Notes: generated from the sequence alone by a model not told the origin. A stretch of DNA of 64,000 bases from an uncultured Actinomycetes bacterium (GCA_946803585.1 CAMPEQ010000010.1:143052-207051); one strand, 5' to 3'; shown: positions 1-64,000, counted from the stretch's first letter. Translations and numbers: made by a program.

Positions 1-606
1 GAGATCACCAAGAAGTCGAGCCGGGCGACAATCGAGAAGTTGCAGACCAGTCTCGGATGGGCAGGCTACGAGTGGCTATGGGTTACCGGCGTCATGGATG
101 GCGGCACCAAACTCGCCCTCGAAATGCTGCAGGGTAAGTACCTTCTACCAGTAACCGGCAAGGCTGACGCGAAGACCGTCAAGCAACTTGCAGCGGTCGC
201 CGGAGACGGCAAGCTTGACCCTCGATGCCTCGGCGACGGTGTGACCTTGTGTGTCAGCAAGGACCAGCGCGTCACGCGGTATGTCAAGAACGGCAAGGTC
301 CTCAAGACCCTCAACACGAACTTCGGTCCAGAGAAGGGCCACCCCAAGTTCGGGATGTACAGCGCCACTCGCGAGGGTGTGTTCCACACCTTCGATCGAC
401 AAGAGAGCGCAGTGTCGACCCTCTACGGTTACGTGATGCCGTTCTGGATGGGCTTTGATGGTGGTATCGGCTTCCACTACTCCTCCTACTTCGATGAGAC
501 TGGATACATCGACACATCGATGGGGTGCACCACGATCGATGACTACGCCGGAATGAAGTGGCTCTACGACAACAGCCCGCTGGGCACTAAGGTTGTCGTC
601 TACTAA
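1..606 (+). CDS. L,D-transpeptidase family protein (peptidoglycan-binding repeat plus YkuD-like catalytic domain); 5' end lies outside the window
   Basis: Frame 1 is open from base 1 (EITKKSSRATIEKLQTSLGW...). The C-terminus GIGFHYS...TSMGCTT has the His/Cys YkuD arrangement. The C-terminal half is roughly 60% identical to the paralog at 1798..2643. Confidence 0.75.
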   Translation, partial: EITKKSSRATIEKLQTSLGWAGYEWLWVTGVMDGGTKLALEMLQGKYLLPVTGKADAKTVKQLAAVAGDGKLDPRCLGDGVTLCVSKDQRVTRYVKNGKVLKTLNTNFGPEKGHPKFGMYSATREGVFHTFDRQESAVSTLYGYVMPFWMGFDGGIGFHYSSYFDETGYIDTSMGCTTIDDYAGMKWLYDNSPLGTKVVVY

Positions 607-636
607 CTGTCTACTACTCATCGAGGTCGTGCCGAG

Positions 637-1596
637 ATGTCCATCGAGAGCAACGTCGCCGCACTAGCCGCCGCAGACAAAGTCATCACCGACGGCGGGA
701 TCGAGACCTGGATCGATTTCAGGTCCGACTATGAACTGCCCGACATTGGGACCGTCAGCATGCTCGACAGTGGTGCTGGCCGAGCAGTCCTCATTGATCT
801 GGAATCGCGCTACATCGCTGCTGCCCGGGAGAATGACCTCCCGATCGTCATTGGCACGCCTAGCTGGCATGCCTCCCAGCACCGACTACAGGCAGCTAAG
901 TACCCCGCCTCTGCTGTCGAGAGACTGAATCGCAGTGCGGTCTGGCTGGCGCGCGGGCTACGACGAGAAGTAGCTCAAGGCAACGGGTTCGTTGCTGGAG
1001 TTCTCGGGCCGTTTGGTGATGGCTACGATCCGGGCGCAGGTCTGGACTCGACCCAAGCGCGCATCATGCACCAGCGGCAGGTGGAGGCACTGTCGACCGC
1101 AGGAGCTGACTTTCTGTTTGCAGTACCACTACCGGCAGTAAATGAGGCCGTCGGCATATGTCTAGCGATGGCCGACACCGAGTCCGCTTACGTCCCTAGC
1201 TTCCTACTCGACGAGTCAGGGCGACTACCAGATGGCACCGCCCTCGGTGAGGCCATCGGGCGGGTTCTCGACGAGGTCTCACGACCACCCCTGCACATCG
1301 CTGTCTCGTGCGTCCACCCACGAGTGTTCACCACCGCATACCGCAATGCGCAAGATCTACCCGGAGCTCACAACCTCGAGCTGATCGCTCAACTCAAGGC
1401 CAATGCTTCTGACCGACCACGGGCTGAACTGGACGGGTCGATGGAGCTCCACGCAGACGAGCCAGAGCAGTGGGCAGCAGAGATGATCGCGGCGCGGGAG
1501 ACGGCTAACCTGCGGATCCTCGGCGGCTGCTGCGGGACAGACGAGTCCCATATTGCTGCGCTCTCGCGGCAACTGGCGGCCGCCGACTCCTTGTGA
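637..1596 (+). CDS. homocysteine S-methyltransferase family protein
   Basis: 319 aa. The C-terminal GGCCGTDESHIAAL is the zinc-binding Cys motif of the homocysteine S-methyltransferase fold. ATG start lies 30 nt after the upstream stop. Confidence 0.8.
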   Translation: MSIESNVAALAAADKVITDGGIETWIDFRSDYELPDIGTVSMLDSGAGRAVLIDLESRYIAAARENDLPIVIGTPSWHASQHRLQAAKYPASAVERLNRSAVWLARGLRREVAQGNGFVAGVLGPFGDGYDPGAGLDSTQARIMHQRQVEALSTAGADFLFAVPLPAVNEAVGICLAMADTESAYVPSFLLDESGRLPDGTALGEAIGRVLDEVSRPPLHIAVSCVHPRVFTTAYRNAQDLPGAHNLELIAQLKANASDRPRAELDGSMELHADEPEQWAAEMIAARETANLRILGGCCGTDESHIAALSRQLAAADSL

Positions 1597-1797
1597 TGCT
1601 GCTCACCCCAGCACCAATGTCCGAAATGTTCCTCTAGCTTAGAGGTAGCTCACGAGAGTAAGTGAGCGGTAAGCCCGGTCTTATCGAAGCACCAATGTGT
1701 GCTTCTTGCCGACATCCGTCGGCGAACTCAGTGAGAACCCTGCACAACCACTGCAGCTGGACTCCGTAGCCGGGCGCATACGGCATTAAGAAAGCAA

Positions 1798-2643
1798 ATG
1801 ACCGAGAGGTTGTCGTTTATCGTGCATGTCTCGAACCTAAAACCACGCCATCCGGCTGCGATCATCGCCTTTGGCGCCATGTTAGGCATCGTCGGACTAT
1901 CCGTCGCTGAGACCTCACCTGCCTGGGGAACGGCCGAACAAGGTGCACCCCTGAGCCAGGTTGTCACAGAGACCGCCGCCCGACTTGTCGTGTCCACTAC
2001 CCCGGCAGCACAGACTGTTTCTCCCCTACCGGCAGAAGCAGTGAGCGAGACTTCCAGCTCGGAGCTAATCGCCGCCCTCACGACTCGCCTGCAGTGGGTA
2101 GGCAGCCTGGATTCGGCAACTAGTGAGTGGTCACCCGCAATCAACGCCGCTGTCAAGAACTTCCAAGAGAAGCAAGGCCTGAAGAAATCAGGCACAGCCG
2201 ATGCCACGACCGTCACCGCCCTTATCAAGGTCGCTGGAGACGGGACAATCGACCCACGCTGCCTGCAAGCCGGTGTGCGCCTCTGTGTCGATAAGTCGCA
2301 GAAAGTCACCCGCTACGTGAAGGACGGCGTCGTCCTGCGCGTTATGGACACCAATATTGGCCCCGAGAAGGGCGATAAGAACTTCAAGCGGTACAGCAGC
2401 ACGCGAGAAGGCGTCAGCAAGATCGGCGGCAAGCAGGTTCATTCCGTTTCGACCCTGTACGGCTACTCGATGCCGTACTGGATGCAGTTCGATGGCGGGA
2501 TCGGCTTCCACTTCTCCAAGTACTTCTCCCAGACTGGGTACAAGGACACCTCGATGGGCTGCACCACGTTGCGCAGTAAGGCCGACGCCAAGTGGCTCTA
2601 CAAGAACACCCCCAAGGGCACAAAGGTCGTCGTCTACAGCTAG
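1798..2643 (+). CDS. L,D-transpeptidase family protein with N-terminal signal/TM segment and peptidoglycan-binding domain
   Basis: Hydrophobic N-terminus (AAIIAFGAMLGIVGLSVA). PG-binding-like LQWVGSLD...AVKNFQEKQGLKKSGTADATT. YkuD-like GIGFHFS...TSMGCTT. Confidence 0.8.
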   Translation: MTERLSFIVHVSNLKPRHPAAIIAFGAMLGIVGLSVAETSPAWGTAEQGAPLSQVVTETAARLVVSTTPAAQTVSPLPAEAVSETSSSELIAALTTRLQWVGSLDSATSEWSPAINAAVKNFQEKQGLKKSGTADATTVTALIKVAGDGTIDPRCLQAGVRLCVDKSQKVTRYVKDGVVLRVMDTNIGPEKGDKNFKRYSSTREGVSKIGGKQVHSVSTLYGYSMPYWMQFDGGIGFHFSKYFSQTGYKDTSMGCTTLRSKADAKWLYKNTPKGTKVVVYS

Positions 2644-2723
2644 GTCTGCCCTAGTGCACGCTGTTGGGCTATCGCCACCCACCCGAACAGCGCCAACCAC
2701 CGCATTGCGGTTGTATTGAGCCC

Positions 2724-3599
2724 ATGAAGGTCGAACTCGCTCTAGCCGCGCGGGCAGAGCACGCTGAAGGCCCAATTTGGGATAGCGAGGCCGGAGTCCT
2801 TTGGTGGGTCGACATCACCGGACACCGGGTTCATTGCTTTGACCCCGCCTCCCATCGGGATTGCTCCTGGGACACCGGGTGCGACGTTGGCGCTGTCGCC
2901 TTGGCCTCTGGCGGCCAGATAATCCTGGCGGTTCCCAACGGGTTCGCTCAGCTCAATCCCGATACCGGCGCGCTGATCCCCCTTGCGGACGTAGAAGCAG
3001 ACCTACCTGAGAACCGCACTAACGACGCCAAGTGCGACTCAGCCGGACGACTCTGGGTTGGGACGATGGCCTACGACCGTCGCGAGGGCCATGCAGGGCT
3101 CTACCGCATGTCAGGTGACTTGGACGTCCTCGAGGTTGCCTCAGACCTGACAATCGTCAACGGTCCCGCTTTTGACGATGAGCGCGGGCGGATGTACTTG
3201 GCCGATACCGGGGCTGGCCTCGTGTATTGCTACGAGTTCGATCCCAAGTCTGGAGATATCGGCGATCGCCGAGTCTTCGTTGATCTATCCGCCAGCGGAG
3301 GCTGGCCAGACGGAATGACAGTGGATGAGGCCGGAGGGCTTTGGGTGGCGGTAGGTCGAAACTCCGCAGTACATCGATACCTGCCAACCGGACAACACCA
3401 AGAGTCGATCAAGCTTCCCGTTACCAATCCAACTAGCGTTGCCTTTGGCGGCCCTGACGGGTCGGACCTCTACATCACGACCTCGTGGTTCGACCTGTCG
3501 GAGCAAGAGCGAACTGAACAACCGCTCGCTGGCAGCCTCTTTGTCACCTCACCGGGGGTCGCGGGCGCAGCAGCAAACAGATTCGCATGGAATCGCTAG
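2724..3599 (+). CDS. SMP-30/gluconolactonase/LRE family protein
   Basis: Internal ATG at 2724 (MKVELALAARAEHAEGPIWD...). EGPIWD, WWVDI and PDGMTVD motifs are typical of the six-bladed propeller lactonase family. The track ORF start at 2664 is probably an over-extension. Confidence 0.8.
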   Translation: MKVELALAARAEHAEGPIWDSEAGVLWWVDITGHRVHCFDPASHRDCSWDTGCDVGAVALASGGQIILAVPNGFAQLNPDTGALIPLADVEADLPENRTNDAKCDSAGRLWVGTMAYDRREGHAGLYRMSGDLDVLEVASDLTIVNGPAFDDERGRMYLADTGAGLVYCYEFDPKSGDIGDRRVFVDLSASGGWPDGMTVDEAGGLWVAVGRNSAVHRYLPTGQHQESIKLPVTNPTSVAFGGPDGSDLYITTSWFDLSEQERTEQPLAGSLFVTSPGVAGAAANRFAWNR

Positions 3600-3638
3600 C
3601 TTGCAAGGTTCGCCACGTACCGGCACCGACCAGAGACT

Positions 3639-3675
3639 GAGTTGGCCCCCGCCTCAAAGAGACAGGGGCCAACTC
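3639..3675. terminator. bidirectional hairpin between convergent genes
   Basis: Perfect 11-bp inverted repeat GAGTTGGCCCC(15 nt)GGGGCCAACTC in the 93-bp gap between the lactonase (+) and pckG (-). Confidence 0.6.
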
Positions 3676-3692
3676 AAGAAACTCGTGCTGGG

Positions 3693-5510
3693 CTAGGCCT
3701 GCAGGCGCCCACGCAACGCGTTGAGCTGTTCAGTCATCTCGGCAGGTAGCCGATCACCGAACTTCTCGAAGTACTCCTGCGTTAGGTCAGCTTCGGCCAA
3801 CCAGGTGGCTGGGTCTACCTCGAATAGCTCGACGAGTTGTTCATCGGTCAGGTCAAGGCCGTCAACGTCGAGGTCACCGGCAACCGGACGACGTCCGATG
3901 GCGGTGTCCTCCGCCTCGAGGTTGCCTTCGATCCGCTCAATAATCCAAGCGATAACCCTGGAGTTATCGCCGAACCCTGGCCAGATGTACTTACCGTCAG
4001 CGTCCTTGCGGAACCAGTTCACTTGGTAGATCTTGGGGAGCTTGTCGGCGTCAGTACTCTGGCCGACCTTCAACCAGTGACCCCAGTAGGAAGCCATGTT
4101 GTAGCCGCAGAAGGGCAGCATCGCGAACGGATCGCGACGAAGCGCTCCGACAGTTCCCTCGGCAGCAGCAGTCTGTTCCGAAGCGATCGTCGCCCCGATA
4201 AACACGCCGTGTTCCCAACTCAGTGACTCGTTGACCAGCGGAACGTTCGTCGCCCGTCGCCCACCGAAGAGGATGGCCGAGATCGGCACACCTTTTGGGT
4301 TCTCCCACTCTTCGGCAATCGAGGGACACTGACCGGCTGGAGTCGTGAAGCGAGAGTTCGGGTGTGAGCTCGGCTCATCGGACTCCGGGGTCCAGTCGCG
4401 GCCCTTCCAGTCAATTAGGTGGTCGGGGGCTTCCTTGGTCATGCCCTCCCACCACACATCGCCATCATCTGTCATCGCGACGTTGGTGAAGATCGAGTTA
4501 CCCGGATCGAGAGTCTTGATCGCATTTGCGTTCGTGTTCATCCCCGTACCTGGCGCGACACCGAAGAAGCCCGCCTCAGGGTTGATTGCGTAGAGACGAC
4601 CGTCGTCGCCAAAGCGCATCCACGCGATGTCATCACCAACGGTCTCGACCTTCCAACCCGGAAGGGTTGGCTCCAGCATCGCGAGGTTCGTCTTACCGCA
4701 AGCGGATGGGAACGCAGCCGTGATGTACCGAACTGCGCCTTCCGGCGAGGTTAGCTTCAGAATGAGCATGTGCTCAGCGAGCCAGCCTTCATCGCGAGCC
4801 ATCGCCGATGCAATCCGCAGTGCGAAGCACTTCTTACCCAACAGCGCGTTGCCGCCATAACCCGATCCGTAGGACCAGATCTCGCGTGACTCAGGGAAGT
4901 GGACGATGTACTTGGTATCGCTACACGGCCACGCGACGTCAGCTTCACCCTCAGCCAGCGGAGCGCCAACTGAGTGAAGCGCTGGCACGAAGTCGCCGTC
5001 CTCACCAATGAGGTCGAGTGCTGCCTGACCCATTCGCGTCATGATCCGCATATTGACCACAACGTAGGGGGAATCAGTCAGTTCCACTCCGAGCTGCGAG
5101 ATTCGTGAACCCAGCGGTCCCATGGAGAACGGCACGACGTACATCGTGCGGCCCTTCATCGAGCCGGCAAAGAGCTCTTTGAGTTCTTCGCGCATCTCGA
5201 ACGGATCGCGCCAGTTGTTCGTCGGGCCGGCATCGGCCTCGTTCAGGGAGCAGATGTAGGTGCGGTCTTCAACGCGAGCGACGTCTGAAGGATTCGACCG
5301 GGCCAGAAATGAGTTTGGGCGCTTGTCGGCATTGAGCCGGGTGAAGGTCCCACCATCGACGAGCACCTGAGTGAGCCGGTCCCACTCCCCCTGCGAACCG
5401 TCACACCATTCAACTCGGTCTGGCTGAGTTAGCTGCGCGACCTCATTTACCCACTCGATGAGCTTCTTATTCTTAGTTGGCATGGCATCCAGGCCAGGGA
5501 TTGTCGTCAT
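3693..5510 (-). CDS. pckG: phosphoenolpyruvate carboxykinase (GTP)
   Basis: About 605 aa from [16 protein letters not shown]. Family-typical segments [35 protein letters not shown] and YFGGRR-like [11 protein letters not shown]. The track ORF (to 5651) over-extends the N-terminus. Confidence 0.95.
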
Positions 5511-5794
5511 ATTCGCGCTCCTACCCTCGTTCGCGCGTCTTTCGCGCGTCACGTTTCCCCGACGAGCGATAGCCGAGGCGATCTGAGATAGCCGGAACAC
5601 CCTAGATGGTGCTCGAACTACGTCAAGAAATGGCGTCGGCGACCCTTGCAAACGTCGGGCCTACTAGTAATAAGGGTGCCCTATCGCCTAACGCGCACCG
5701 TCAGCGGGTCGCCCCGAACAACCTGCTGTGTAACGGCGATCACATGACCAGCAGCGCGCAATCCAGGTACTCCCCGCGGAGTGGACTTGAGCCT

Positions 5795-6391
5795 TTAGTT
5801 GGCTAGGAGCTTCGCCTTTTGATCGCTGAACTCCTCTTGGGTCAAGATGCCTTCGTCTCGCAACTTGGCAAGCTCGCGCAACTGGCTGGAGAGGTCTGGC
5901 TTGGCCGACGTCGCACCACTATGGCTAGCCGACGCTGCGGGCGGTGGCGAGGCTGAGTGAGGCGCAGCAGCCGAGTGCGACTGCGCGGCTACGGGTGGCG
6001 GCGATGAAGAAGGGGGCGGTGAGGCAGACGGTGGCGGCGACTGACTCCCCGAAGGAGCAGGTGAGGATTGCGCACCGTTTGCCGGAGCGGGGCCTTGTTG
6101 TGTCGGCGCGGTCGATTTTGGCGGAGCGGAGACCTCATCAATGACGGCCTTGCCTTGCTCTGCAACATCCTGCGCGACGGACTTGACTCGATCCATCCAT
6201 CCACCGCCGGATGATGGATTGGCCGGTTGCGGTGCTGGAGAGACTGGTGACGGCGGTGGCGCATCTTCGGCAAGTGGCTCAGCCCCTGCGACACCAGCAT
6301 TGGCGATGTGGTCGGTCCAGCTAGACCCGTCCCAGTACCTCACTTGGTGGCGCCCCGAGGGATCGGGATACCAGTCTGCGGACATTGCCAT
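5795..6391 (-). CDS. DUF2510 (N-terminal) / Pro-Ser-Ala-rich linker / SHOCT (C-terminal) protein
   Basis: Start at MAMSADWYPDPSGRHQVRYWDGSSWTDH (DUF2510 signature). C-terminus LRELAKLRDEGILTQEEFSDQKAKLLAN is a SHOCT motif. The middle is a low-complexity P/S/A tract. Confidence 0.7.
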   Translation of the reverse strand: MAMSADWYPDPSGRHQVRYWDGSSWTDHIANAGVAGAEPLAEDAPPPSPVSPAPQPANPSSGGGWMDRVKSVAQDVAEQGKAVIDEVSAPPKSTAPTQQGPAPANGAQSSPAPSGSQSPPPSASPPPSSSPPPVAAQSHSAAAPHSASPPPAASASHSGATSAKPDLSSQLRELAKLRDEGILTQEEFSDQKAKLLAN

Positions 6392-6593
6392 CGTGACCTC
6401 CGAATTGCCTGAATGTTGATTGCTCTCTGACCTTAGCCGCTCGGCTGCGGACGCGCTGATTCGCTGTCCGCAACAGGGTGTTCGACTGGTTGCCTTGCCG
6501 CTCTTGATCGGCGTATTGTCCATACTGTCTCGGTGCGCCCCACGCACCGCCCACGCAGTTCGCCACGCCGGGCTGCCAAACCGGAGGTACCCC

Positions 6594-7358
6594 GTGGTTG
6601 AGATTCGCCCCTTCCATCTGTTCCCAACATTCGAGACCGTCGAAGAAGAACGCCTGCACCGCAAACAACGACTGGCCGCCGGTTTTAGGCTCTTTGCGAA
6701 GTTTGGCTATGACGAAGGAACAGCCGGACACATCACGGCTCGCGACCCCGAGTTCCCGGATCGCTTCTGGGTGAACCCGTTTGGCCTCGATTTTGCCGCA
6801 ATCAAAGCCAGCGATCTGATCTGCATCGACGAGTCCGGTGAGATCGTCGAGGGCGACCGCCCGCTAAATGCAGCGGCATTCGCGATCCATGCCCAGATCC
6901 ACCAAGCCCGCCCGGAAGCAGTCGCGGCAGCCCACAGCCACTCAATGCACGGCAAGGCCCTGGCATCAATGCACGAGACGATCTGGCCGATTACCCAGGA
7001 TTCCTGTGCCTTCTACAACGACTGTGCCCTACTTGATGACTTCACCGGCGTCGTCCTAGACGTCGAGGAAGGTAAGCGAATCGCGGCGACTCTCGGCGAT
7101 AAGAAGGCCATCATCCTGGCGAATCACGGTCCTTTGACAGTGGGAACTTCCGTCGAGTCAGCTGTCTGGTGGTTCATCACCCTCGATCGCAGCGCGCAAG
7201 CTCAACTCATCGCAATGGCAGCAGGGGGACCAAAGCTGATCGACGACGAGAACGCGGCGATCACCTACAACCAGATCGGTAACGAGCTCGCAGGTTGGTT
7301 CCAAGCGCTGCCGATGTTTGACCGGATCATTAAGGAACAACCCGACCTCCTGGGTTAG
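6594..7358 (+). CDS. class II aldolase/adducin family protein
   Basis: GTG at 6594 is preceded by GGAGG with a 6-nt spacer and gives about 254 aa. TAGHITARDP, HSHSMHGKA and ANHGPLTVG are typical of the family. The track start 6420 is likely an over-extension. Confidence 0.75.
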   Translation: MVEIRPFHLFPTFETVEEERLHRKQRLAAGFRLFAKFGYDEGTAGHITARDPEFPDRFWVNPFGLDFAAIKASDLICIDESGEIVEGDRPLNAAAFAIHAQIHQARPEAVAAAHSHSMHGKALASMHETIWPITQDSCAFYNDCALLDDFTGVVLDVEEGKRIAATLGDKKAIILANHGPLTVGTSVESAVWWFITLDRSAQAQLIAMAAGGPKLIDDENAAITYNQIGNELAGWFQALPMFDRIIKEQPDLLG

Positions 7359-8170
7359 GAGTAGCCGGGCGCCAACCTCATCGACATTGCCGCCCGCAAG
7401 GCGGTCTTTGCCAGATGAATATGGGTCGCGAACGAGTTCCGGGCAGCGGTCACGCGGACTCGGAACACGTCGTTGGTGTCGGTGGTCGCATTGCGGAATA
7501 TCCGGTGTGCGGCCTCTGCGCCGTCAGCATGTGTCGCATTTACCAGCGATGCGCGCAGCTCGGATCGGGCATCACGCGCATCTGTGCGCATAACCCTGCG
7601 GGCAGCGCGCACCTGCGCTTGGTAGGCCGCTGAAGCAATATGGACGGCGTGCTCGTAGCGAGCGGTCGCGATCGTCGATGCGCTAGCGCCCGCTGCCACT
7701 AAGTACTCAACCCGGGCGGACTCAACGGCAGCGATGTAGGCGGCGTGGGCACTATCCAACGCTTCATCGCGCACAACCTTTGCGGGCAGGATTGCCTCGC
7801 CGAACTCCTGGGCAGCTGCCCTACGCACTGGTCGTGCTTGCAATGCAGCATCAGCACCACTCCCAGTCCTATCGCTGCGCTTGTGCACATGCACCGCGAC
7901 TGCCGCCCGGAACGTCTGGTGAGCGCTGCTGGCCGCCTGCTCTAGTTGCCGTCGCGCCAACCGCAGCGCGCTTTGAAATCGACGACTCGCATGTCGACGG
8001 TCGACACTACGGGGCGCCTGAGCCACAACGGCTGGCACCGGTGGTGAGACCTGCGTGGCCTGGGCGAGTCCGGGCGCACCGGCGAGCATCAACGACGCGG
8101 CGGCGCTCGCCGACAGCACATGTTTGGTCGACAACAATCTGAGCTGCTGATTCGTCGTATCTGAAGCCAC
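7355..8170 (-). CDS. hypothetical secreted Ala-rich helical protein
   Basis: 271-aa ORF with a signal-like N-terminus (SAAAASLMLAGAPGLAQA). No recognisable catalytic motif. Confidence 0.45.
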   Translation of the reverse strand: MASDTTNQQLRLLSTKHVLSASAAASLMLAGAPGLAQATQVSPPVPAVVAQAPRSVDRRHASRRFQSALRLARRQLEQAASSAHQTFRAAVAVHVHKRSDRTGSGADAALQARPVRRAAAQEFGEAILPAKVVRDEALDSAHAAYIAAVESARVEYLVAAGASASTIATARYEHAVHIASAAYQAQVRAARRVMRTDARDARSELRASLVNATHADGAEAAHRIFRNATTDTNDVFRVRVTAARNSFATHIHLAKTALRAAMSMRLAPGYS

Positions 8171-8299
8171 GCTCCACTTTCACCCTGATCTCAGCCTCAT
8201 GCAACGGGCAAATCGGACACAGCGCGGGAATTGATCCAGCCTTTACCTTCCGTTTCATTTTGCTGCGAGGTTCAGCACTGGCAGTGAGAGAATCGGCTC

Positions 8300-10009
8300 G
8301 TGTCTGCACCCACCCTGAGTCCGAGCGTCACGCAGCCCCCGAGTCCCCCCGACCCACAGGCGCTCCTCGCGCATCGACCGGGGTGGTCCCTGGCGGGAGT
8401 TCTCCTAGGAAGTCTCGGCTACGTCGCATCAATGACCCCCACCCTTCTACCCCGAACCCTCGCGACCCAATTGATCGCATCGGTCTTGGTAGTTATGACC
8501 TTGTATGCGCTCGGCGCTATCGGACAAGGCCTCGCAGCCGTCATTCACCAGCGAATTCTCAGGCGTCCGGAGTTCAGACACCGGCCACGAGCACGCCTCG
8601 TCGCGAGCCTGGTGGCGATCATTCTTGCGGCGACGGCAACGTTCCAGGGCGTGGCATGGCAACGAGAACAATTCATGGAGACGGGAGTACCAGGCGACCC
8701 CGGCTCCCCAGCATTGGTCATCTTCGCCACGATCGCCGGGTGCATCTGCGTGTTATACATTTCTCGCGGCCTGCGTGCGCTCGGACGAGCAGTCGCACGG
8801 CGCATCGCGGTGCACTTCGCCCTCCCTACAGCGATTCCCACGGTGCTGGGCGGACTAGCGATCGTGGCAGCAGCTGCAGTTCTGCTAGCTCTCGGATTCT
8901 CTGCCAGCACCGTGATGTTCAACCGAATCAACGACTCCTCCGTTGGCCAGACGCAACCAACCTCACCGCTACGAAGCGGTAGTCCAGCCTCGCTAATAGG
9001 TTGGCAGTCGCTCGGTCACCAAGGTCGAGCCTTTGTCGAACAAGGCCCAACGTCGCAGGCCATCACCGCTGTGACCGACGAATCCGCGACTGACCCCATT
9101 CGTATCTACGCAGGATTGCAGTCCGCCGACAGCCTTCAAGCACAGGCGGCCATTGCGGTGGACGATCTTCGGCGGGCCGGCGGACTCGACCGCGGGTCGG
9201 TGGTTGTCTACACGCCATCGACCAATGGACTAGTGGATCCCACCGCGGCGGCGGCAGCGGAGTACGTGACAGGTGGCGATATCGCGTCTATCTCAATGCA
9301 ATACACGGTGCTTCCCTCCTCGATGTCGTTCCTGCTGAGTCAGTCGAGTTCACTAGATGCGGGAATACTCCTCTATGAAGCAGTCCGGACCGCGATCGAC
9401 CAGCTTCCTGAGCCTGAACGGCCCAAGCTCTATGTCTACGGAGAGAGCCTCGGTGCGTTCGGATCACAGGCACCGTTTGCCGGCGGGGGTATTGAGGGAT
9501 TCACCGAGCGGGCCGATGGCGCACTCTGGGCGGGGCCACCAGCCAATAGCACCTACTGGCAAGAGATCAGCGAGATGGCCACTAGCGGACCGGCCTGGCA
9601 ACCGATTGTGGACAACGGTCAGGTCTTTCGTTTTGCTGCCAATAGCCAGGGACTGAGTCAGCCTCCCAACCCGTGGGGAGCGAAGCGAGCCGTCTACCTT
9701 CAAAACGCAACTGACCCGGTCGTGTGGTGGAGCACCGACCTAGTCGCTGCCCGACCGGGCTGGCTCAGCGAGCCCAGAGGCCCAGATGTTCCAGCCGCTA
9801 TGCGCTGGTTTCCCCTACTCACGTTCGAACTGGTATTTGTCGATATGCCAGCTGCCGGGGCAATGCCGCCAGGGATCGGCCACAACTACCTCCCGAGCAT
9901 TGGGCCAGCCTGGATAGCGGTGATGCAGCCTAAGGAATGGTCGGCGGCCACAACATCTCGGATGCAAATGGCGCTCACCGCGAGCCTGGCCGCCGACAAG
10001 TCGTCCTAG
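8300..10009 (+). CDS. membrane-anchored alpha/beta-hydrolase family protein
   Basis: Several N-terminal TM segments followed by a hydrolase domain with nucleophile elbow GESLGAFGS. The architecture resembles the actinobacterial membrane alpha/beta-hydrolase (Abhydrolase_9-like) family. Confidence 0.7.
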   Translation: MSAPTLSPSVTQPPSPPDPQALLAHRPGWSLAGVLLGSLGYVASMTPTLLPRTLATQLIASVLVVMTLYALGAIGQGLAAVIHQRILRRPEFRHRPRARLVASLVAIILAATATFQGVAWQREQFMETGVPGDPGSPALVIFATIAGCICVLYISRGLRALGRAVARRIAVHFALPTAIPTVLGGLAIVAAAAVLLALGFSASTVMFNRINDSSVGQTQPTSPLRSGSPASLIGWQSLGHQGRAFVEQGPTSQAITAVTDESATDPIRIYAGLQSADSLQAQAAIAVDDLRRAGGLDRGSVVVYTPSTNGLVDPTAAAAAEYVTGGDIASISMQYTVLPSSMSFLLSQSSSLDAGILLYEAVRTAIDQLPEPERPKLYVYGESLGAFGSQAPFAGGGIEGFTERADGALWAGPPANSTYWQEISEMATSGPAWQPIVDNGQVFRFAANSQGLSQPPNPWGAKRAVYLQNATDPVVWWSTDLVAARPGWLSEPRGPDVPAAMRWFPLLTFELVFVDMPAAGAMPPGIGHNYLPSIGPAWIAVMQPKEWSAATTSRMQMALTASLAADKSS

Positions 10010-10116
10010 ATTGTCTGTCAGATTTGGGATCCGAACAGCGACTGGCAGCGTCAGATTGGTCAATATCTGGCGATTGATGCTCCGCACCGGTCCCACGAAC
10101 AGAAGGAGGCAAGGAG

Positions 10117-10686
10117 ATGCGAGCAAGTACCAAACGCGTCCGAAACGCCCTTCTCGCGACCTCTGGGGCAATCACTCTTGTCGCCGGGGTCACGGCCTGC
10201 CAGCCCCCGGACTTCGCCTTAGCGGTTCCTGATGCGTACAAGTCATATTTTCAAGTAGCCGCTAAACGCTGTCCGGGAGTGCTCACTCCCGAGGGTCTAG
10301 CAGCTCAGGCTTCCGCCGAGAGCGGCTTCGACCCCACCGCGGTCTCACCGGCCGGTGCTGAAGGATTGATGCAGATCATCCCTGACGTGTGGACGGTGTA
10401 TGGGACCGACGCAGACGGCGACGGTCGTGCGAATCCGTTTACCGCAGCGGATTCTGTCGCAACGTCCGCAAAGTTCAGTTGCTACCTATCTCGCGAGGTC
10501 AAGCCGATTCGCGGCGACCAAACTGAGTTGCGCCTAGCCGCATACAACGCCGGGCTTGGCGCGGTACAGCGCTACGAGGGGATCCCGCCCTACCGCGAGA
10601 CCCAAGACTACGTTGAGCGAGTCGCGAGCCGAACCGAGAACTTTGCAGATGACTTCAATCAGCCGACTGCCGCAATGACCGAGTAG
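10117..10686 (+). CDS. lytic transglycosylase (SLT domain) lipoprotein
   Basis: AGGAGG/AAGGAG RBS. Lipobox LVAGVTAC. SLT motif AQASAESGFDP...AEGLMQIIPDVW...AYNAG. Confidence 0.8.
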   Translation: MRASTKRVRNALLATSGAITLVAGVTACQPPDFALAVPDAYKSYFQVAAKRCPGVLTPEGLAAQASAESGFDPTAVSPAGAEGLMQIIPDVWTVYGTDADGDGRANPFTAADSVATSAKFSCYLSREVKPIRGDQTELRLAAYNAGLGAVQRYEGIPPYRETQDYVERVASRTENFADDFNQPTAAMTE

Positions 10687-10777
10687 TCCTGCCCGTCTGC
10701 TTCCCGATTGCGGCATCTGGGGCTGATTCCTGCTGCTCGACGCGACAAAGCCGACACTGAATCGCCAGAGTAGGCAC

Positions 10778-10876
10778 ATGAAGAAAATCATCCTCATCGT
10801 TGCTGTCCTTGCCGCCGCTGCCGGAGTCGCGTACTTCCTGAAACAACAGCAAGGTGACGCCGAGATCGACGCCTAA
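10778..10876 (+). CDS. possible 32-aa single-TM small protein
   Basis: ATG ORF below the track cutoff: MKKIILIVAVLAAAAGVAYFLKQQQGDAEIDA. One clean hydrophobic helix. No strong RBS seen. Confidence 0.3.
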   Translation: MKKIILIVAVLAAAAGVAYFLKQQQGDAEIDA

Positions 10877-10931
10877 CCCAACTTCGGGTTACCTACAACG
10901 CGCAACCCTCGTGTGAGTCCCGCACTTCGCG

Positions 10932-13472
10932 CTACTCGTTGCCTATTGCGTCCAAAATATTGAGCTTCGCGGCCCGCGCCGCTGGGCGCAATCCTGCAAG
11001 CACGCCAACGAGGGCACCAACGATGCCTACCACTATGAGTTGGTCGATAGGCAGAGTGAATCGAGCGATGTCCTCCTGCGCTTGAACTGCGCGCATCAGC
11101 GCCCAGCCGAGCACCACTCCCAGCATGGTCCCGCTGAGGGTGCCGAATAGAGCAATGATCACTGATTCCCACCTGACCATTGAGCGTGTTTGACCACGAG
11201 TTTGCCCGACGGCCCGCAATAGCCCTAGCTCACGTGTGCGTTCGTGGATCGACAACGACAGTGTGTTAGCTATTCCCATCAACGCGATGATGATGGCCAG
11301 ACCTAGCAGCACATAGACGATATTCAAGAGCTGATCGATCTGATCCGCTGTCGATTGAATGAACTCAGTGCGGGTCTGTACCTGTCCGGCCGAGTACTGG
11401 TCGGAGATCTGCTGAACAGTCTGCTGCACTGATTGCTCGTCAGCGCCCGGAGCCAACGACATCAAGATGGTATTGAACGTGAGTTGTCGCACGTGACTGC
11501 CATAGATCGCTGGCGAGATGATTCCGTTTCCGACCAACTCCTCGCCCTCATAGATCGAACCGATCGTCATCTCTTCGATGATTCCGTCGGCAAAGCTCAC
11601 TGCTACCTCACTACCGACGCCGAACCCGTTCTCCGATGCCGTCTCGCGCGAGATAGCGAGTTCATTGGCTTTCAGCGCTTGCACTGATCCTCCGGTACTT
11701 GGCAACACGATGAGTTGCCCAAGCTCCGCCGGATTCGCCACGGTGAGGTTGATCTGCTTCCCGTTGGCAAGCACTGTCCCCTGCCCAAGGGCAGCAAGCG
11801 CCTCAATTCCGTCTACCTCATCGATGTCATCGATCATCGTGGGGCTATAACCGGCACCACTGAAGTTCGAGGATGACATCACGAGTTCTCCTCGAAACGA
11901 ACCGGCAACGCTGGTGTCGATCGAGGTCTTGATTGAGGCAGCAAAGATGGTGAAGAGCGTGACAACCGCCACGCCCACCATCAAGGCGGCAGCGGTGTTG
12001 GCCGTCCGTCGTGGGTTCCGAATTGCGTTGCGCTGGGCCATCGCCCCGGCCACTCCGCGCAGCCATTTGATCGGCACCCCGAGTGCCCACCCGATCGGAC
12101 GGGCGGCAACGGGACTGAATACGAGGTAGCCAAGGAATAGCAGAGCTGCCCCGATCGCGGTTCGCCACAAGATCCAGTACGTGCTCGGGATCAGCAAGGT
12201 CATCAAGATAAGCAGCCCAAACCCAAGGAGAATCACACCCAATGCGACCCGCCCTGGCGATGTTGACGAGCGATCCGAGGAGATTTCCCGCAGAGCCGCC
12301 AATGGAGGCACTCGAGAAGCCTTGATCGCCGGGAAGACACTGGCAATCACCGTGACGGAAATCCCAACCGTCACCGATAGCGCGACTGCCCCGCTGGTAA
12401 TGGTCAGCCCGCCCGGCGGCAATCCGAACCCAATCACGTCGAGGAATGACCTCAGGCCGGTCGCGAGCAGTATTCCCGCGCCGAGCCCAATCACCGACGC
12501 CATTACCCCGATGAGCAATGACTCCAACGCCAGCGATCGCATGATCTGAGCCCGGGAGGCACCCAGCGCCCGTAGTAGTGCCGACTCGCGGGAGCGCTGC
12601 GCGACGGTGACGGCAAAGGTGTTGTAGATACTGAAACTGGCCACGATCAGGGCAATGACAGCAAACACCAACAGGAACGTCCGAAAGAACCCTAGGAAGC
12701 CATCTTCTATCTGCTGATTCTGCTCAACCGTCAACTGCTCGCCGGTAATCGCCGTCGCGTTTGGGGGCAAAACAGGCTCAACTGCTGCCAACACATCCTG
12801 CTGCGATACCCCGCTTTCTCCCTCAAGCAGGATCTGACTCACCCGGCCTGGCTCTCCGAGGTACTTCTGAGCATCGCCGAGCGTCAGACCTGCATAGGTC
12901 GTTCCTGCCAGGCTGTCAGCGCTACCGAAGGTGGCAATTCCGACCACCGTGACCGGAACAGGGTCGGGTACTCGCAGGGTCGTCTTACTCCCGATCCCGA
13001 GCTCACCGTCAATTGCCGCGCCCTGATCAATCACGATCTCGCCGTCACTTACTGGAGGCCGCCCGCTGACGATTCGGTAGGGGTTCAGCGCTGGGTTGTC
13101 TATCCAACTCCCCGCCAACGTCGGCGGACCTTCTCCCCCAATTGGACGACCATCTGATCCAGAAATCTGGCCCACGCCTTGGATATTCGGTTGTGCCGAG
13201 GACACCTCCGGAAGCCCGTTAAGTGTCACCAACAGCGAATCCGGGATCGAGCCTGATTGACCGCGGGCACCACCCCCGATCGACTTCGAACTCTGAACGA
13301 CCACGTCGGTGCCAGCATTCGCGGTGACGAATATCGAATCAAAGCTGGCCCGCATGGTGTCGCTGAGTACCAACGTGCCGGCCAAGAAGGCCACACCAAG
13401 AACAACCGCCGACAGGGTCCCGACTAGTCGACGCTTACGGCCTATGAGGCTCTTCCACGCGATTCTGACCAT
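10932..13472 (-). CDS. ABC transporter permease, FtsX/MacB-like with two FtsX domains
   Basis: Start at MVRIAWKSLIGRKRRLVGTLSAVVLGVAF (typical N-terminus). Two 4-TM FtsX modules are separated by large extracytoplasmic domains. No adjacent ATPase gene. Confidence 0.85.
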   Translation of the reverse strand: MVRIAWKSLIGRKRRLVGTLSAVVLGVAFLAGTLVLSDTMRASFDSIFVTANAGTDVVVQSSKSIGGGARGQSGSIPDSLLVTLNGLPEVSSAQPNIQGVGQISGSDGRPIGGEGPPTLAGSWIDNPALNPYRIVSGRPPVSDGEIVIDQGAAIDGELGIGSKTTLRVPDPVPVTVVGIATFGSADSLAGTTYAGLTLGDAQKYLGEPGRVSQILLEGESGVSQQDVLAAVEPVLPPNATAITGEQLTVEQNQQIEDGFLGFFRTFLLVFAVIALIVASFSIYNTFAVTVAQRSRESALLRALGASRAQIMRSLALESLLIGVMASVIGLGAGILLATGLRSFLDVIGFGLPPGGLTITSGAVALSVTVGISVTVIASVFPAIKASRVPPLAALREISSDRSSTSPGRVALGVILLGFGLLILMTLLIPSTYWILWRTAIGAALLFLGYLVFSPVAARPIGWALGVPIKWLRGVAGAMAQRNAIRNPRRTANTAAALMVGVAVVTLFTIFAASIKTSIDTSVAGSFRGELVMSSSNFSGAGYSPTMIDDIDEVDGIEALAALGQGTVLANGKQINLTVANPAELGQLIVLPSTGGSVQALKANELAISRETASENGFGVGSEVAVSFADGIIEEMTIGSIYEGEELVGNGIISPAIYGSHVRQLTFNTILMSLAPGADEQSVQQTVQQISDQYSAGQVQTRTEFIQSTADQIDQLLNIVYVLLGLAIIIALMGIANTLSLSIHERTRELGLLRAVGQTRGQTRSMVRWESVIIALFGTLSGTMLGVVLGWALMRAVQAQEDIARFTLPIDQLIVVGIVGALVGVLAGLRPAARAAKLNILDAIGNE

Positions 13473-13609
13473 CTGGTCGTGACCAAACCCTTCAGCGCCA
13501 TGGACGAATGCCGATGACAGCACCAACGGTAGCGACGCTGATGCTGTCGCACTTAGCTGGCGTACCCGAACACGCAACACTGCGAGTTCCGGCCCTATCG
13601 TTACCTCTT

Positions 13610-14242
13610 GTGGCGAGAGGACTACCTGAGAAGCTTCGTGCACGCCCCGACGCGATCATCAAAATGATGGGCGAAGCGGCCGATCATCTACCGCAAGCAG
13701 CCGTTTCGTTCTACACAGTTGCCTCGGCCAAGCCCACCGCGCGGCCAGCTTTGGTCAAAGCACTCAGCAAGATTGAACAGGAAGCCGATAGTCGTCACTT
13801 GAAGCTTGTTCGCAAGGTTGCATCGACCTTCGTCACCCCATATGAGCGAGACGATCTGTACCAGATGCTCGAGAAGCTCGACGACACTATCGATGCACTT
13901 GAGCATGCCGGGAAGTTAATCGTCGAGTTCGAGATGAAGGCGCTACCCGATCAGTACGTGAAGAACGCTCAGGAGCTCGTCGGCATGAGCGAAGCTGCTC
14001 GCGACGCAGTGAACCTAATCAAGAAGCCAAACAAGATGGAACGTGCACTGTTCCGGATCAATGAACACGAGAATGCCCTCGATGAGGGCTACCGAAAAGT
14101 GCTGACTGATGCGCTCACTACCGGTTCTGACCCGATTGAGGCCATCAAACTGAAGACGCTGGCCGATTCTGTAGAGGATGCGGCCAGCCTGATCGAGGAC
14201 TTCGTGCGGACCCTGTCGATCACCGCTCTCAAAGAAAACTGA
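13610..14242 (+). CDS. DUF47 (PhoU-like, Pit-accessory type) family protein
   Basis: STFVTPYERDDLYQMLEKLDDTIDALEHA is the DUF47 signature. GTG at 13610 gives about 210 aa, the family-typical length. Start is uncertain because no clear RBS was seen. Confidence 0.7.
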   Translation: MARGLPEKLRARPDAIIKMMGEAADHLPQAAVSFYTVASAKPTARPALVKALSKIEQEADSRHLKLVRKVASTFVTPYERDDLYQMLEKLDDTIDALEHAGKLIVEFEMKALPDQYVKNAQELVGMSEAARDAVNLIKKPNKMERALFRINEHENALDEGYRKVLTDALTTGSDPIEAIKLKTLADSVEDAASLIEDFVRTLSITALKEN

Positions 14243-14314
14243 GGAATAGCGGACGCCTGAGGCGTGTTCTGGGCCATGACTTAGTTACATCAACTCCACG
14301 CCCGGAGGTACCAA

Positions 14315-15295
14315 ATGCCCGCCGTAACCGTCGAGGACCTACTAGCGCTACCTCGGGTGGATACCCCTGATCCTCAGACAACCACCGAACGCCCAGTCCT
14401 CTCAGTCACAACTGCACCGAAGGGCTTCGAAGGCGAGGGGTTCCCTGTGCGCCGAGCCTTTGCCGGAGTTGATCTACGCGCCCTTGATCCGTTCATTCAT
14501 ATGGATCAAATGGGTGAGGTGGAGTATGCGCCGGGCACCCCGAAAGGCACCCCTTGGCACCCGCATCGCGGGTTCGAGACCGTCACCTACATGATCGACG
14601 GCGAGATGGCCCATGCTGATTCCCACGGCGGAGGCGGGCTCATCACGAATGGCGACACTCAGTGGATGACTGCCGGCTCCGGATTGCTTCATATCGAGAC
14701 TCCACCAGAACACCTCGTTGCCAGCGGTGGGCTGTTTCATGGGCTCCAACTTTGGGTGAACCTACCCAAAGCCAACAAGTTCTTGGAGCCGCGCTACCAA
14801 GACATTCGCGCAGGCAATGTTGCCTTGGCAACCACTCCCGACGGCGGTGCCCTCATCCGGGTGATCGCGGGCCAGATCGGCGATCAAACCGGGCCAGGAT
14901 CTACCCACACGCCGATCAATCTGGCGCACGTCTCGATCTCGCCAGGCGCGTCCGCGACGCTTCCCTGGAATCCACGCTTCAATGCCCTGGCATTCGCATT
15001 GGCGGGATCGGGCACCGCTGGACCGAGCGCGCAACCGCTGAACTCGGGTCAGCTTGCCGTCTTCGGCCACGGTGACTCAATCACGTTGTCGGCGAATAGC
15101 GTGCAGGATTCCCGGCACCAGAATCTCGAAGTATTCGTACTTGGCGGACAGCCAATCCGCGAGCCGATCGCAATGTACGGTCCATTTGTTATGAACACCA
15201 AGAGCGAACTCGTACAGGCCTACGAGGACTTCCAGCAGGGCCGACTCGGAACTATTCCGACCGCTCACAGTGGCGTCACGGGGTCGAGCGCATAG
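14315..15295 (+). CDS. pirin family protein
   Basis: GGAGG RBS. The HPHRGFETVTYMIDGEMAHADSHG cupin metal site is typical of pirins. Confidence 0.9.
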   Translation: MPAVTVEDLLALPRVDTPDPQTTTERPVLSVTTAPKGFEGEGFPVRRAFAGVDLRALDPFIHMDQMGEVEYAPGTPKGTPWHPHRGFETVTYMIDGEMAHADSHGGGGLITNGDTQWMTAGSGLLHIETPPEHLVASGGLFHGLQLWVNLPKANKFLEPRYQDIRAGNVALATTPDGGALIRVIAGQIGDQTGPGSTHTPINLAHVSISPGASATLPWNPRFNALAFALAGSGTAGPSAQPLNSGQLAVFGHGDSITLSANSVQDSRHQNLEVFVLGGQPIREPIAMYGPFVMNTKSELVQAYEDFQQGRLGTIPTAHSGVTGSSA

Positions 15296-15356
15296 CTCGG
15301 GTTAGCTCTGACGTAGTGGGCAACCCGGGAACCACATTGGCGGCAGACACGACAAT

Positions 15357-15411
15357 GCCCCGCCTACGCGCGGCGCTGGACCAATAGGTCCAACACCACG
15401 CAGGGCGGGGC
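15357..15411. terminator. nested hairpin between convergent genes
   Basis: Outer arms GCCCCGCC...GGCGGGGC enclose a perfect inner hairpin TGGACC-AATA-GGTCCA. Lies between pirin (+) and the SHOCT gene (-). Confidence 0.55.
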
Positions 15412-15451
15412 GCGTCGCTGGTGCTACGAACTCAGACGAGCCGAGCTGTGC

Positions 15452-15829
15452 CTAGGCGAGTGCCTTGGCCTTGATCTGCTCGAACTCGGCATCTGTGATG
15501 GTGCCGGCCTCGTGTAGTTCCTTTGCCTTAGCGATCTGGTCAGCCGGATCGACTGCTGCGACATCGCGGATGTAGGCATCCTGCTGCTTCTTGGCTTCCA
15601 CCATTGCCTCTTGCGCACGCTCCTGCATTCCGCGACCGCGAACGATCAGGTAGATCAACGCAGCGATTGGCGTCAAGAAGATGAGGAAGAACACCCAGAT
15701 TGCCTTTGCCCAACCACTCAGCTCACGATCTCGGAAGAGATCGCCGAAGATGTAGAAAAGGACCATGAGGAACATGAACAAGAAGAAGATCCACAAGGTC
15801 GTGAGGAAGATATTACCGAACGTTTCCAT
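15452..15829 (-). CDS. PLD-nuclease-N-terminal-like membrane domain / SHOCT domain protein
   Basis: Two N-terminal TM helices (LTTLWIFFLFMFLMVLFYIF..., IWVFFLIFLTPIAALIYLIV). C-terminal SHOCT motif ELHEAGTITDAEFEQIKAKALA. Confidence 0.75.
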   Translation of the reverse strand: METFGNIFLTTLWIFFLFMFLMVLFYIFGDLFRDRELSGWAKAIWVFFLIFLTPIAALIYLIVRGRGMQERAQEAMVEAKKQQDAYIRDVAAVDPADQIAKAKELHEAGTITDAEFEQIKAKALA

Positions 15830-15923
15830 TTAGGTGCTGCTCCCGTTTGGGTGTGAGTAAAGCTCGAAGTATCAATGCTACATAGCCAACTCCTCAGCGT
15901 GGGTTCCCCCGCCGGTTCGCCAA

Positions 15924-16637
15924 CTAGCGCCAGTTACTCGTCCACTGCTTACCGTCCCACCACATTTGTGAGTCGGTGCCCGGTTGGTACGGGTTGGGGT
16001 ACCAACCGGCTTCAGCGTTCACCCCGGGGCCTACGGGCGCTGCCGGTTCACCGACGGGGAGAGCACCCGGCTGGTTGTACCCGGAACCGGCACCGGTCGA
16101 CAGCCTTCGAACTCGACCACGCACTACCAGAAAGATGCCCACGGTTATCAGGAAGCCACCGCCAACTCCCAAGACCGCAACGTAGGCAATCACGTCACTT
16201 AGTTGCCCGACTGGATCAGCGATCGCCATCACGCTCGATTCACCGCTAACGATCACTGAATAAGACCCGGCCTCGTCGGCCTGAAAGCTCGCTATCCCAT
16301 TTGCCAACTGCAGATCGACTGGCGCAGTGAGGGGGTCCTGGCCATCACAGTAAAGGCAGGTGAGTGGCAGATCCTGACCCGCGGGTCCGAGCACAGAGAG
16401 GTCCTCAACACTGACCGATCGCTCCTGCGCGATCTGGCTTGGCGTAATTGCGCCGCTCTCGGGGTCTACAAGCTGGAACACCGACCATGAGCCTGCCGAG
16501 AGTGAGACCGCTTCCGTCCCCGGCGCCTGCCAGCTCGCGGTACTACCGAAGGCCGACAATCCGAATGCGCCGGCCCCAATCCAGGCAGCAATGCCCAGCA
16601 AAATCCCGGCGATCCCCCACACCCGCATTGGCGTCAT
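15924..16637 (-). CDS. membrane protein with C-terminal DUF2510 domain
   Basis: N-terminal TM, an extracytoplasmic domain of about 130 aa, a second TM, then GWYPNPYQPGTDSQMWWDGKQWTSNW (DUF2510). The start overlaps the htpX stop by 4 nt. Confidence 0.65.
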   Translation of the reverse strand: MTPMRVWGIAGILLGIAAWIGAGAFGLSAFGSTASWQAPGTEAVSLSAGSWSVFQLVDPESGAITPSQIAQERSVSVEDLSVLGPAGQDLPLTCLYCDGQDPLTAPVDLQLANGIASFQADEAGSYSVIVSGESSVMAIADPVGQLSDVIAYVAVLGVGGGFLITVGIFLVVRGRVRRLSTGAGSGYNQPGALPVGEPAAPVGPGVNAEAGWYPNPYQPGTDSQMWWDGKQWTSNWR

Positions 16638-17533
16638 TGCGGCGGTGGCCCTGACTGCTCCATGTTTCGAAGGATGGCGATTCGTTCCGCTAAGGGCGGG
16701 TGGGTGTCAAACATGCTCTTGGTCTTGCCGTCCAGCGGTGACTCGATCCAGACATGACTGACTGCCGTCGATCGGGAGTGCACCACGGCAGAATTCGCAT
16801 CGAGCTTCTCCAGTGCTCGCCGCAGGCCCGCAGGGTTACGAGTGAATGCCACTGCCGTTGCATCGGCGAGGGATTCCCGCTTCCGCGACACCGACGACCG
16901 CAACATAAGTGCTGCGATCGGGGCTAGCAGCAATACGACAATTCCGACGATTGCCAGAATGGGATTGTTGTTGTCGCGTCGAGTGAAGATGGTCATCCGA
17001 ACGCCAATATCAGCGATGATCGCGACAAGTCCGGCGGTAGTGGCGGCGACAGCCATCACCAGTGTGTCGCGGTTTCCCACGTGGGCCATCTCGTGCGCAG
17101 TAACACCCTGCAACTCCTCGCGATCCATCACTTCCAGGATCCCCGTGGTGAACGCAATAACCGCGTGCTCGGGGTTACGTCCGGTAGCGAACGCGTTGGG
17201 CGCAGGATCGTCGACGATCGCGACAGTCGGCATCGGCAAGCCAGCGGCGATCCGAACCTCGTCGACGACGTTGAACAGCAGTGGCGCATCCGCGTGACTG
17301 ATCACGTGTGCCTTCGTCATCTTCAACACGATCTTGTCACTGGACCAGTACGACCCCCAGACTCCGATAAGGGCGATCCCGACGGCGATCGGCACGATCC
17401 AAACCGAGGACCCGCTACCCAGAAGCTGTGCGATAGCCCAAACGGATGCGGTGACGATAATGAACATGAAGAAGAGCAACAGCATCGTCTTGCGCTGGTT
17501 CTTGGATTGCTGAGCGCGAAAAGAAACACTCAT
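16634..17533 (-). CDS. htpX: zinc metalloprotease HtpX (M48 family)
   Basis: HEMAHVGNRD zinc motif, four TM segments, C-terminal HPPLAERI. The start overlaps the lemA stop (ATGA). Confidence 0.9.
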   Translation of the reverse strand: MSVSFRAQQSKNQRKTMLLLFFMFIIVTASVWAIAQLLGSGSSVWIVPIAVGIALIGVWGSYWSSDKIVLKMTKAHVISHADAPLLFNVVDEVRIAAGLPMPTVAIVDDPAPNAFATGRNPEHAVIAFTTGILEVMDREELQGVTAHEMAHVGNRDTLVMAVAATTAGLVAIIADIGVRMTIFTRRDNNNPILAIVGIVVLLLAPIAALMLRSSVSRKRESLADATAVAFTRNPAGLRRALEKLDANSAVVHSRSTAVSHVWIESPLDGKTKSMFDTHPPLAERIAILRNMEQSGPPPQ

Positions 17534-18087
17534 GAGAAACCAACATCTGGTGTCAGCCGATGAGACTCATCCGGCACCTCATAGAACTCCCGCTTCGATG
17601 CATGCGCGATTCCGGCAAAGAACATTGATGGAACGGTAACGACAGCGGTATTCAAGGCTCGGACGCTCTCGTTGTAGTACTGGCGTGCGAATGCCACTTT
17701 GTTCTCGGTTGCGGTGAGCTCCTCCTGGAGTTGCAGGAAGTTCGCCGATGCCTTGAGGTCGGGGTAGTTCTCCGCGACGATCATGACGCCCTTAATCGCT
17801 GAGTTCAGTGCGCCATCTGCTGCCGCCGTCTCCGAAACCGAATGCGCGTCCTTTACCGCCGACCGAGCGTTCGTGACGGCCTCCAGCACGGCGTTCTCGT
17901 GAGTGGCATATCCCTTCACCGTCTGGACTAGGTTGGGGATCAAGTCAGCGCGGCGCGTGAGTTGCACTTCAATCTGCGCGTAACCCTCGTCCACATTCAC
18001 CATCAATCGGCGCAGTCGGTTGAACTGCCAGATAGCGAAAACCACCAAGGCAACGATGATTGCGGCGATAACTAAGGCGAAGACCAT
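17530..18087 (-). CDS. lemA: LemA family protein
   Basis: N-terminal TM followed by the family-typical segments QLTRRADLIPNLV...GYATHE...AENYPDLKA...LTATENKVAFARQYYN. Confidence 0.9.
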   Translation of the reverse strand: MVFALVIAAIIVALVVFAIWQFNRLRRLMVNVDEGYAQIEVQLTRRADLIPNLVQTVKGYATHENAVLEAVTNARSAVKDAHSVSETAAADGALNSAIKGVMIVAENYPDLKASANFLQLQEELTATENKVAFARQYYNESVRALNTAVVTVPSMFFAGIAHASKREFYEVPDESHRLTPDVGFS

Positions 18088-18212
18088 AAATAGACTTTAC
18101 CCAGCATCGGAGCAGATGACGCTTCGACCACCCGGGCATCTCAGACTTCCGTTGCGAGGTGGCAAGGTAGTAGTGTCAAGAATATTGTTCACCGATTCGT
18201 TGGGAGCTAACG

Positions 18213-18566
18213 ATGGACCTCTTGTACCAGGCGAAGTATCTAACGAAGAAGCTCATGCTCACCGTGATGGGCCCGGCCGAACTCGATGAACACGTTGATC
18301 CCGTGAAGAAGCTTGACCGGGAGAAGAAGGAGCGTTCGGGCGACACGGGCGACGACAAGCCCGCAAAGGAATACCCCAAGAAGCGCAAGTTCGATTCCGG
18401 AGAATCGACCCCCACCGCAAAGAAGTCTGCGCCGAAGAAGGCACCGGCAAAGAAGGCTGCGGCAAAGCCGCAGACAACTGCAGACGCAAAGCCAGCTAAG
18501 AAGGCGCCCGCACAAAAGGCAACGTCGAAGAAGACGACCACCAAGCCACGCAACCAGCCAGGCTGA
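18213..18566 (+). CDS. small basic protein with Lys/Ala/Pro-rich histone-H1-like tail
   Basis: GGGAGC RBS 5 nt upstream of the ATG. The C-terminal 60 aa are AKKSAPKKAPAKKAAAKP...AKPAKKAPAQKATSKK repeats. The N-terminal ~55 aa are unassigned. Confidence 0.5.
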   Translation: MDLLYQAKYLTKKLMLTVMGPAELDEHVDPVKKLDREKKERSGDTGDDKPAKEYPKKRKFDSGESTPTAKKSAPKKAPAKKAAAKPQTTADAKPAKKAPAQKATSKKTTTKPRNQPG

Positions 18567-18593
18567 TTGACCCGCTAGGTCGGCTGCACTGCG

Positions 18594-19259
18594 TTAGTCG
18601 GCGGCAGCTTCGAATCGCCGGAGCAGGTGTGCACGTGCTGCGAGTTTGGTCTTGGCGTATGCATCGGAATTACGAGACGCGAGTTCCTGCGCTCGAGCGA
18701 TCGCAGCCTCGACGACATCGCCAGCGTTGCCGTCGATTACCCGGTCTAGGAGGCCGACCTCGACGGCCTGCTCCGTACTGTAGATCTCGCCGAGGAGGAC
18801 CTCTTCAACACGAGGCGGTGATAGACGGTATTGCGAGAGGGCAATACCGAACTCCGGCATCGGGACGCCAATCGACACCTCGTTGAAGCCAATCCGGACG
18901 TCGCCCACTCTGCCGATTCGAGAATCGGCAACCAGGAGATAGGTAACCCCGCCCGCGATTGCGTGGCCCGTGCAGGCAACCACAACCGGCTTGGGACAGG
19001 AGAAGATCGCCAAGAAGAGTTCGGCACCCGCGTTGATAATTGCGTCGCGCTGCTCGGGACCCTTCACCACCTCGGTGAGGTCAAATCCGGCGGACAGACA
19101 CTTGGCATTGCCGGCGATCACTACCGCGTCGAACTCATCTCGAGCTTGGGCAAAGCCAGCCAACGCCTCCGTCAGGAACTGATAGCTCATCGCGTTGACG
19201 CTGCCGTCATCTAGGGTCAGCAGCCCCACGGAATCGTGGGCTTCAACAGTGATAGTCAT
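18594..19259 (-). CDS. enoyl-CoA hydratase/isomerase (crotonase) family protein
   Basis: The crotonase-fold oxyanion region VVIAGNAKCLSAGFDL...VVACTGHAIAGG is typical of the family. Confidence 0.85.
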   Translation of the reverse strand: MTITVEAHDSVGLLTLDDGSVNAMSYQFLTEALAGFAQARDEFDAVVIAGNAKCLSAGFDLTEVVKGPEQRDAIINAGAELFLAIFSCPKPVVVACTGHAIAGGVTYLLVADSRIGRVGDVRIGFNEVSIGVPMPEFGIALSQYRLSPPRVEEVLLGEIYSTEQAVEVGLLDRVIDGNAGDVVEAAIARAQELASRNSDAYAKTKLAARAHLLRRFEAAAD

Positions 19260-19268
19260 AGCGTCAGC

Positions 19269-19847
19269 CTAGTAGCCTTGGTTGTACCCGCGAGACCAGG
19301 ACTTGAACTTCGACATCCCGTACCGCGACTTCACGTAGTTCAGTGCCGCCCACAGATTCGCGTAAGGTACCCGCTGATTCTTGGTGGACCTCAATCCACG
19401 CTTTGCGTAGTACTGATAAGTCGGTGCAATGATCTGCAGGAGTCCCATCGAAGGGGTACCGCGCGCCGCGTTGCTATCCCAGTTATTGATCGCGTTCTTG
19501 CGCCCTCCTGATTCCTGTTGAATCTGAGCCAGGATCCCAGCGAGGCGCTTCTTCTTAATACCGTGCTCAACCATGATCGCGCGAACAAGGTTCGCCCAGC
19601 GCTCAACCTTGCGCGGGAAAGCTGAGCCGTTTGGGTGCCGCAGGCGTTTTCCCTGCCACCTTGAGGGCTTGGTGGCGACCGATGCCGGGATCACTGCAAC
19701 CTTGACTTGCGGCTTCGGTGCAACACGAACGGCGACCTGGGTAGTCGAGGTTGCTGGTGTGGCGGCGGTTGCGGGTGCGGCGGCAACGAGGGAGCCGGCA
19801 AGTCCGAAAGAGGTGGCAGCGACAACACCAAGGGCGAGCTTCTTCAT
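19269..19847 (-). CDS. secreted transglycosylase SLT domain protein
   Basis: Start MKKLALGVVAATSFGLAGSLVAAAPATA (signal peptide). SLT motif ILAQIQQESGG...SMGLLQIIAPTYQYY. Confidence 0.8.
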   Translation of the reverse strand: MKKLALGVVAATSFGLAGSLVAAAPATAATPATSTTQVAVRVAPKPQVKVAVIPASVATKPSRWQGKRLRHPNGSAFPRKVERWANLVRAIMVEHGIKKKRLAGILAQIQQESGGRKNAINNWDSNAARGTPSMGLLQIIAPTYQYYAKRGLRSTKNQRVPYANLWAALNYVKSRYGMSKFKSWSRGYNQGY

Positions 19848-20023
19848 TAGGTTCCAAGCGTGGGGGACGGTGGGACAACCCGCACCCTGCCGAACTTGAA
19901 GCTTCCACTTCAACCCAAAATCTTACTTTTCGAAATCCCCTGTGGATAACTACCTCGCTTTTGGTGCATATTCGGACATATTCGTCAGCTATGTGGTGAT
20001 AGTCACATTCTCACCGCCTACTT

Positions 20024-20062
20024 ACCGTGAGTATGGCGGGCGAGGTTCCGCCCATTCTCACG
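20024..20062 (-). terminator. hairpin immediately after the DUF2505 gene
   Basis: CCGTGAG...CTCACGG outer stem with a GGCGGG/CCGCCC inner stem, starting 14 nt past the stop at 20076. Confidence 0.5.
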
Positions 20063-20075
20063 GGTCGAGCGCTGA

Positions 20076-20570
20076 TCAGTGTTCAGAAATCCACTTATCG
20101 TTGAACTCCTTCTCCTTAATGAAGTTGTCGCCGGTCTCGTCGTAGGCAGCCGACTCCAACTTCTTGCCGAGGAGCGGAATCGAGATCTTGATATCGAGTT
20201 CGGTGGACCAGGAACTGCCGGTATCAGTCGGAGAGATCTTGCTGGACCCGGTGAATCCACCAGGAGCACCCTTCGTGGCGATCGCGATCTTTGCTGTCAG
20301 CTCGTCTCCGGCTCGGGTCCACTCCTCAGTTTGAGTGACCTCAGCGGTCTCACCGATAACCTTCTTCGCGGCCGACGGTAGGTTAGCAACAACGTGTCGC
20401 ACGGATGAGACCTTGAGGGTGTCTCCGGTCGGATTGAACTCAAGCCACTCGAGATTCGTCGCACCTAGGGCGGCATATTTGGCGTCCCAGTAGCCCTGAT
20501 CTTGCAGCATCTCCCACATTTGGTCGATTCCTGCGGCGTACTGATCAACTGTGTCGATGTGCTTGGTCAT
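20076..20570 (-). CDS. DUF2505 / SRPBCC-fold family protein
   Basis: GGAGG RBS. 164 aa. The overall pattern (N-terminal helix with YW..AKYAALG, then a beta-rich body) resembles actinobacterial DUF2505 proteins. Confidence 0.65.
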   Translation of the reverse strand: MTKHIDTVDQYAAGIDQMWEMLQDQGYWDAKYAALGATNLEWLEFNPTGDTLKVSSVRHVVANLPSAAKKVIGETAEVTQTEEWTRAGDELTAKIAIATKGAPGGFTGSSKISPTDTGSSWSTELDIKISIPLLGKKLESAAYDETGDNFIKEKEFNDKWISEH

Positions 20571-20675
20571 GAGTCCTCCGGTTGCTAAGTAATCGTCGGT
20601 GCCTACCCTGCCGCCATCTCCGCGCCGGCTGCAACTCGAACACCACGCTGTTGGCCCCCTCCGTGTGCGCTCTTG

Positions 20676-21920
20676 TTATCTCAGGCCGACCTCGATAGTG
20701 AAGTCCGCAAGCTGCAGTCGCCTGGCCAGTGCCTCACCCATGGACGTCGCCGGAGTGAGCACACCAGCGATAGCGGGTAGTGCATCCGCTTCCAGGGCAA
20801 GGCACAACGCGCTCTCTGAGAGCATCACTGCGGTAGCGGCATAACCGGGATCACCGTTGGCGCCAAATGTGCTCTTCACGTCTTTGCCACTGACTGTATG
20901 CGCAATCACTTCAATCTTGAAACGTCCAGCTTCGCGCTGCTCCGGAGAGGGCCCTTCCCCCGGCTTGGGAAGCACTCGGTCCAACACCTGTCGACTTGGC
21001 GAGAAGCTCATCGCGTGTTCCATCGACCCCAGCCCCAACGCCATACCCGCGGCCATAACCGGCGCGAGCGGTTTCTTTCCAAACGCACTGACTTCCCGGT
21101 ACCGGAACTCGCGACCGTAGGACCACCCAGTCAAGGCATTGCTACGCCGAACAACCCTGGTGTTGTGCGCGGCCATCACAAAGGGTCCAATCCATCCGCC
21201 AAGTCCCGGCACATATGCGGCCCTAGCGGTATCGGGCCAGGGCGGAAGGTCAGGCTCGTTCTCACGGTCCGGGCTGAGCGAATATTGATCGGCCAAGATC
21301 TCTCGAAGGGCCGGGTCCGCCTTGACCTCATCGACCTGATTCCGCAGAGAATCGACCGTGCCACCGCTGAACCCACCCTTCATCTGACGAACCACCAAGG
21401 TGGTATCAGTAAGGGAACCCAGATCATTGCGGGCCGCGAAGTCCGCTGCCAGCCACACACCGAGGTCGCTAGGAATCGAGTCGAACCCACACGAGTTCAC
21501 GATTCGGGCACCGGTGGATTTCGCAATGCCGTCGAGGGTCTCGTCACAGTGACGCACGAAGAGAACCTCGCCGGTGAGATCGACGTAGTCGGTACCGTTC
21601 TCGGCGCAAACCGCGACCGCGACCTTGCCGTACTTAGCGTACGGTCCGACGGTCGTCACTAGCACTCGCGTCCGTTGGGCAATCCCTGTCAGAGCCGCGT
21701 GGTCATTCGCATCGGCGACTAGTAACGGCCAGTCCTTCGCGATTGGGCCGAGTTCGTCGCGCAGTTCCGTCAGCTTCAGTTCAGATCGCCCGGCAAGCCC
21801 AATGGCGGTACCACTCGGTGCAAACTGAGCCAGATACTGGGATGTTAGGCGCCCCACGAATCCGGTGGCGCCATATACGACTACGTCAAGGTCACGGGTC
21901 TTCCACTCATCGGACTTCAT
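20676..21920 (-). CDS. saccharopine dehydrogenase NADP-binding domain protein (trans-acting enoyl reductase-like)
   Basis: Start MKSDEWKTRDLDVVVYGATGFVGRL (Rossmann GxxGxxG). About 414 aa. The track ORF over-extends to 22034. Confidence 0.8.
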   Translation of the reverse strand: MKSDEWKTRDLDVVVYGATGFVGRLTSQYLAQFAPSGTAIGLAGRSELKLTELRDELGPIAKDWPLLVADANDHAALTGIAQRTRVLVTTVGPYAKYGKVAVAVCAENGTDYVDLTGEVLFVRHCDETLDGIAKSTGARIVNSCGFDSIPSDLGVWLAADFAARNDLGSLTDTTLVVRQMKGGFSGGTVDSLRNQVDEVKADPALREILADQYSLSPDRENEPDLPPWPDTARAAYVPGLGGWIGPFVMAAHNTRVVRRSNALTGWSYGREFRYREVSAFGKKPLAPVMAAGMALGLGSMEHAMSFSPSRQVLDRVLPKPGEGPSPEQREAGRFKIEVIAHTVSGKDVKSTFGANGDPGYAATAVMLSESALCLALEADALPAIAGVLTPATSMGEALARRLQLADFTIEVGLR

Positions 21921-22053
21921 ACTCACAACTCTTGCACAGCGCGGCGCGCTCAGGAAGTTCCCCGTTATGCCCACGCTCCGGGTCAACAACCCGTACGAGT
22001 GATAGAAGATCGAAACACACACTTGAACGGTCAATCAGATCTAAACTCAAGCT

Positions 22054-22542
22054 ATGACCCAGGATGCGCAGTGGCTCACGCCGCAAGAGCAGCGCGCGTG
22101 GCGTGCCCTACTTGCCACGCTCATGTTGCTGCCTCCCGCTCTCAACGCTCAACTCGAGAGGGACTCAGGGCTTTCAGCCTTCGAGTTCGGGGTACTCGCG
22201 ATGCTCTCCGAGGCACCCAACCGAACTCTCCGTATGGGTCAACTAGCGGCGGCAAATGATTCGTCTCTCTCCCGGCTATCCCATGTTGCTAAGCGGCTAG
22301 AGGATCGCGGCGCGATCTTCCGCACTCCCAGCAAGGAGGATCGTCGGGCGAATGATGCGACTCTGACCGATATCGGGTTTGAGATCGTCGAGCAGGCTGC
22401 CCCCGGTCACGTCTCAGCAGTGCGGGCACTGGTCTTCGACCAGCTCAATGACCACCAGGTCGCCGAACTCACTCAGATCGGCGACGCACTGCGAAGGAAC
22501 CTCGACCCAGAGCGCCGACTGCCCTTCATTCAAGGGCCGTAG
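22054..22542 (+). CDS. MarR family transcriptional regulator
   Basis: Winged-helix pattern FGVLAMLSEAPNRTLRMGQLAAANDSSLSRLSHVAKRLEDRGAI. Divergent from the reductase gene with a 133-bp shared intergenic region. Confidence 0.85.
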   Translation: MTQDAQWLTPQEQRAWRALLATLMLLPPALNAQLERDSGLSAFEFGVLAMLSEAPNRTLRMGQLAAANDSSLSRLSHVAKRLEDRGAIFRTPSKEDRRANDATLTDIGFEIVEQAAPGHVSAVRALVFDQLNDHQVAELTQIGDALRRNLDPERRLPFIQGP

Positions 22543-22581
22543 CTATCCAGAACACCGACCCTGCTAGGTACGCTGGCTGCC

Positions 22582-23100
22582 ATGACAATCGCCACCAGCC
22601 CGCATGAGGTCTCCTACCGTGAGGTCCGATCTCCGATCGGGTCATTGCATCTCGCGGCCACCGAACGTGGCCTAGTTCGAGTCGCGTTCGAGTCCTCTTC
22701 CGAACAAGAAGTTCGGGCAGAGCTCACACGAGTACTCGGCGACGTTGAGCTCGTGGAGGACGAACGGCTCGACTCGGCAACAGAACAGATACAGGAATTC
22801 CTCAGTGGTGAACGCACCGACTTCGATATTCCTCTTGATCTTCGACTCACAAGTGGATTCCGATCGGATGTCCTGACCGAGGCGCGGTCAATCCCCTACG
22901 GCCAGACACAAAGCTACGGTCAACTCGCCGCTGCGGTAGGTCACCCAGGAGCGGCGCGAGCTGTCGGTAGCGCGTGTGCCTCCAACCCGATTGTCCTGGT
23001 GATTCCCTGCCATCGCATCGTCCGCTCAGACGGCTCGATCGGCCAGTACGGCGGCGGAACTCGGACCAAGGCGTCACTCCTACGCATGGAAGAATCATGA
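22582..23100 (+). CDS. ogt: methylated-DNA--protein-cysteine methyltransferase
   Basis: Active-site PCHRIV preceded by IPYGQTQSYGQLA. Confidence 0.9.
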   Translation: MTIATSPHEVSYREVRSPIGSLHLAATERGLVRVAFESSSEQEVRAELTRVLGDVELVEDERLDSATEQIQEFLSGERTDFDIPLDLRLTSGFRSDVLTEARSIPYGQTQSYGQLAAAVGHPGAARAVGSACASNPIVLVIPCHRIVRSDGSIGQYGGGTRTKASLLRMEES

Positions 23101-23131
23101 TCACGAGCAAAAAGCAGTAACGTAGCGGCTT

Positions 23132-23983
23132 GTGAAGGGAATCCTGATTGGCTCAGCTGCCTCGGCAGCCGGCGTGACCCTGGCTGGCGCAGGAGCAGCC
23201 GCCTACGTAAACCGGATGGTCCAAGGACGCGCGACCGGGGACATCGAGGGGTTCCTCGATCGAGCAGACCCCGATCCCGGCGAGGTTGTCGTGATGCTCG
23301 GAGATTCCCTGGTGCGAGGGCGAGCAGGCGTTGACGTCGTGCAGCTATTGCGCGAGAGCTCGCCAACCTTCACCTGGGTAAACGGGGGCGTGCAAGGCGA
23401 TACCTCATTTGACCTCTCGGAACGGCTCGTACCCGTCGTGGGTTGCCACCCAAACAAGATCGTCATTCTCATCGGCAGCAACGATGTGCGAGTAACGCTC
23501 GACCCCGAGACCGGCGAGACCCAGCGCAAGCTCAAGGAGCTCCCGGAAAGACCCTCGGTTGAGCTCTTCAGCGTCTACCTTGAGCGGACTATCACGGAAC
23601 TCCAGAAGCACTCCCATGCGCAGGTTGCAGTCTGCTCACTTCCACCGTTGGGCCAGGACCTCGAATCCTCGACGAATCAACGGATCCGGGAGTTCAACGA
23701 GGCAATCGGGTCAGTAGTGGCAGAGACCGGCGCCACTTATCTGCCGGTCTATGAGCGCTTCAGCGACGTACTTATCACTCGCGATGAGGCTGCATCGCAT
23801 CCCTACAGCGGAAACTGGCGTGTGGCGGCGAGGTCACTTACTGCCCACTACCTTGTGGGACGTAGCTTCGATCAGATTGCCGAGCGGGCCGGACTAGAGC
23901 TATCTCCGGACACGATGCACTTCAATACGGAGGCGGCACAGATCGTTGCTGACCTCGTGGAGGGTTTCGTCAACGGGAAGTAG
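23132..23983 (+). CDS. SGNH/GDSL hydrolase family protein
   Basis: GTG start, N-terminal TM/signal, block I VVMLGDSLVRG, block III GSND. Confidence 0.8.
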   Translation: MKGILIGSAASAAGVTLAGAGAAAYVNRMVQGRATGDIEGFLDRADPDPGEVVVMLGDSLVRGRAGVDVVQLLRESSPTFTWVNGGVQGDTSFDLSERLVPVVGCHPNKIVILIGSNDVRVTLDPETGETQRKLKELPERPSVELFSVYLERTITELQKHSHAQVAVCSLPPLGQDLESSTNQRIREFNEAIGSVVAETGATYLPVYERFSDVLITRDEAASHPYSGNWRVAARSLTAHYLVGRSFDQIAERAGLELSPDTMHFNTEAAQIVADLVEGFVNGK

Positions 23984-24036
23984 TCCGTTGCGGTACTTGT
24001 CCCACTCATTGCGGTGGGCCTGCTAGCCGTGCCTTA

Positions 24037-24438
24037 CTAGCAGCGGCTATTGCGCGCCATCACGCCATTGGCGCACACAGCGTGAATGAGGTTCGCGTTC
24101 ACAAACTGAATCGGCTCCACCTTGGCGCCCTCAAGGTTTGCACCTTGAAGGTCTGTGAACCAGATCGTCGCGTCCGTGAGGTTAGCGTTGGTGAGGTTAG
24201 CTCCCAACATGTCTGTCTCGGTGAGGTCCGCCCCAGTGAGGTCAGCGCCAGAGAGGTTCGCGTTCTTGAGGTCAGCGCCCGACAGATTCGCACCCGCACA
24301 CTGGGCGTTGGGCGCAATGACACACCCATCGATGACCGTACCTTCTTGAGCATTTTCCGCTGATGAGTTAGTAGAACCGCAACCAGCCAGCGCAATTGCA
24401 CCAGCGGCCAAGAGAACTCCGAGCTTCATCACATGCAT
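24037..24438 (-). CDS. pentapeptide-repeat lipoprotein
   Basis: Lipobox LLAAGAIALAGCGS. Then consecutive A(D/N)LxG-type pentapeptides (ANLSGADLKNANLSGADLTGADLTETDMLGANLTNANLTDA...). Start is ATG 24438 or 24429. Confidence 0.8.
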   Translation of the reverse strand: MHVMKLGVLLAAGAIALAGCGSTNSSAENAQEGTVIDGCVIAPNAQCAGANLSGADLKNANLSGADLTGADLTETDMLGANLTNANLTDATIWFTDLQGANLEGAKVEPIQFVNANLIHAVCANGVMARNSRC

Positions 24439-24550
24439 CCGACGCGCACCGCCTAGGTATTGAGGGTCCAGACATTCGAAGCGAAGTCTGTCAGAAAGGG
24501 CTTCCCGACGGCTACTCGACCCGCCCAAACTGCTGGTATTACCTAAGTTG

Positions 24551-25771
24551 CTATCCGTAGTAGCCCGGCGCCCAGCCGATATAGGGCCCCCAGGCATCCA
24601 TCGTCCCCATTGAGAGAATCGCTACTCGATCACCATCTCCGCCAGTAGTAATGACCATCCCGCCGCCTGCGTAGATAGCGATGTGGCGCGCCGGGTTACC
24701 TGACATCCAAAATACTTGCGCCCCAACTGGTGGCGTTCGGTCCCCCGGGTGACCGTAGCCAGCCTTCTTGGCCCGGTACCACTGGTCGATCGCCCGAGGC
24801 ATTCGTCCGCCTGAGGCGCCGTAGGCGTCGTCAACAAAGCCGAGGCAGAGATGGTCATAGCTCGACCCTCTACCGATGAACTGCATCGCCCAATCGACGA
24901 CCTGCCGACCCGAACGCGCCGTGGGGTACTTCACGCCCTTCACCACCGTACTTCCACCGGCTTTGCGCTCTTGCTCAGTTTGGTACTGGTCGAGGACCTC
25001 GTTGTAGGTCTTTCGAATCTCGCGTAACTGCGCCGCTGCCTTGTCCAGGGCGGTCTGTCGCTGGCCTACTAAATCGGAAACAGCCTGCTTGGCGGCCTGT
25101 GCGGCGGCTTGTGACTGCCGCGCTTGGTCGGCCTTCGCCTCGGCCTCAAGCTGTCGCTGCCGGGTCACGTCCTCGAGTCGTTTAAGCTCCGCCAACTTCT
25201 CCGTCAGTGCTTGTTTGGCCGCCATCAGTCGGTCGTAGGTGCTGGCGTTCGCTCGAGAGGTTCGCTTCACCGCGACCGCCTGGTTAGCGAAGTCGGCGGG
25301 GTCGGTTGCACCCATAATCATCTCGAGGGTCTGGTACTCCCCACCCTGGATGTAGCTGCGTCGGGCGAGTTTTGACACCTCAACAAGTAGCTCATCAATG
25401 ACTAACTGGGCTGCGACAATCTGCTCTTTCTGCTTGTCAACCTGGGCCCGGGCGGCAACGACTGCCTCCCTCGCACTCTCGACTGCTGCGGCCGCCGCGG
25501 CAGCTGCCTCGTTTGCCTTGGTAACCGCCCGCTGGGCGGCAGGGAGCTTCGCCTCCGCTGCCTCAACTGCGGCCTTGGTCCGACCGATCGCGGCCGACTC
25601 CTTCTGGAGCTTCTTTCTCGCGTCTTGAACATCGGAAAGCGAGGGTGCAGGCGGGTTAGCCGATGGCAGCGCTGCGCTAGCAGTCAGCGTCAGGGGGGTA
25701 TGCAGTCCCGCCGCGATAAGCCCTGCGGCAACTGTTGGCACGATAAGCCCACGTCGACAGCGCAATCCCAT
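24551..25771 (-). CDS. coiled-coil NlpC/P60 (C40) peptidoglycan endopeptidase, RipA/RipC-like
   Basis: Signal peptide, about 250 aa of Ala/Gln/Glu-rich coiled coil, then a C-terminal NlpC/P60-like domain (DHLCLGFVDDAY...HIAIYAGGG). Start is ATG 25771 or GTG 25783. Confidence 0.85.
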   Translation of the reverse strand: MGLRCRRGLIVPTVAAGLIAAGLHTPLTLTASAALPSANPPAPSLSDVQDARKKLQKESAAIGRTKAAVEAAEAKLPAAQRAVTKANEAAAAAAAAVESAREAVVAARAQVDKQKEQIVAAQLVIDELLVEVSKLARRSYIQGGEYQTLEMIMGATDPADFANQAVAVKRTSRANASTYDRLMAAKQALTEKLAELKRLEDVTRQRQLEAEAKADQARQSQAAAQAAKQAVSDLVGQRQTALDKAAAQLREIRKTYNEVLDQYQTEQERKAGGSTVVKGVKYPTARSGRQVVDWAMQFIGRGSSYDHLCLGFVDDAYGASGGRMPRAIDQWYRAKKAGYGHPGDRTPPVGAQVFWMSGNPARHIAIYAGGGMVITTGGDGDRVAILSMGTMDAWGPYIGWAPGYYG

Positions 25772-25917
25772 GGCTCCTCTCACTCACGGTGCTGATCTGG
25801 CATCTGCAAAGCTAGCGACGGCAAACCGAAATTGGGCGAAGGCGTGCCCGAGGGCAGCTCAGAAATTGTGATCTAGCCGAAAGTACGATGGCGGCCGGCC
25901 TCAGGTCCGCTAGCTAC

Positions 25918-27453
25918 CTAGCTTCCGATCGTCTCGGCAACGATCTGCCCAAACTCCTCGAAGACGAGCTCACTCAACCGGTTCACATCAGGCACGAGGG
26001 TCTTATCCGCGCCGAATCCGATGCTTACTGTTCCGTTGTAGCTAAAGATGCATATCGTCAGCGGCTGATTACCTGAGCACGGCGCCCACCCCAGGATGCC
26101 AGCAACCTCGGTTCCAGCCAGGCGCATAGGTGATCGGGGACCGGGAACGTTCGTGAGGACCCCCACTGCCTTGTTGGCGAAATAGTTGGTCAGACCGACC
26201 GAGAGTAGGTTCGGCGCCGCAGCAATCCCCCGCTGAACCCCAAACGTCAACAGCGCCTCGTCACTTCGTTTGATCCGATCCATCCGAGCATGCATCTGCG
26301 CCAGTCGATCTAACGCGGGGCCCGCTGCGATCGGCATTCGCAAGGCGACGAGGGCGAAGTGATTTCCGAGCTCCTTGGGGACGCCTGGCTCCACCGGGGC
26401 GACACTGACCGGAACCATCCACATCACCTCATCGACGCCATCGTCGCCCTTCTCGCGCAGGTACTGACCTAATGCGCCAGCGACCGCAGTCAGCAGGACA
26501 TCGTTAACGGTCGTCCCTGTGTCGCGACCCACCCGCTTGACAGTGTCCAAGTCGATCGCTTGCGCCCAGCCCGCATCTTTCTCGATTGATGGCTCCCCGC
26601 TCCACACTGTTGCAACGCTCTCGCCAGCAAGCAGCAGTTTGCCGACAGAGGCAGCATCGTTCACCGCCCGGTTATCCGGCGAGCTCACGAGCAAACTGAC
26701 ATCCATGAAGCGTTCGGGGGACTTGATTGCTCCGAGCCCGAAAGTGAAGATCTCCCGCGAATCCTGCGCGACCGTAGCGCTAGCGCTCTGAACGTCTCCC
26801 TTGAATAGCGAAGATCCCACGGCCGAAGCCGCACCCGCCGCAGCGCGCGACGCCGTCCGACCGAGATCAACAGTGTCGGAGACGGCCTTTCTCACTGCCT
26901 TCCGAATCACGCCAAGCTTTGAACCGCCGTGCGGAAGGCTCCTTCCGACGGCGGGTACATCCGCTGGATCGAGATCGCAGAGCCCCATGACGGCTTGGGT
27001 CAGCCGAATCCCATCGGCGATTGAGTGATGGCAGCGGGACAGCAGCGCGGAACCAATGGTGCCGTCATCCATCGTCAGGTTCGAGATGCAGTACATCACC
27101 CACATTGGCTGCGATCTGTCGAACTCAACGCTTCGCTGCGAGCCGATGAAGCGGCGCAACTGCTCGAAACCTGCCCCATCCGCCAGCTCCACGTGACGGA
27201 TGCGATCGGAGATATCGAAGTCCTCTAACTCCTCCCACACCCAACTAGATCCACGCTGCTGGGGCCGCGAGCGAAAGACTGCGAACGGTTCAACCAGGCG
27301 CTCCAGTACGACCTGCTCGACCGCCGACCAATCCAACGGGCTCTTGAACCACATGACCGAGTCGATGACCATCAAATTGTTGGGTCGGTCCATCGTCAGC
27401 CACAGGGCGTCTTGGGCAGACATCGGCATCGTTCGTCCGCCGCGCTTGGTCAT
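25918..27453 (-). CDS. wax ester synthase/diacylglycerol acyltransferase (WS/DGAT)
   Basis: Catalytic HHSIADG motif. About 511 aa from MTKRGGRTMPMSAQDALWL. The track ORF over-extends to 27669. Confidence 0.9.
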   Translation of the reverse strand: MTKRGGRTMPMSAQDALWLTMDRPNNLMVIDSVMWFKSPLDWSAVEQVVLERLVEPFAVFRSRPQQRGSSWVWEELEDFDISDRIRHVELADGAGFEQLRRFIGSQRSVEFDRSQPMWVMYCISNLTMDDGTIGSALLSRCHHSIADGIRLTQAVMGLCDLDPADVPAVGRSLPHGGSKLGVIRKAVRKAVSDTVDLGRTASRAAAGAASAVGSSLFKGDVQSASATVAQDSREIFTFGLGAIKSPERFMDVSLLVSSPDNRAVNDAASVGKLLLAGESVATVWSGEPSIEKDAGWAQAIDLDTVKRVGRDTGTTVNDVLLTAVAGALGQYLREKGDDGVDEVMWMVPVSVAPVEPGVPKELGNHFALVALRMPIAAGPALDRLAQMHARMDRIKRSDEALLTFGVQRGIAAAPNLLSVGLTNYFANKAVGVLTNVPGPRSPMRLAGTEVAGILGWAPCSGNQPLTICIFSYNGTVSIGFGADKTLVPDVNRLSELVFEEFGQIVAETIGS

Positions 27454-27461
27454 GTGAGCTT

Positions 27462-27851
27462 CTACGCCTTCTCCCTGGGCCATACCGCCACAATCATCGG
27501 GATCTGTAGCGGCATCCTTGCCCAACCGATGAGCGAAGCTCGGGAACCAATCCCGCGCTTGCGCGAGACCTTGACCGCGTAGGTCGCGTTTCCTGGCCAA
27601 ACTGCGAGCAGGAGCGCCACCGAGGCGGGTCGTGCCCACCGCTGATCTGCGGCCAGACCTGCGGCGCACACTAACTCCGCGACTCCAGAGGAGTAGATCC
27701 AGACATCAGGCTCGGGCAGTTGCGGGGGGATCAGCGGGCGAAAGACCTGCGGACGAGCCAGGTGCACCACTCCCGAGACAGCAAAAGCTGCCGCAACAAC
27801 CCTTGCCGCGTTGGTACTGCGCAACGCCGTCACAACACGCGAATTCGTCAT
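27462..27851 (-). CDS. DoxX-like family membrane protein
   Basis: GGAGG RBS. FAVSGVVHLARPQVFRPLIPPQLPEP...SGVAELVCAAGL...WPGN matches the DoxX-like pattern. Confidence 0.65.
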   Translation of the reverse strand: MTNSRVVTALRSTNAARVVAAAFAVSGVVHLARPQVFRPLIPPQLPEPDVWIYSSGVAELVCAAGLAADQRWARPASVALLLAVWPGNATYAVKVSRKRGIGSRASLIGWARMPLQIPMIVAVWPREKA

Positions 27852-27917
27852 CTCGCCTCCACCGCTCAAACTAGCGCACCAGTGCCTTTGCCAATGGACC
27901 GCAGGCACCCGCTAGAG

Positions 27918-30047
27918 CTAGCTAGCGCGCGCCCGCCGTCGCAGGATGAAGGGGAAGGCGATTCCGGCGATAAGCAGACCCACCAGGCCAACCAGGATCC
28001 TCGGTAGGGTGTCTGGCTTGTTTGAGTTCGCCGGATCAAGCATGAACTGGAAAGCTCCGAACAGCGCATTCGTTGGCTGAACATACGCCGCGTACTCCTC
28101 AGGAATCGTATCGCTTCCGGCATCCAGAATCGCCTGACTGACGACGTTCAGATCCACCTCAGGAGCATCAACTGGTTGGTAGGCCGTATAGAAACCTCCG
28201 CCGTACGGCAGAGGAGAATCGCCCGCACGCATGACGAGACCGGCAAGCTCCGCCTTCAGACCATTGACAGTGCTGGCCACCTTCTTAAGGTCCTTCTTAG
28301 CCGTCACGGCCAGAGCCATGAGCGCGCTAATCAACTCCCTAGCACCGACCCCTAGCTCACTGAATCCTGATCCCAGGGTGCTCGCACCCGAACCAATCTG
28401 GGCAATATCACCAGGAATACCCTGCTTGATCTGTTGGATGCCGGCATCAATCGCACCGAAGATCTCACCGACGCCGTCCTGTAGACCACCGATCGCCGGT
28501 AGTAGCTCGACAGTTAAGAAGCGCTGCAGACCAATGAGTCGCTCGGTGATGCCGTCAATGGCACCCTGAACCTCCTCAAGCAGATCAGCCTCAAGATCTC
28601 CCACCGTATTGGGGAGTGCTTTGCTCACGCCATTAAGTGCCTGCTTGATTGTCTTGAGGCTCGAATCGACTGTGTCGAATCCAGCTAAGACGATGCCCTG
28701 GTTCACGAGGCACTGAGCGCCTTCTGCCGTGAACGGACCCTTGTTACAACTCGAGACCTTGGTATAGCTATTGGCCGAACCGGCCCAAGTATCCAATGCG
28801 CTCACGCCTAAGGCCGCCGCGTCGAGATCGGCTTGGAGGTCCTGAACGAGCTGGCTGTTGTTTCCCGTGAGTCTTAGTTTGCGAATCGCGAGACCGAGTT
28901 CGGTACTGGTCCGCTCAAGGGAGTCAATCACCTGCGGCAAGCTAGGCAGACCCGATCCGCCGCTACCGATCCCCAAGACCTTCTCGAGTCGCTTCACGGC
29001 CGCCTTAGTGTCGGAAACAGCACCGGGCAAGTCAGCCTTAATCGTGCTGATTCCGCCGCCAATGGTCTCTCCGAGGGCACCGAAGCCCTTGATCAGTTCT
29101 GCTCCACCAGCCGCGGCTGTCCCAACCCCACCGGCAATCGTGGAAGCCCCGGGCACGCCGGCTCCCCCGCCATCAGCTTTCGCTTGGGGTTCCTTACCTG
29201 AGGCCGGGATGTAGATCGGTGCGACGTTCATTGACATCGCCGGGATCTCGCCCTCGCCGTCAGGGATAACCGCGGTCCAGCCGAACTTTGCCTCTCCACT
29301 CTTGTTCAGCGGAGCGAACGGCAGTCCAACCCACTGAGTCTGGTAGTTCCCACGACCGTCCGCACCCGAGATTCCAGAGCCAGCGTTGTACTGTCCCCAC
29401 GACTGCGGGATCAACTGCATCGCAATCACGACCATCGGCTGGTCGGTGTCGATGGTCGTTGTCTCGACCTTGCCGCCGATCGTCTTGTAAGTGACTGGTG
29501 TCGACTGCTTCGTGTTGTTCGTGACGGTGTAGGTCGCACTCACTGTGCCACCCTTGCCGACGATGTCTTGGGCTTTCACTGGCTCGCCATCGAGGGTGAA
29601 CTCAGCCTTCACGGATGCACCCAACTGCTGATCCTGCGGGAACAGGTTGAGCGTCCGCGCGTTGTCGACCGCGTTGACGTCGTTGAAGTCATAAACGACA
29701 CCATCTTGCTCGGGCAGGGGTGAGGCGCCCGTGCCGGTGAGGCTTCGCAGTCCCGGCGCTGGTGACATCGGCAATGGGACGGCAGCGTTGATGCCATTAA
29801 GTGACTCGGCATTGATTTGGGTCACGTTCCAGCGGAAGTCGATCAGGTTTGAGTTCGGATCGCCATCGGCATCTGCGCGAACCTGCACGCTCTGACCGGT
29901 AAACGTATCAACGGTGGCTGGCGGTTGCGGTGCAGGAAGCGGGAACTCCTGCGCACTAGCCGATCCCATCGAAAGGCCCACCAACGAGGCCGCGAGGGCT
30001 CCGGCAATAGCCGCCCGGACAGTCTGGGTCTTTTTTCCGATCCTCAT
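27918..30047 (-). CDS. large exported, C-terminally membrane-anchored protein with Gly-rich linker and YhgE/Pip-like helical repeats
   Basis: Signal peptide (ALAASLVGLSMGSASAQE), a beta-rich domain of about 290 aa, a GGGAGVPG...GG linker, about 300 aa of L/G/I-periodic helical repeats, and a terminal TM plus RRRARAS. GGAGG RBS; the start overlaps the upstream stop (ATGA). Confidence 0.6.
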   Translation of the reverse strand: MRIGKKTQTVRAAIAGALAASLVGLSMGSASAQEFPLPAPQPPATVDTFTGQSVQVRADADGDPNSNLIDFRWNVTQINAESLNGINAAVPLPMSPAPGLRSLTGTGASPLPEQDGVVYDFNDVNAVDNARTLNLFPQDQQLGASVKAEFTLDGEPVKAQDIVGKGGTVSATYTVTNNTKQSTPVTYKTIGGKVETTTIDTDQPMVVIAMQLIPQSWGQYNAGSGISGADGRGNYQTQWVGLPFAPLNKSGEAKFGWTAVIPDGEGEIPAMSMNVAPIYIPASGKEPQAKADGGGAGVPGASTIAGGVGTAAAGGAELIKGFGALGETIGGGISTIKADLPGAVSDTKAAVKRLEKVLGIGSGGSGLPSLPQVIDSLERTSTELGLAIRKLRLTGNNSQLVQDLQADLDAAALGVSALDTWAGSANSYTKVSSCNKGPFTAEGAQCLVNQGIVLAGFDTVDSSLKTIKQALNGVSKALPNTVGDLEADLLEEVQGAIDGITERLIGLQRFLTVELLPAIGGLQDGVGEIFGAIDAGIQQIKQGIPGDIAQIGSGASTLGSGFSELGVGARELISALMALAVTAKKDLKKVASTVNGLKAELAGLVMRAGDSPLPYGGGFYTAYQPVDAPEVDLNVVSQAILDAGSDTIPEEYAAYVQPTNALFGAFQFMLDPANSNKPDTLPRILVGLVGLLIAGIAFPFILRRRARAS

Positions 30048-30667
30048 CGGTTGCCTCCTTGTGAGCCAGCGGATAGATCTGCGAGCGGCAAGTTAGCCGT
30101 CGCGGGTTCGGCCGGTGATGCCACGGCCGGGTCGTCAGTCGGTTCGGTTACCGGCGCGGCTGACTCTTTACCGGTTTGCGACGGAAGAAGCGTTTGGATG
30201 AGCGCGCCAGCGAGGTAGCCCAGACCCAACGGTGCGAGCACGCCGCCGATCGCGATCGGCAATGAATAGTTAATCGACTGCGGATCGGTAAAGAACGCCG
30301 TCGTGTAGTAGGCGGCCATAGAGCCCGAACCCATCAACATGGTCAGGAACGCCTCGGGCTTACGACTCCACATGGTGATGATTCCGGCAATCACGATCGG
30401 GAGGATGGCTCCGAGGAACACGCCAGTAGCAGTATCCGGGAAGAGCATGGCGCCCATTCCAAAGCCCAGTGCGCCGATCAGTACGCCGACAAAAAGGTAG
30501 ACAGCTCTGGAGAGCGCGACGCCACCGGGCAGGTAGGCCGCGACGGCACCAGATCCGATGATCACCCCGGCAAACTTCAGCGAGTCCTCGCCAAAGAAGC
30601 CCACACCCAATAAGAAGATCAAGCAGACGACGAATAACGCCCCCGCCAGTGCCCATACACGGCCCAT
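30044..30667 (-). CDS. polytopic membrane protein (about 6 TM) with Pro/Ala-rich cytoplasmic tail
   Basis: GAGGAG RBS before ATG 30667. Hydrophobic throughout. Translationally coupled to 27918..30047. Confidence 0.55.
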   Translation of the reverse strand: MGRVWALAGALFVVCLIFLLGVGFFGEDSLKFAGVIIGSGAVAAYLPGGVALSRAVYLFVGVLIGALGFGMGAMLFPDTATGVFLGAILPIVIAGIITMWSRKPEAFLTMLMGSGSMAAYYTTAFFTDPQSINYSLPIAIGGVLAPLGLGYLAGALIQTLLPSQTGKESAAPVTEPTDDPAVASPAEPATANLPLADLSAGSQGGNR

Positions 30668-30809
30668 CAAATACTCCTCGGTCACGCCCACATCACGTAG
30701 GCATACTTGTCTCAAGCCAAATGCTCAGGAAGACAACTGGAGGCGTGATGAACTCGCCACAAGTTGCTGTATGGAAAAGTAGTGGCACTCTTCGCCCGTG
30801 TCGCCGCAT

Positions 30810-30835
30810 TTGACAATTCTTTGCAAAATTGTCAA
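30810..30835. promoter_or_regulatory. AT-rich perfect palindrome, candidate operator/promoter element
   Basis: TTGACAATT-CTTTGCAA-AATTGTCAA (9-bp arms). About 145 bp upstream of the 30667 start. Reads TTGACA on both strands. Confidence 0.35.
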
Positions 30836-30945
30836 GAGAAGGGCCGCTGGTTTAGCTGGGCAAACAATGGCCTAGCGACGGCCGCGATACCCGAAGTCCC
30901 CTAAGCCCAAGGGAATTCGCCACAGGCGCCCGAGATAGGTCTCGA

Positions 30946-31353
30946 CTACTGGGGCGACGCCGCATTCTGCTCGCGAGCAGATTCTATCCCCATTCTTACC
31001 AACAGGAAGGGTAGGAATACGGTCGCAATCATCGTGACAATCCAAATGATCAAGGCTGCGAACACCCAGGTCGAGAATCCACTGACGGTCATCCCCGAGG
31101 CGAGCAGATTGGTGACTATCAATGCCACAAACACCGTTGCTAGTCCTATCCCGCCGAGTAGAGCGGGTGCGTTCTTACGGCTCGCCTTTACCAGGAATGG
31201 CTCCAGGATTGCTTGCACGACCGTAAAGATGACAACTACCCAAATGAAAGAGGTGAAGGTAATGGAGAAGCCGGTGAGAACCAAAGAGGCAACCAGAAGC
31301 CCGATCGCCACGGCTAGCAGCAGAATGACAGTACGGACTAGGAAACGAATCAT
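30946..31353 (-). CDS. phage holin family 4-like (four-TM) membrane protein
   Basis: 135 aa. MIRFLVRTVILLLAVAIGLLVA... and the four-helix layout resemble the widespread chromosomal 'phage holin family protein' class. Confidence 0.6.
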   Translation of the reverse strand: MIRFLVRTVILLLAVAIGLLVASLVLTGFSITFTSFIWVVVIFTVVQAILEPFLVKASRKNAPALLGGIGLATVFVALIVTNLLASGMTVSGFSTWVFAALIIWIVTMIATVFLPFLLVRMGIESAREQNAASPQ

Positions 31354-31500
31354 GTCTTCACCTTATTGCCCTAGCGCTTCCCGTCGCCACCAAAGCTGGT
31401 CCTATCGCTCACCTGGTCCCCCACCATCCCAGCAGTTGCAGTCACAGGATGAGCACTTCAGCAACCAAAACTAGGCAATGGCCTCACCCTCGGTGAAAGG

Positions 31501-32037
31501 ATGCGGCCTATGAGTACTGCATCTGCCAGGCCACCAGCGCATATCGCGCCCCTAGATGAGAACCACATCATCAATCAGGTAACGATCACGGTCTACGCGG
31601 CGATCACGCTGCTTGGTGTCGTCGCAGCAGCTTCCCTGAAGAAGTACGCGACGAGCGAGGGCGAGCTTATGGCTGTCCTCGTCGGCGCCTCCATCGCAGT
31701 ATCAGTGGCCCACTTCTGGTCTTCATTGATGGCACATCGACTCGTTCACCACACAATGCCCGACAGCGCGGAGCTGCGGCGAGAGGGGCAGATCGTCGGC
31801 AGCTTCTTCGCTGTCACTGGGGTAACCATCGGGGTAGTCTTCATCGCTGGACTCGTCGGCAAGGATTTCGAGACAGCAGTCCTCTTCGCAGAAATCGTCA
31901 TCATCCTGGGGCTATTCGTGCTGGGGCTTGCTGGTGCCCTCTGGGCGCGAACTGGTTGGCCGAAGGCGATCGCCTGGGGATGCCTAGATGCCGGCATCGG
32001 CGTGGTTATTGTCCTCATCAAACTGATCGTCGGGTAG
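31501..32037 (+). CDS. hypothetical integral membrane protein
   Basis: 178-aa ORF with 4-5 hydrophobic helices. The start may be ATG 31510. No motif recognised. Confidence 0.5.
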   Translation: MRPMSTASARPPAHIAPLDENHIINQVTITVYAAITLLGVVAAASLKKYATSEGELMAVLVGASIAVSVAHFWSSLMAHRLVHHTMPDSAELRREGQIVGSFFAVTGVTIGVVFIAGLVGKDFETAVLFAEIVIILGLFVLGLAGALWARTGWPKAIAWGCLDAGIGVVIVLIKLIVG

Positions 32038-32236
32038 CGCGATGGCGATAGCAGCGGTTCCTTCGCGACCAGAGACAAATTACGCCACAGAAATGTGTGC
32101 AATGCGTCACCAGGTGCGGTGCCTTTGACCCATGAGCACGTAAACTGACTCGGAATCGAACCAGTGTCAGCGGTTCGAGTACAGCAACCACGATTCAACG
32201 CGATTGCTGCCAACTCTTCCGACTTCAGGAGTTTCT

Positions 32237-32974
32237 GTGTCGTCCTCAAATAACGCGATGCTCAACCAGGTCAACGAGGCCCTCGCGCAACGTAACCCGG
32301 CTGCAACCGAGACCTTGGCGCTTCCCGACGTCATCGCGAAGACCGCAGCCTGCCTGGCGCTCGTACTCATCGCGGCCGTACCGGGTTGGCTCTTCTTGTC
32401 GGGCGCCTTCGTCCTCTACCTCGGCATCCTCATCGTCACGATGATCGTCGGCGTTGTGATGATGCGGAAAGCACCTGTGAAGCCCGCGCTGGCGCTGGGA
32501 TACTCCGCACTCCTAGGCCTCATCGTTGGAGCTTTCTCCAACGCCGCCGTTTCCTACGGCGGCAACGTCGCGCTCATCCCCCAAGCGGTTCTTGGCACCG
32601 CGGCTGGGACGGTCGCGGTGCTATTCGTTTACGCGACTCCTTTTGGAAAGAAGGCCAGTAAAGCCGGGAAGCTGTTCTTTGCGCTCCTGATCGGCTACTT
32701 CTTGATTGGGGTGGCATCAGCCATCGCCGCCATCTTTGCCGGGACGGGAGATGGCTGGGGTTTCTACGGGGTAGGCGGACTCGGGATTGCGCTTTGCGCA
32801 GTTGGCGTTGCCTTGGCAGCATGGTCGCTTCTCATTGATATCGGTTCGGCTGACCGCGCTATCAAGTCTGGTGCGCCGCGGTATTACGACTGGACATTCG
32901 GCGTCTCCCTGGCTGCATCCATCGTCTGGCTCTACCTCGAGCTGCTTCGCCTGCTGGCCATCGTTAACCGATAG
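32237..32974 (+). CDS. Bax inhibitor-1/YccA family membrane protein
   Basis: GTG 32237 gives VSSSNNAMLNQV..., matching the typical M-SSNP-L N-terminus. Seven TM helices. Confidence 0.75.
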   Translation: MSSSNNAMLNQVNEALAQRNPAATETLALPDVIAKTAACLALVLIAAVPGWLFLSGAFVLYLGILIVTMIVGVVMMRKAPVKPALALGYSALLGLIVGAFSNAAVSYGGNVALIPQAVLGTAAGTVAVLFVYATPFGKKASKAGKLFFALLIGYFLIGVASAIAAIFAGTGDGWGFYGVGGLGIALCAVGVALAAWSLLIDIGSADRAIKSGAPRYYDWTFGVSLAASIVWLYLELLRLLAIVNR

Positions 32975-33001
32975 CAGATCCGTCGAAGGTTCCCAGCGAC
33001 G

Positions 33002-34402
33002 ATGACTAGCCCAGTATCTGCCGAGGGCGGATCCACGAACGCCGTGAGCGCCTTCAGCGACGATGCGCTAGGAAGCGACGATTGCGTCGGGCTACTCGAC
33101 AGAATCGACCGCGGCGAGGTACATCCCGCAGAGCTACGCGCTGCGGCTATCGCCCGAGCACAAATGGCAAACCCTGCACTCAACGCTGTCGTGGAGTGGG
33201 TCCAAGACCCACCCGGCGCTAATGGAGCCTTTGCCGGGATCCCAACCTTCCTGAAGGACAACGAGGACCTGAGCGGTCTGCCGACAAGGTTCGGATCGAG
33301 CGCGACTCCGTCAACTCCGGCACTGCACACCTCACCCTTCGCCAAGCAACTTGATGGGATCGGGTTGTCCATCGTCGGAAAGTCGTCGCTACCGGAGTTT
33401 GGCCTCACCGCCACAACCGAGTCGCTCGAGTTTGGGCCGACTCGTAATCCTCGTAACCTTGAGCACTCGACTGGCGGGTCCTCAGGTGGTTCAGCAGCGC
33501 TCGTTGCCGCCGGAGTCGTACCGATCGCGCACGCCAACGATGGAGGTGGATCGATTCGGATTCCTGCCTCGTGTTGCGGGCTATTCGGGCTCAAACCGTC
33601 CCGCGGTCGCCTCCTAGCCCCAGCAGATATGGAACGTCTTCCCGTATCGATAGTGGCGCAGGGAGTCCTCACAAGGACGGTGCGCGACACAGCTTTGTTC
33701 CTCAACGAGATCCCCAAAGAAGCATCTTCGATGCCACCTATCGGGCATGTCCGCGAACCAGGGACAAATCGACTTCGAATCGGCGTCGTTGCGGACCCGA
33801 TGCCGGGGATGCCGCTAGATCCCGATGTTCGCCAAACGATCCTTGATACCGCGGACGAGTGCGAACGCCTAGGACACCAGATCGACGTCATCCCCTTCCC
33901 ATTCGATGATCAGTTCGGCCGCGACTTCCTACGCTACTGGGCAGCACTGGCCTTCTCCCTCGATCGTGGCGGGCGGCTACTGTTCGGTCAGGATTTTGAC
34001 TCCGAACAACTAGAACCGTTCACCAAGGGCCTGGCCGATTTGTGTGGGTCAGTCGCGCTAAGACTGCCGACAACTATTCGCCGGCTTCGCTCCTTCGCGA
34101 CTGTCTACGAGCAGACGTACCGAGACTTCGACGTTGTGTTGTCACCAGTCCTGGCCAGTCCGCCCCCGCCCATCGGATTCCTCTCTCCCGGAATCGACCC
34201 ACATACCCACCTGGTGCGATTACTTCAGTACGCGAACTTCACCGCGATTCACAACGTCGCCGGTGCACCCGCAGCATCCCTACCCCTTGGGGTGTCTCGC
34301 GACGGACTGCCGATAGGCGTTCAAGCGGCCGCCCATCGAGGCCAGGAAGCAACCTTGCTCGGGTTGGCCTACGAGTTGGAGGCGGCAGTCGGCTGGAAAT
34401 AG
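33002..34402 (+). CDS. amidase (amidase-signature family)
   Basis: GGSSGGSAALVAAG plus the upstream K and downstream S of the Ser-cisSer-Lys triad region (NDGGGSIRIPAS). Confidence 0.9.
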   Translation: MTSPVSAEGGSTNAVSAFSDDALGSDDCVGLLDRIDRGEVHPAELRAAAIARAQMANPALNAVVEWVQDPPGANGAFAGIPTFLKDNEDLSGLPTRFGSSATPSTPALHTSPFAKQLDGIGLSIVGKSSLPEFGLTATTESLEFGPTRNPRNLEHSTGGSSGGSAALVAAGVVPIAHANDGGGSIRIPASCCGLFGLKPSRGRLLAPADMERLPVSIVAQGVLTRTVRDTALFLNEIPKEASSMPPIGHVREPGTNRLRIGVVADPMPGMPLDPDVRQTILDTADECERLGHQIDVIPFPFDDQFGRDFLRYWAALAFSLDRGGRLLFGQDFDSEQLEPFTKGLADLCGSVALRLPTTIRRLRSFATVYEQTYRDFDVVLSPVLASPPPPIGFLSPGIDPHTHLVRLLQYANFTAIHNVAGAPAASLPLGVSRDGLPIGVQAAAHRGQEATLLGLAYELEAAVGWK

Positions 34403-35109
34403 CCGGGCATCATCTGGCGTCCGCTGGTCGTGCGTCCGGTTGCCATCTTGGTCCTCAGGCAAGCAGAGGTATCGCCCAGAATCGCCAACCCTTCACGGTC
34501 TCCGTGCCCGTAAGTCGTGATGTACCCACTGATCATCGGGTACATCAACTCGTCACGAGAATCAACGTGATCGAGTCCGACTACATGGCCCCACTCGTGC
34601 ATGAAGAGCTCTTTGCGGATCTGCTTAGGGTAGTTGCGCTTAGACCGCTTCTTCTTGAGCTTCCGATCGATCTCGATGTAGCCCTGGACGATCGTCTTTC
34701 GACCACCAGATTCCTCGTACCGAAATCCGCCCAAGCCAAGCGCACCAACCTGCGAGGGCTTCTTGCTGAATCGAATGCGAACGTCGGGCGATGATCGATC
34801 GCGGTTCAGCGCAACACCGAGTGCCTCCGATAGCTGCCTCGTGGCCTTCTTCATCACCTTCACGTCCCGGCGTTTACCCTTCTTCCAGTCCCACGTGATG
34901 GGCGCGCAAGGGTCCCAGCGAGCAGGGGTTCCATCCGGATTGGCCGCCATCCATTCCCATGCTGGTTGACTGCTGCCTGCACGATTAGAAGTAGTGACCT
35001 GATCAGATTGGGGCCCAGGACTCGATGCTGATGCGGCACCGACCCCTACAGCGCTAAGTACGCACACGGTTGCCAGGGCAGCGGCAGTAACCGGCGTTCG
35101 TGATGCCAT
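34369..35109 (-). CDS. secreted metzincin (matrixin-like) zinc metalloprotease
   Basis: GGGAGG RBS, signal peptide, HEWGHVVGLDH (HExxHxxGxxH). The 3' end overlaps the convergent amidase by 34 bp. Confidence 0.75.
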   Translation of the reverse strand: MASRTPVTAAALATVCVLSAVGVGAASASSPGPQSDQVTTSNRAGSSQPAWEWMAANPDGTPARWDPCAPITWDWKKGKRRDVKVMKKATRQLSEALGVALNRDRSSPDVRIRFSKKPSQVGALGLGGFRYEESGGRKTIVQGYIEIDRKLKKKRSKRNYPKQIRKELFMHEWGHVVGLDHVDSRDELMYPMISGYITTYGHGDREGLAILGDTSACLRTKMATGRTTSGRQMMPGYFQPTAASNS

Positions 35110-35250
35110 GACCACCTCCCGCGTGCAAACCGATTGCGGTGATGGCCAACGATCATTGACCACTCACTCACTCATCGGCAAACATCGGGAAATGCTTGAG
35201 CTCGCTAGTGAAACAACCGGGAGAGAATCGAGCGGTCCTTCCCTCGCGCC

Positions 35251-36060
35251 TCAGTCTGCTTGGGAGCTATGGCTGCCGACGCAGGAGGTTGTGGGCGCCG
35301 GCGGTAGGTCAGACACTGCGTGAAGGAGCAAGCCCCTAATTCGCTCGGTGTTCTGCGCGAAGAGCTCGAACACACGCTGTTCACTCACCCCAGCGCCGGC
35401 GATCAGGTTCGCCGAATAGTTCGTCACGAGTGCCAGCGTCGCGTAGCAGATTCCGGCTTCTCGAGCCAGCACGCTCTCTGGCGCAGCGGTCATATTCACG
35501 ATCCCCCACCCTTGCCTGGCGTAGAACTCCACCTCGGCCCGCGTTGAAAAACTGGGACCCTCGATGACAACAATCGTTGCCTCTTCTGTAGCAGCCCAGC
35601 CGTAGTCCCGACTCGTACGCAGCAGTGATTCTCGCAGCCCCGCGCAAAAGGGCTCGGCGAACTGAGCGTGGTGGGTCTGCTCATCAAACTCGTCGTAGAA
35701 CGTATGCGGTCGTGACCGAGTTTGGTCCACCAATTGATCCGGGACGACCAGGGCCCCTGGTGGCGTCGATTCACGTAACGATCCGCACGCGCAGGGAGCA
35801 ACGATCTGCTTAACCCCGAGTTCGGAAAGTGCAGCGATATTCGCACGGTACGGGATCCGGTGCGGTGGGTACTGGTGGCTTGAGCCATGCCGTGGCAGGA
35901 AAGCCACCCGTCGAGAACCCACCTGGGCGATCTCGATATCGCCGGAAGGTTCACCCCACTTGGTGGAAACGCTCACAGTTTCTAGATGGTTCTCGGTCCC
36001 CGGAGCGAACAAGGAGTAGAGCCCCGAACCACCGATCACTCCAACATCGGCCTGACTCAT
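35251..36060 (-). CDS. mtnP: S-methyl-5'-thioadenosine (or methylthioinosine) phosphorylase
   Basis: MSQADVGVIGGSGLY...FLPRHG...NMT pattern of the MTAP/PNP family. The ATG lies 2 nt after the upstream stop. Confidence 0.85.
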   Translation of the reverse strand: MSQADVGVIGGSGLYSLFAPGTENHLETVSVSTKWGEPSGDIEIAQVGSRRVAFLPRHGSSHQYPPHRIPYRANIAALSELGVKQIVAPCACGSLRESTPPGALVVPDQLVDQTRSRPHTFYDEFDEQTHHAQFAEPFCAGLRESLLRTSRDYGWAATEEATIVVIEGPSFSTRAEVEFYARQGWGIVNMTAAPESVLAREAGICYATLALVTNYSANLIAGAGVSEQRVFELFAQNTERIRGLLLHAVSDLPPAPTTSCVGSHSSQAD

Positions 36061-36062
36061 CG

Positions 36063-37391
36063 TCAACTCACCTTCTCCTGTCCGGAGATCTTGGCAGCCC
36101 ATTGCTCCGCGTTCTCGTGGATTGCATCCTCGTCGAACCCAATCAGCTCTCCGGAGGAGAGCTTGGCGACGCCATCAACCCAGACATCAGAAACCTGCTG
36201 GCGAGTTGCGGTGTACACGATCTGGGAGATCGGATCATAGATAGGTCGATTCGCCAACCCGTCCAGGCAGATTGCTGCGATATCTGCCCGCTTCCCCACC
36301 TCCAACGAGCCGACCTTGTGATCGAGTGCCAATGCCTTGGCTCCGCCAAGGGTGGCCAAATAGAGAGCCTGCCGAGCGGGAAGTGCGGCAGCATCGCGGG
36401 AGAATCCCTTGGCAACCAGCGCTGCCATCCGCAGTTCGGCAAGCATATCGAGGTCGTTGTTACTCGCAGGGCCGTCGGTCCCGAGACCTACGTTGATCCC
36501 AGCCCGCAGTAGCCCATCGACATCGCAAAAGCCGCTACCCAGTTTTAGGTTCGATTCTGGGCAATGAACAACATGGCTGTTCGCCTTCGCCACCATGTCC
36601 ATATCGTCGCCAGATAGGTGAACCATGTGAGCCGCGACGAGGCGGTCATTGACCAGACCGAGCCCGTCAAGGCGCCGCAACTGGGTCAACCCGTACCTGC
36701 CAACCGAGTCGGCGGACTCCCCTGACCCTTCATTGACGTGGGTGTGGACTGGTATCCCGAGTTGGCGCGAGAGCGCCGCGATGGTCGCCAGTGGCTCATC
36801 GGAAACGGAGTAGGGAGCGTGCGGGGCGAATGCCGTCGTGACTAGTTGACTACCAGCTAACTCGGTATGCAGCGCCAAGCCCTTTTCGATGCAGTCGGCC
36901 GCACTCGTGCTGTAGTTGTTCTCGCCATCGATACAGATGAGCCCCGCGACCATTCGAATCCCAGCCTCGTGCGCGACTTGGGCGGCGACCTGCGGGAAGA
37001 AGTACATGTCGTTGAAGCAGGTAACGCCCGCACTCAGCATTTCCGCAGCAGCCAGCGTGGTCCCGTCCCACACGAACCGCTCATCTACCCACTCCCCCTC
37101 TGTGGGCCAGATGTGATCGTTGAGCCAGGCCACCAACGGGAGATCATCAGCGAACCCCCGCAATAGCGTCATCGCCGCATGAGTGTGCCCATTCACCAGG
37201 CCCGGAATCAGCGCATGTTCGCTGAGTTCAATCCGCTCAGCAGGATCAAAAGTGCCCGCAACCTTGTCCGAAGGAGTCAGGGCGACGATCTCGCCCCCGT
37301 CGACTACCAGACTGTGTTCTGTCAGGACGAGCCCATCGGGAACGACCGGGACTATCCACCGGGCATCGATCACCGTGTCAACGCTGCGCAT
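36063..37391 (-). CDS. mtaD: amidohydrolase of the MTA/SAH deaminase (MtaD, TRZ/ATZ) type
   Basis: PGLVNGHTHAAMT metal site, HVNE and HC..S...L..GTDG motifs. 442 aa. Confidence 0.8.
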   Translation of the reverse strand: MRSVDTVIDARWIVPVVPDGLVLTEHSLVVDGGEIVALTPSDKVAGTFDPAERIELSEHALIPGLVNGHTHAAMTLLRGFADDLPLVAWLNDHIWPTEGEWVDERFVWDGTTLAAAEMLSAGVTCFNDMYFFPQVAAQVAHEAGIRMVAGLICIDGENNYSTSAADCIEKGLALHTELAGSQLVTTAFAPHAPYSVSDEPLATIAALSRQLGIPVHTHVNEGSGESADSVGRYGLTQLRRLDGLGLVNDRLVAAHMVHLSGDDMDMVAKANSHVVHCPESNLKLGSGFCDVDGLLRAGINVGLGTDGPASNNDLDMLAELRMAALVAKGFSRDAAALPARQALYLATLGGAKALALDHKVGSLEVGKRADIAAICLDGLANRPIYDPISQIVYTATRQQVSDVWVDGVAKLSSGELIGFDEDAIHENAEQWAAKISGQEKVS

Positions 37392-37403
37392 TCAACCGAC
37401 TGT

Positions 37404-37448
37404 AACGCCAGCAGCCACCAAACACATGGTTTGGTGCCTGCTGGCGTT
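37404..37448 (-). terminator. long hairpin downstream of katG
   Basis: AACGCCAGCAG-CCACCAAAC-ACATG-GTTTGGTG-CCTGCTGGCGTT, a near-perfect 45-nt palindrome 20 nt past the katG stop. Confidence 0.6.
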
Positions 37449-37467
37449 GATAGAGCTAACGTCAGGC

Positions 37468-40114
<2,647 letters not shown>

Positions 40115-40155
40115 GGTGTTGACTCTAGTCGTTTTCTGGAATGAGTCAAGAAAAG
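40115..40155 (-). promoter_or_regulatory. furA promoter/auto-operator; probable leaderless transcript
   Basis: Minus strand reads TTCTTGACTCATTCCAGAAAACGACTAGAGTCAACACCATG. The -35 is TTGACT, the spacer is 16 nt, the -10 is TAGAGT, and the ATG follows 7 nt later. Closely resembles the mycobacterial pfurA/FurA-box region as I remember it. Confidence 0.5.
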
Positions 40156-40367
40156 GGGTCACCGGAGTGGCGGATTCAGCATTCAGCACCAATCCGAATC
40201 GCCGGGCAATCCGAATCCTCAGTAGGGACAAAGACAAGCTCTGAACTGGTCTGCGGTAAGAATCTCGACGGTGTGGTTCAGATCTTCAGGTTCCTGCCGA
40301 TGTAGTGGATGTAGAAACAGTCGACGGACGAATAAGCACGGCCCGCGCGAGGATGAGGGTGAGCGAG

Positions 40368-40994
40368 ATGAACACGCTGACATCGCTGCTGCGACAGGCA
40401 GCTGACTACGCGTCATCACAACCTCCGCTCACCTCCGGCCCAGATATGTCCCGGTTCGAGAGCCTGCTGACGGCCTGCGATTCACATAATGGCGACGGCG
40501 CCATTGCCTGCACGATTCTGGCCACCACCGGCCCAGCTCTAGACGGCGAACCCACACCAGAATCGACGCTCCGATTCCTGCGAACCGCCACGATCAGCGA
40601 CGCCGATATCTCCACCACGTTTGGTCCTGCTCACGACGTCGTTACCCGCCTGATCCATCAGGCATCAAACTTGACGATCGGAGAGGCTGTCGCATTGTCT
40701 GCGGCATTTGTTGCCGATGAGATGGCATCGGCTAGGGGACGCGCTTGGGCAAAGATCGACCGAGTTGTGTGGAGATCAGTTCGCCGAACCGTTCGTAACG
40801 CGGCCGAGAAGCCAGAGGGGGTGGATCAGCAAACCTGGCACAATGCGCGCGAAGCAATGAGTGACGGTATCTGTGCAGCTGCTGGTCGAGACCTCGTCGA
40901 TCAAGGCGTGTTCAGTCCGCAGGACTACCGGACGATGACCGATCCCTGGCGGACAGTTCTGGGACTCACCCACCTCGACGACGTTGCGGCTTAG
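40368..40994 (+). CDS. hypothetical protein
   Basis: ORF from ATG 40368 (MNTLTSLLRQAADYA...). No motif recognised. Confidence 0.4.
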   Translation: MNTLTSLLRQAADYASSQPPLTSGPDMSRFESLLTACDSHNGDGAIACTILATTGPALDGEPTPESTLRFLRTATISDADISTTFGPAHDVVTRLIHQASNLTIGEAVALSAAFVADEMASARGRAWAKIDRVVWRSVRRTVRNAAEKPEGVDQQTWHNAREAMSDGICAAAGRDLVDQGVFSPQDYRTMTDPWRTVLGLTHLDDVAA

Positions 40995-41142
40995 CGCTAG
41001 CCCGAAGTGCGCTTTGTTACGGCCGAGTTACCTTTGCGCGCTCACCTGTCCACGAAGTGACACAGCTGATCCCTCTACGGCACCATTCAAAGAATCTTGA
41101 GGTTGGCAGATCTCAAGTCTGCCGGCTTCTGAGGATCGCGCC

Positions 41143-42696
41143 ATGGACATCGGGTCATATTTTGACAACGTCATAGATTTCATCAACAGCGTCCTCTGGG
41201 GTAACAGCGATTGGTCTCCCCTGTGGTCTGTTGGACTACTAGGAATCGTCTTGATCGGCGCCGGCATCTACTTCACCGTTCGCCTGCGATTCGTTCAGGT
41301 TCGCCACTTCCCTCACATGTTCAGTGTGGTCAAGCGCAGCTTCAAACCTGACCACGCGGAAGGAGTCTCGTCCTTCCAAGCGTTCGCAACATCCCTGGCG
41401 GCTCGAGTAGGTGCGGGCAACATCGCCGGAGTAGCGCTCGCAATTACCATCGGTGGCCCGGGTGCGGTGTTCTGGATGTGGGTAATCGCGTTCATCGGAA
41501 TGGCAACCGCGATGATCGAGGCGACGCTGGCCCAGGTCTACAAACAGCACGACCTCGAGGACGGCAACCATGTCTACCGCGGTGGCCCTGCCTACTACAT
41601 GCTGCGTGGCCTCAATGCCCGCCGGATGGGGATCGTGTTCTCGGTCTTACTCATCATCGCATTTCCGCTGGTCTTCAACGCCGTTCAAGCCAACACTGTC
41701 GCGGTCACGCTAGAGAACGCGTTTGGTGGAGAGGACGGGAGTAGCTTCGTTCCCCCGGTTGTCATCGGAATCGCGCTCGCGGCGATCGTTGGGGTGATCA
41801 TCCTCGGCGGAGTGAAACGGATCGGCAAAGTAGCCGAACTCGTGGTGCCGATCATGGCAATCGCCTACGTTGGGATCGGGCTTCTGGTCGTCTTCCTCAA
41901 CATCACCGAAGTGCCATCGGTTCTTGGCGACATCGTGCTCAGCGCGTTCGGCAAATCGGAGGTCGCGGGTGGGGTCGCTGGATTCGCGGTGTCCCAGGCA
42001 ATCATTCAGGGAATCAAGCGTGGACTGTTCTCCAATGAGGCCGGTCTCGGATCTGCCCCGAATGCGGCTGCCGCCGCCGACGTCCGGCACCCCGCCAGCC
42101 AGGGATACATCCAGTCCCTCGGGGTCTTCGTCGACACAATCGTGGTCTGCACGACGACCGCGATCATCATTCTCATGGCAGCCCGAACCTCGGGGTCGGG
42201 GGTCTGGGATGGCCTGCCGAGTTCTGTCTACAAGGACGGCGCGGCTCTCACCCAGAACTCACTCGCTGCGTTTGTCGGCGAGTGGGGAAGCTGGTTCATC
42301 GCAATCGCCCTCGTCTTCTTCGCGTTCACCTCGATAGTCGCGAACTACTACTACGGCGAGACCGCCCTGATGTTCTTCAAAGCCGATCACCGCATCCTCA
42401 TCCCACTGAAACTCATCGTCCTAGGCATGGTCATTTGGGGTGCCACTACGGTCGTCGCGACCGTCTGGGATATGGCCGATGCCGCGCTTGGCTCGATGGC
42501 AATCGTGAACCTGGCCGCGATCCTGCTTCTATCGGGCAAGGCAGTTGCTGTCATTCGTCACTACAACGACAACATGGAGCACGGGGAGGAACCCGAGTTC
42601 CTCGCTTCAGACATCCCAGGGCTCGCCGAGCAGCTAGCACCCCATGTCTGGACACCGGCAGACCAGGCGCCAGATGAGGCAGATTCACCGCGATAA
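41143..42696 (+). CDS. alanine/glycine:cation symporter (AGCS) family transporter
   Basis: 517 aa, 10-11 TM helices. FQAFATSLAARVGAGNIAGVA...GLFSNEAGLGSAP are family signatures. Confidence 0.9.
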   Translation: MDIGSYFDNVIDFINSVLWGNSDWSPLWSVGLLGIVLIGAGIYFTVRLRFVQVRHFPHMFSVVKRSFKPDHAEGVSSFQAFATSLAARVGAGNIAGVALAITIGGPGAVFWMWVIAFIGMATAMIEATLAQVYKQHDLEDGNHVYRGGPAYYMLRGLNARRMGIVFSVLLIIAFPLVFNAVQANTVAVTLENAFGGEDGSSFVPPVVIGIALAAIVGVIILGGVKRIGKVAELVVPIMAIAYVGIGLLVVFLNITEVPSVLGDIVLSAFGKSEVAGGVAGFAVSQAIIQGIKRGLFSNEAGLGSAPNAAAAADVRHPASQGYIQSLGVFVDTIVVCTTTAIIILMAARTSGSGVWDGLPSSVYKDGAALTQNSLAAFVGEWGSWFIAIALVFFAFTSIVANYYYGETALMFFKADHRILIPLKLIVLGMVIWGATTVVATVWDMADAALGSMAIVNLAAILLLSGKAVAVIRHYNDNMEHGEEPEFLASDIPGLAEQLAPHVWTPADQAPDEADSPR

Positions 42697-42734
42697 CTAT
42701 CAGCAGGTAGAGTTCGCTCGTCGCCAAGCGGCAA

Positions 42735-42807
42735 GCGTCCATAGCTCAACGGATAGAGCATCTGACTTCGGATCAGAAGGTTTGGGGTTCGAATCCCTAT
42801 GGGCGCG
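42735..42807 (+). tRNA. tRNA-Arg, anticodon UCG by hand fold
   Basis: Cloverleaf: acceptor GCGTCCA/TGGGCGC, D arm GCTC-AACGGATA-GAGC, anticodon arm TCTGA-CTTCGGA-TCAGA, variable loop AGGTT, T arm TGGGG-TTCGAAT-CCCTA, discriminator G. CCA is not encoded. Confidence 0.88.
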
Positions 42808-42919
42808 CTCCGGCACCTAGTGCCCCGGTGGATGGGCCACGCTGGTGAAATCTGGTCGCGACGCGACAACAATTCACCGCTCTGAGCCGGTGGGTCCGCG
42901 CCGAACCGACAGTCGGGAC

Positions 42920-43468
42920 TTAGTGCTCGCGGAGGGCCTTGATTAGTTCCGTCTTCTCCATTTTTGAGCGTCCTTTGATACCTAGCGCTCTGCCACGCTT
43001 GCGGAGTCCCTTTTTGGTCCATTTCTCGTAGTTGGGAGATTTTCCGCGTAGCGATCGTGGACCGAGCAACCATTGGACTCCAGCTCGACAACTCACCCGG
43101 AGCTCGGCTGCGGGCGAAAGACGCACGATCGGCCATCCTCGCGCAAGCAGTCTCTTCGCGACGTACCTCACCGCCGGACCCCTAATGCCCCGGAGCCGAT
43201 AGGTCGCGATGTCGTGGCCATCAGACTTCGGCACAATCCGAATACCTGTCAGCGCGCCACGGTAGATCACCGAAACCTTCGCGCGGCTGACCACGATGTC
43301 AGGCCCGATAAAGCAGGGAGATCGCAAGCGAATGTGGTCGTTATCGAGGGTGACTTCAATTGCTCCCATCCCGAATGTCTGCATCCCTGCGATACCACCG
43401 TCGGTGTGGAATGTTTCAGCATCATCACTGAACACATACGGATCAAGCCCGCGTTCCCAGGACGACAC
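42920..43468 (-). CDS. hypothetical protein with Rho-N/DUF7218-like C-terminal tail
   Basis: GTG-start 182-aa ORF. The last ~42 aa (GKSPNYEKWTKKGLRKRGRALGIKGRSKMEKTELIKALREH) look like the C-terminus of small Rho_N-type proteins. The N-terminal 140 aa are unassigned. Confidence 0.4.
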   Translation of the reverse strand: MSSWERGLDPYVFSDDAETFHTDGGIAGMQTFGMGAIEVTLDNDHIRLRSPCFIGPDIVVSRAKVSVIYRGALTGIRIVPKSDGHDIATYRLRGIRGPAVRYVAKRLLARGWPIVRLSPAAELRVSCRAGVQWLLGPRSLRGKSPNYEKWTKKGLRKRGRALGIKGRSKMEKTELIKALREH

Positions 43469-43559
43469 CTGAGGACCCTACCAACGAGAGTGGAAAATGC
43501 GGGCCCCGACGAAACTGCTCTCCCCACGGCGTCTTGGAACGAACGCTCGCTGCAGCGTT

Positions 43560-44282
43560 TCAGTTCCACTTTTCGTCGGCCAGCGGTGCGCCATTGAGCT
43601 GATCACGCCTCGCACGCCAGTCGGGCATGAAGCTGTCCATCAAGGCAGTGAACCGTTCCCCGTGGCTACGTTCCAGCAGGTGCGTCATCTCGTGGACCAC
43701 GATGTACTCCAGGCAGTCTGGGTGCTTCTTCGCAAGTTCGAGGTTGAACCAGATGTGACCGGTTTCGCGGTTACACGATCCCCACTTGGTTTTCATTTTC
43801 CGGATGCTCCAGCGCGGCACCGTCCGTCCGATCATCGGCTCCCACGATGACACGGATCCGGGAATCCGTTCTCTTAGTTGCTGGCGCTGCCACTGTTCCA
43901 AGGCAGCCGCACGAACTCCTCGTTCGGCCCCTTCCGGGACGTAGAGCAGCAAACGATCCGAGTCGACTTCGACGTGGACTCGACCGGGCCTTTCCACAAC
44001 CTTGAGACGCATTCGGACGCCCCATACATAGTGGGACTCCCCCGTGACCATTTCTCGTTCGGATTGGCGCTCCGCGGATTGAAGTTGATGCTGCTGCTTC
44101 TTTATCCAGCTCAAGCGCTGCACGACGGCCAGGCGTACCGCGTCGTCATCGAGTTTGAGCGGGGCCGCGATCCGCACCCTTCCCAACGGCGGATAAACGC
44201 CGATGTGAAGGTTTTTGATGTCCTTGTAGACGACATCGACGTCGATCCCGCCGACGGTCAGGTACGAGCTAGTTGTATTCAC
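43560..44282 (-). CDS. M48-like metal-dependent hydrolase (DUF45/YgjP family)
   Basis: HEMTHLLERSHGERF (HExxH) near the C-terminus, with a family-typical N-terminus. The GTG start lies 14 nt inside the end of hsdR. Confidence 0.85.
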   Translation of the reverse strand: MNTTSSYLTVGGIDVDVVYKDIKNLHIGVYPPLGRVRIAAPLKLDDDAVRLAVVQRLSWIKKQQHQLQSAERQSEREMVTGESHYVWGVRMRLKVVERPGRVHVEVDSDRLLLYVPEGAERGVRAAALEQWQRQQLRERIPGSVSSWEPMIGRTVPRWSIRKMKTKWGSCNRETGHIWFNLELAKKHPDCLEYIVVHEMTHLLERSHGERFTALMDSFMPDWRARRDQLNGAPLADEKWN

Positions 44283-47200
44283 GTCGCGTCTTCACAAGCT
44301 CAAATAGTTCATCCAGTCGATCGTCATCCTCCGGTAGCGCGGCCTTGATGGCCAGTTTCACCTTCTTCTCCTTGATGGGGTTTCCCACCCAGGAGTCAGG
44401 CTTGGTATGTCGGACAACTGCATCAACTTCGATCGCTAGTTCGGTCGACGGCCAGAAATAGTCGACCAGAGCTTTGCGAGCGCCGTTGTTTACCCACTCG
44501 GGATACTCGGTATCCGAATCGCCCTTGCTGAGTTTCGCTGCTTGTTCCATGAGCTTGGCAAGGAACGCCTCGTAGTCCAGCGCACCCTTTCGACGATCTT
44601 CAAGGATTGCATCGAGCAGTTCCGACATCTTGTCGTAGTACTTCGGGTTCATCGCACGTTCATCGACGATCACTTTGCGCATGTTGTTGGCGATTGTCTC
44701 GGCAACCGCTTTGGGATCCTTCTTGACTCCGGGCGGCAGCTTGTCGATGGCTCGTGGACCAAGCTTCCCGATCAGGTCAATCAATCCAGCTTCCTTGAAC
44801 TCAGCGACAACCTTGGACGGTTCGGCGCTGATGTAGGTGTCAAGTAACCGTCGCATCCCCGCCTCGTACTGCTTGAAGTCGACGTCTTCACCTGCACCAA
44901 GTCTGACTTCGTCACGCACATGCGCGAAGTGGGTGACCTCGGCCTTGATCGCAGCCGCCTGCGCGTCGGTGTACCCGGCGTCGGCCATCTCGTTAGCCAC
45001 GTTGGCGTAACAGCGCGTTAGTGCGGCCACGGATTTGTAGAGCTCAACTCGCTTGGGTTCGTTCGCTTTGAGTTGAGCCGCGTTCCCGGGGTCCACACAG
45101 CAGAAGTACTGCTGGTACTGCAACGTGTTCTTCGGTGGCTCGACCAATTCGCACAGTGCCCGGATCGCCTCAAGCGCCTCGTCGAGATCCTGGCGAGCTG
45201 TCTCGATCCGATCCGCGAGTAAGCCCTCGATATCGGCTCGTTCATAGCCGTCCAGCGCCCCACTCGTGTAGTCGGTAATCGCGCCCTTGAGCGAGTTGAA
45301 GAGATCCTGGTAGTCGACGATGTAGCCGTAGTCTTTGTCGTCGCCGTCCAGTCGGTTAACCCGGCAAATCGCCTGAAAGAGCCCGTGATCTTGCATCTTC
45401 TTGTCGATGTACAAGTAGGTCGCTGACGGCGCATCGAAGCCCGTCAGCAGCTTGTCCACGACAATCAGCAGACGCATCTGGCCGGGCTCGTTGATGAAAC
45501 GTTCTTTGACCTCGCGCTCGAACTGTTCGACTTTGCCGACTGCAGAGTCTGCTGGCTCATCGAAGTGCTCGGCCAGCATCCGCCGGTAGATCTCATACTG
45601 CCGAAGGACCTCAGTGGCACCTTCGCCCGAATCCTCTTTCGAGACGTCTCCTGGCGCAGGCTGGTAGCTCGTGACGATGGCGCACTTGCCCTGGAACCCT
45701 GCCTGGCAGAACAACTCGTAGAACTTGCACGCCTGATAGATGCTGCCACTAACGAGCATCGCGTTGCCACGGCCGTCGATCAGGCGGGGTTTGGTCTCCA
45801 TATCTAGCAGGATGTCGTCGACAATCTGACGTGCTCGTGGCTCTGCACTGACAACCTTCTGGATCGTGCCCCACCGCTTCTTTAACTCCGCACGCGACAG
45901 GTCCGTCATTCCCTTGGTCTTAACGTCGAACCATTGGTCAACCTTGGCCGAAGACGTGAGGTCTTGATTAATGCTGCGCGCTTCGTACCGCAGATCGAGC
46001 ACGACCCCGTCGCTAACGGCCTCGTCGTACTTGTAGGTGTGGATGAAGCTACCGAACGTCTCGATACTTGTGGCCTTGTCGGCTTTGAGGAGCGGTGTTC
46101 CGGTGAAGCCAATGAACATCGCGCCAGGCAGTAGCTGCGCCATGGCGTCGTGCATCTTTCCTGATTGCGTTCGGTGCGCTTCGTCAACGAATACGTAGAA
46201 GTTGCCCTTGGCTTTGAAGTCGCTGGGGATGCGCGCGTTGAGGTCGCGAATGAAGTCAGTCGCATCTGCGTCGGAGTCGGAATCCCCCGCGGTGCCGAAC
46301 TTGTGGATCAGTGAGCAGATCAGCCGCTCCTGCGAGGTGTTCAGCGTTGCGACGAGGTCCGCGCCACTGGTCGTCCGATGGATCGCCTCGTTGACCCCGC
46401 CGAACACTCCTTCAATCTGCTGATCGAGTTCGGTGCGGTCGGTGATGAGCAAGACGCGAGCCTGCGGATCATGCGCAAGAATCCACTTGGCCAGCCACAC
46501 CATCGTCAGCGATTTGCCGGACCCTTGGGTGTGCCAGATGATTCCGCCCTCACACTTGGCCACGCGGGCTTGCGCCGCTTTGACACCGAAGTACTGGTTG
46601 TGACGGCAGGTCTTCCTCGTGCCTGAGTCGAACACGATGAAGTCGTGAACGATTTCCAGTAACCGGGTCTTGTCGCAAAGTTGGGCGATGGATCGGTCGA
46701 GAGGTTCGGCGATGTCGGAGTCTTCCCGCCAGTTCAACCAGTACCGCTCGGGAGTCTCAATCGTGCCGTACCGCAACCCCTCGACATCGTTGCCGGCCAT
46801 GACGAGTTGGACCGTGGTGAAGAACTGCCGAATGAAGTCCGGGCGCTGGTTGCCGATGGATTGCCGGATGCCCTCAGAGACGGCGACTTTGGACCGTTTG
46901 AGTTCGATCGTGACAAACGCGATGCCGTTGACGTAGAGCACGAGATCAGGGCGCTTCGTGTGCTGACCATCGACGGTGACTTCCTCGGACACGGCAAAGT
47001 CGTTGACCTCGGGATTCTCCCAGTCGATCAACCAGACCGTCTCCGTTTGCTCGCCGAGCCCTGGGCGCACCTTGACCCCGTACCGCAGCAGCCCGTAGAC
47101 GTCCTTGTTCGCCTCGTACAAGTCACGTCCACCGCCGAGCGATGCGTCGCTCTTGAGCTTGTCGACTGCCTTATTGATCAGTACCTCGTCGTATCCGCGT

Positions 47201-47352
47201 GCTCGAAGATTCGCGCTGAGCAACTCGACTTCGATGTTGGAGTTTCCTTGGCGGTGCTCCCAGTTGCCAAGGTTGGTGTATCCGAGGCTCTTGTTGAGAA
47301 TCGCGACGACGCGATTCTGCGTCTCGCGCTCCACCTGCCCGACGTCACTCAT
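44269..47352 (-). CDS. hsdR: Type I restriction endonuclease subunit R
   Basis: 1027 aa. N-terminal nuclease region (PDLVLYVNGIAFVTIELK), SF2 helicase motifs (HTQGSGKS, FVDEAHR, TGTP) and a DUF3387-like C-terminus. The track ORF over-extends to 47502. Confidence 0.95.
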   Translation of the reverse strand: MSDVGQVERETQNRVVAILNKSLGYTNLGNWEHRQGNSNIEVELLSANLRARGYDEVLINKAVDKLKSDASLGGGRDLYEANKDVYGLLRYGVKVRPGLGEQTETVWLIDWENPEVNDFAVSEEVTVDGQHTKRPDLVLYVNGIAFVTIELKRSKVAVSEGIRQSIGNQRPDFIRQFFTTVQLVMAGNDVEGLRYGTIETPERYWLNWREDSDIAEPLDRSIAQLCDKTRLLEIVHDFIVFDSGTRKTCRHNQYFGVKAAQARVAKCEGGIIWHTQGSGKSLTMVWLAKWILAHDPQARVLLITDRTELDQQIEGVFGGVNEAIHRTTSGADLVATLNTSQERLICSLIHKFGTAGDSDSDADATDFIRDLNARIPSDFKAKGNFYVFVDEAHRTQSGKMHDAMAQLLPGAMFIGFTGTPLLKADKATSIETFGSFIHTYKYDEAVSDGVVLDLRYEARSINQDLTSSAKVDQWFDVKTKGMTDLSRAELKKRWGTIQKVVSAEPRARQIVDDILLDMETKPRLIDGRGNAMLVSGSIYQACKFYELFCQAGFQGKCAIVTSYQPAPGDVSKEDSGEGATEVLRQYEIYRRMLAEHFDEPADSAVGKVEQFEREVKERFINEPGQMRLLIVVDKLLTGFDAPSATYLYIDKKMQDHGLFQAICRVNRLDGDDKDYGYIVDYQDLFNSLKGAITDYTSGALDGYERADIEGLLADRIETARQDLDEALEAIRALCELVEPPKNTLQYQQYFCCVDPGNAAQLKANEPKRVELYKSVAALTRCYANVANEMADAGYTDAQAAAIKAEVTHFAHVRDEVRLGAGEDVDFKQYEAGMRRLLDTYISAEPSKVVAEFKEAGLIDLIGKLGPRAIDKLPPGVKKDPKAVAETIANNMRKVIVDERAMNPKYYDKMSELLDAILEDRRKGALDYEAFLAKLMEQAAKLSKGDSDTEYPEWVNNGARKALVDYFWPSTELAIEVDAVVRHTKPDSWVGNPIKEKKVKLAIKAALPEDDDRLDELFELVKTRREYN

Positions 47353-48373
47353 TGCCGTCCTCATTCCCCTCGACGCCAAGCTCACGGGCTCGTTGCACGA
47401 ATCTGTCGAAGTCCGAGTCCGTTGCTGCGCTCGTAACCGAGAACTGCTCGTACTCCGCCTTCGCATGGGCGTCAGCAAGCTGCGCCGAAACTCTTCCGGC
47501 ACTCGTCAGGATGTCACGATCATTGAGGGCAAGAAACCCGTCGAGTTTTGACAACCAATCGCCCATACGCATAGGAATCCGACGTCGCGCTTGACCTTCG
47601 GCAAAGACGAGATACTGCTCGACCAGGTTATTCAGCGCAGCGAGTTCTTCCGCTGCGTAGTAGTTCTTTGCGACCGCGACGTCCGCACTACGGGGGTGAA
47701 CTCCCCGCCAACTGGTCAGCCCCATATTCGGCTTTGTGGCGTCTGCGCGATCGTGAACGATCTCTGCCGCTGTCTGACCGGTGATTGCCCAGTGCAGTTT
47801 GTTCTGGACAGTCGCGAAGAACGTTTGAGTCACCTGCGCGGATGCGTCGTAGTCCACCGACGTCGCATAGACATCGGTGATTTTTTGGTAGAAGCGCCGC
47901 TCGCTAGTACGAATCGCTTGAATACGTTCGAGTAGTTCCTCGAAGTAGTCGAACGGCACGTCGGGATTCGCCAACCGCTCATCGTCGAGGACGAATCCTC
48001 TCACGATCAGCTCTCGCAGATTCGTGGTTGCCCAGATCCGGAATTGCGTCGCGGTCTTGCTGCGCACCCGGTAGCCCACCGAAATAATCATGTCGAGGTT
48101 GTAATGCGTGATGCTGCGATTGACCTGCCGCGAGCCCTCTTGGCGAACTGTTCGGAAATCCCGAACAGTTGCCCCGGCCGCCAGTTCCCCGTCGGCAAGA
48201 ACGTTGCTGATGTGCTCGCTGATGTTTGCTTTGGACGAATCAAAGAGCGCTACAAGTTGCTCCTGACTCAGCCAGACAGTCTCACCATCAAAACGGACCT
48301 CAAGGTGCACCTTGCCAGCCTCGTCAGCGTAGACGAGGAACTGGCTCGGATTGGCCGGTTCGAGGTCAGTCAT
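47345..48373 (-). CDS. RhuM family protein (virulence-protein RhuM-like), embedded in the R-M operon
   Basis: 342 aa. VRDFRTVRQEGSRQVNRSITHYNLDMIISVGYRVRSKTATQFRIWAT and RRFYQKITDVYATSVDY are characteristic RhuM segments. There are 8-nt overlaps at both ends. Confidence 0.85.
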   Translation of the reverse strand: MTDLEPANPSQFLVYADEAGKVHLEVRFDGETVWLSQEQLVALFDSSKANISEHISNVLADGELAAGATVRDFRTVRQEGSRQVNRSITHYNLDMIISVGYRVRSKTATQFRIWATTNLRELIVRGFVLDDERLANPDVPFDYFEELLERIQAIRTSERRFYQKITDVYATSVDYDASAQVTQTFFATVQNKLHWAITGQTAAEIVHDRADATKPNMGLTSWRGVHPRSADVAVAKNYYAAEELAALNNLVEQYLVFAEGQARRRIPMRMGDWLSKLDGFLALNDRDILTSAGRVSAQLADAHAKAEYEQFSVTSAATDSDFDRFVQRARELGVEGNEDGNE

Positions 48374-49319
48374 CGATCTGCTCCATTGGAACATCCTCGA
48401 CGCCCCGGTTCTGCCAATGTCCATACGTCTCGCCGGTTCCGACGATCTGCCACTGAACGCGCCCATTACATGAGCGTCCGGACACCACCGCCCCTGCCGC
48501 GGACGGAGACGCGAACGGGACATCTCGCGTGAAATGTGCCGCGCCGGTCTCGTCGACCGCGATCGATCCGTCCGCCAGTAGTTGCTCATGGAGGACTTTG
48601 TAGCCGTGACTCGAACTGACCCATTCGGGTCGGGCGCCCGACCCAGTCATAACGGTGAAGTCTCCATCGACTTCTTGGGCCGTCGCTGTGATGTCGAATC
48701 TTCCGAGCCGAAGCTCAAACAGTGGTGAAACGCCGGTCCCAGAAAGCGCATTCTGATTCGAGGTTGCGTCAGCGGAACCCACCCTGGAAGTCAACGAACT
48801 TGACCGGAACATGTTGAGTCCAAGCACCGGGAGCACGATGAGGGACTGCGAGATGAAGTACTCCATGTCCGAGACGTCGGCCTCGGGCAGCCGGGGCAGT
48901 GGCGGTGCAGTCGCGTTGTCGAGCTTCGCTCGGCCGGCTGCTTTGGCCAGGGAGATCAGCCGGGACTCCACATAGCGAACATGCGACTTGGTGAGATTCG
49001 CATCCTTCGAGGAGAGGACAAGTGCTCGGTTCCAGAAGTCTTTGCCACCTGCTTCGGGCTGTCGAGCGTGCATCTTGAGACGTCTCTGGACATCGTCGCC
49101 CTCACCCACGTAGACGATCGTTCCCCCGAGTTGCTCGGGGTCATCACCGATCAGGATGTAGACCCCTGTGCCGGTCGTCTCCTCACGCTTGAGTAACTCT
49201 GCAAGCAGTGAACGCGGCGCTGCGACGACAGTGCCCGTCCAGTTCATGATTTCCGCGGTCAAAAGACCACCAGAGGTTCCATCCACGAGGAACAGCCGCA
49301 CTGACCTTCCATCACTCAT
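48366..49319 (-). CDS. GIY-YIG nuclease-like N-terminal domain / DUF4357-like C-terminal domain protein, embedded in the R-M operon
   Basis: GVYILIG...IVYVGEGDDVQRRLKMH (GIY...YIG...R pattern), then ...E at VESRLI. The C-terminus FASPSAAGAVVSGRSCNGRVQW matches my recollection of DUF4357. Confidence 0.75.
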   Translation of the reverse strand: MSDGRSVRLFLVDGTSGGLLTAEIMNWTGTVVAAPRSLLAELLKREETTGTGVYILIGDDPEQLGGTIVYVGEGDDVQRRLKMHARQPEAGGKDFWNRALVLSSKDANLTKSHVRYVESRLISLAKAAGRAKLDNATAPPLPRLPEADVSDMEYFISQSLIVLPVLGLNMFRSSSLTSRVGSADATSNQNALSGTGVSPLFELRLGRFDITATAQEVDGDFTVMTGSGARPEWVSSSHGYKVLHEQLLADGSIAVDETGAAHFTRDVPFASPSAAGAVVSGRSCNGRVQWQIVGTGETYGHWQNRGVEDVPMEQIDD

Positions 49320-50491
49320 GCGACAGCCTCCGTGATCGGGAGACGGGTGCGCCCGGTGAGCAGTTCTTGCATCATCCCTTGCTTGATCGCCCGGGCCTTA
49401 GTGAGACGTTGGCGGAGTGTGTCGATCACGACATCGGCGTCGTCGAGAGTAGCTCTAATTGCTATCTGTTCATCCTTGTCTGGCAGTCTCAGCTCCACGC
49501 TCTCTACTCTTGTCGAACTGAGGCTCGGAACACCCGACGCCTCGCTCATCGAACGCCAGTCGACAGTCTGAAAAACGTAGTACAAGTATCGGGGGTCAGC
49601 GTCATCCCGAATCTCGGTGTAGAAGAGGGTGTCGACCGTCCAGAACGGCGAGTCTCGAAATTGAGGTCGGTCGATCGTTCCCTTCCGTCCGATCAACACA
49701 GATGCCTTCGAATAGATAGGCACCCGCGCCCAGCCGATCTGTCCACCGGTAGCCAGAATCGGAAAGCAGCTGTTTCCGACCTCAACTTGCTTCTGATCGC
49801 GACCATGGCGAACTGTCAGCACGTCGCGTAACCGTGCCTCGCGCCATGGCTCGGTGAAGCCGGGGAGGCGGGTTTGGCCAGTGAGGAGTTGTTGCATCAT
49901 TCCCTGCTTGGTTGATTCCTTTTTCTTGATCAATCGTTCAAGCGTGACGATCAGTTCGTCGGCGTCCGACAGCACCTCCGCGATGCGCTTCTGTTCGGGG
50001 AGGGGTGGGACGGGGAGCCGCAGTTGACGGAGGTCCCGCGAGTAAATTGCGGCGACGCTCGTTGTTCCTGTGGCTAGCCCTCGGATCTTGTTGATCGCAC
50101 CCTCGGCATTCAATGCGTACCCGAAGTACACGCTACTTCCACAATGCTCTCGCTGGAACTCGAATCGCAGGATGTTGGAGTTGTAGTACGCCCTAGGCAG
50201 TTCCGCCTTCCAGATTGCAACCTTCCCAACGAGGTCAAGAGTGTTCCGGGTGTTCAACAGGACGTCGCCGAAGAAGAGTCTGTGCTCCTCAAGCGGCTCC
50301 TCGTCCTTCGGAATGTACTCCAGCGTTGACACGTCGATCCGGGAACGACCAATGTTCCCCATCTTGATCAAGGGCGCGCTAGTGACGTTCGAGTCGTTTC
50401 GGTAGTTACCCCCGAGCCTGAGAACGGCCAGGTCATCGACGGGACGCTCGTCCCAATCTGAAGGGAAGCGTCCGACTACCGTGCCAGTCAT
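49316..50491 (-). CDS. hsdS: Type I restriction-modification specificity subunit S
   Basis: Two target-recognition halves, each followed by a conserved helix: LPEQKRIAEVLSDADELIVTLERLIKKKESTKQGMMQQLLTG and DKDEQIAIRATLDDADVVIDTLRQRLTKARAIKQGMMQELLTG. Confidence 0.92.
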   Translation of the reverse strand: MTGTVVGRFPSDWDERPVDDLAVLRLGGNYRNDSNVTSAPLIKMGNIGRSRIDVSTLEYIPKDEEPLEEHRLFFGDVLLNTRNTLDLVGKVAIWKAELPRAYYNSNILRFEFQREHCGSSVYFGYALNAEGAINKIRGLATGTTSVAAIYSRDLRQLRLPVPPLPEQKRIAEVLSDADELIVTLERLIKKKESTKQGMMQQLLTGQTRLPGFTEPWREARLRDVLTVRHGRDQKQVEVGNSCFPILATGGQIGWARVPIYSKASVLIGRKGTIDRPQFRDSPFWTVDTLFYTEIRDDADPRYLYYVFQTVDWRSMSEASGVPSLSSTRVESVELRLPDKDEQIAIRATLDDADVVIDTLRQRLTKARAIKQGMMQELLTGRTRLPITEAVA

Positions 50492-52920
50492 CGGTGTCCC
50501 ATTTCCGCAAGGTGCTTCGCGACGCGGGCTTCTAGGTCGGCGAGTTTGGCTTCGAGGTCGCCGACGGTTTGGTCGTAGCGTTCGCCGAGTTCGCGGATGC
50601 GATCGACAAGAGACAGAGTGAGTGCTGTCAGTTCACCGGAAACGCGATCGGCGATCGTTGCCAGCCACTTGCCATCAAGACCGAGTTCTTGAACAGCCGC
50701 CGAGTCCAGCTCCCCGTACCTCGCGAGGGTCTGGGTATCGAGCGTTTGCTGCGCGAGCTTGACGTCCTTCTTCGCATCCGCTTCGGCTGAATACAGCGCG
50801 ATCAGATTCTCCAAGGCAGCGACTTCCTCAGCATCCGTTCCCTCATTCTTCGCGGCTTTGAGGCGCGCCTTCGCGAGAGCATTGCTGATCTTTCCGTCGT
50901 CCATCGCCTCAGCGAGCAGGCCGTCTTCTACTGCGTGTTCCTCGACGTACTCTTCAACAGCGCGGCCTGCCTCGTCGGCCTGCTGTTGTAGCGCATCAAC
51001 GTCCCGCTGTTCCGCAGACAAGAAATGCCCAGCGATCAGCGCTGGCGGGATCAGATCCATCTTGTACTTGGCCGCGCTTCGTCCTGAACCGATGACGAGG
51101 TCAGGTGTCTCGGTGATCTTGCGGTCCTTGTCGTCGATCGTTTTGCGTGGACGGGACGCCTCGACCCATCCGTCGCTCATCAGCAAGAACACGTCGTCGT
51201 GCATCACGGAGTGCCAGTACGCCATCAGTTGCTCGTAGACATCGTATTCATCCAGGAGTGGTGTCTCGGTGAATCTCTCAAGTAAGTCATTCGCGAGGCT
51301 AGCAATCAGCTCATTCGGCCGGGTATCGGCGTCAATCGCAAGCAGCGACTTGCGGTGCGCCTCGAACCAATCTGTGACCTTGGCCGTCACCTCGTCGGTG
51401 AACGTGACGAACTCGGCTGAATCGAGGATCGCTTGCTGCACGTCGCTGACCGGAATCGTTAGATCGCTGTAGCCCGGACGGTTCTGGGTGAACAGTGTGG
51501 ACCGCAAACTTGGGAACGCATCCCAGAAAGCTGACAGTGCATCGATGTCAGCGTCGGGGATGCCCCCGTGTAAGTGTGCGTGTAGGTCCTGGATGTCTTC
51601 TGGATCTGATCCGTCGATGTAGCGCGGGATGTTCAGGTTGTAGTCGTTGGCTTCGTTCGCAATCTCGGCCAGCGGAACCATGCGGGAATAGCCGGGCACA
51701 TCGGTCTGCTTGGTGAACACGTCAACGACCTTGTGGATGTCTTGGCTACGCAGACGGTTCTTAGGCCCGTCTTTGATGAACCCCTTGGACGCATCAACCA
51801 TGAAGACGCCCGTACGTGCCTGGGCGTCGTGCTTGTCGATGATGACGATGCACGCGGGGATACCAGTTCCGTAGAAGAGGTTCGCGGGCAGCCCAATGAT
51901 GCCCTTGATGTAGCCGCGTTTGAGGAGGTTGCGTCGAATACCTGCCTCGGCGTTCCCTCGAAACAGCACGCCATGCGGCAAGATCACCGCTGCCTTACCG
52001 TTGCTCTTGAGCGAGTTGAGCACGTGGAGCAGGAACGCGTAGTCACCGTTCTTCTCCGGTGGCCGACCTAGCGCGAATCGGTCGTAGTCATTCTCAAGTC
52101 CGTTGCTCCACGACTTCACCGAGAACGGCGGGTTGGCGACAGCGAAGTCGAAGGTGCGCAGCGCTGAGCCATTGACGAACTTCGGGTTCGTGATCGTGTC
52201 ACCCTTGAGGATGTCGGCATCCTCGTGGCCGTGCAGAATCATGTTCATCTTTGACAGTGCCCAGGTGGCATTGTCCTTCTCTTGCCCGTAGATCGTGATA
52301 CCTCGGGGTGCTTGATCGGCCGCCTTCAGAAGCAACGAACCTGAACCACAGGTCGGGTCGTACACAGTCTGGTCCTGCTTTGTGTCAGGCCCGATGCCAA
52401 CGACTTGGGCAAGTATTCGAGAGACCTCAGCGGGGGTGTAGAACTGACCCTTCGACTTGCCGGATTCGGTAGCGAAGTGGCGCATCAAATACTCGTACGC
52501 ATCCCCAAGGAGGTCGTCGCCCTCGGCCCGACTGCCGCGAAAATCCAGGTCAGCAAAGATGCTGACCAGCTTGGTGAGCCGGTCTTGCATCTCTTTACCC
52601 TTGCCCAGCTTCTCTTCATCATTGAAGTCAGCGAGGTCAATGACCTTCTCAAGACTGTTGGCCGCTGCTAGCTTGCCGATGACTTTATTGATCTTGTCGC
52701 CGATTTCCTTGTCACCACGCAACGAGACCATATCCTCGAACGAGCCACCCGTGGGCACATCGATGAGGCTGTTGGGGTCGGTCGCGGCCTTGTCGGTCAC
52801 GTACTTCACGAACAGCATCGTGAGGATGTAGTCCTTGTACTGCGACGCATCCATCCCACCACGAAGCTCGTCGCAACTCTTCCATAGCGAGCTATATAGA
52901 TCAGACTTCTTGATTGCCAA
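50488..52920 (-). CDS. hsdM: Type I restriction-modification methyltransferase subunit M, with a long C-terminal extension
   Basis: TTG start 8 nt after GGAGG. HsdM N-domain (KSDLYSSLWKSCDELRG), AdoMet motif DPTCGSGS, catalytic NPPF. 810 aa versus about 500-540 for classic HsdM. Confidence 0.95.
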   Translation of the reverse strand: MAIKKSDLYSSLWKSCDELRGGMDASQYKDYILTMLFVKYVTDKAATDPNSLIDVPTGGSFEDMVSLRGDKEIGDKINKVIGKLAAANSLEKVIDLADFNDEEKLGKGKEMQDRLTKLVSIFADLDFRGSRAEGDDLLGDAYEYLMRHFATESGKSKGQFYTPAEVSRILAQVVGIGPDTKQDQTVYDPTCGSGSLLLKAADQAPRGITIYGQEKDNATWALSKMNMILHGHEDADILKGDTITNPKFVNGSALRTFDFAVANPPFSVKSWSNGLENDYDRFALGRPPEKNGDYAFLLHVLNSLKSNGKAAVILPHGVLFRGNAEAGIRRNLLKRGYIKGIIGLPANLFYGTGIPACIVIIDKHDAQARTGVFMVDASKGFIKDGPKNRLRSQDIHKVVDVFTKQTDVPGYSRMVPLAEIANEANDYNLNIPRYIDGSDPEDIQDLHAHLHGGIPDADIDALSAFWDAFPSLRSTLFTQNRPGYSDLTIPVSDVQQAILDSAEFVTFTDEVTAKVTDWFEAHRKSLLAIDADTRPNELIASLANDLLERFTETPLLDEYDVYEQLMAYWHSVMHDDVFLLMSDGWVEASRPRKTIDDKDRKITETPDLVIGSGRSAAKYKMDLIPPALIAGHFLSAEQRDVDALQQQADEAGRAVEEYVEEHAVEDGLLAEAMDDGKISNALAKARLKAAKNEGTDAEEVAALENLIALYSAEADAKKDVKLAQQTLDTQTLARYGELDSAAVQELGLDGKWLATIADRVSGELTALTLSLVDRIRELGERYDQTVGDLEAKLADLEARVAKHLAEMGHR

Positions 52921-53144
52921 CTGACTAACCTCCGGAAGATACTGCGCTAAGACTAGGGGGCCAGAGCGGCCTGACCCCAAATCCCGCTGTTCTTGATCCA
53001 GGCTAGCGAGGCTATGTGACAGTTCAGTTGATCAGGTGCGTTAGATCAACATCCCCCACAGTGGCAGCGGCCACCGGAACCATAAGGCGACAGCAAGTTC
53101 GCGCCCGGCTTGGTTGAGGGCGTCCCGTCACTTAGGTTGGAACT

Positions 53145-53846
53145 ATGGCTCGGCTATTGGCACTCACGATCGTCGCGTCATCCTGCGCCCTGATAGCGGT
53201 TGGTTGCTCGACGGCCTCTGCGCCGCAGGCAGCTTCGACCCCCGATGAGTCACCAGCTACTAGTTGGCTACTCACGGTATCTGGGACGGGAAGGGCTGAA
53301 TCAATCAACGGCCAGCGCTACCTGACACTGAGCAAGACCAGCGAGGCTCTCGGGTTCACGTCTCGCCCGGCCCGATCGCAGATCGAGATGCCCGCGTCCT
53401 CCATCGTGGCGCTATGGCAGGGATTCGGTTTTCAATCCGACCCGCCGAATGCGGCCATCAGCAACGGTGAATCCTCGCAAGCCGTCGTGCTCCGCAATCC
53501 TGCGCTCACGGCAAATGGTTCAATCCGTTGGCTCGCACCAGCACTGCAAGGCCCGCTCGGGGCAAACACCACCGTCACCATCGACGGAGGAGTCGTCAAC
53601 TCTCAAGTGACTGACACAATCACCGAGACAAATGTGAAGGCCCTCGGAACGCCCGCAGCATCGGCGATCGGCAATGACTACGACCAGGCAACGACCACCC
53701 TGCGCAATGCCACAACTGAACCAACTGGCGCCGAACTCCAGAAGTTGACGCTGACCAGCGAGGAGACCTCTGCGATTGCGCGAATCCTGCAGACGACTGG
53801 AGGGCAGGGCGTTCCTGGTGCCAACACTCCCGCGGACCTGCCTTAG
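53145..53846 (+). CDS. hypothetical lipoprotein
   Basis: Lipobox LIAVGCS. 233 aa, Thr/Ala/Ser-rich. No motif recognised. Confidence 0.5.
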   Translation: MARLLALTIVASSCALIAVGCSTASAPQAASTPDESPATSWLLTVSGTGRAESINGQRYLTLSKTSEALGFTSRPARSQIEMPASSIVALWQGFGFQSDPPNAAISNGESSQAVVLRNPALTANGSIRWLAPALQGPLGANTTVTIDGGVVNSQVTDTITETNVKALGTPAASAIGNDYDQATTTLRNATTEPTGAELQKLTLTSEETSAIARILQTTGGQGVPGANTPADLP

Positions 53847-53974
53847 GAACTGCCCCGCATTGCCCAGCACTGTGAGACACGCGCGCCGCAACCAATCGCG
53901 GTGAAGTCCGTGCAGCTCTGCGCGTCGATCGATGTTTCCGCGACCGAACGGCGCACGCGCCATGTCTAGCCGTC

Positions 53975-54353
53975 TGGTGGAGGTGCCGAGAATCGAACTC
54001 GGGTCCAACGAAACAAATAAGAGGATTCTCCGGGTGCAGTCGCGTTACTCGCTATTCGGCCTCTCCATTCTTGTGCGACCCGACGGAGATAGCGGCCTAG
54101 TCAGCTGTTTGATTTCCCGTTCACTTCCGCTAACCGAAATGATTGGTGAGTCTTCTAGTCGACGCCGGGATCTGGAGGGAAGACACCCCCAGGCCGACGG
54201 ATCTATATGGCTCTACTGCAATTAAGCAGCGAGAGCGAGATCAGTGCGCTTGGTATCTGCACTTGTTTTTTCAACGGAGCGTTAATGAGATAACCGTTGA
54301 TCCTCAACCCGCTTCACTCTTCTCTGCAAACGTTGTCGAAACCGTTCACCCCC
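53975..54353 (-). ncRNA. ssrA: transfer-messenger RNA (tmRNA)
   Basis: 5' GGGGGUGAACGGUUUCGACA... pairs with 3' ...CACCUCCACCA, including the G3:U pair. T arm CCGAG-UUCGAUU-CUCGG. The internal tag frame GCA GAT ACC AAG CGC ACT GAT CTC GCT CTC GCT GCT TAA encodes ADTKRTDLALAA (54222..54260). Confidence 0.9.
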
Positions 54354-54581
54354 TGTGTAGTTATCCGACCACTCTACGCCTGAGCTCCGACACCACGCAT
54401 CCGCATTACTTGGCCCCTCCATCCCTCGCTCCGCACCTCCCCTAGACAAGCGAGTGATCTGAGTCGCAAATGTGTGTAGGAGGGCAGCATTCGGGCATCA
54501 CCGGAGGGCAAGTGCTAAGCGCCGGTAGGTACTGGCTTCGGCACTGAGTTACCGAGCAGGACCGAGAAAAGGGATAAGACC

Positions 54582-55091
54582 ATGGATGCGATGAGCGCAG
54601 CCCTCACAACTATCTACTTCGGAATGCCGCTATGGGCGTGGATCGCAGCCGGGTTAGCAATCGTGATTCTCATTGCGATGATGGTCGCGGTCTCGATCAG
54701 CTCGAAGAAGCGCGCTAAGTGGGACCGTGCTTTCTACCTACGCAGGGCCGACGCTCGCTGGTTTGCTGACTCGCTGACGCTGGCAGTGGCAGATCGCACG
54801 AAGGGAACCCCCGAACTCGTCCGTACGTGGACTGATGGCGTTCCGCGAATGTCTACCCTGAGCCAACAGCTTTACGAACTCTCGACGATGGCCCCTAGTG
54901 ACAAGCGTGCACGTCAACCACGCCAACTTGCCACAGCGGTAGACAACCTGCGAAGTGCACTTGATGCCGATGTGCGACTGCGGACCCAAGGCACTGCACC
55001 TGGCCAAGAATCGGTGATCGCTGAGTCAGCGATGGTTGTTGCCCAGCGCCGACGTGACCTTGACCAGACTCTGTTCGCGCTCAGCAGTTAG
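54582..55091 (+). CDS. hypothetical single-pass membrane protein
   Basis: 169 aa with one TM (LWAWIAAGLAIVILIAMMVAV). No motif recognised. Confidence 0.5.
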   Translation: MDAMSAALTTIYFGMPLWAWIAAGLAIVILIAMMVAVSISSKKRAKWDRAFYLRRADARWFADSLTLAVADRTKGTPELVRTWTDGVPRMSTLSQQLYELSTMAPSDKRARQPRQLATAVDNLRSALDADVRLRTQGTAPGQESVIAESAMVVAQRRRDLDQTLFALSS

Positions 55092-55108
55092 CGGTAAGTG
55101 GGCATCGC

Positions 55109-55942
55109 CTAGCCAGCGCCAATCGCAACAACCCCGGCGAGCGCTAGCGCAACGCCGAGGTACTGAACGGCACGCAACCGCTCACCGAGAATGATCCAGG
55201 CCAGAATCACCGTCACGACGGGATATAGCGAACCGAGGACCGCGACCAAAGCGAGCAATCCGATCGCCGAGGCAATCCCGAAGAGCAGGTTCGCGGTCAC
55301 ATCCATCGTCCCGATCAACGCCAACACTGGCGAGTCAGATCTACCAACGCCACCGAGGGATCGCAACGCAATAGCGACGGTGAGAACAATGACGACAGAG
55401 ATCGCTCGCTGAGCGGTCATCGTCATAAGGATGCTGGACTCGGCGCCTATCGCCAGGCAGACCAGAAATATCCCGATCATCGCGGCCGCTACTAGCGCCA
55501 GCACCACAGGTCGCAATCCCACCGCGCCAGTGATCTCGGGGGTGGCGGCTAAGAGCACTCCTACGATGGCCAGACAGATCCCGAGATACTGCCACGAAGA
55601 CGGCCGGTCACCTTCCCATAGTCCGAATCCGAGCGGCACCAGAACACTCAATCCGGCGATTGGTGAGACCACCGACATCGACCCGGTAGCCAGTGCCTTG
55701 TAGAAGCAGACCAAACCAACCAGGCCCGCGACACTGGCCAATAGCGACCACGGTAAGTAGGCCCCAACGGGCACGTCGACCCAAGCGGTCGTCACCACGG
55801 CAAGAATCCCGACGACGCCGAGGCCGACCACTTGCGCGGCCCCGGCAACCGCGAACGCCGCTCGCGTCTTCGTGAGGTTGCCAGCGAGGAAGTCCGACGT
55901 CCCCCACATCACGCTGCTCAACAGCGCAAGGACCGCCGCCAT
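55109..55942 (-). CDS. EamA/DMT family transporter
   Basis: Ten TM helices in two EamA-like halves. The start shares one base with the upstream stop (TGATG). Confidence 0.85.
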   Translation of the reverse strand: MAAVLALLSSVMWGTSDFLAGNLTKTRAAFAVAGAAQVVGLGVVGILAVVTTAWVDVPVGAYLPWSLLASVAGLVGLVCFYKALATGSMSVVSPIAGLSVLVPLGFGLWEGDRPSSWQYLGICLAIVGVLLAATPEITGAVGLRPVVLALVAAAMIGIFLVCLAIGAESSILMTMTAQRAISVVIVLTVAIALRSLGGVGRSDSPVLALIGTMDVTANLLFGIASAIGLLALVAVLGSLYPVVTVILAWIILGERLRAVQYLGVALALAGVVAIGAG

Positions 55943-56808
55943 CAGGTGCGCCTGAACAACTCGTTCGCGTTTGAGTACAGAACCGCTCGTAGCCAGTCAT
56001 CACCAAGCTCGAGTCGCTCAAGCGCAGCAACCGCATCGGCGTAGGAGTACGGGATGTTCGGGAAGTCCGAGCCGAAGAGGATGTCGCCCCGAAGTCCGGC
56101 CGCCCGAAGCCGCCCCAACTCGCGGGTTGGGAATGGTGCGAGGTGATTCATGAAGTCAGTGAAAGCCATCGTGGTGTCGAGCCGAACGCCGGGGAACTCC
56201 TCCGCTAGGTCGAGGAATCCGCTGTACTCCGGGGCGCCCATGTGGGCAACTATCACCTGCAAACCTGGCCGACTCTCGATGACTTCTCTGATCGGCTCTA
56301 CCCCAGTGAACTCCCCGGGAATCGGGCCAGACCCACAATGGGCAACGACTGGAATCGAATGCTGCGCAAGTAAGTCCCACACTGACTCGAGCTGCGGGTG
56401 CCGCGGATCAAAGGCGCCAACCTGGAGGTGGATCTTGAATACTCGGGCACCTCGCTCGATCGCCTCAGCCGTGTACTGAGCGACGCCCTGCTCGGGATAG
56501 AACGTTCCCGTCGGGACACAATCCGGATGGGACTGCGCGAAGTCCAGCGACCAATCATTCAACCAAGCCGCCATTGCTGGCTTATGCGCGTAGACCAACG
56601 ACGTATAGCCGATCACCCCGAAGCTTGCCAGCCTGCTAACCCGCTCATCCTGAGCGAGGCGGTACTCGATCGGCCACGAGATCCCGTAGGCCTGCTGTGC
56701 ATTGTCAAAGTACGTCCAGACCTTCTCCATCACCTCGTCGGGCATGAAGTGTGAATGGACATCGATAATGCCCGAGATTCCTAGTCGGTCGATGACCGCC
56801 AGCGTCAC
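55942..56808 (-). CDS. amidohydrolase family protein (amidohydrolase-2 type)
   Basis: [10 protein letters not shown] metal site, HC and H motifs further on. The GTG start overlaps the smpB stop (GTGA). Confidence 0.8.
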
Positions 56809-57290
56809 TCGTCCATTCCCTTGGCACGTCGACCCATCGCTCGATCCGCTTCCCGTTTTGCGCTTCGCTCGGCGATGGCATGACGCTTGTCATATGCCTT
56901 ACGCCCGCGCGCAACCGCGATCTCGACCTTTGCGTTGCCATCTTTGAAATAGATCGACAACGGGATGAGGGTCCAGCCACCCTCTTTGGTCTTGTTCATC
57001 AGTTTCGAGATCTCTTGCCGGTGTAACAGAAGTTTGCGAGTGCGTCGCGGCTCGTGATTTGTCCAGGTTCCTTCGGTGTATTCCGGGATGTATACCGAGT
57101 GCAGCCAGACCTCGCCATCTTTGACGTCGGCATAACCATCGACCAGGGAGGCATGACCTGCCCGTAGTGACTTGACTTCGGTACCTTGCAGAACCAGGCC
57201 GGCCTCATAGACCGCGTCGATCGAGTAATCGTGGCGAGCTTTGCGATTCTGGGCAATGAGCTTCTTACCCTGTTCGCGCACCATGGGCAT
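56805..57290 (-). CDS. smpB: SsrA-binding protein
   Basis: [35 protein letters not shown]...KLLLHRQEI is canonical SmpB. GGAGG lies 10 nt upstream of ATG 57290. Confidence 0.95.
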
Positions 57291-57355
57291 ATCTTGGCAG
57301 CCTCCAGGTCGGCCGCGCGCCACGGGGAACGTCGAAGCTCCCCCAGCTCACCTGA

Positions 57356-58693
57356 TCAGGCGCAACTGACCCGATACTTGGAACCACCAAACCAGCCCAT
57401 CGGCTCGTACGGCACACCGTTGACGTGCACTTCGAAATGTAGATGCGGTCCCGTTGAGTACCCGGTTGATCCGACGTAGCCAATGACCTGGCCACGACTG
57501 ACATTCTGGCCATATCGAACAGTGACCCGCGACTGGTGGGCATACATCGTCGATAAGCCGCCACCGTGACTAATGAGTGTGTGGTTTCCGTACGGCCCAC
57601 CCGAGGCAACTGAGATAACCCGGCCACCTGCGGCTGCCCGGATCGCGGTGCCGGAGGGGGCACCAATATCGTCGCCGGTGTGACACGAGCTGTAGCCATA
57701 GACCGGGTGCACGCGCGGACCTGTTCGACCGCCAGCGCTGTAGCCCGGCGTCGGCCAACTCAGTGTTCCACTGCCTGATCCAGAACCTGACCCACCAGAG
57801 CCTGAGCTACCCGAACCCGAGCTGCCGGAGCCAGAGTTCTGCTTTTGCTGCTGCTTGGCTTCCTTCTCGCGAGCCTGACGGGCCGCCTCGGCGATCCGCG
57901 CCTGCTCAGCTTGGAGCGCCGCGTACTGCGCCCGCACGCTGTTTCGTTCCGAGTTCGCCTTTGCAACGATTGTCTTGCGTTGGGCAACCAACTCGTCAAC
58001 GATCTGCTTGGCTTGCGCGACCCGGTCTAGCGCGGCTTGAGCCTCGATCGCATGTTTGCTCGCTTCATCACGCAACACCTCTGCCTCAGCTTCGAGCCGC
58101 TTACCTTCAGCCAACTTGGCATCCAACTGAAGCTGCGCGGCAGCTAAGGCGTCTAGTGCACGACTATTGCCCTGCGATACGCGCCGCATCGCCGCCAACC
58201 GCTCGGCGAACTGCGCCGGGCTAGCCGAGTCAAAGAGAATTTGGATCTCTTCATACTGACCGCCGGAGGTATAGATAACGCGAGCGAGTGCGCCGATCTG
58301 TTTCCGTAGCTCCGCGATCTCCGCCTCGAGTTTGGCGACCTCTGCCTTGATTGCCGTGACAGCTTCCTCAGCTGCAACGAGGGCCGCTTGAGCCTTCGCT
58401 GCCTCGGCCTTGGCCTTCTCAACGTCCTTCTGAGCTTGGGACAGCTTCTTCTGGGCTGGGGCGATCTTGGCTTCAGCCTTGTCGAGTTCGGCCTTCACCT
58501 TGTTGACCTTCTTATTGGCCGAAGCTAGGTCGTCATCAGCTTGAGCTACTTGATCGTCGATCTTCGCTGTGGGTACGCCCGCGGCTACTCCGGTGGCCTC
58601 GACCGATCCCAGCGCGACGGCACACAATCCGGCCACTCCAACAGCCGCAACTGCCACCCGTACTCGCCGCGAACTAATCGCAATATCGCGCAT
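57356..58693 (-). CDS. coiled-coil M23 family metallopeptidase (EnvC/PcsB-like partner candidate for FtsEX)
   Basis: Signal peptide, about 270 aa of coiled coil, a Gln/Ser/Gly linker, and an M23 domain (HTGDDIGAP...GSTGYSTGPHLHFEVH). Confidence 0.85.
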   Translation of the reverse strand: MRDIAISSRRVRVAVAAVGVAGLCAVALGSVEATGVAAGVPTAKIDDQVAQADDDLASANKKVNKVKAELDKAEAKIAPAQKKLSQAQKDVEKAKAEAAKAQAALVAAEEAVTAIKAEVAKLEAEIAELRKQIGALARVIYTSGGQYEEIQILFDSASPAQFAERLAAMRRVSQGNSRALDALAAAQLQLDAKLAEGKRLEAEAEVLRDEASKHAIEAQAALDRVAQAKQIVDELVAQRKTIVAKANSERNSVRAQYAALQAEQARIAEAARQAREKEAKQQQKQNSGSGSSGSGSSGSGGSGSGSGSGTLSWPTPGYSAGGRTGPRVHPVYGYSSCHTGDDIGAPSGTAIRAAAGGRVISVASGGPYGNHTLISHGGGLSTMYAHQSRVTVRYGQNVSRGQVIGYVGSTGYSTGPHLHFEVHVNGVPYEPMGWFGGSKYRVSCA

Positions 58694-58710
58694 GTAGGTG
58701 ACGCTACCGG

Positions 58711-59622
58711 TCAGACCCGCAAATACCTACGAACCGTGAGTACAGCAGCCGCACAAGATAAGACAAGTCCTGTCAAAAAGACGCCAACCATAATTCGGAT
58801 GACCTCATCCCAACCAATGAATGCGGTGAATCGGAAGGACGGTTCCAGCACTTGGTCAATGAGGTACACCTTCTCGACCGCGATTGCGCCCACGGCAATA
58901 CCGCCTCCAATCGCCGCGGCAATCGCCGCTTCCAGGACGAAAGGCAGCTGAATATAGAAGTTGCTAGCGCCGACCAACTTCATGATTCCGGTCTCGCGGC
59001 GCCTGCTGTAGGCAGCAACCCGCATCGTGTTCACAACTAGCAACACGGTGACCAGCAACATCGCGATCGCGATTCCTAGCGCGACCGCTTGTAGGCCGCC
59101 GAGGAGTTTGAAGAATCTCTCCAGCAGTTTCCGTTGATCCTGCACTTGTTCGACACCGGGCGCGGTGCCGACTGCAGCGGCAACCTTTGCGAAATCCTCC
59201 GGATTAACAAGCTTGACGCGGTAGGACTCCGGCAATGACTCGGGTGTCACGTTCTCCAGGATGGGCGAGTCCTTGAACTGCTGCTGGAACCTGGCGTACG
59301 CATCCTGTTGAGACTCGTAGAAGACCTCTTCCACCACACCAGTCATTGACGTCAACTGGGCGTTGATTGCCTGACGCTGCGCATCGGTGACAGCTCCATC
59401 TGGACAGGCAACCGGGTCAGACGCCGCTCCACAAAGGAAGACGGACACCTCGACTCGGTCGTACCAATAGTCCTTCATCGTGTCGACCTGCGAACGAACC
59501 ATCAGGCCGGTGCCAAACAGCGTCAGCGAGACGGCAATCGTCAAGATGACGGCAACGGTCATCGTGAAGTTACGGAACAAACCGTGGCGAACCTCGCGAA
59601 ACGCCAGTGACAGTCTTCTCAT
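58711..59622 (-). CDS. ftsX: cell division permease FtsX
   Basis: 303 aa. N-terminal TM, a periplasmic domain and three C-terminal TMs. Lies directly downstream of ftsE. Confidence 0.9.
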   Translation of the reverse strand: MRRLSLAFREVRHGLFRNFTMTVAVILTIAVSLTLFGTGLMVRSQVDTMKDYWYDRVEVSVFLCGAASDPVACPDGAVTDAQRQAINAQLTSMTGVVEEVFYESQQDAYARFQQQFKDSPILENVTPESLPESYRVKLVNPEDFAKVAAAVGTAPGVEQVQDQRKLLERFFKLLGGLQAVALGIAIAMLLVTVLLVVNTMRVAAYSRRRETGIMKLVGASNFYIQLPFVLEAAIAAAIGGGIAVGAIAVEKVYLIDQVLEPSFRFTAFIGWDEVIRIMVGVFLTGLVLSCAAAVLTVRRYLRV

Positions 59623-59633
59623 CGTCGCCCCGC

Positions 59634-60323
59634 CTATCCCGAGTACCCGTAGACGCCGCGAGCCTCATCGCGAACAACTTGGCCACCAACGAGTTCGACC
59701 ACACGCTTGCGCATTTGGTCGACGATGGCGGCGTCGTGGGTAGCCATAATGACTGTCGTCCCAGTTCGGTTAATTCGATCGAGTAACCGCATGATGCCCA
59801 AGGACGTTGTTGGGTCCAAGTTCCCGGTCGGCTCGTCGGCAATCAGGATCGGCGGCTTGTTAACAAACGCCCGGGCGATCGCGACCCGTTGCTGCTCGCC
59901 ACCGGATAGCTGGGTAGGCCGACGATCCGCGAGATCGGTCAGACCAACGAGTTCAAGGGCCTCTTCCACCGCAGGACCGACCTTCGACTTGGGTGCACCG
60001 ATGACATCAAGGGCGAACGCGACGTTCTGGGTGACCGACTTCTCTGGGAGGAGGCGGAAGTCTTGGAACACCGACCCCATCTTTCGACGGTATTTGGGGA
60101 TGCGAAACCGGCGCATCTTGGCGATGTCTTTGTCGTTGACAATAATCCGACCGTCGCTGGGCTTGTCCTCGCGTAGCAATAGCCGCAGGAAGGTCGACTT
60201 CCCTGATCCCGACGGCCCAACGAGGAAGGCGAACTCACCATCGTCAATCGTGAGGTCGATATCGTCGAGTGCAGGTGCATCTTCGGTGTTGTAGCGCTTC
60301 GATACATGCTCGAACTGGATCAC
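59634..60323 (-). CDS. ftsE: cell division ATP-binding protein FtsE
   Basis: GTG 60323 gives [11 protein letters not shown] and 229 aa. Walker [10 protein letters not shown], signature LSGGEQQR, Walker B ILIADEPT. Confidence 0.95.
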
Positions 60324-60530
60324 GGGGGCATCGACCTTGCTGTTGGCAGTGGGGTGCTCAACGGGGGGAATCCGACCGTGCACGGTCGGCCGTTGGCTCG
60401 AGTCACATTATGGTGCTGGGCTCATGGTGCATAGAACCGACACGGTTACACGCCATTTTTGGCCGGATCTTTCCTCTTCGATCACTTAACGATTACATTC
60501 GCTGACGGCCGCTAATGGCCCGAATGCCCG

Positions 60531-61049
60531 CTACATTGTTGCGGCTGCTTGCCCAATCGCTGAGGCGAGCACGGGCCGAGGTAGCCCAACTTGGTCTGCC
60601 AGCAAGATGGAGGCATCGCCGTAGGCCGCAATCGCGGCGAGAGTCCGACCATCAATCGCGTCGGGTAGTTCCTCACTGGTCACGGTGCCGAACACCCGCA
60701 GAATCATTGCCTCCGCTGCCGCGGTGAGCTTCTCATCCTCGGGCGGAACTAGCTCTGGGAAGGTGGTCGTGACGGTGCGACGAATCGATCCCTTCACCAG
60801 ATCGACGGCCTCGTCCTCACTCTGAGCCAGGCTGAGTGCAACGAGGGCGACGACATTGGACAAAGCGACACCGGCATTGAGTACCTGGGAGCTATGCAGT
60901 GGGGACTCCAACGCGGCGTGCAAACCGGTCATGAATGGGGCTGCTGAATCCGAATCGATATAGGAGGCGAACTCCCCACCGGCATATCTGACAACGCTCG
61001 GATCAATGCTGTCCTTGGCCGCAAGGGCTAGTGGTGAGAAATGCTGCAC
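60531..61049 (-). CDS. hypothetical protein
   Basis: 172-aa ORF, Ala/Leu-rich. No motif recognised. Confidence 0.4.
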   Translation of the reverse strand: MQHFSPLALAAKDSIDPSVVRYAGGEFASYIDSDSAAPFMTGLHAALESPLHSSQVLNAGVALSNVVALVALSLAQSEDEAVDLVKGSIRRTVTTTFPELVPPEDEKLTAAAEAMILRVFGTVTSEELPDAIDGRTLAAIAAYGDASILLADQVGLPRPVLASAIGQAAATM

Positions 61050-61145
61050 CCGCAGACCCTAACCCGCCGCGCTTCGAGCCTCACAATCGGTCACCGCTTG
61101 AGCTAGCCGATCGACCACTTGGCAGCGCTCATTTACTAACGAGGT

Positions 61146-64000
61146 CTACTGATCGGGCCGGGTAAGCGGGAACAACACCGAATCGCGAATATTGCGCCCC
61201 GTCAGCAACATGAGAAGTCGATCAATTCCCATCCCTTGGCCGCCCGTCGGAGGCATTCCGTATTCCAGCGCTCGCAAGAAGTCCTCATCGACTTCCATCG
61301 CCTCGGAGTCCCCTGCAGCGGCCAACAGCGATTGCGCGGTCAACCGGTCACGTTGATCGAGCGGATCAATCAGCTCGGTGTAGGCAGTTCCGATCTCGGC
61401 ACCCCAAGCGACGAGATCCCAACGCTCAGCCAACCGCGGTTCACTTGGCTTCTTACGCGTCAGCGGAGAAACATCAGTCGGGAAGTCGGTCCAGAACACC
61501 GGCGTCGTTGTACGGGCCTCGCAGAGATGCTCGTACAACTCAAGGGTGAGCTGGCCTGCTCCCCAGTTCTGATCCCGGGCGATGCCCGCGTGATCTGCCA
61601 ACCGACGTAGCGTCGGCAGGTCGGTATCTACCGTTACTTCTTCACCCAACGCGCTCGAGATGCCCTCATGCAAGGTGATGACCGGCCAATCTCCGGAGAT
61701 ATCGACTTCCTCATAGCCTTGACTGCCGTCGTAAGCCCCAGCAACGGGACGCTTCACTATCGGGCGGCCATGCACCGCCACCGCAGCGGCCAGAATCAGC
61801 TCTCGGGTGAGGACACGCATCGTGTCGTAATCACCATAAGCGTCGTACATTTCCATACTGGTGAATTCGGGATTGTGCGTCGAGTCAGCACCCTCGTTCC
61901 GGAAGTTCCGATTGAGTTCAAAGACCCGCTCGACTCCGCCCACCAGTAAACGTTTCAGGAACAGCTCCGGGGCGATTCGCATGTAGAGCTGCATGTCGTA
62001 GGCATTGATGTGGGTAATAAACGGACGGGCGTTCGCCCCGCCGTGGACACGCTGCATCATCGGAGTCTCGACCTCTAAATAGTCTCTACCCCACAGTTGC
62101 TCCCGGATCGCTCGCACCATCTCCGAGCGCATCGCGAGCATGTCGCGTGATTCTTGGTTCACGATCAAGTCGACGTAGCGTTGACGAACCCGCGCCTCCG
62201 GATCGTTCAAACCCTTGTGCTTATCGGGTAAGGGAACCAGGCATTTGGACGTAATCGTGAAGTCGTCGGCAAGCACCGACAACTCACCTCGTTTAGACGT
62301 AATAACCTCGCCAGTCACTCCAACAATGTCGCCAAGATCGAGGTCTTGTTTCCAACTCGTGAGATTGTCCTCACCGGCAACTGCCAGCGAGACCATGATC
62401 TGAATATCACCCGTCCAGTCGCGCAACTCCGCGAAGCAGAGCTTGCCAGTAACTCGGTTGAGCATGACCCGACCGGCGATGCTGACAACCGTGCCAGTTC
62501 TGGCATCCGGCTCTAGATCGGCGTATTGCTCGCGCACCTTGGCGATCGTCGTAGAGCGTTGGAAATTCGTCGCATACGGGTCAACTCCCCTGTCGCGCAT
62601 ATTCGCCAATTTCTGCCGCCGAACCTTCTCTTGCTCGGGCAGTCCGGCAAATGGGTCTTCGGCCGCATCCTGCGCCGTTTGAGCAGCGATTTGAGCGAGC
62701 TTTGCTTCCTGCGCCTCGTAGAGCTCGACCGGCGACGCGTCGCAGGCTGCACGGAGCGGTGACCGCGCCTTACCAGGATTGCCGAACCACGACCGAGGAC
62801 TCGGAACGGTCACGAACCCCTCCGCGATTCCCGCGGCGATGCCAACCCTGGGTAGGTCCCCCACAGTCTCAAACATCATGTACCGAGGCACCCAGTCAGG
62901 GGCATACTTCTCGTTTGAGCGATAGAGCGATTCCAGCTGGAACCATCGCGACGCAAACAGCAGCGTGGCTCGAGTCAGTCGCAGGACCGGTCCAGCACCG
63001 ATCCGCTCGCCCTCAGCAAAGATCGCGCGCATTACTGCGAAGTTGAGGGAGACCTTGTCCGCCCCGATCTGTGGCCCGGCGGCGACCAAGCTGGTGACCA
63101 TGAACTCCATGACACCGTTCTCGGAGTCCCGAGACCGCCGCATGAGATCGAGCGAAAGCCCCTTGTCACCCCACGGCGAGAACGACAGCAGCGCTTCTCT
63201 ATTGCCTTCCGGGTCGAATGCCTCCACCAAGACGCACCGACCGTCGAGGGGGTCACCGAGGCGTCCGAGCGCCATCGAGAACCCTCGCTCATTGTCAGTA
63301 TCGCGCCACCGATCTGCGTCAGCGATCACTCCCGCCATCTCATCCTCGGGAATCTCCGCATGACGACGTACCTTGGCCGTGTAACCAGCTCGCTCGATAC
63401 GGTTGACCGCTTGCCGAACGACCCGCATATGCCGTCCGTCAAGCTGGTAGTCACGGAAGTACAGGATCGCCTCATCCCCGAGTTCGACCGCACCAAGGCC
63501 AGCTTTGGCGTACGCCTCAGCACCCATCTCGCTAGCACCCATGACTGCCGGTGCCCATGCGTGCTTATGGGCATCCTCTAACCAAGCTTCGATTGCTGCA
63601 GGCCAGGCCTGCGGGTCCCCTATCGGATCCGCACTTGCCAGGCTCACGCCGAAGACCACGCGTGAGGTCACGGCCGCCTTACCCGATGGCGCCCAATCAA
63701 CTGACTTGTCACGTCGCGTCGCGAAGTAGCCGAGGGAATCACGCTCCCCTGTCTGCGCGAGCATGACCCGCAGCGCAACCTCGTCCTCACCGGAGAGCAT
63801 TCGGCTCTTACGCCGAGGCTTGAACAGAACGTAAGCAGTCGCGATGAAAGTGGCCGAGCCAAACAGCGCGATCAGTCCGGAGATGAGGAAGGGTGCATGT
63901 ACTGACTGGTCCAGGGACGGGTCCTGACCGAGTACGCCGAGGAACTCCGATGAGACGACACCGAGCTTGTCGAGCTGCAATTGCGGATCGCCGAAGACAG
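61146..64000 (-). CDS. lysX: bifunctional lysylphosphatidylglycerol synthetase / lysine--tRNA ligase (LysX-like); 5' end lies outside the window
   Basis: The frame stays open to base 64000. The N-terminal part seen here resembles the MprF C-terminal lysyl-PG synthase domain. The C-terminal ~500 aa are class II LysRS (OB fold, FRNEG, GMGIDRL). Confidence 0.9.
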   Translation of the reverse strand, partial: VFGDPQLQLDKLGVVSSEFLGVLGQDPSLDQSVHAPFLISGLIALFGSATFIATAYVLFKPRRKSRMLSGEDEVALRVMLAQTGERDSLGYFATRRDKSVDWAPSGKAAVTSRVVFGVSLASADPIGDPQAWPAAIEAWLEDAHKHAWAPAVMGASEMGAEAYAKAGLGAVELGDEAILYFRDYQLDGRHMRVVRQAVNRIERAGYTAKVRRHAEIPEDEMAGVIADADRWRDTDNERGFSMALGRLGDPLDGRCVLVEAFDPEGNREALLSFSPWGDKGLSLDLMRRSRDSENGVMEFMVTSLVAAGPQIGADKVSLNFAVMRAIFAEGERIGAGPVLRLTRATLLFASRWFQLESLYRSNEKYAPDWVPRYMMFETVGDLPRVGIAAGIAEGFVTVPSPRSWFGNPGKARSPLRAACDASPVELYEAQEAKLAQIAAQTAQDAAEDPFAGLPEQEKVRRQKLANMRDRGVDPYATNFQRSTTIAKVREQYADLEPDARTGTVVSIAGRVMLNRVTGKLCFAELRDWTGDIQIMVSLAVAGEDNLTSWKQDLDLGDIVGVTGEVITSKRGELSVLADDFTITSKCLVPLPDKHKGLNDPEARVRQRYVDLIVNQESRDMLAMRSEMVRAIREQLWGRDYLEVETPMMQRVHGGANARPFITHINAYDMQLYMRIAPELFLKRLLVGGVERVFELNRNFRNEGADSTHNPEFTSMEMYDAYGDYDTMRVLTRELILAAAVAVHGRPIVKRPVAGAYDGSQGYEEVDISGDWPVITLHEGISSALGEEVTVDTDLPTLRRLADHAGIARDQNWGAGQLTLELYEHLCEARTTTPVFWTDFPTDVSPLTRKKPSEPRLAERWDLVAWGAEIGTAYTELIDPLDQRDRLTAQSLLAAAGDSEAMEVDEDFLRALEYGMPPTGGQGMGIDRLLMLLTGRNIRDSVLFPLTRPDQ

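Follow-up and report, generated by a model that had tools for sequence, protein, structure and literature searches.

A type I restriction–modification operon of a four-gene family carries a two-gene candidate defence cassette in a variable slot between hsdS and hsdR

In the prr locus (EcoprrI), the gene for the anticodon nuclease PrrC reportedly lies between hsdS and hsdR, embedded in the genes of the restriction–modification (R-M) enzyme that is said to mask it. BREX can carry an embedded BrxU/GmrSD, giving complementary coverage of unmodified and modified DNA. A guilt-by-embedding screen that covered BREX, DISARM and type I R-M loci has yielded the PDC candidates, PDC-S14 and PDC-S05 among them; 96.7% of the embedded genes were co-oriented with the flanking system, and curation of the PDC list left out mobilome-associated proteins (Payne et al., bioRxiv 10.1101/2024.01.29.577857). 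Anantharaman et al. (2013) placed RhuM, where it occurs in R-M operons, within a multilevel defence, proposing a toxin that acts jointly with PrrC-like and R-M proteins (PMC3710099).

The locus described here, from an uncultured Actinomycetes bacterium, is a clear example of this already described arrangement. [quoted passage not shown] It differs from the candidates of Payne et al. in that two single-gene candidates here form one conserved overlapping cassette, apparently no listed multi-gene candidate, and in that relatives keep this cassette after the R-M genes around it have been deleted. We put at about 0.7 the probability that the locus is an intact type I R-M operon of the four-gene family hsdM-hsdS-hsdR-ygjP, which is widespread and mostly actinobacterial, with a two-gene cargo in the hsdS–hsdR slot that is most likely an independent defence layer.

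Six ORFs were read on the minus strand of the window (the whole stretch of 64,000 nt that was analysed) in the order hsdM, hsdS, GIY-YIG-like/DUF4357, RhuM, hsdR and YgjP/DUF45, all of them where the earlier note had placed them:

53975..54353, minus strand: tmRNA gene (ssrA; ARAGORN and Rfam RF00023, 142.6 bits), landmark that bounds the inserted region on its upstream side
52929..52933, minus strand: GGAGG, ribosome-binding site for hsdM, 8 nt upstream of its TTG start, read from the sequence
50488..52920, minus strand: hsdM, type I methyltransferase subunit, 810 aa, TTG start (Pfam N6_Mtase and HsdM_N)
50488–50491, minus strand: hsdM/hsdS junction, ATGA start/stop overlap, read directly
49316..50491, minus strand: hsdS, specificity subunit, 391 aa, two target-recognition halves (Pfam Methylase_S, two stretches)
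49316–49319, minus strand: junction of hsdS and the DUF4357-protein gene, ATGA start/stop overlap, read directly
48366..49319, minus strand: cargo gene 1, GIY-YIG-like with C-terminal DUF4357, 317 aa, PADLOC candidate PDC-S14 (PADLOC PDC-S14, Pfam DUF4357)
48366–48373, minus strand: junction of the DUF4357-protein and RhuM genes, ATGACTGA, 8-nt overlap, read directly
47345..48373, minus strand: cargo gene 2, RhuM-family protein, 342 aa, PADLOC candidate PDC-S05 (Pfam Virulence_RhuM, PADLOC PDC-S05)
47345–47352, minus strand: RhuM/hsdR junction, ATGAGTGA, overlap, read directly
44269..47352, minus strand: hsdR, restriction/translocase subunit, 1027 aa (HSDR_N, SWI2_SNF2, T1R_D3-like, ResIII)
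44269–44282, minus strand: hsdR/ygjP junction, GTGAATACAACTAG, GTG start 14 nt inside hsdR
43560..44282, minus strand: ygjP/DUF45, SprT-like HExxH zinc metallopeptidase, 240 aa, GTG start (Pfam YgjP-like and SprT-like)
42735..42808, plus strand: tRNA-Arg(TCG) (ARAGORN and Rfam RF00005), the downstream landmark bounding the inserted region

The sequence at each of the five start/stop overlaps is exactly as the earlier note gave it, and the six genes, tightly packed and all in the same orientation, make up the single compact operon that it described. A scan of the operon, which does not model actinobacterial promoters, found no internal promoter-like or terminator-like sites above shuffle expectation. 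Judged from the sequence, the hsdM promoter probably drives transcription of all six genes, and the start/stop overlaps would permit coupled translation.

The R-M genes look complete, with full-length profile matches for HsdM, HsdS and HsdR. HsdM matches N6_Mtase (PF02384, 1.8e-101) and HsdM_N (PF12161, 9.5e-15) in Pfam, scores above the cutoff for TIGR00497 (hsdM), and matches positions 1–808 of 810 of the PADLOC MTase_I profile from ORF residue 21, the TTG at 52920, which both this profile boundary and the GGAGG upstream identify as the start. HsdS gives Methylase_S (PF01420) in two stretches and PADLOC Specificity_I (9.7e-63, residues 4–387). HsdR gives the Pfam matches PF04313, PF18766 and PF22679, for an N-terminal PD-(D/E)xK nuclease domain and an SF2 translocase, together with PADLOC REase_I (profile positions 1–1028 of 1034) and TIGR00348 (hsdR, 7.7e-156), and its translation shows DEAH (FVDEAH) and PD...ELK motifs. 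By family membership, HsdM2S would methylate the host genome and HsdR would cut unmodified foreign DNA.

The earlier note counted three passengers in the operon, and only two are found. YgjP is not a passenger, because in related loci its gene comes after hsdR every time (80 of 80), the two sharing 14 nt in 67 loci, as here, and 11 nt in 8; it is the conserved fourth gene of this R-M family and not cargo. YgjP matches occur in 355 Klebsiella plasmid records, and one of these plasmids pairs the two genes likewise, with a 4-nt overlap; its HsdR and its YgjP are each 31% identical to those described here. The protein matches YgjP-like (PF01863, 9.2e-60, profile positions 4–205 of 207) and SprT-like (5.7e-6) in Pfam, and its HExxH zinc-binding motif, which reads HEMTH in the translation, is kept in 93 of 94 homologs. 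The label M48 had to be dropped, as these two families are the only Pfam matches and Peptidase_M48 gives none at E <= 0.01. ‘M48 family metallopeptidase’ is one of the NCBI names for YgjP homologs.

An HExxH SprT-like metallopeptidase fold is also tied functionally to type I restriction in ArdC, a protein of plasmid R388 with a SprT/Spartan-like metalloprotease domain; ArdC interferes with type I HsdRMS, and its anti-restriction did not need protease activity (PMC7213743). ArdC, which also has an ssDNA-binding domain, serves an incoming plasmid against restriction, whereas the gene for YgjP belongs to the R-M operon and overlaps hsdR; the two are likened by fold and function alone, with no sequence relationship implied. 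YgjP might be a self-encoded protease for restriction alleviation or for clearing stalled HsdR complexes, and the gene linkage and protease motif suggest that it would control or clear HsdR by one of these routes. Analogues of such a role would be the control of EcoKI by ClpXP and Spartan, which clears DNA–protein adducts. The HsdR–YgjP pairing is absent from the PADLOC models and from the literature searched.

The position between hsdS and hsdR, to which the earlier note drew attention and which reportedly is that of prrC in the prr locus, proved to be a variable cargo site in related operons. It is empty in 49 of 72; the filled slots, holding one or more genes each, contain Ymh/HEPN (about 13 loci), PDC-S14 (5 loci) and, further, GmrSD (HEC-06/GmrSD), Schlafen/AlbA_2, AAA, PDC-S01, PDC-S02, PDC-S13 and zeta toxin. 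Overlapping junctions are kept whichever cargo fills the slot: the upstream gene overlaps hsdR by 4 nt in 59 of 76 scored loci and by 8 nt in 5, regardless of its identity. Start/stop overlaps are generic for the related loci and no special property of the present one. The argument that they demonstrate a functional tie between cargo and R-M subunits thus falls away, since every kind of cargo, and the empty slot, shows the same overlap.

The product of cargo gene 1 matches PDC-S14 (PDLC04923, 3.3e-118) over residues 1–308, aligned with profile positions 21–315 of 320. Its earlier description as GIY-YIG/DUF4357 holds for DUF4357 (Pfam, 5e-14); the GIY-YIG part lies below threshold, with PF01541 at E 0.0023 and 18.6 bits against a cutoff of 22.6 bits, spanning profile positions 3–74 of 78 as the sole match for residues 33–173. 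The GIY-YIG catalytic set is present, Y54, Y70, R80, H84, E118 and N135 being invariant in 45 homologs, with a spacing that matches what we take to be the corresponding I-TevI residues (Y6, Y17, R27, H31, E75 and N90), and the predicted secondary structure (E52–59, E67–74, H77–85, E96–104, H111–128) forms a β-β-α-β-α core. An hhalign comparison with I-TevI, using a sequence that Pfam confirmed as GIY-YIG, aligned only the YVG...R...H stretch, at a probability of 17.5%. The AlphaFold model (pLDDT 81), taken as a whole protein, gave no Foldseek match at E <= 0.001 in PDB or BFVD, and weak, scattered matches were to phage homing or GIY-YIG endonucleases. The protein is probably a DNA nuclease. 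It also contains a weak match to the DUF4357-related RAMA domain, whose name refers to the restriction enzymes and adenine methylases with which it is associated.

Because DUF4357 also occurs in fusions, both with GmrSD type IV restriction enzymes and with McrB homologs, PDC-S14 may hit DNA that escapes type I restriction, such as modified phage DNA. An embedded nuclease with this domain suggests, by analogy with BREX carrying BrxU/GmrSD, coverage complementary to that of a methylation-based system; the cargo differs from those proteins in that its fold is GIY-YIG-like and not DUF262/HNH, and its modification dependence is putative.

The product of cargo gene 2 matches Virulence_RhuM (PF13310, 5e-110, profile positions 1–248 of 252) and PADLOC PDC-S05 (PDLC04851, 3.5e-139). 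Its structure model is poor (pLDDT 58), and the best structural match, DdrC (E 1.7e-3, low TM-score), is a lead only. The protein would be a DNA-binding effector, probably with a winged-helix region at its N terminus and a helical body after it. One PDC-S05 (RhuM) gene by itself is reported to give phage resistance in E. coli (cold-seep preprint). We found no experimental report of an anti-phage phenotype for PDC-S14 in the literature, and that preprint makes no mention of it. As in the neighbourhoods of RhuM-like toxins described in PMC3710099, a RhuM-family gene here lies inside an R-M operon; it differs in having a GIY-YIG-like/DUF4357 protein as its partner and no PrrC-like or Fic/DOC one. 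Neither Pfam nor a further search gave a Fic/DOC signal at the locus, and a protein-modifying toxin activity of RhuM is the proposal of PMC3710099.

The cargo is most likely a self-sufficient additional defence layer that gains from co-expression and co-transfer with the R-M genes, and it is probably neither a subunit nor a latent prisoner of the R-M complex. First, both genes are significantly linked to type I R-M, as the earlier note had expected of its passengers: type I genes occur within 10 kb of 49 of 80 DUF4357-protein (PDC-S14) loci (p = 6.5e-20) and 23 of 80 RhuM loci (p = 3.8e-8), versus 0 of 80 smpB controls. Embedding in type I R-M is not near-exclusive, since among loci flanked by 5 kb or more on each side no type I gene lies near 22 of 61 for PDC-S14 (type I genes being near the other 39) or near 21 of 34 for RhuM. 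PDC-S14 is also found inside type III systems, and other type I families hold cargo at other positions (hsdM-RhuM-hsdS-hsdR in L242, hsdM-hsdS-RhuM-hsdR in L243).

Second, PDC-S14 and RhuM travel together as a cassette, with the same order, overlapping codons and a conserved junction sequence in loci L001, L241, L246 and L248, the pair being linked by the 8-nt ATGAGTGA junction in L001, L246 and L248. Third, relatives hold the cassette beside deletion remnants of hsdM, hsdS, hsdR and ygjP: in L241 and L246 it is intact where the adjoining R-M genes have been deleted, in L247 RhuM alone is retained, and dN/dS values of 0.17–0.36 indicate purifying selection. Decaying copies also occur, with the PDC-S14 gene frameshifted in L248 and the RhuM gene in L013. 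That the cassette is intact and under purifying selection beside R-M remnants speaks more for an additional, autonomous layer of defence than for a PrrC-style nuclease kept in check by the R-M enzyme; its independence is shown only in cis, and the same genomes might carry another type I system elsewhere.

That PrrC-style alternative, raised in the earlier note, has one or both cargo proteins bound in a latent state by HsdMSR and released when a phage anti-restriction protein disables restriction, so that abortive infection would form a second line. The cargo shares with EcoprrI the general idea of layered defence and, reportedly, the position of prrC between hsdS and hsdR, here co-oriented and overlapping with the R-M genes, and PDC-S14 is strongly R-M-linked, the well-flanked loci without type I genes including some inside type III systems. 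The joint action of RhuM with PrrC-like and R-M proteins proposed in PMC3710099 would fit, as would the discussion of embedded systems as backup defence by Payne et al. (bioRxiv 10.1101/2024.01.29.577857). However, neither cargo protein matches PrrC, ABC-ATPase or HEPN models in Pfam or PADLOC, PrrC itself combining an ABC-ATPase N-domain with a HEPN-like nuclease C-domain; the cassette is retained under selection without its R-M genes; most well-flanked RhuM loci have no type I gene; a lone RhuM-family gene reportedly protects E. coli (preprint); and the overlapping junctions are those of any cargo. We consider this alternative improbable.

Less credible still is that the GIY-YIG-like gene encodes a free-standing endonuclease of the homing type, which, with RhuM as a hitch-hiker, would invade conserved R-M operons and spread with them while the host gains nothing. 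The GIY-YIG fold is classic for homing endonucleases, the weak Foldseek matches include phage homing endonucleases, the protein matches phage family phrog_12629, and PDC-S14 is sporadic among close operons (5 of 72); but phage records with the gene number just 2, members from different phyla share 48–62% identity and an invariant catalytic set, and purifying selection goes on after the presumed target operon has been destroyed. The slot also houses unrelated non-homing genes (HEPN, GmrSD and AAA proteins), the cargo has no separate promoter or intergenic spacer, and the PDC list was curated against mobilome-associated proteins. Finally, tight translational coupling that could aid stoichiometric assembly, the weak RAMA match and the weak structural resemblance of RhuM to the DNA-damage-binding DdrC might suggest that the cargo proteins are working parts of this restriction enzyme, such as an extra nuclease or a DNA-damage sensor altering HsdR cutting or regulation, but this deserves hardly any credence, given that the 49 sister operons with no cargo are otherwise apparently complete and that the cargo is also present at other positions in unrelated type I families, in type III systems and alone.

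Going beyond the reading of the cargo as an independent defence layer, we offer a bolder joint proposal as tentative and somewhat doubtful: that a large type I R-M lineage has a fourth, so far unrecognised component in YgjP, whose start always lies inside the hsdR stop region and which may act on HsdR, and that PDC-S14 and RhuM are a genuine two-gene defence system riding in R-M operons. Such a system may pair a nuclease with a DNA-binding sensor or effector, take over the hsdM promoter and outlive the R-M genes.

The obligate HsdR–YgjP pairing is the most novel lead of the locus, and is worth following because control of HsdR activity beyond the ClpXP-regulated E. coli families is, to our knowledge, poorly understood. 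The locus is a clean natural example of restriction operons carrying other immune genes: one defined slot in one R-M family takes at least eight different cargo types, with the cargo junctions rebuilt as start/stop overlaps. The cargo can survive loss of its carrier, and the PDC-S14/RhuM pair is useful when choosing candidates to test.

The operon consists of six co-oriented open reading frames (ORFs) on the minus strand (window positions 43560-52920), flanked on one side by a tRNA-Arg(TCG) gene and on the other by the tmRNA gene's 3′ end:

53975-54353, minus strand: tmRNA gene (ssrA), flanking the operon, tag peptide ADTKRTDLALAA
50488-52920, minus strand: hsdM (N6_Mtase and HsdM_N)
49316-50491, minus strand: hsdS (Methylase_S, in two stretches)
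48366-49319, minus strand: PDC-S14, cargo 1 (above threshold, DUF4357 only)
47345-48373, minus strand: RhuM, cargo 2 (Virulence_RhuM, 5e-110)
44269-47352, minus strand: hsdR (HSDR_N, SWI2_SNF2 and T1R_D3; TIGR00348, 7.7e-156)
43560-44282, minus strand: ygjP (YgjP-like, 9e-60; SprT-like, weaker)
42735-42808, plus strand: tRNA-Arg(TCG) gene, on the opposite flank

The gene content, order and overlaps can be read directly. The hsdM stop and hsdS start share an ATGA, as do hsdS and PDC-S14; PDC-S14 runs into RhuM through ATGACTGA and RhuM into hsdR through ATGAGTGA, and ygjP begins at a GTG 14 nt ahead of the hsdR TAG. This six-gene order and all five start/stop junctions are exactly as the earlier note wrote them, and profile annotation of the kind that it proposed (here Pfam, PADLOC and NCBIfam) identified the restriction-modification (R-M) subunits, DUF4357, RhuM and DUF45. 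For the last gene, labelled M48/DUF45, only the DUF45 (YgjP-like) half of the name holds; Peptidase_M48 gave no match, and we dropped 'M48' as merely a naming habit. We place the hsdM start at a TTG at 52920, with GGAGG upstream and the PADLOC methyltransferase profile starting at the same point. NCBIfam holds no model for the DUF4357 protein, RhuM or YgjP, and PADLOC none for YgjP. A sequence scan in which actinobacterial promoters were not modelled found no promoters or terminators inside the operon above shuffle expectation.

tRNA and tmRNA genes are classic sites for island integration. Between ssrA and tRNA-Arg, the search for attachment-site repeats returned only short ones at chance level, and no integrase domains were found in the flanking ORFs. 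Proteins identical to the window's are present on the metagenome contig ENA ERZ12590882 and in an NCBI record. In a species-level genome collection, the nearest SmpB, 77% identical, comes from a Candidatus Nanopelagicales MAG, and Frankiaceae rank next; the host is accordingly placed among uncultured actinobacteria. The smpB loci of relatives, 80 in number and 1.44 Mb in all, have none of the six operon gene families, which makes the operon a lineage-specific acquisition. A 233-aa ORF between ssrA and hsdM (53145-53846, plus strand) comes close to matching RebB (PF11747, the R-body 'killing trait' family), its 23.9 bits (E 4.4e-5) lying just under the 24-bit cutoff; a 182-aa ORF (42920-43468, minus strand) and a 169-aa ORF (54582-55091) have no Pfam match.

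The operon had been described as carrying three passengers, a count that we reduce to two, since ygjP is a core gene of the family. We retrieved the best 80 relatives of HsdR, at 59-79% identity, together with 10 kb of flanking sequence. Most come from Actinomycetota, and some from Proteobacteria, Cyanobacteria and Chloroflexi. In every one a YgjP homolog directly follows hsdR, overlapping it by 14 nt in 67 loci and by 11 nt in 8, and HExxH is found in 93 of 94 YgjP homologs. This conserved pair reaches further: YgjP matches occur in 537 plasmid records, of which Klebsiella accounts for 355, and in the one Klebsiella plasmid inspected the homolog, named 'SprT family zinc-dependent metalloprotease' by NCBI, stands right after a type I hsdR and overlaps it by 4 nt. 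Its HsdR and YgjP are each 31% identical to their counterparts in the window, and this parallel divergence indicates an ancient pair, inherited together. The literature searched on YgjP-type peptidases and type I restriction does not address the pairing. The nearest precedent linked with type I restriction is ArdC, a protein with a SprT/Spartan-like metalloprotease domain that counteracts type I restriction and whose protease activity is dispensable for this (PMC7213743). Separately, on the Halomicrobium plasmid pLC1Hm-01 (locus L251, 6956-10240), an archaeal YgjP-like metallopeptidase adjoins a stand-alone N-6 DNA methylase with no hsdR neighbour; the link of such peptidases to DNA-modification genes may extend past type I HsdR.

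The two genuine passengers occupy a slot between hsdS and hsdR whose content varies across the family. Among the 72 family loci that have both hsdM and hsdR, hsdS directly abuts hsdR in 49 and the remaining 23 carry inserts. The commonest cargo, in about 13 loci, is a Ymh/PF09509 protein of ~242 aa (L086, L089, L110, L114, L123, L132-L135, L138 and L139, at about 9276-10004 in each, and L031, 4729-5472), a family placed in the HEPN superfamily by Anantharaman et al. (PMC3710099); it belongs to no defined PADLOC system, giving just weak PD-Lambda-3_B and Aga_HEPN matches. PDC-S14 fills the slot in 5 loci and GmrSD/HEC-06 in 2. Other inserts are a Schlafen AlbA_2/HATPase_c_4 protein, PDC-S01 (AAA_14 and DUF4143), PDC-S13 (Bro-N), PDC-S02 (NucS-like) and, in a Nodosilinea sp. 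MAG (L156, 5907-9446), a 4.1-kb block with a zeta-toxin/AAA_33 kinase, GmrSD and an HTH_66/DUF433 protein. Nearly all inserts overlap the hsdR start by 4 nt or 8 nt, and so do the genes preceding hsdR in empty slots. Such overlaps are thus generic to the operon family, and the argument that they tie cargo and R-M subunits together functionally falls away: they look the same with any cargo or none.

Linkage to R-M systems is better shown by neighbourhood counts. The two middle genes match PADLOC candidates, PDC-S14 (3.3e-118) for the DUF4357 protein and PDC-S05 (3.5e-139) for RhuM, in a series compiled from genes that sit inside BREX, DISARM or type I R-M systems (bioRxiv 10.1101/2024.01.29.577857). 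Type I genes lie within 10 kb of PDC-S14 homologs in at least 49 of 80 loci (directly adjacent in 40; p 6.5e-20) and, among the matches listed, of RhuM homologs in at least 23 of 80 (directly adjacent in 15; p 3.8e-8), versus 0 of 80 for the smpB control; these counts are lower bounds, as the type I HMMs were built from few families. The expected linkage of the two genes to type I R-M is therefore borne out. The RhuM loci from the genome scan, among the matches listed, are distant relatives (identity ≤63%), nearer ones having been missed by it; close relatives were found through protein matches and contig look-ups. In other type I families RhuM stands between hsdM and hsdS (hsdM-RhuM-hsdS-hsdR, L242) or between hsdS and hsdR (hsdM-hsdS-RhuM-hsdR, L243), and a published table lists a type I locus, CP081899.1, with a RhuM and a GIY-YIG coding sequence between its core genes. 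Type III systems embed PDC-S14 homologs too, in the layout N6_N4_Mtase - PDC-S14 - ResIII/RE_endonuc (Mod-PDC-S14-Res in L079, 9086-13845; PDC-S14-Res in L076, 9827-13793), so the family is associated with R-M in general, beyond type I.

Together, PDC-S14 and RhuM form a cassette. PDC-S14 is found in none of 80 distant RhuM loci, among the matches listed, and RhuM in 2 of 80 PDC-S14 loci. Among nine examined loci that carry either the window's own RhuM or one close to it (70-78% identity), PDC-S14 lies immediately upstream with overlapping codons in five (the window, L001, L241, L246 and L248). L001, L246 and L248 have the junction GAGGTAT(C/T)CGATGAGTGAGATCGAACC in common, and the PDC-S14 copies of the window, L001 and L246 are mutual nearest relatives. 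Only one other locus examined, L013 from Mycolicibacter senuensis (8966-9941), has both passengers within an intact hsdM-hsdS-hsdR-ygjP operon, in reversed order, RhuM then PDC-S14, with a 60-nt spacer.

The 'orphan' cassettes are bordered by remnants of the same R-M operon. In Pseudactinotalea sp. HY160 (L241, WHMT01000001.1, 6890-9200), a deletion derivative with an intact cassette, the hsdM leader and ~25 N-terminal codons, frameshifted, are fused upstream to the last 30 hsdS codons. The TGA of this hsdS end still overlaps the ATG of PDC-S14; on the downstream side, ygjP is reduced to its last 43 codons. (The locus lies within an extracellular contractile injection system cluster, with phage sheath, eCIS_core and Pvc16_N.) An hsdS C-terminal stub is retained in L246 and L248, the latter also keeping a frameshifted 81-codon hsdR stub, and in L247 RhuM is followed by an hsdR fragment. 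Therefore the six-gene arrangement, or a near-equivalent, once existed in several lineages, in which the R-M genes were deleted and the cargo kept; the cassette has persisted after R-M loss in cis, with a second R-M system possible elsewhere in these genomes. Between L001 and L246, dN/dS is 0.36 for PDC-S14 and 0.17 for RhuM, and the cargo is, as judged from these sequence comparisons, under purifying selection. Decaying copies also occur, with PDC-S14 frameshifted in L248 and RhuM in L013 (near codon 224).

These observations bear on the analogy with PrrC drawn by the earlier note, in which passengers inside an R-M operon would be held latent by the R-M complex. The position of the cargo fits such a guard model, which we nevertheless disfavour on three grounds: the cargo proteins are without the PrrC-defining domains, both genes frequently occur away from type I R-M, and the cassette is retained after R-M deletion.

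The predicted structure of PDC-S14 (pLDDT 81) has three parts: at the N terminus a beta domain that is small and strongly conserved, then a beta-beta-alpha-beta-alpha core (residues 52-128), and last a confident C-terminal domain holding DUF4357. The sole Pfam match of the core is to GIY-YIG, over nearly the full profile and below threshold (E 0.0023). Y54, Y70, R80, H84, E118 and N135 are invariant in 45 homologs, with a spacing that we take to resemble the I-TevI catalytic set; hhalign, using an I-TevI sequence that Pfam recognises as GIY-YIG, aligned only the YVG...R...H stretch at a probability of 17.5%, and Foldseek found nothing significant in PDB and viral libraries. We therefore call the protein GIY-YIG-like only; of its earlier name, GIY-YIG/DUF4357, the second part is above threshold. 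DUF4357 is also fused to GmrSD, is listed among McrB-homolog fusion domains and has a weak RAMA match, which suggests a DNA-reading module of a kind that type IV restriction enzymes also have.

For RhuM the predicted structure is poor (pLDDT 58), with moderate confidence only in an N-terminal beta-hairpin/winged-helix region. Foldseek, run on this low-confidence model, ranks DdrC first, a protein that binds damaged DNA (E 1.7e-3, with a low TM-score), a likeness that we treat as a lead only. When the halves of RhuM were scanned against Pfam at relaxed thresholds for hidden Fic/DOC, Bro-N or ORF6N domains, only RhuM itself came back. PDB sequence searches with both cargo-family profiles and YgjP gave no meaningful matches, weak uS9 and lectin matches being rejected as chance. 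Homologs ~60% identical occur in distant phyla and archaea, among the matches listed, and 51 phage records carry one, including Wolbachia WO and Gordonia phages (H34, H35, H41 and H44). Archaeal contigs (L164, L178, L204 and L225) place homologs in ANME-1, Methanosarcinales and Methanomicrobiales; these and the Wolbachia WO and Gordonia phage proteins are 46-60% identical to the window protein. The distribution indicates very wide horizontal spread of a strongly conserved sequence. According to a preprint, one PDC-S05 gene by itself lowered T7 and T5 plating on E. coli B ~1000-fold.

Going by what is known of these families, all the operon genes would be co-transcribed from the hsdM promoter and HsdMSR would methylate and restrict DNA. 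More tentatively, YgjP is a candidate protease acting on HsdR, PDC-S14 would be a putative DNA nuclease whose targets may be DNA that evades type I restriction, and RhuM would be a putative DNA-binding effector able to protect alone. R-M-embedded defence genes and backup systems within type I R-M have already been published (bioRxiv 10.1101/2024.01.29.577857), as has RhuM as part of multilevel R-M defence (PMC3710099). Two features, the obligate HsdR-YgjP pair and a PDC-S14/RhuM cassette that persists once its R-M carrier is lost, are absent from the sources searched; for the published concept of R-M-embedded defence, the locus is a well-preserved new example.
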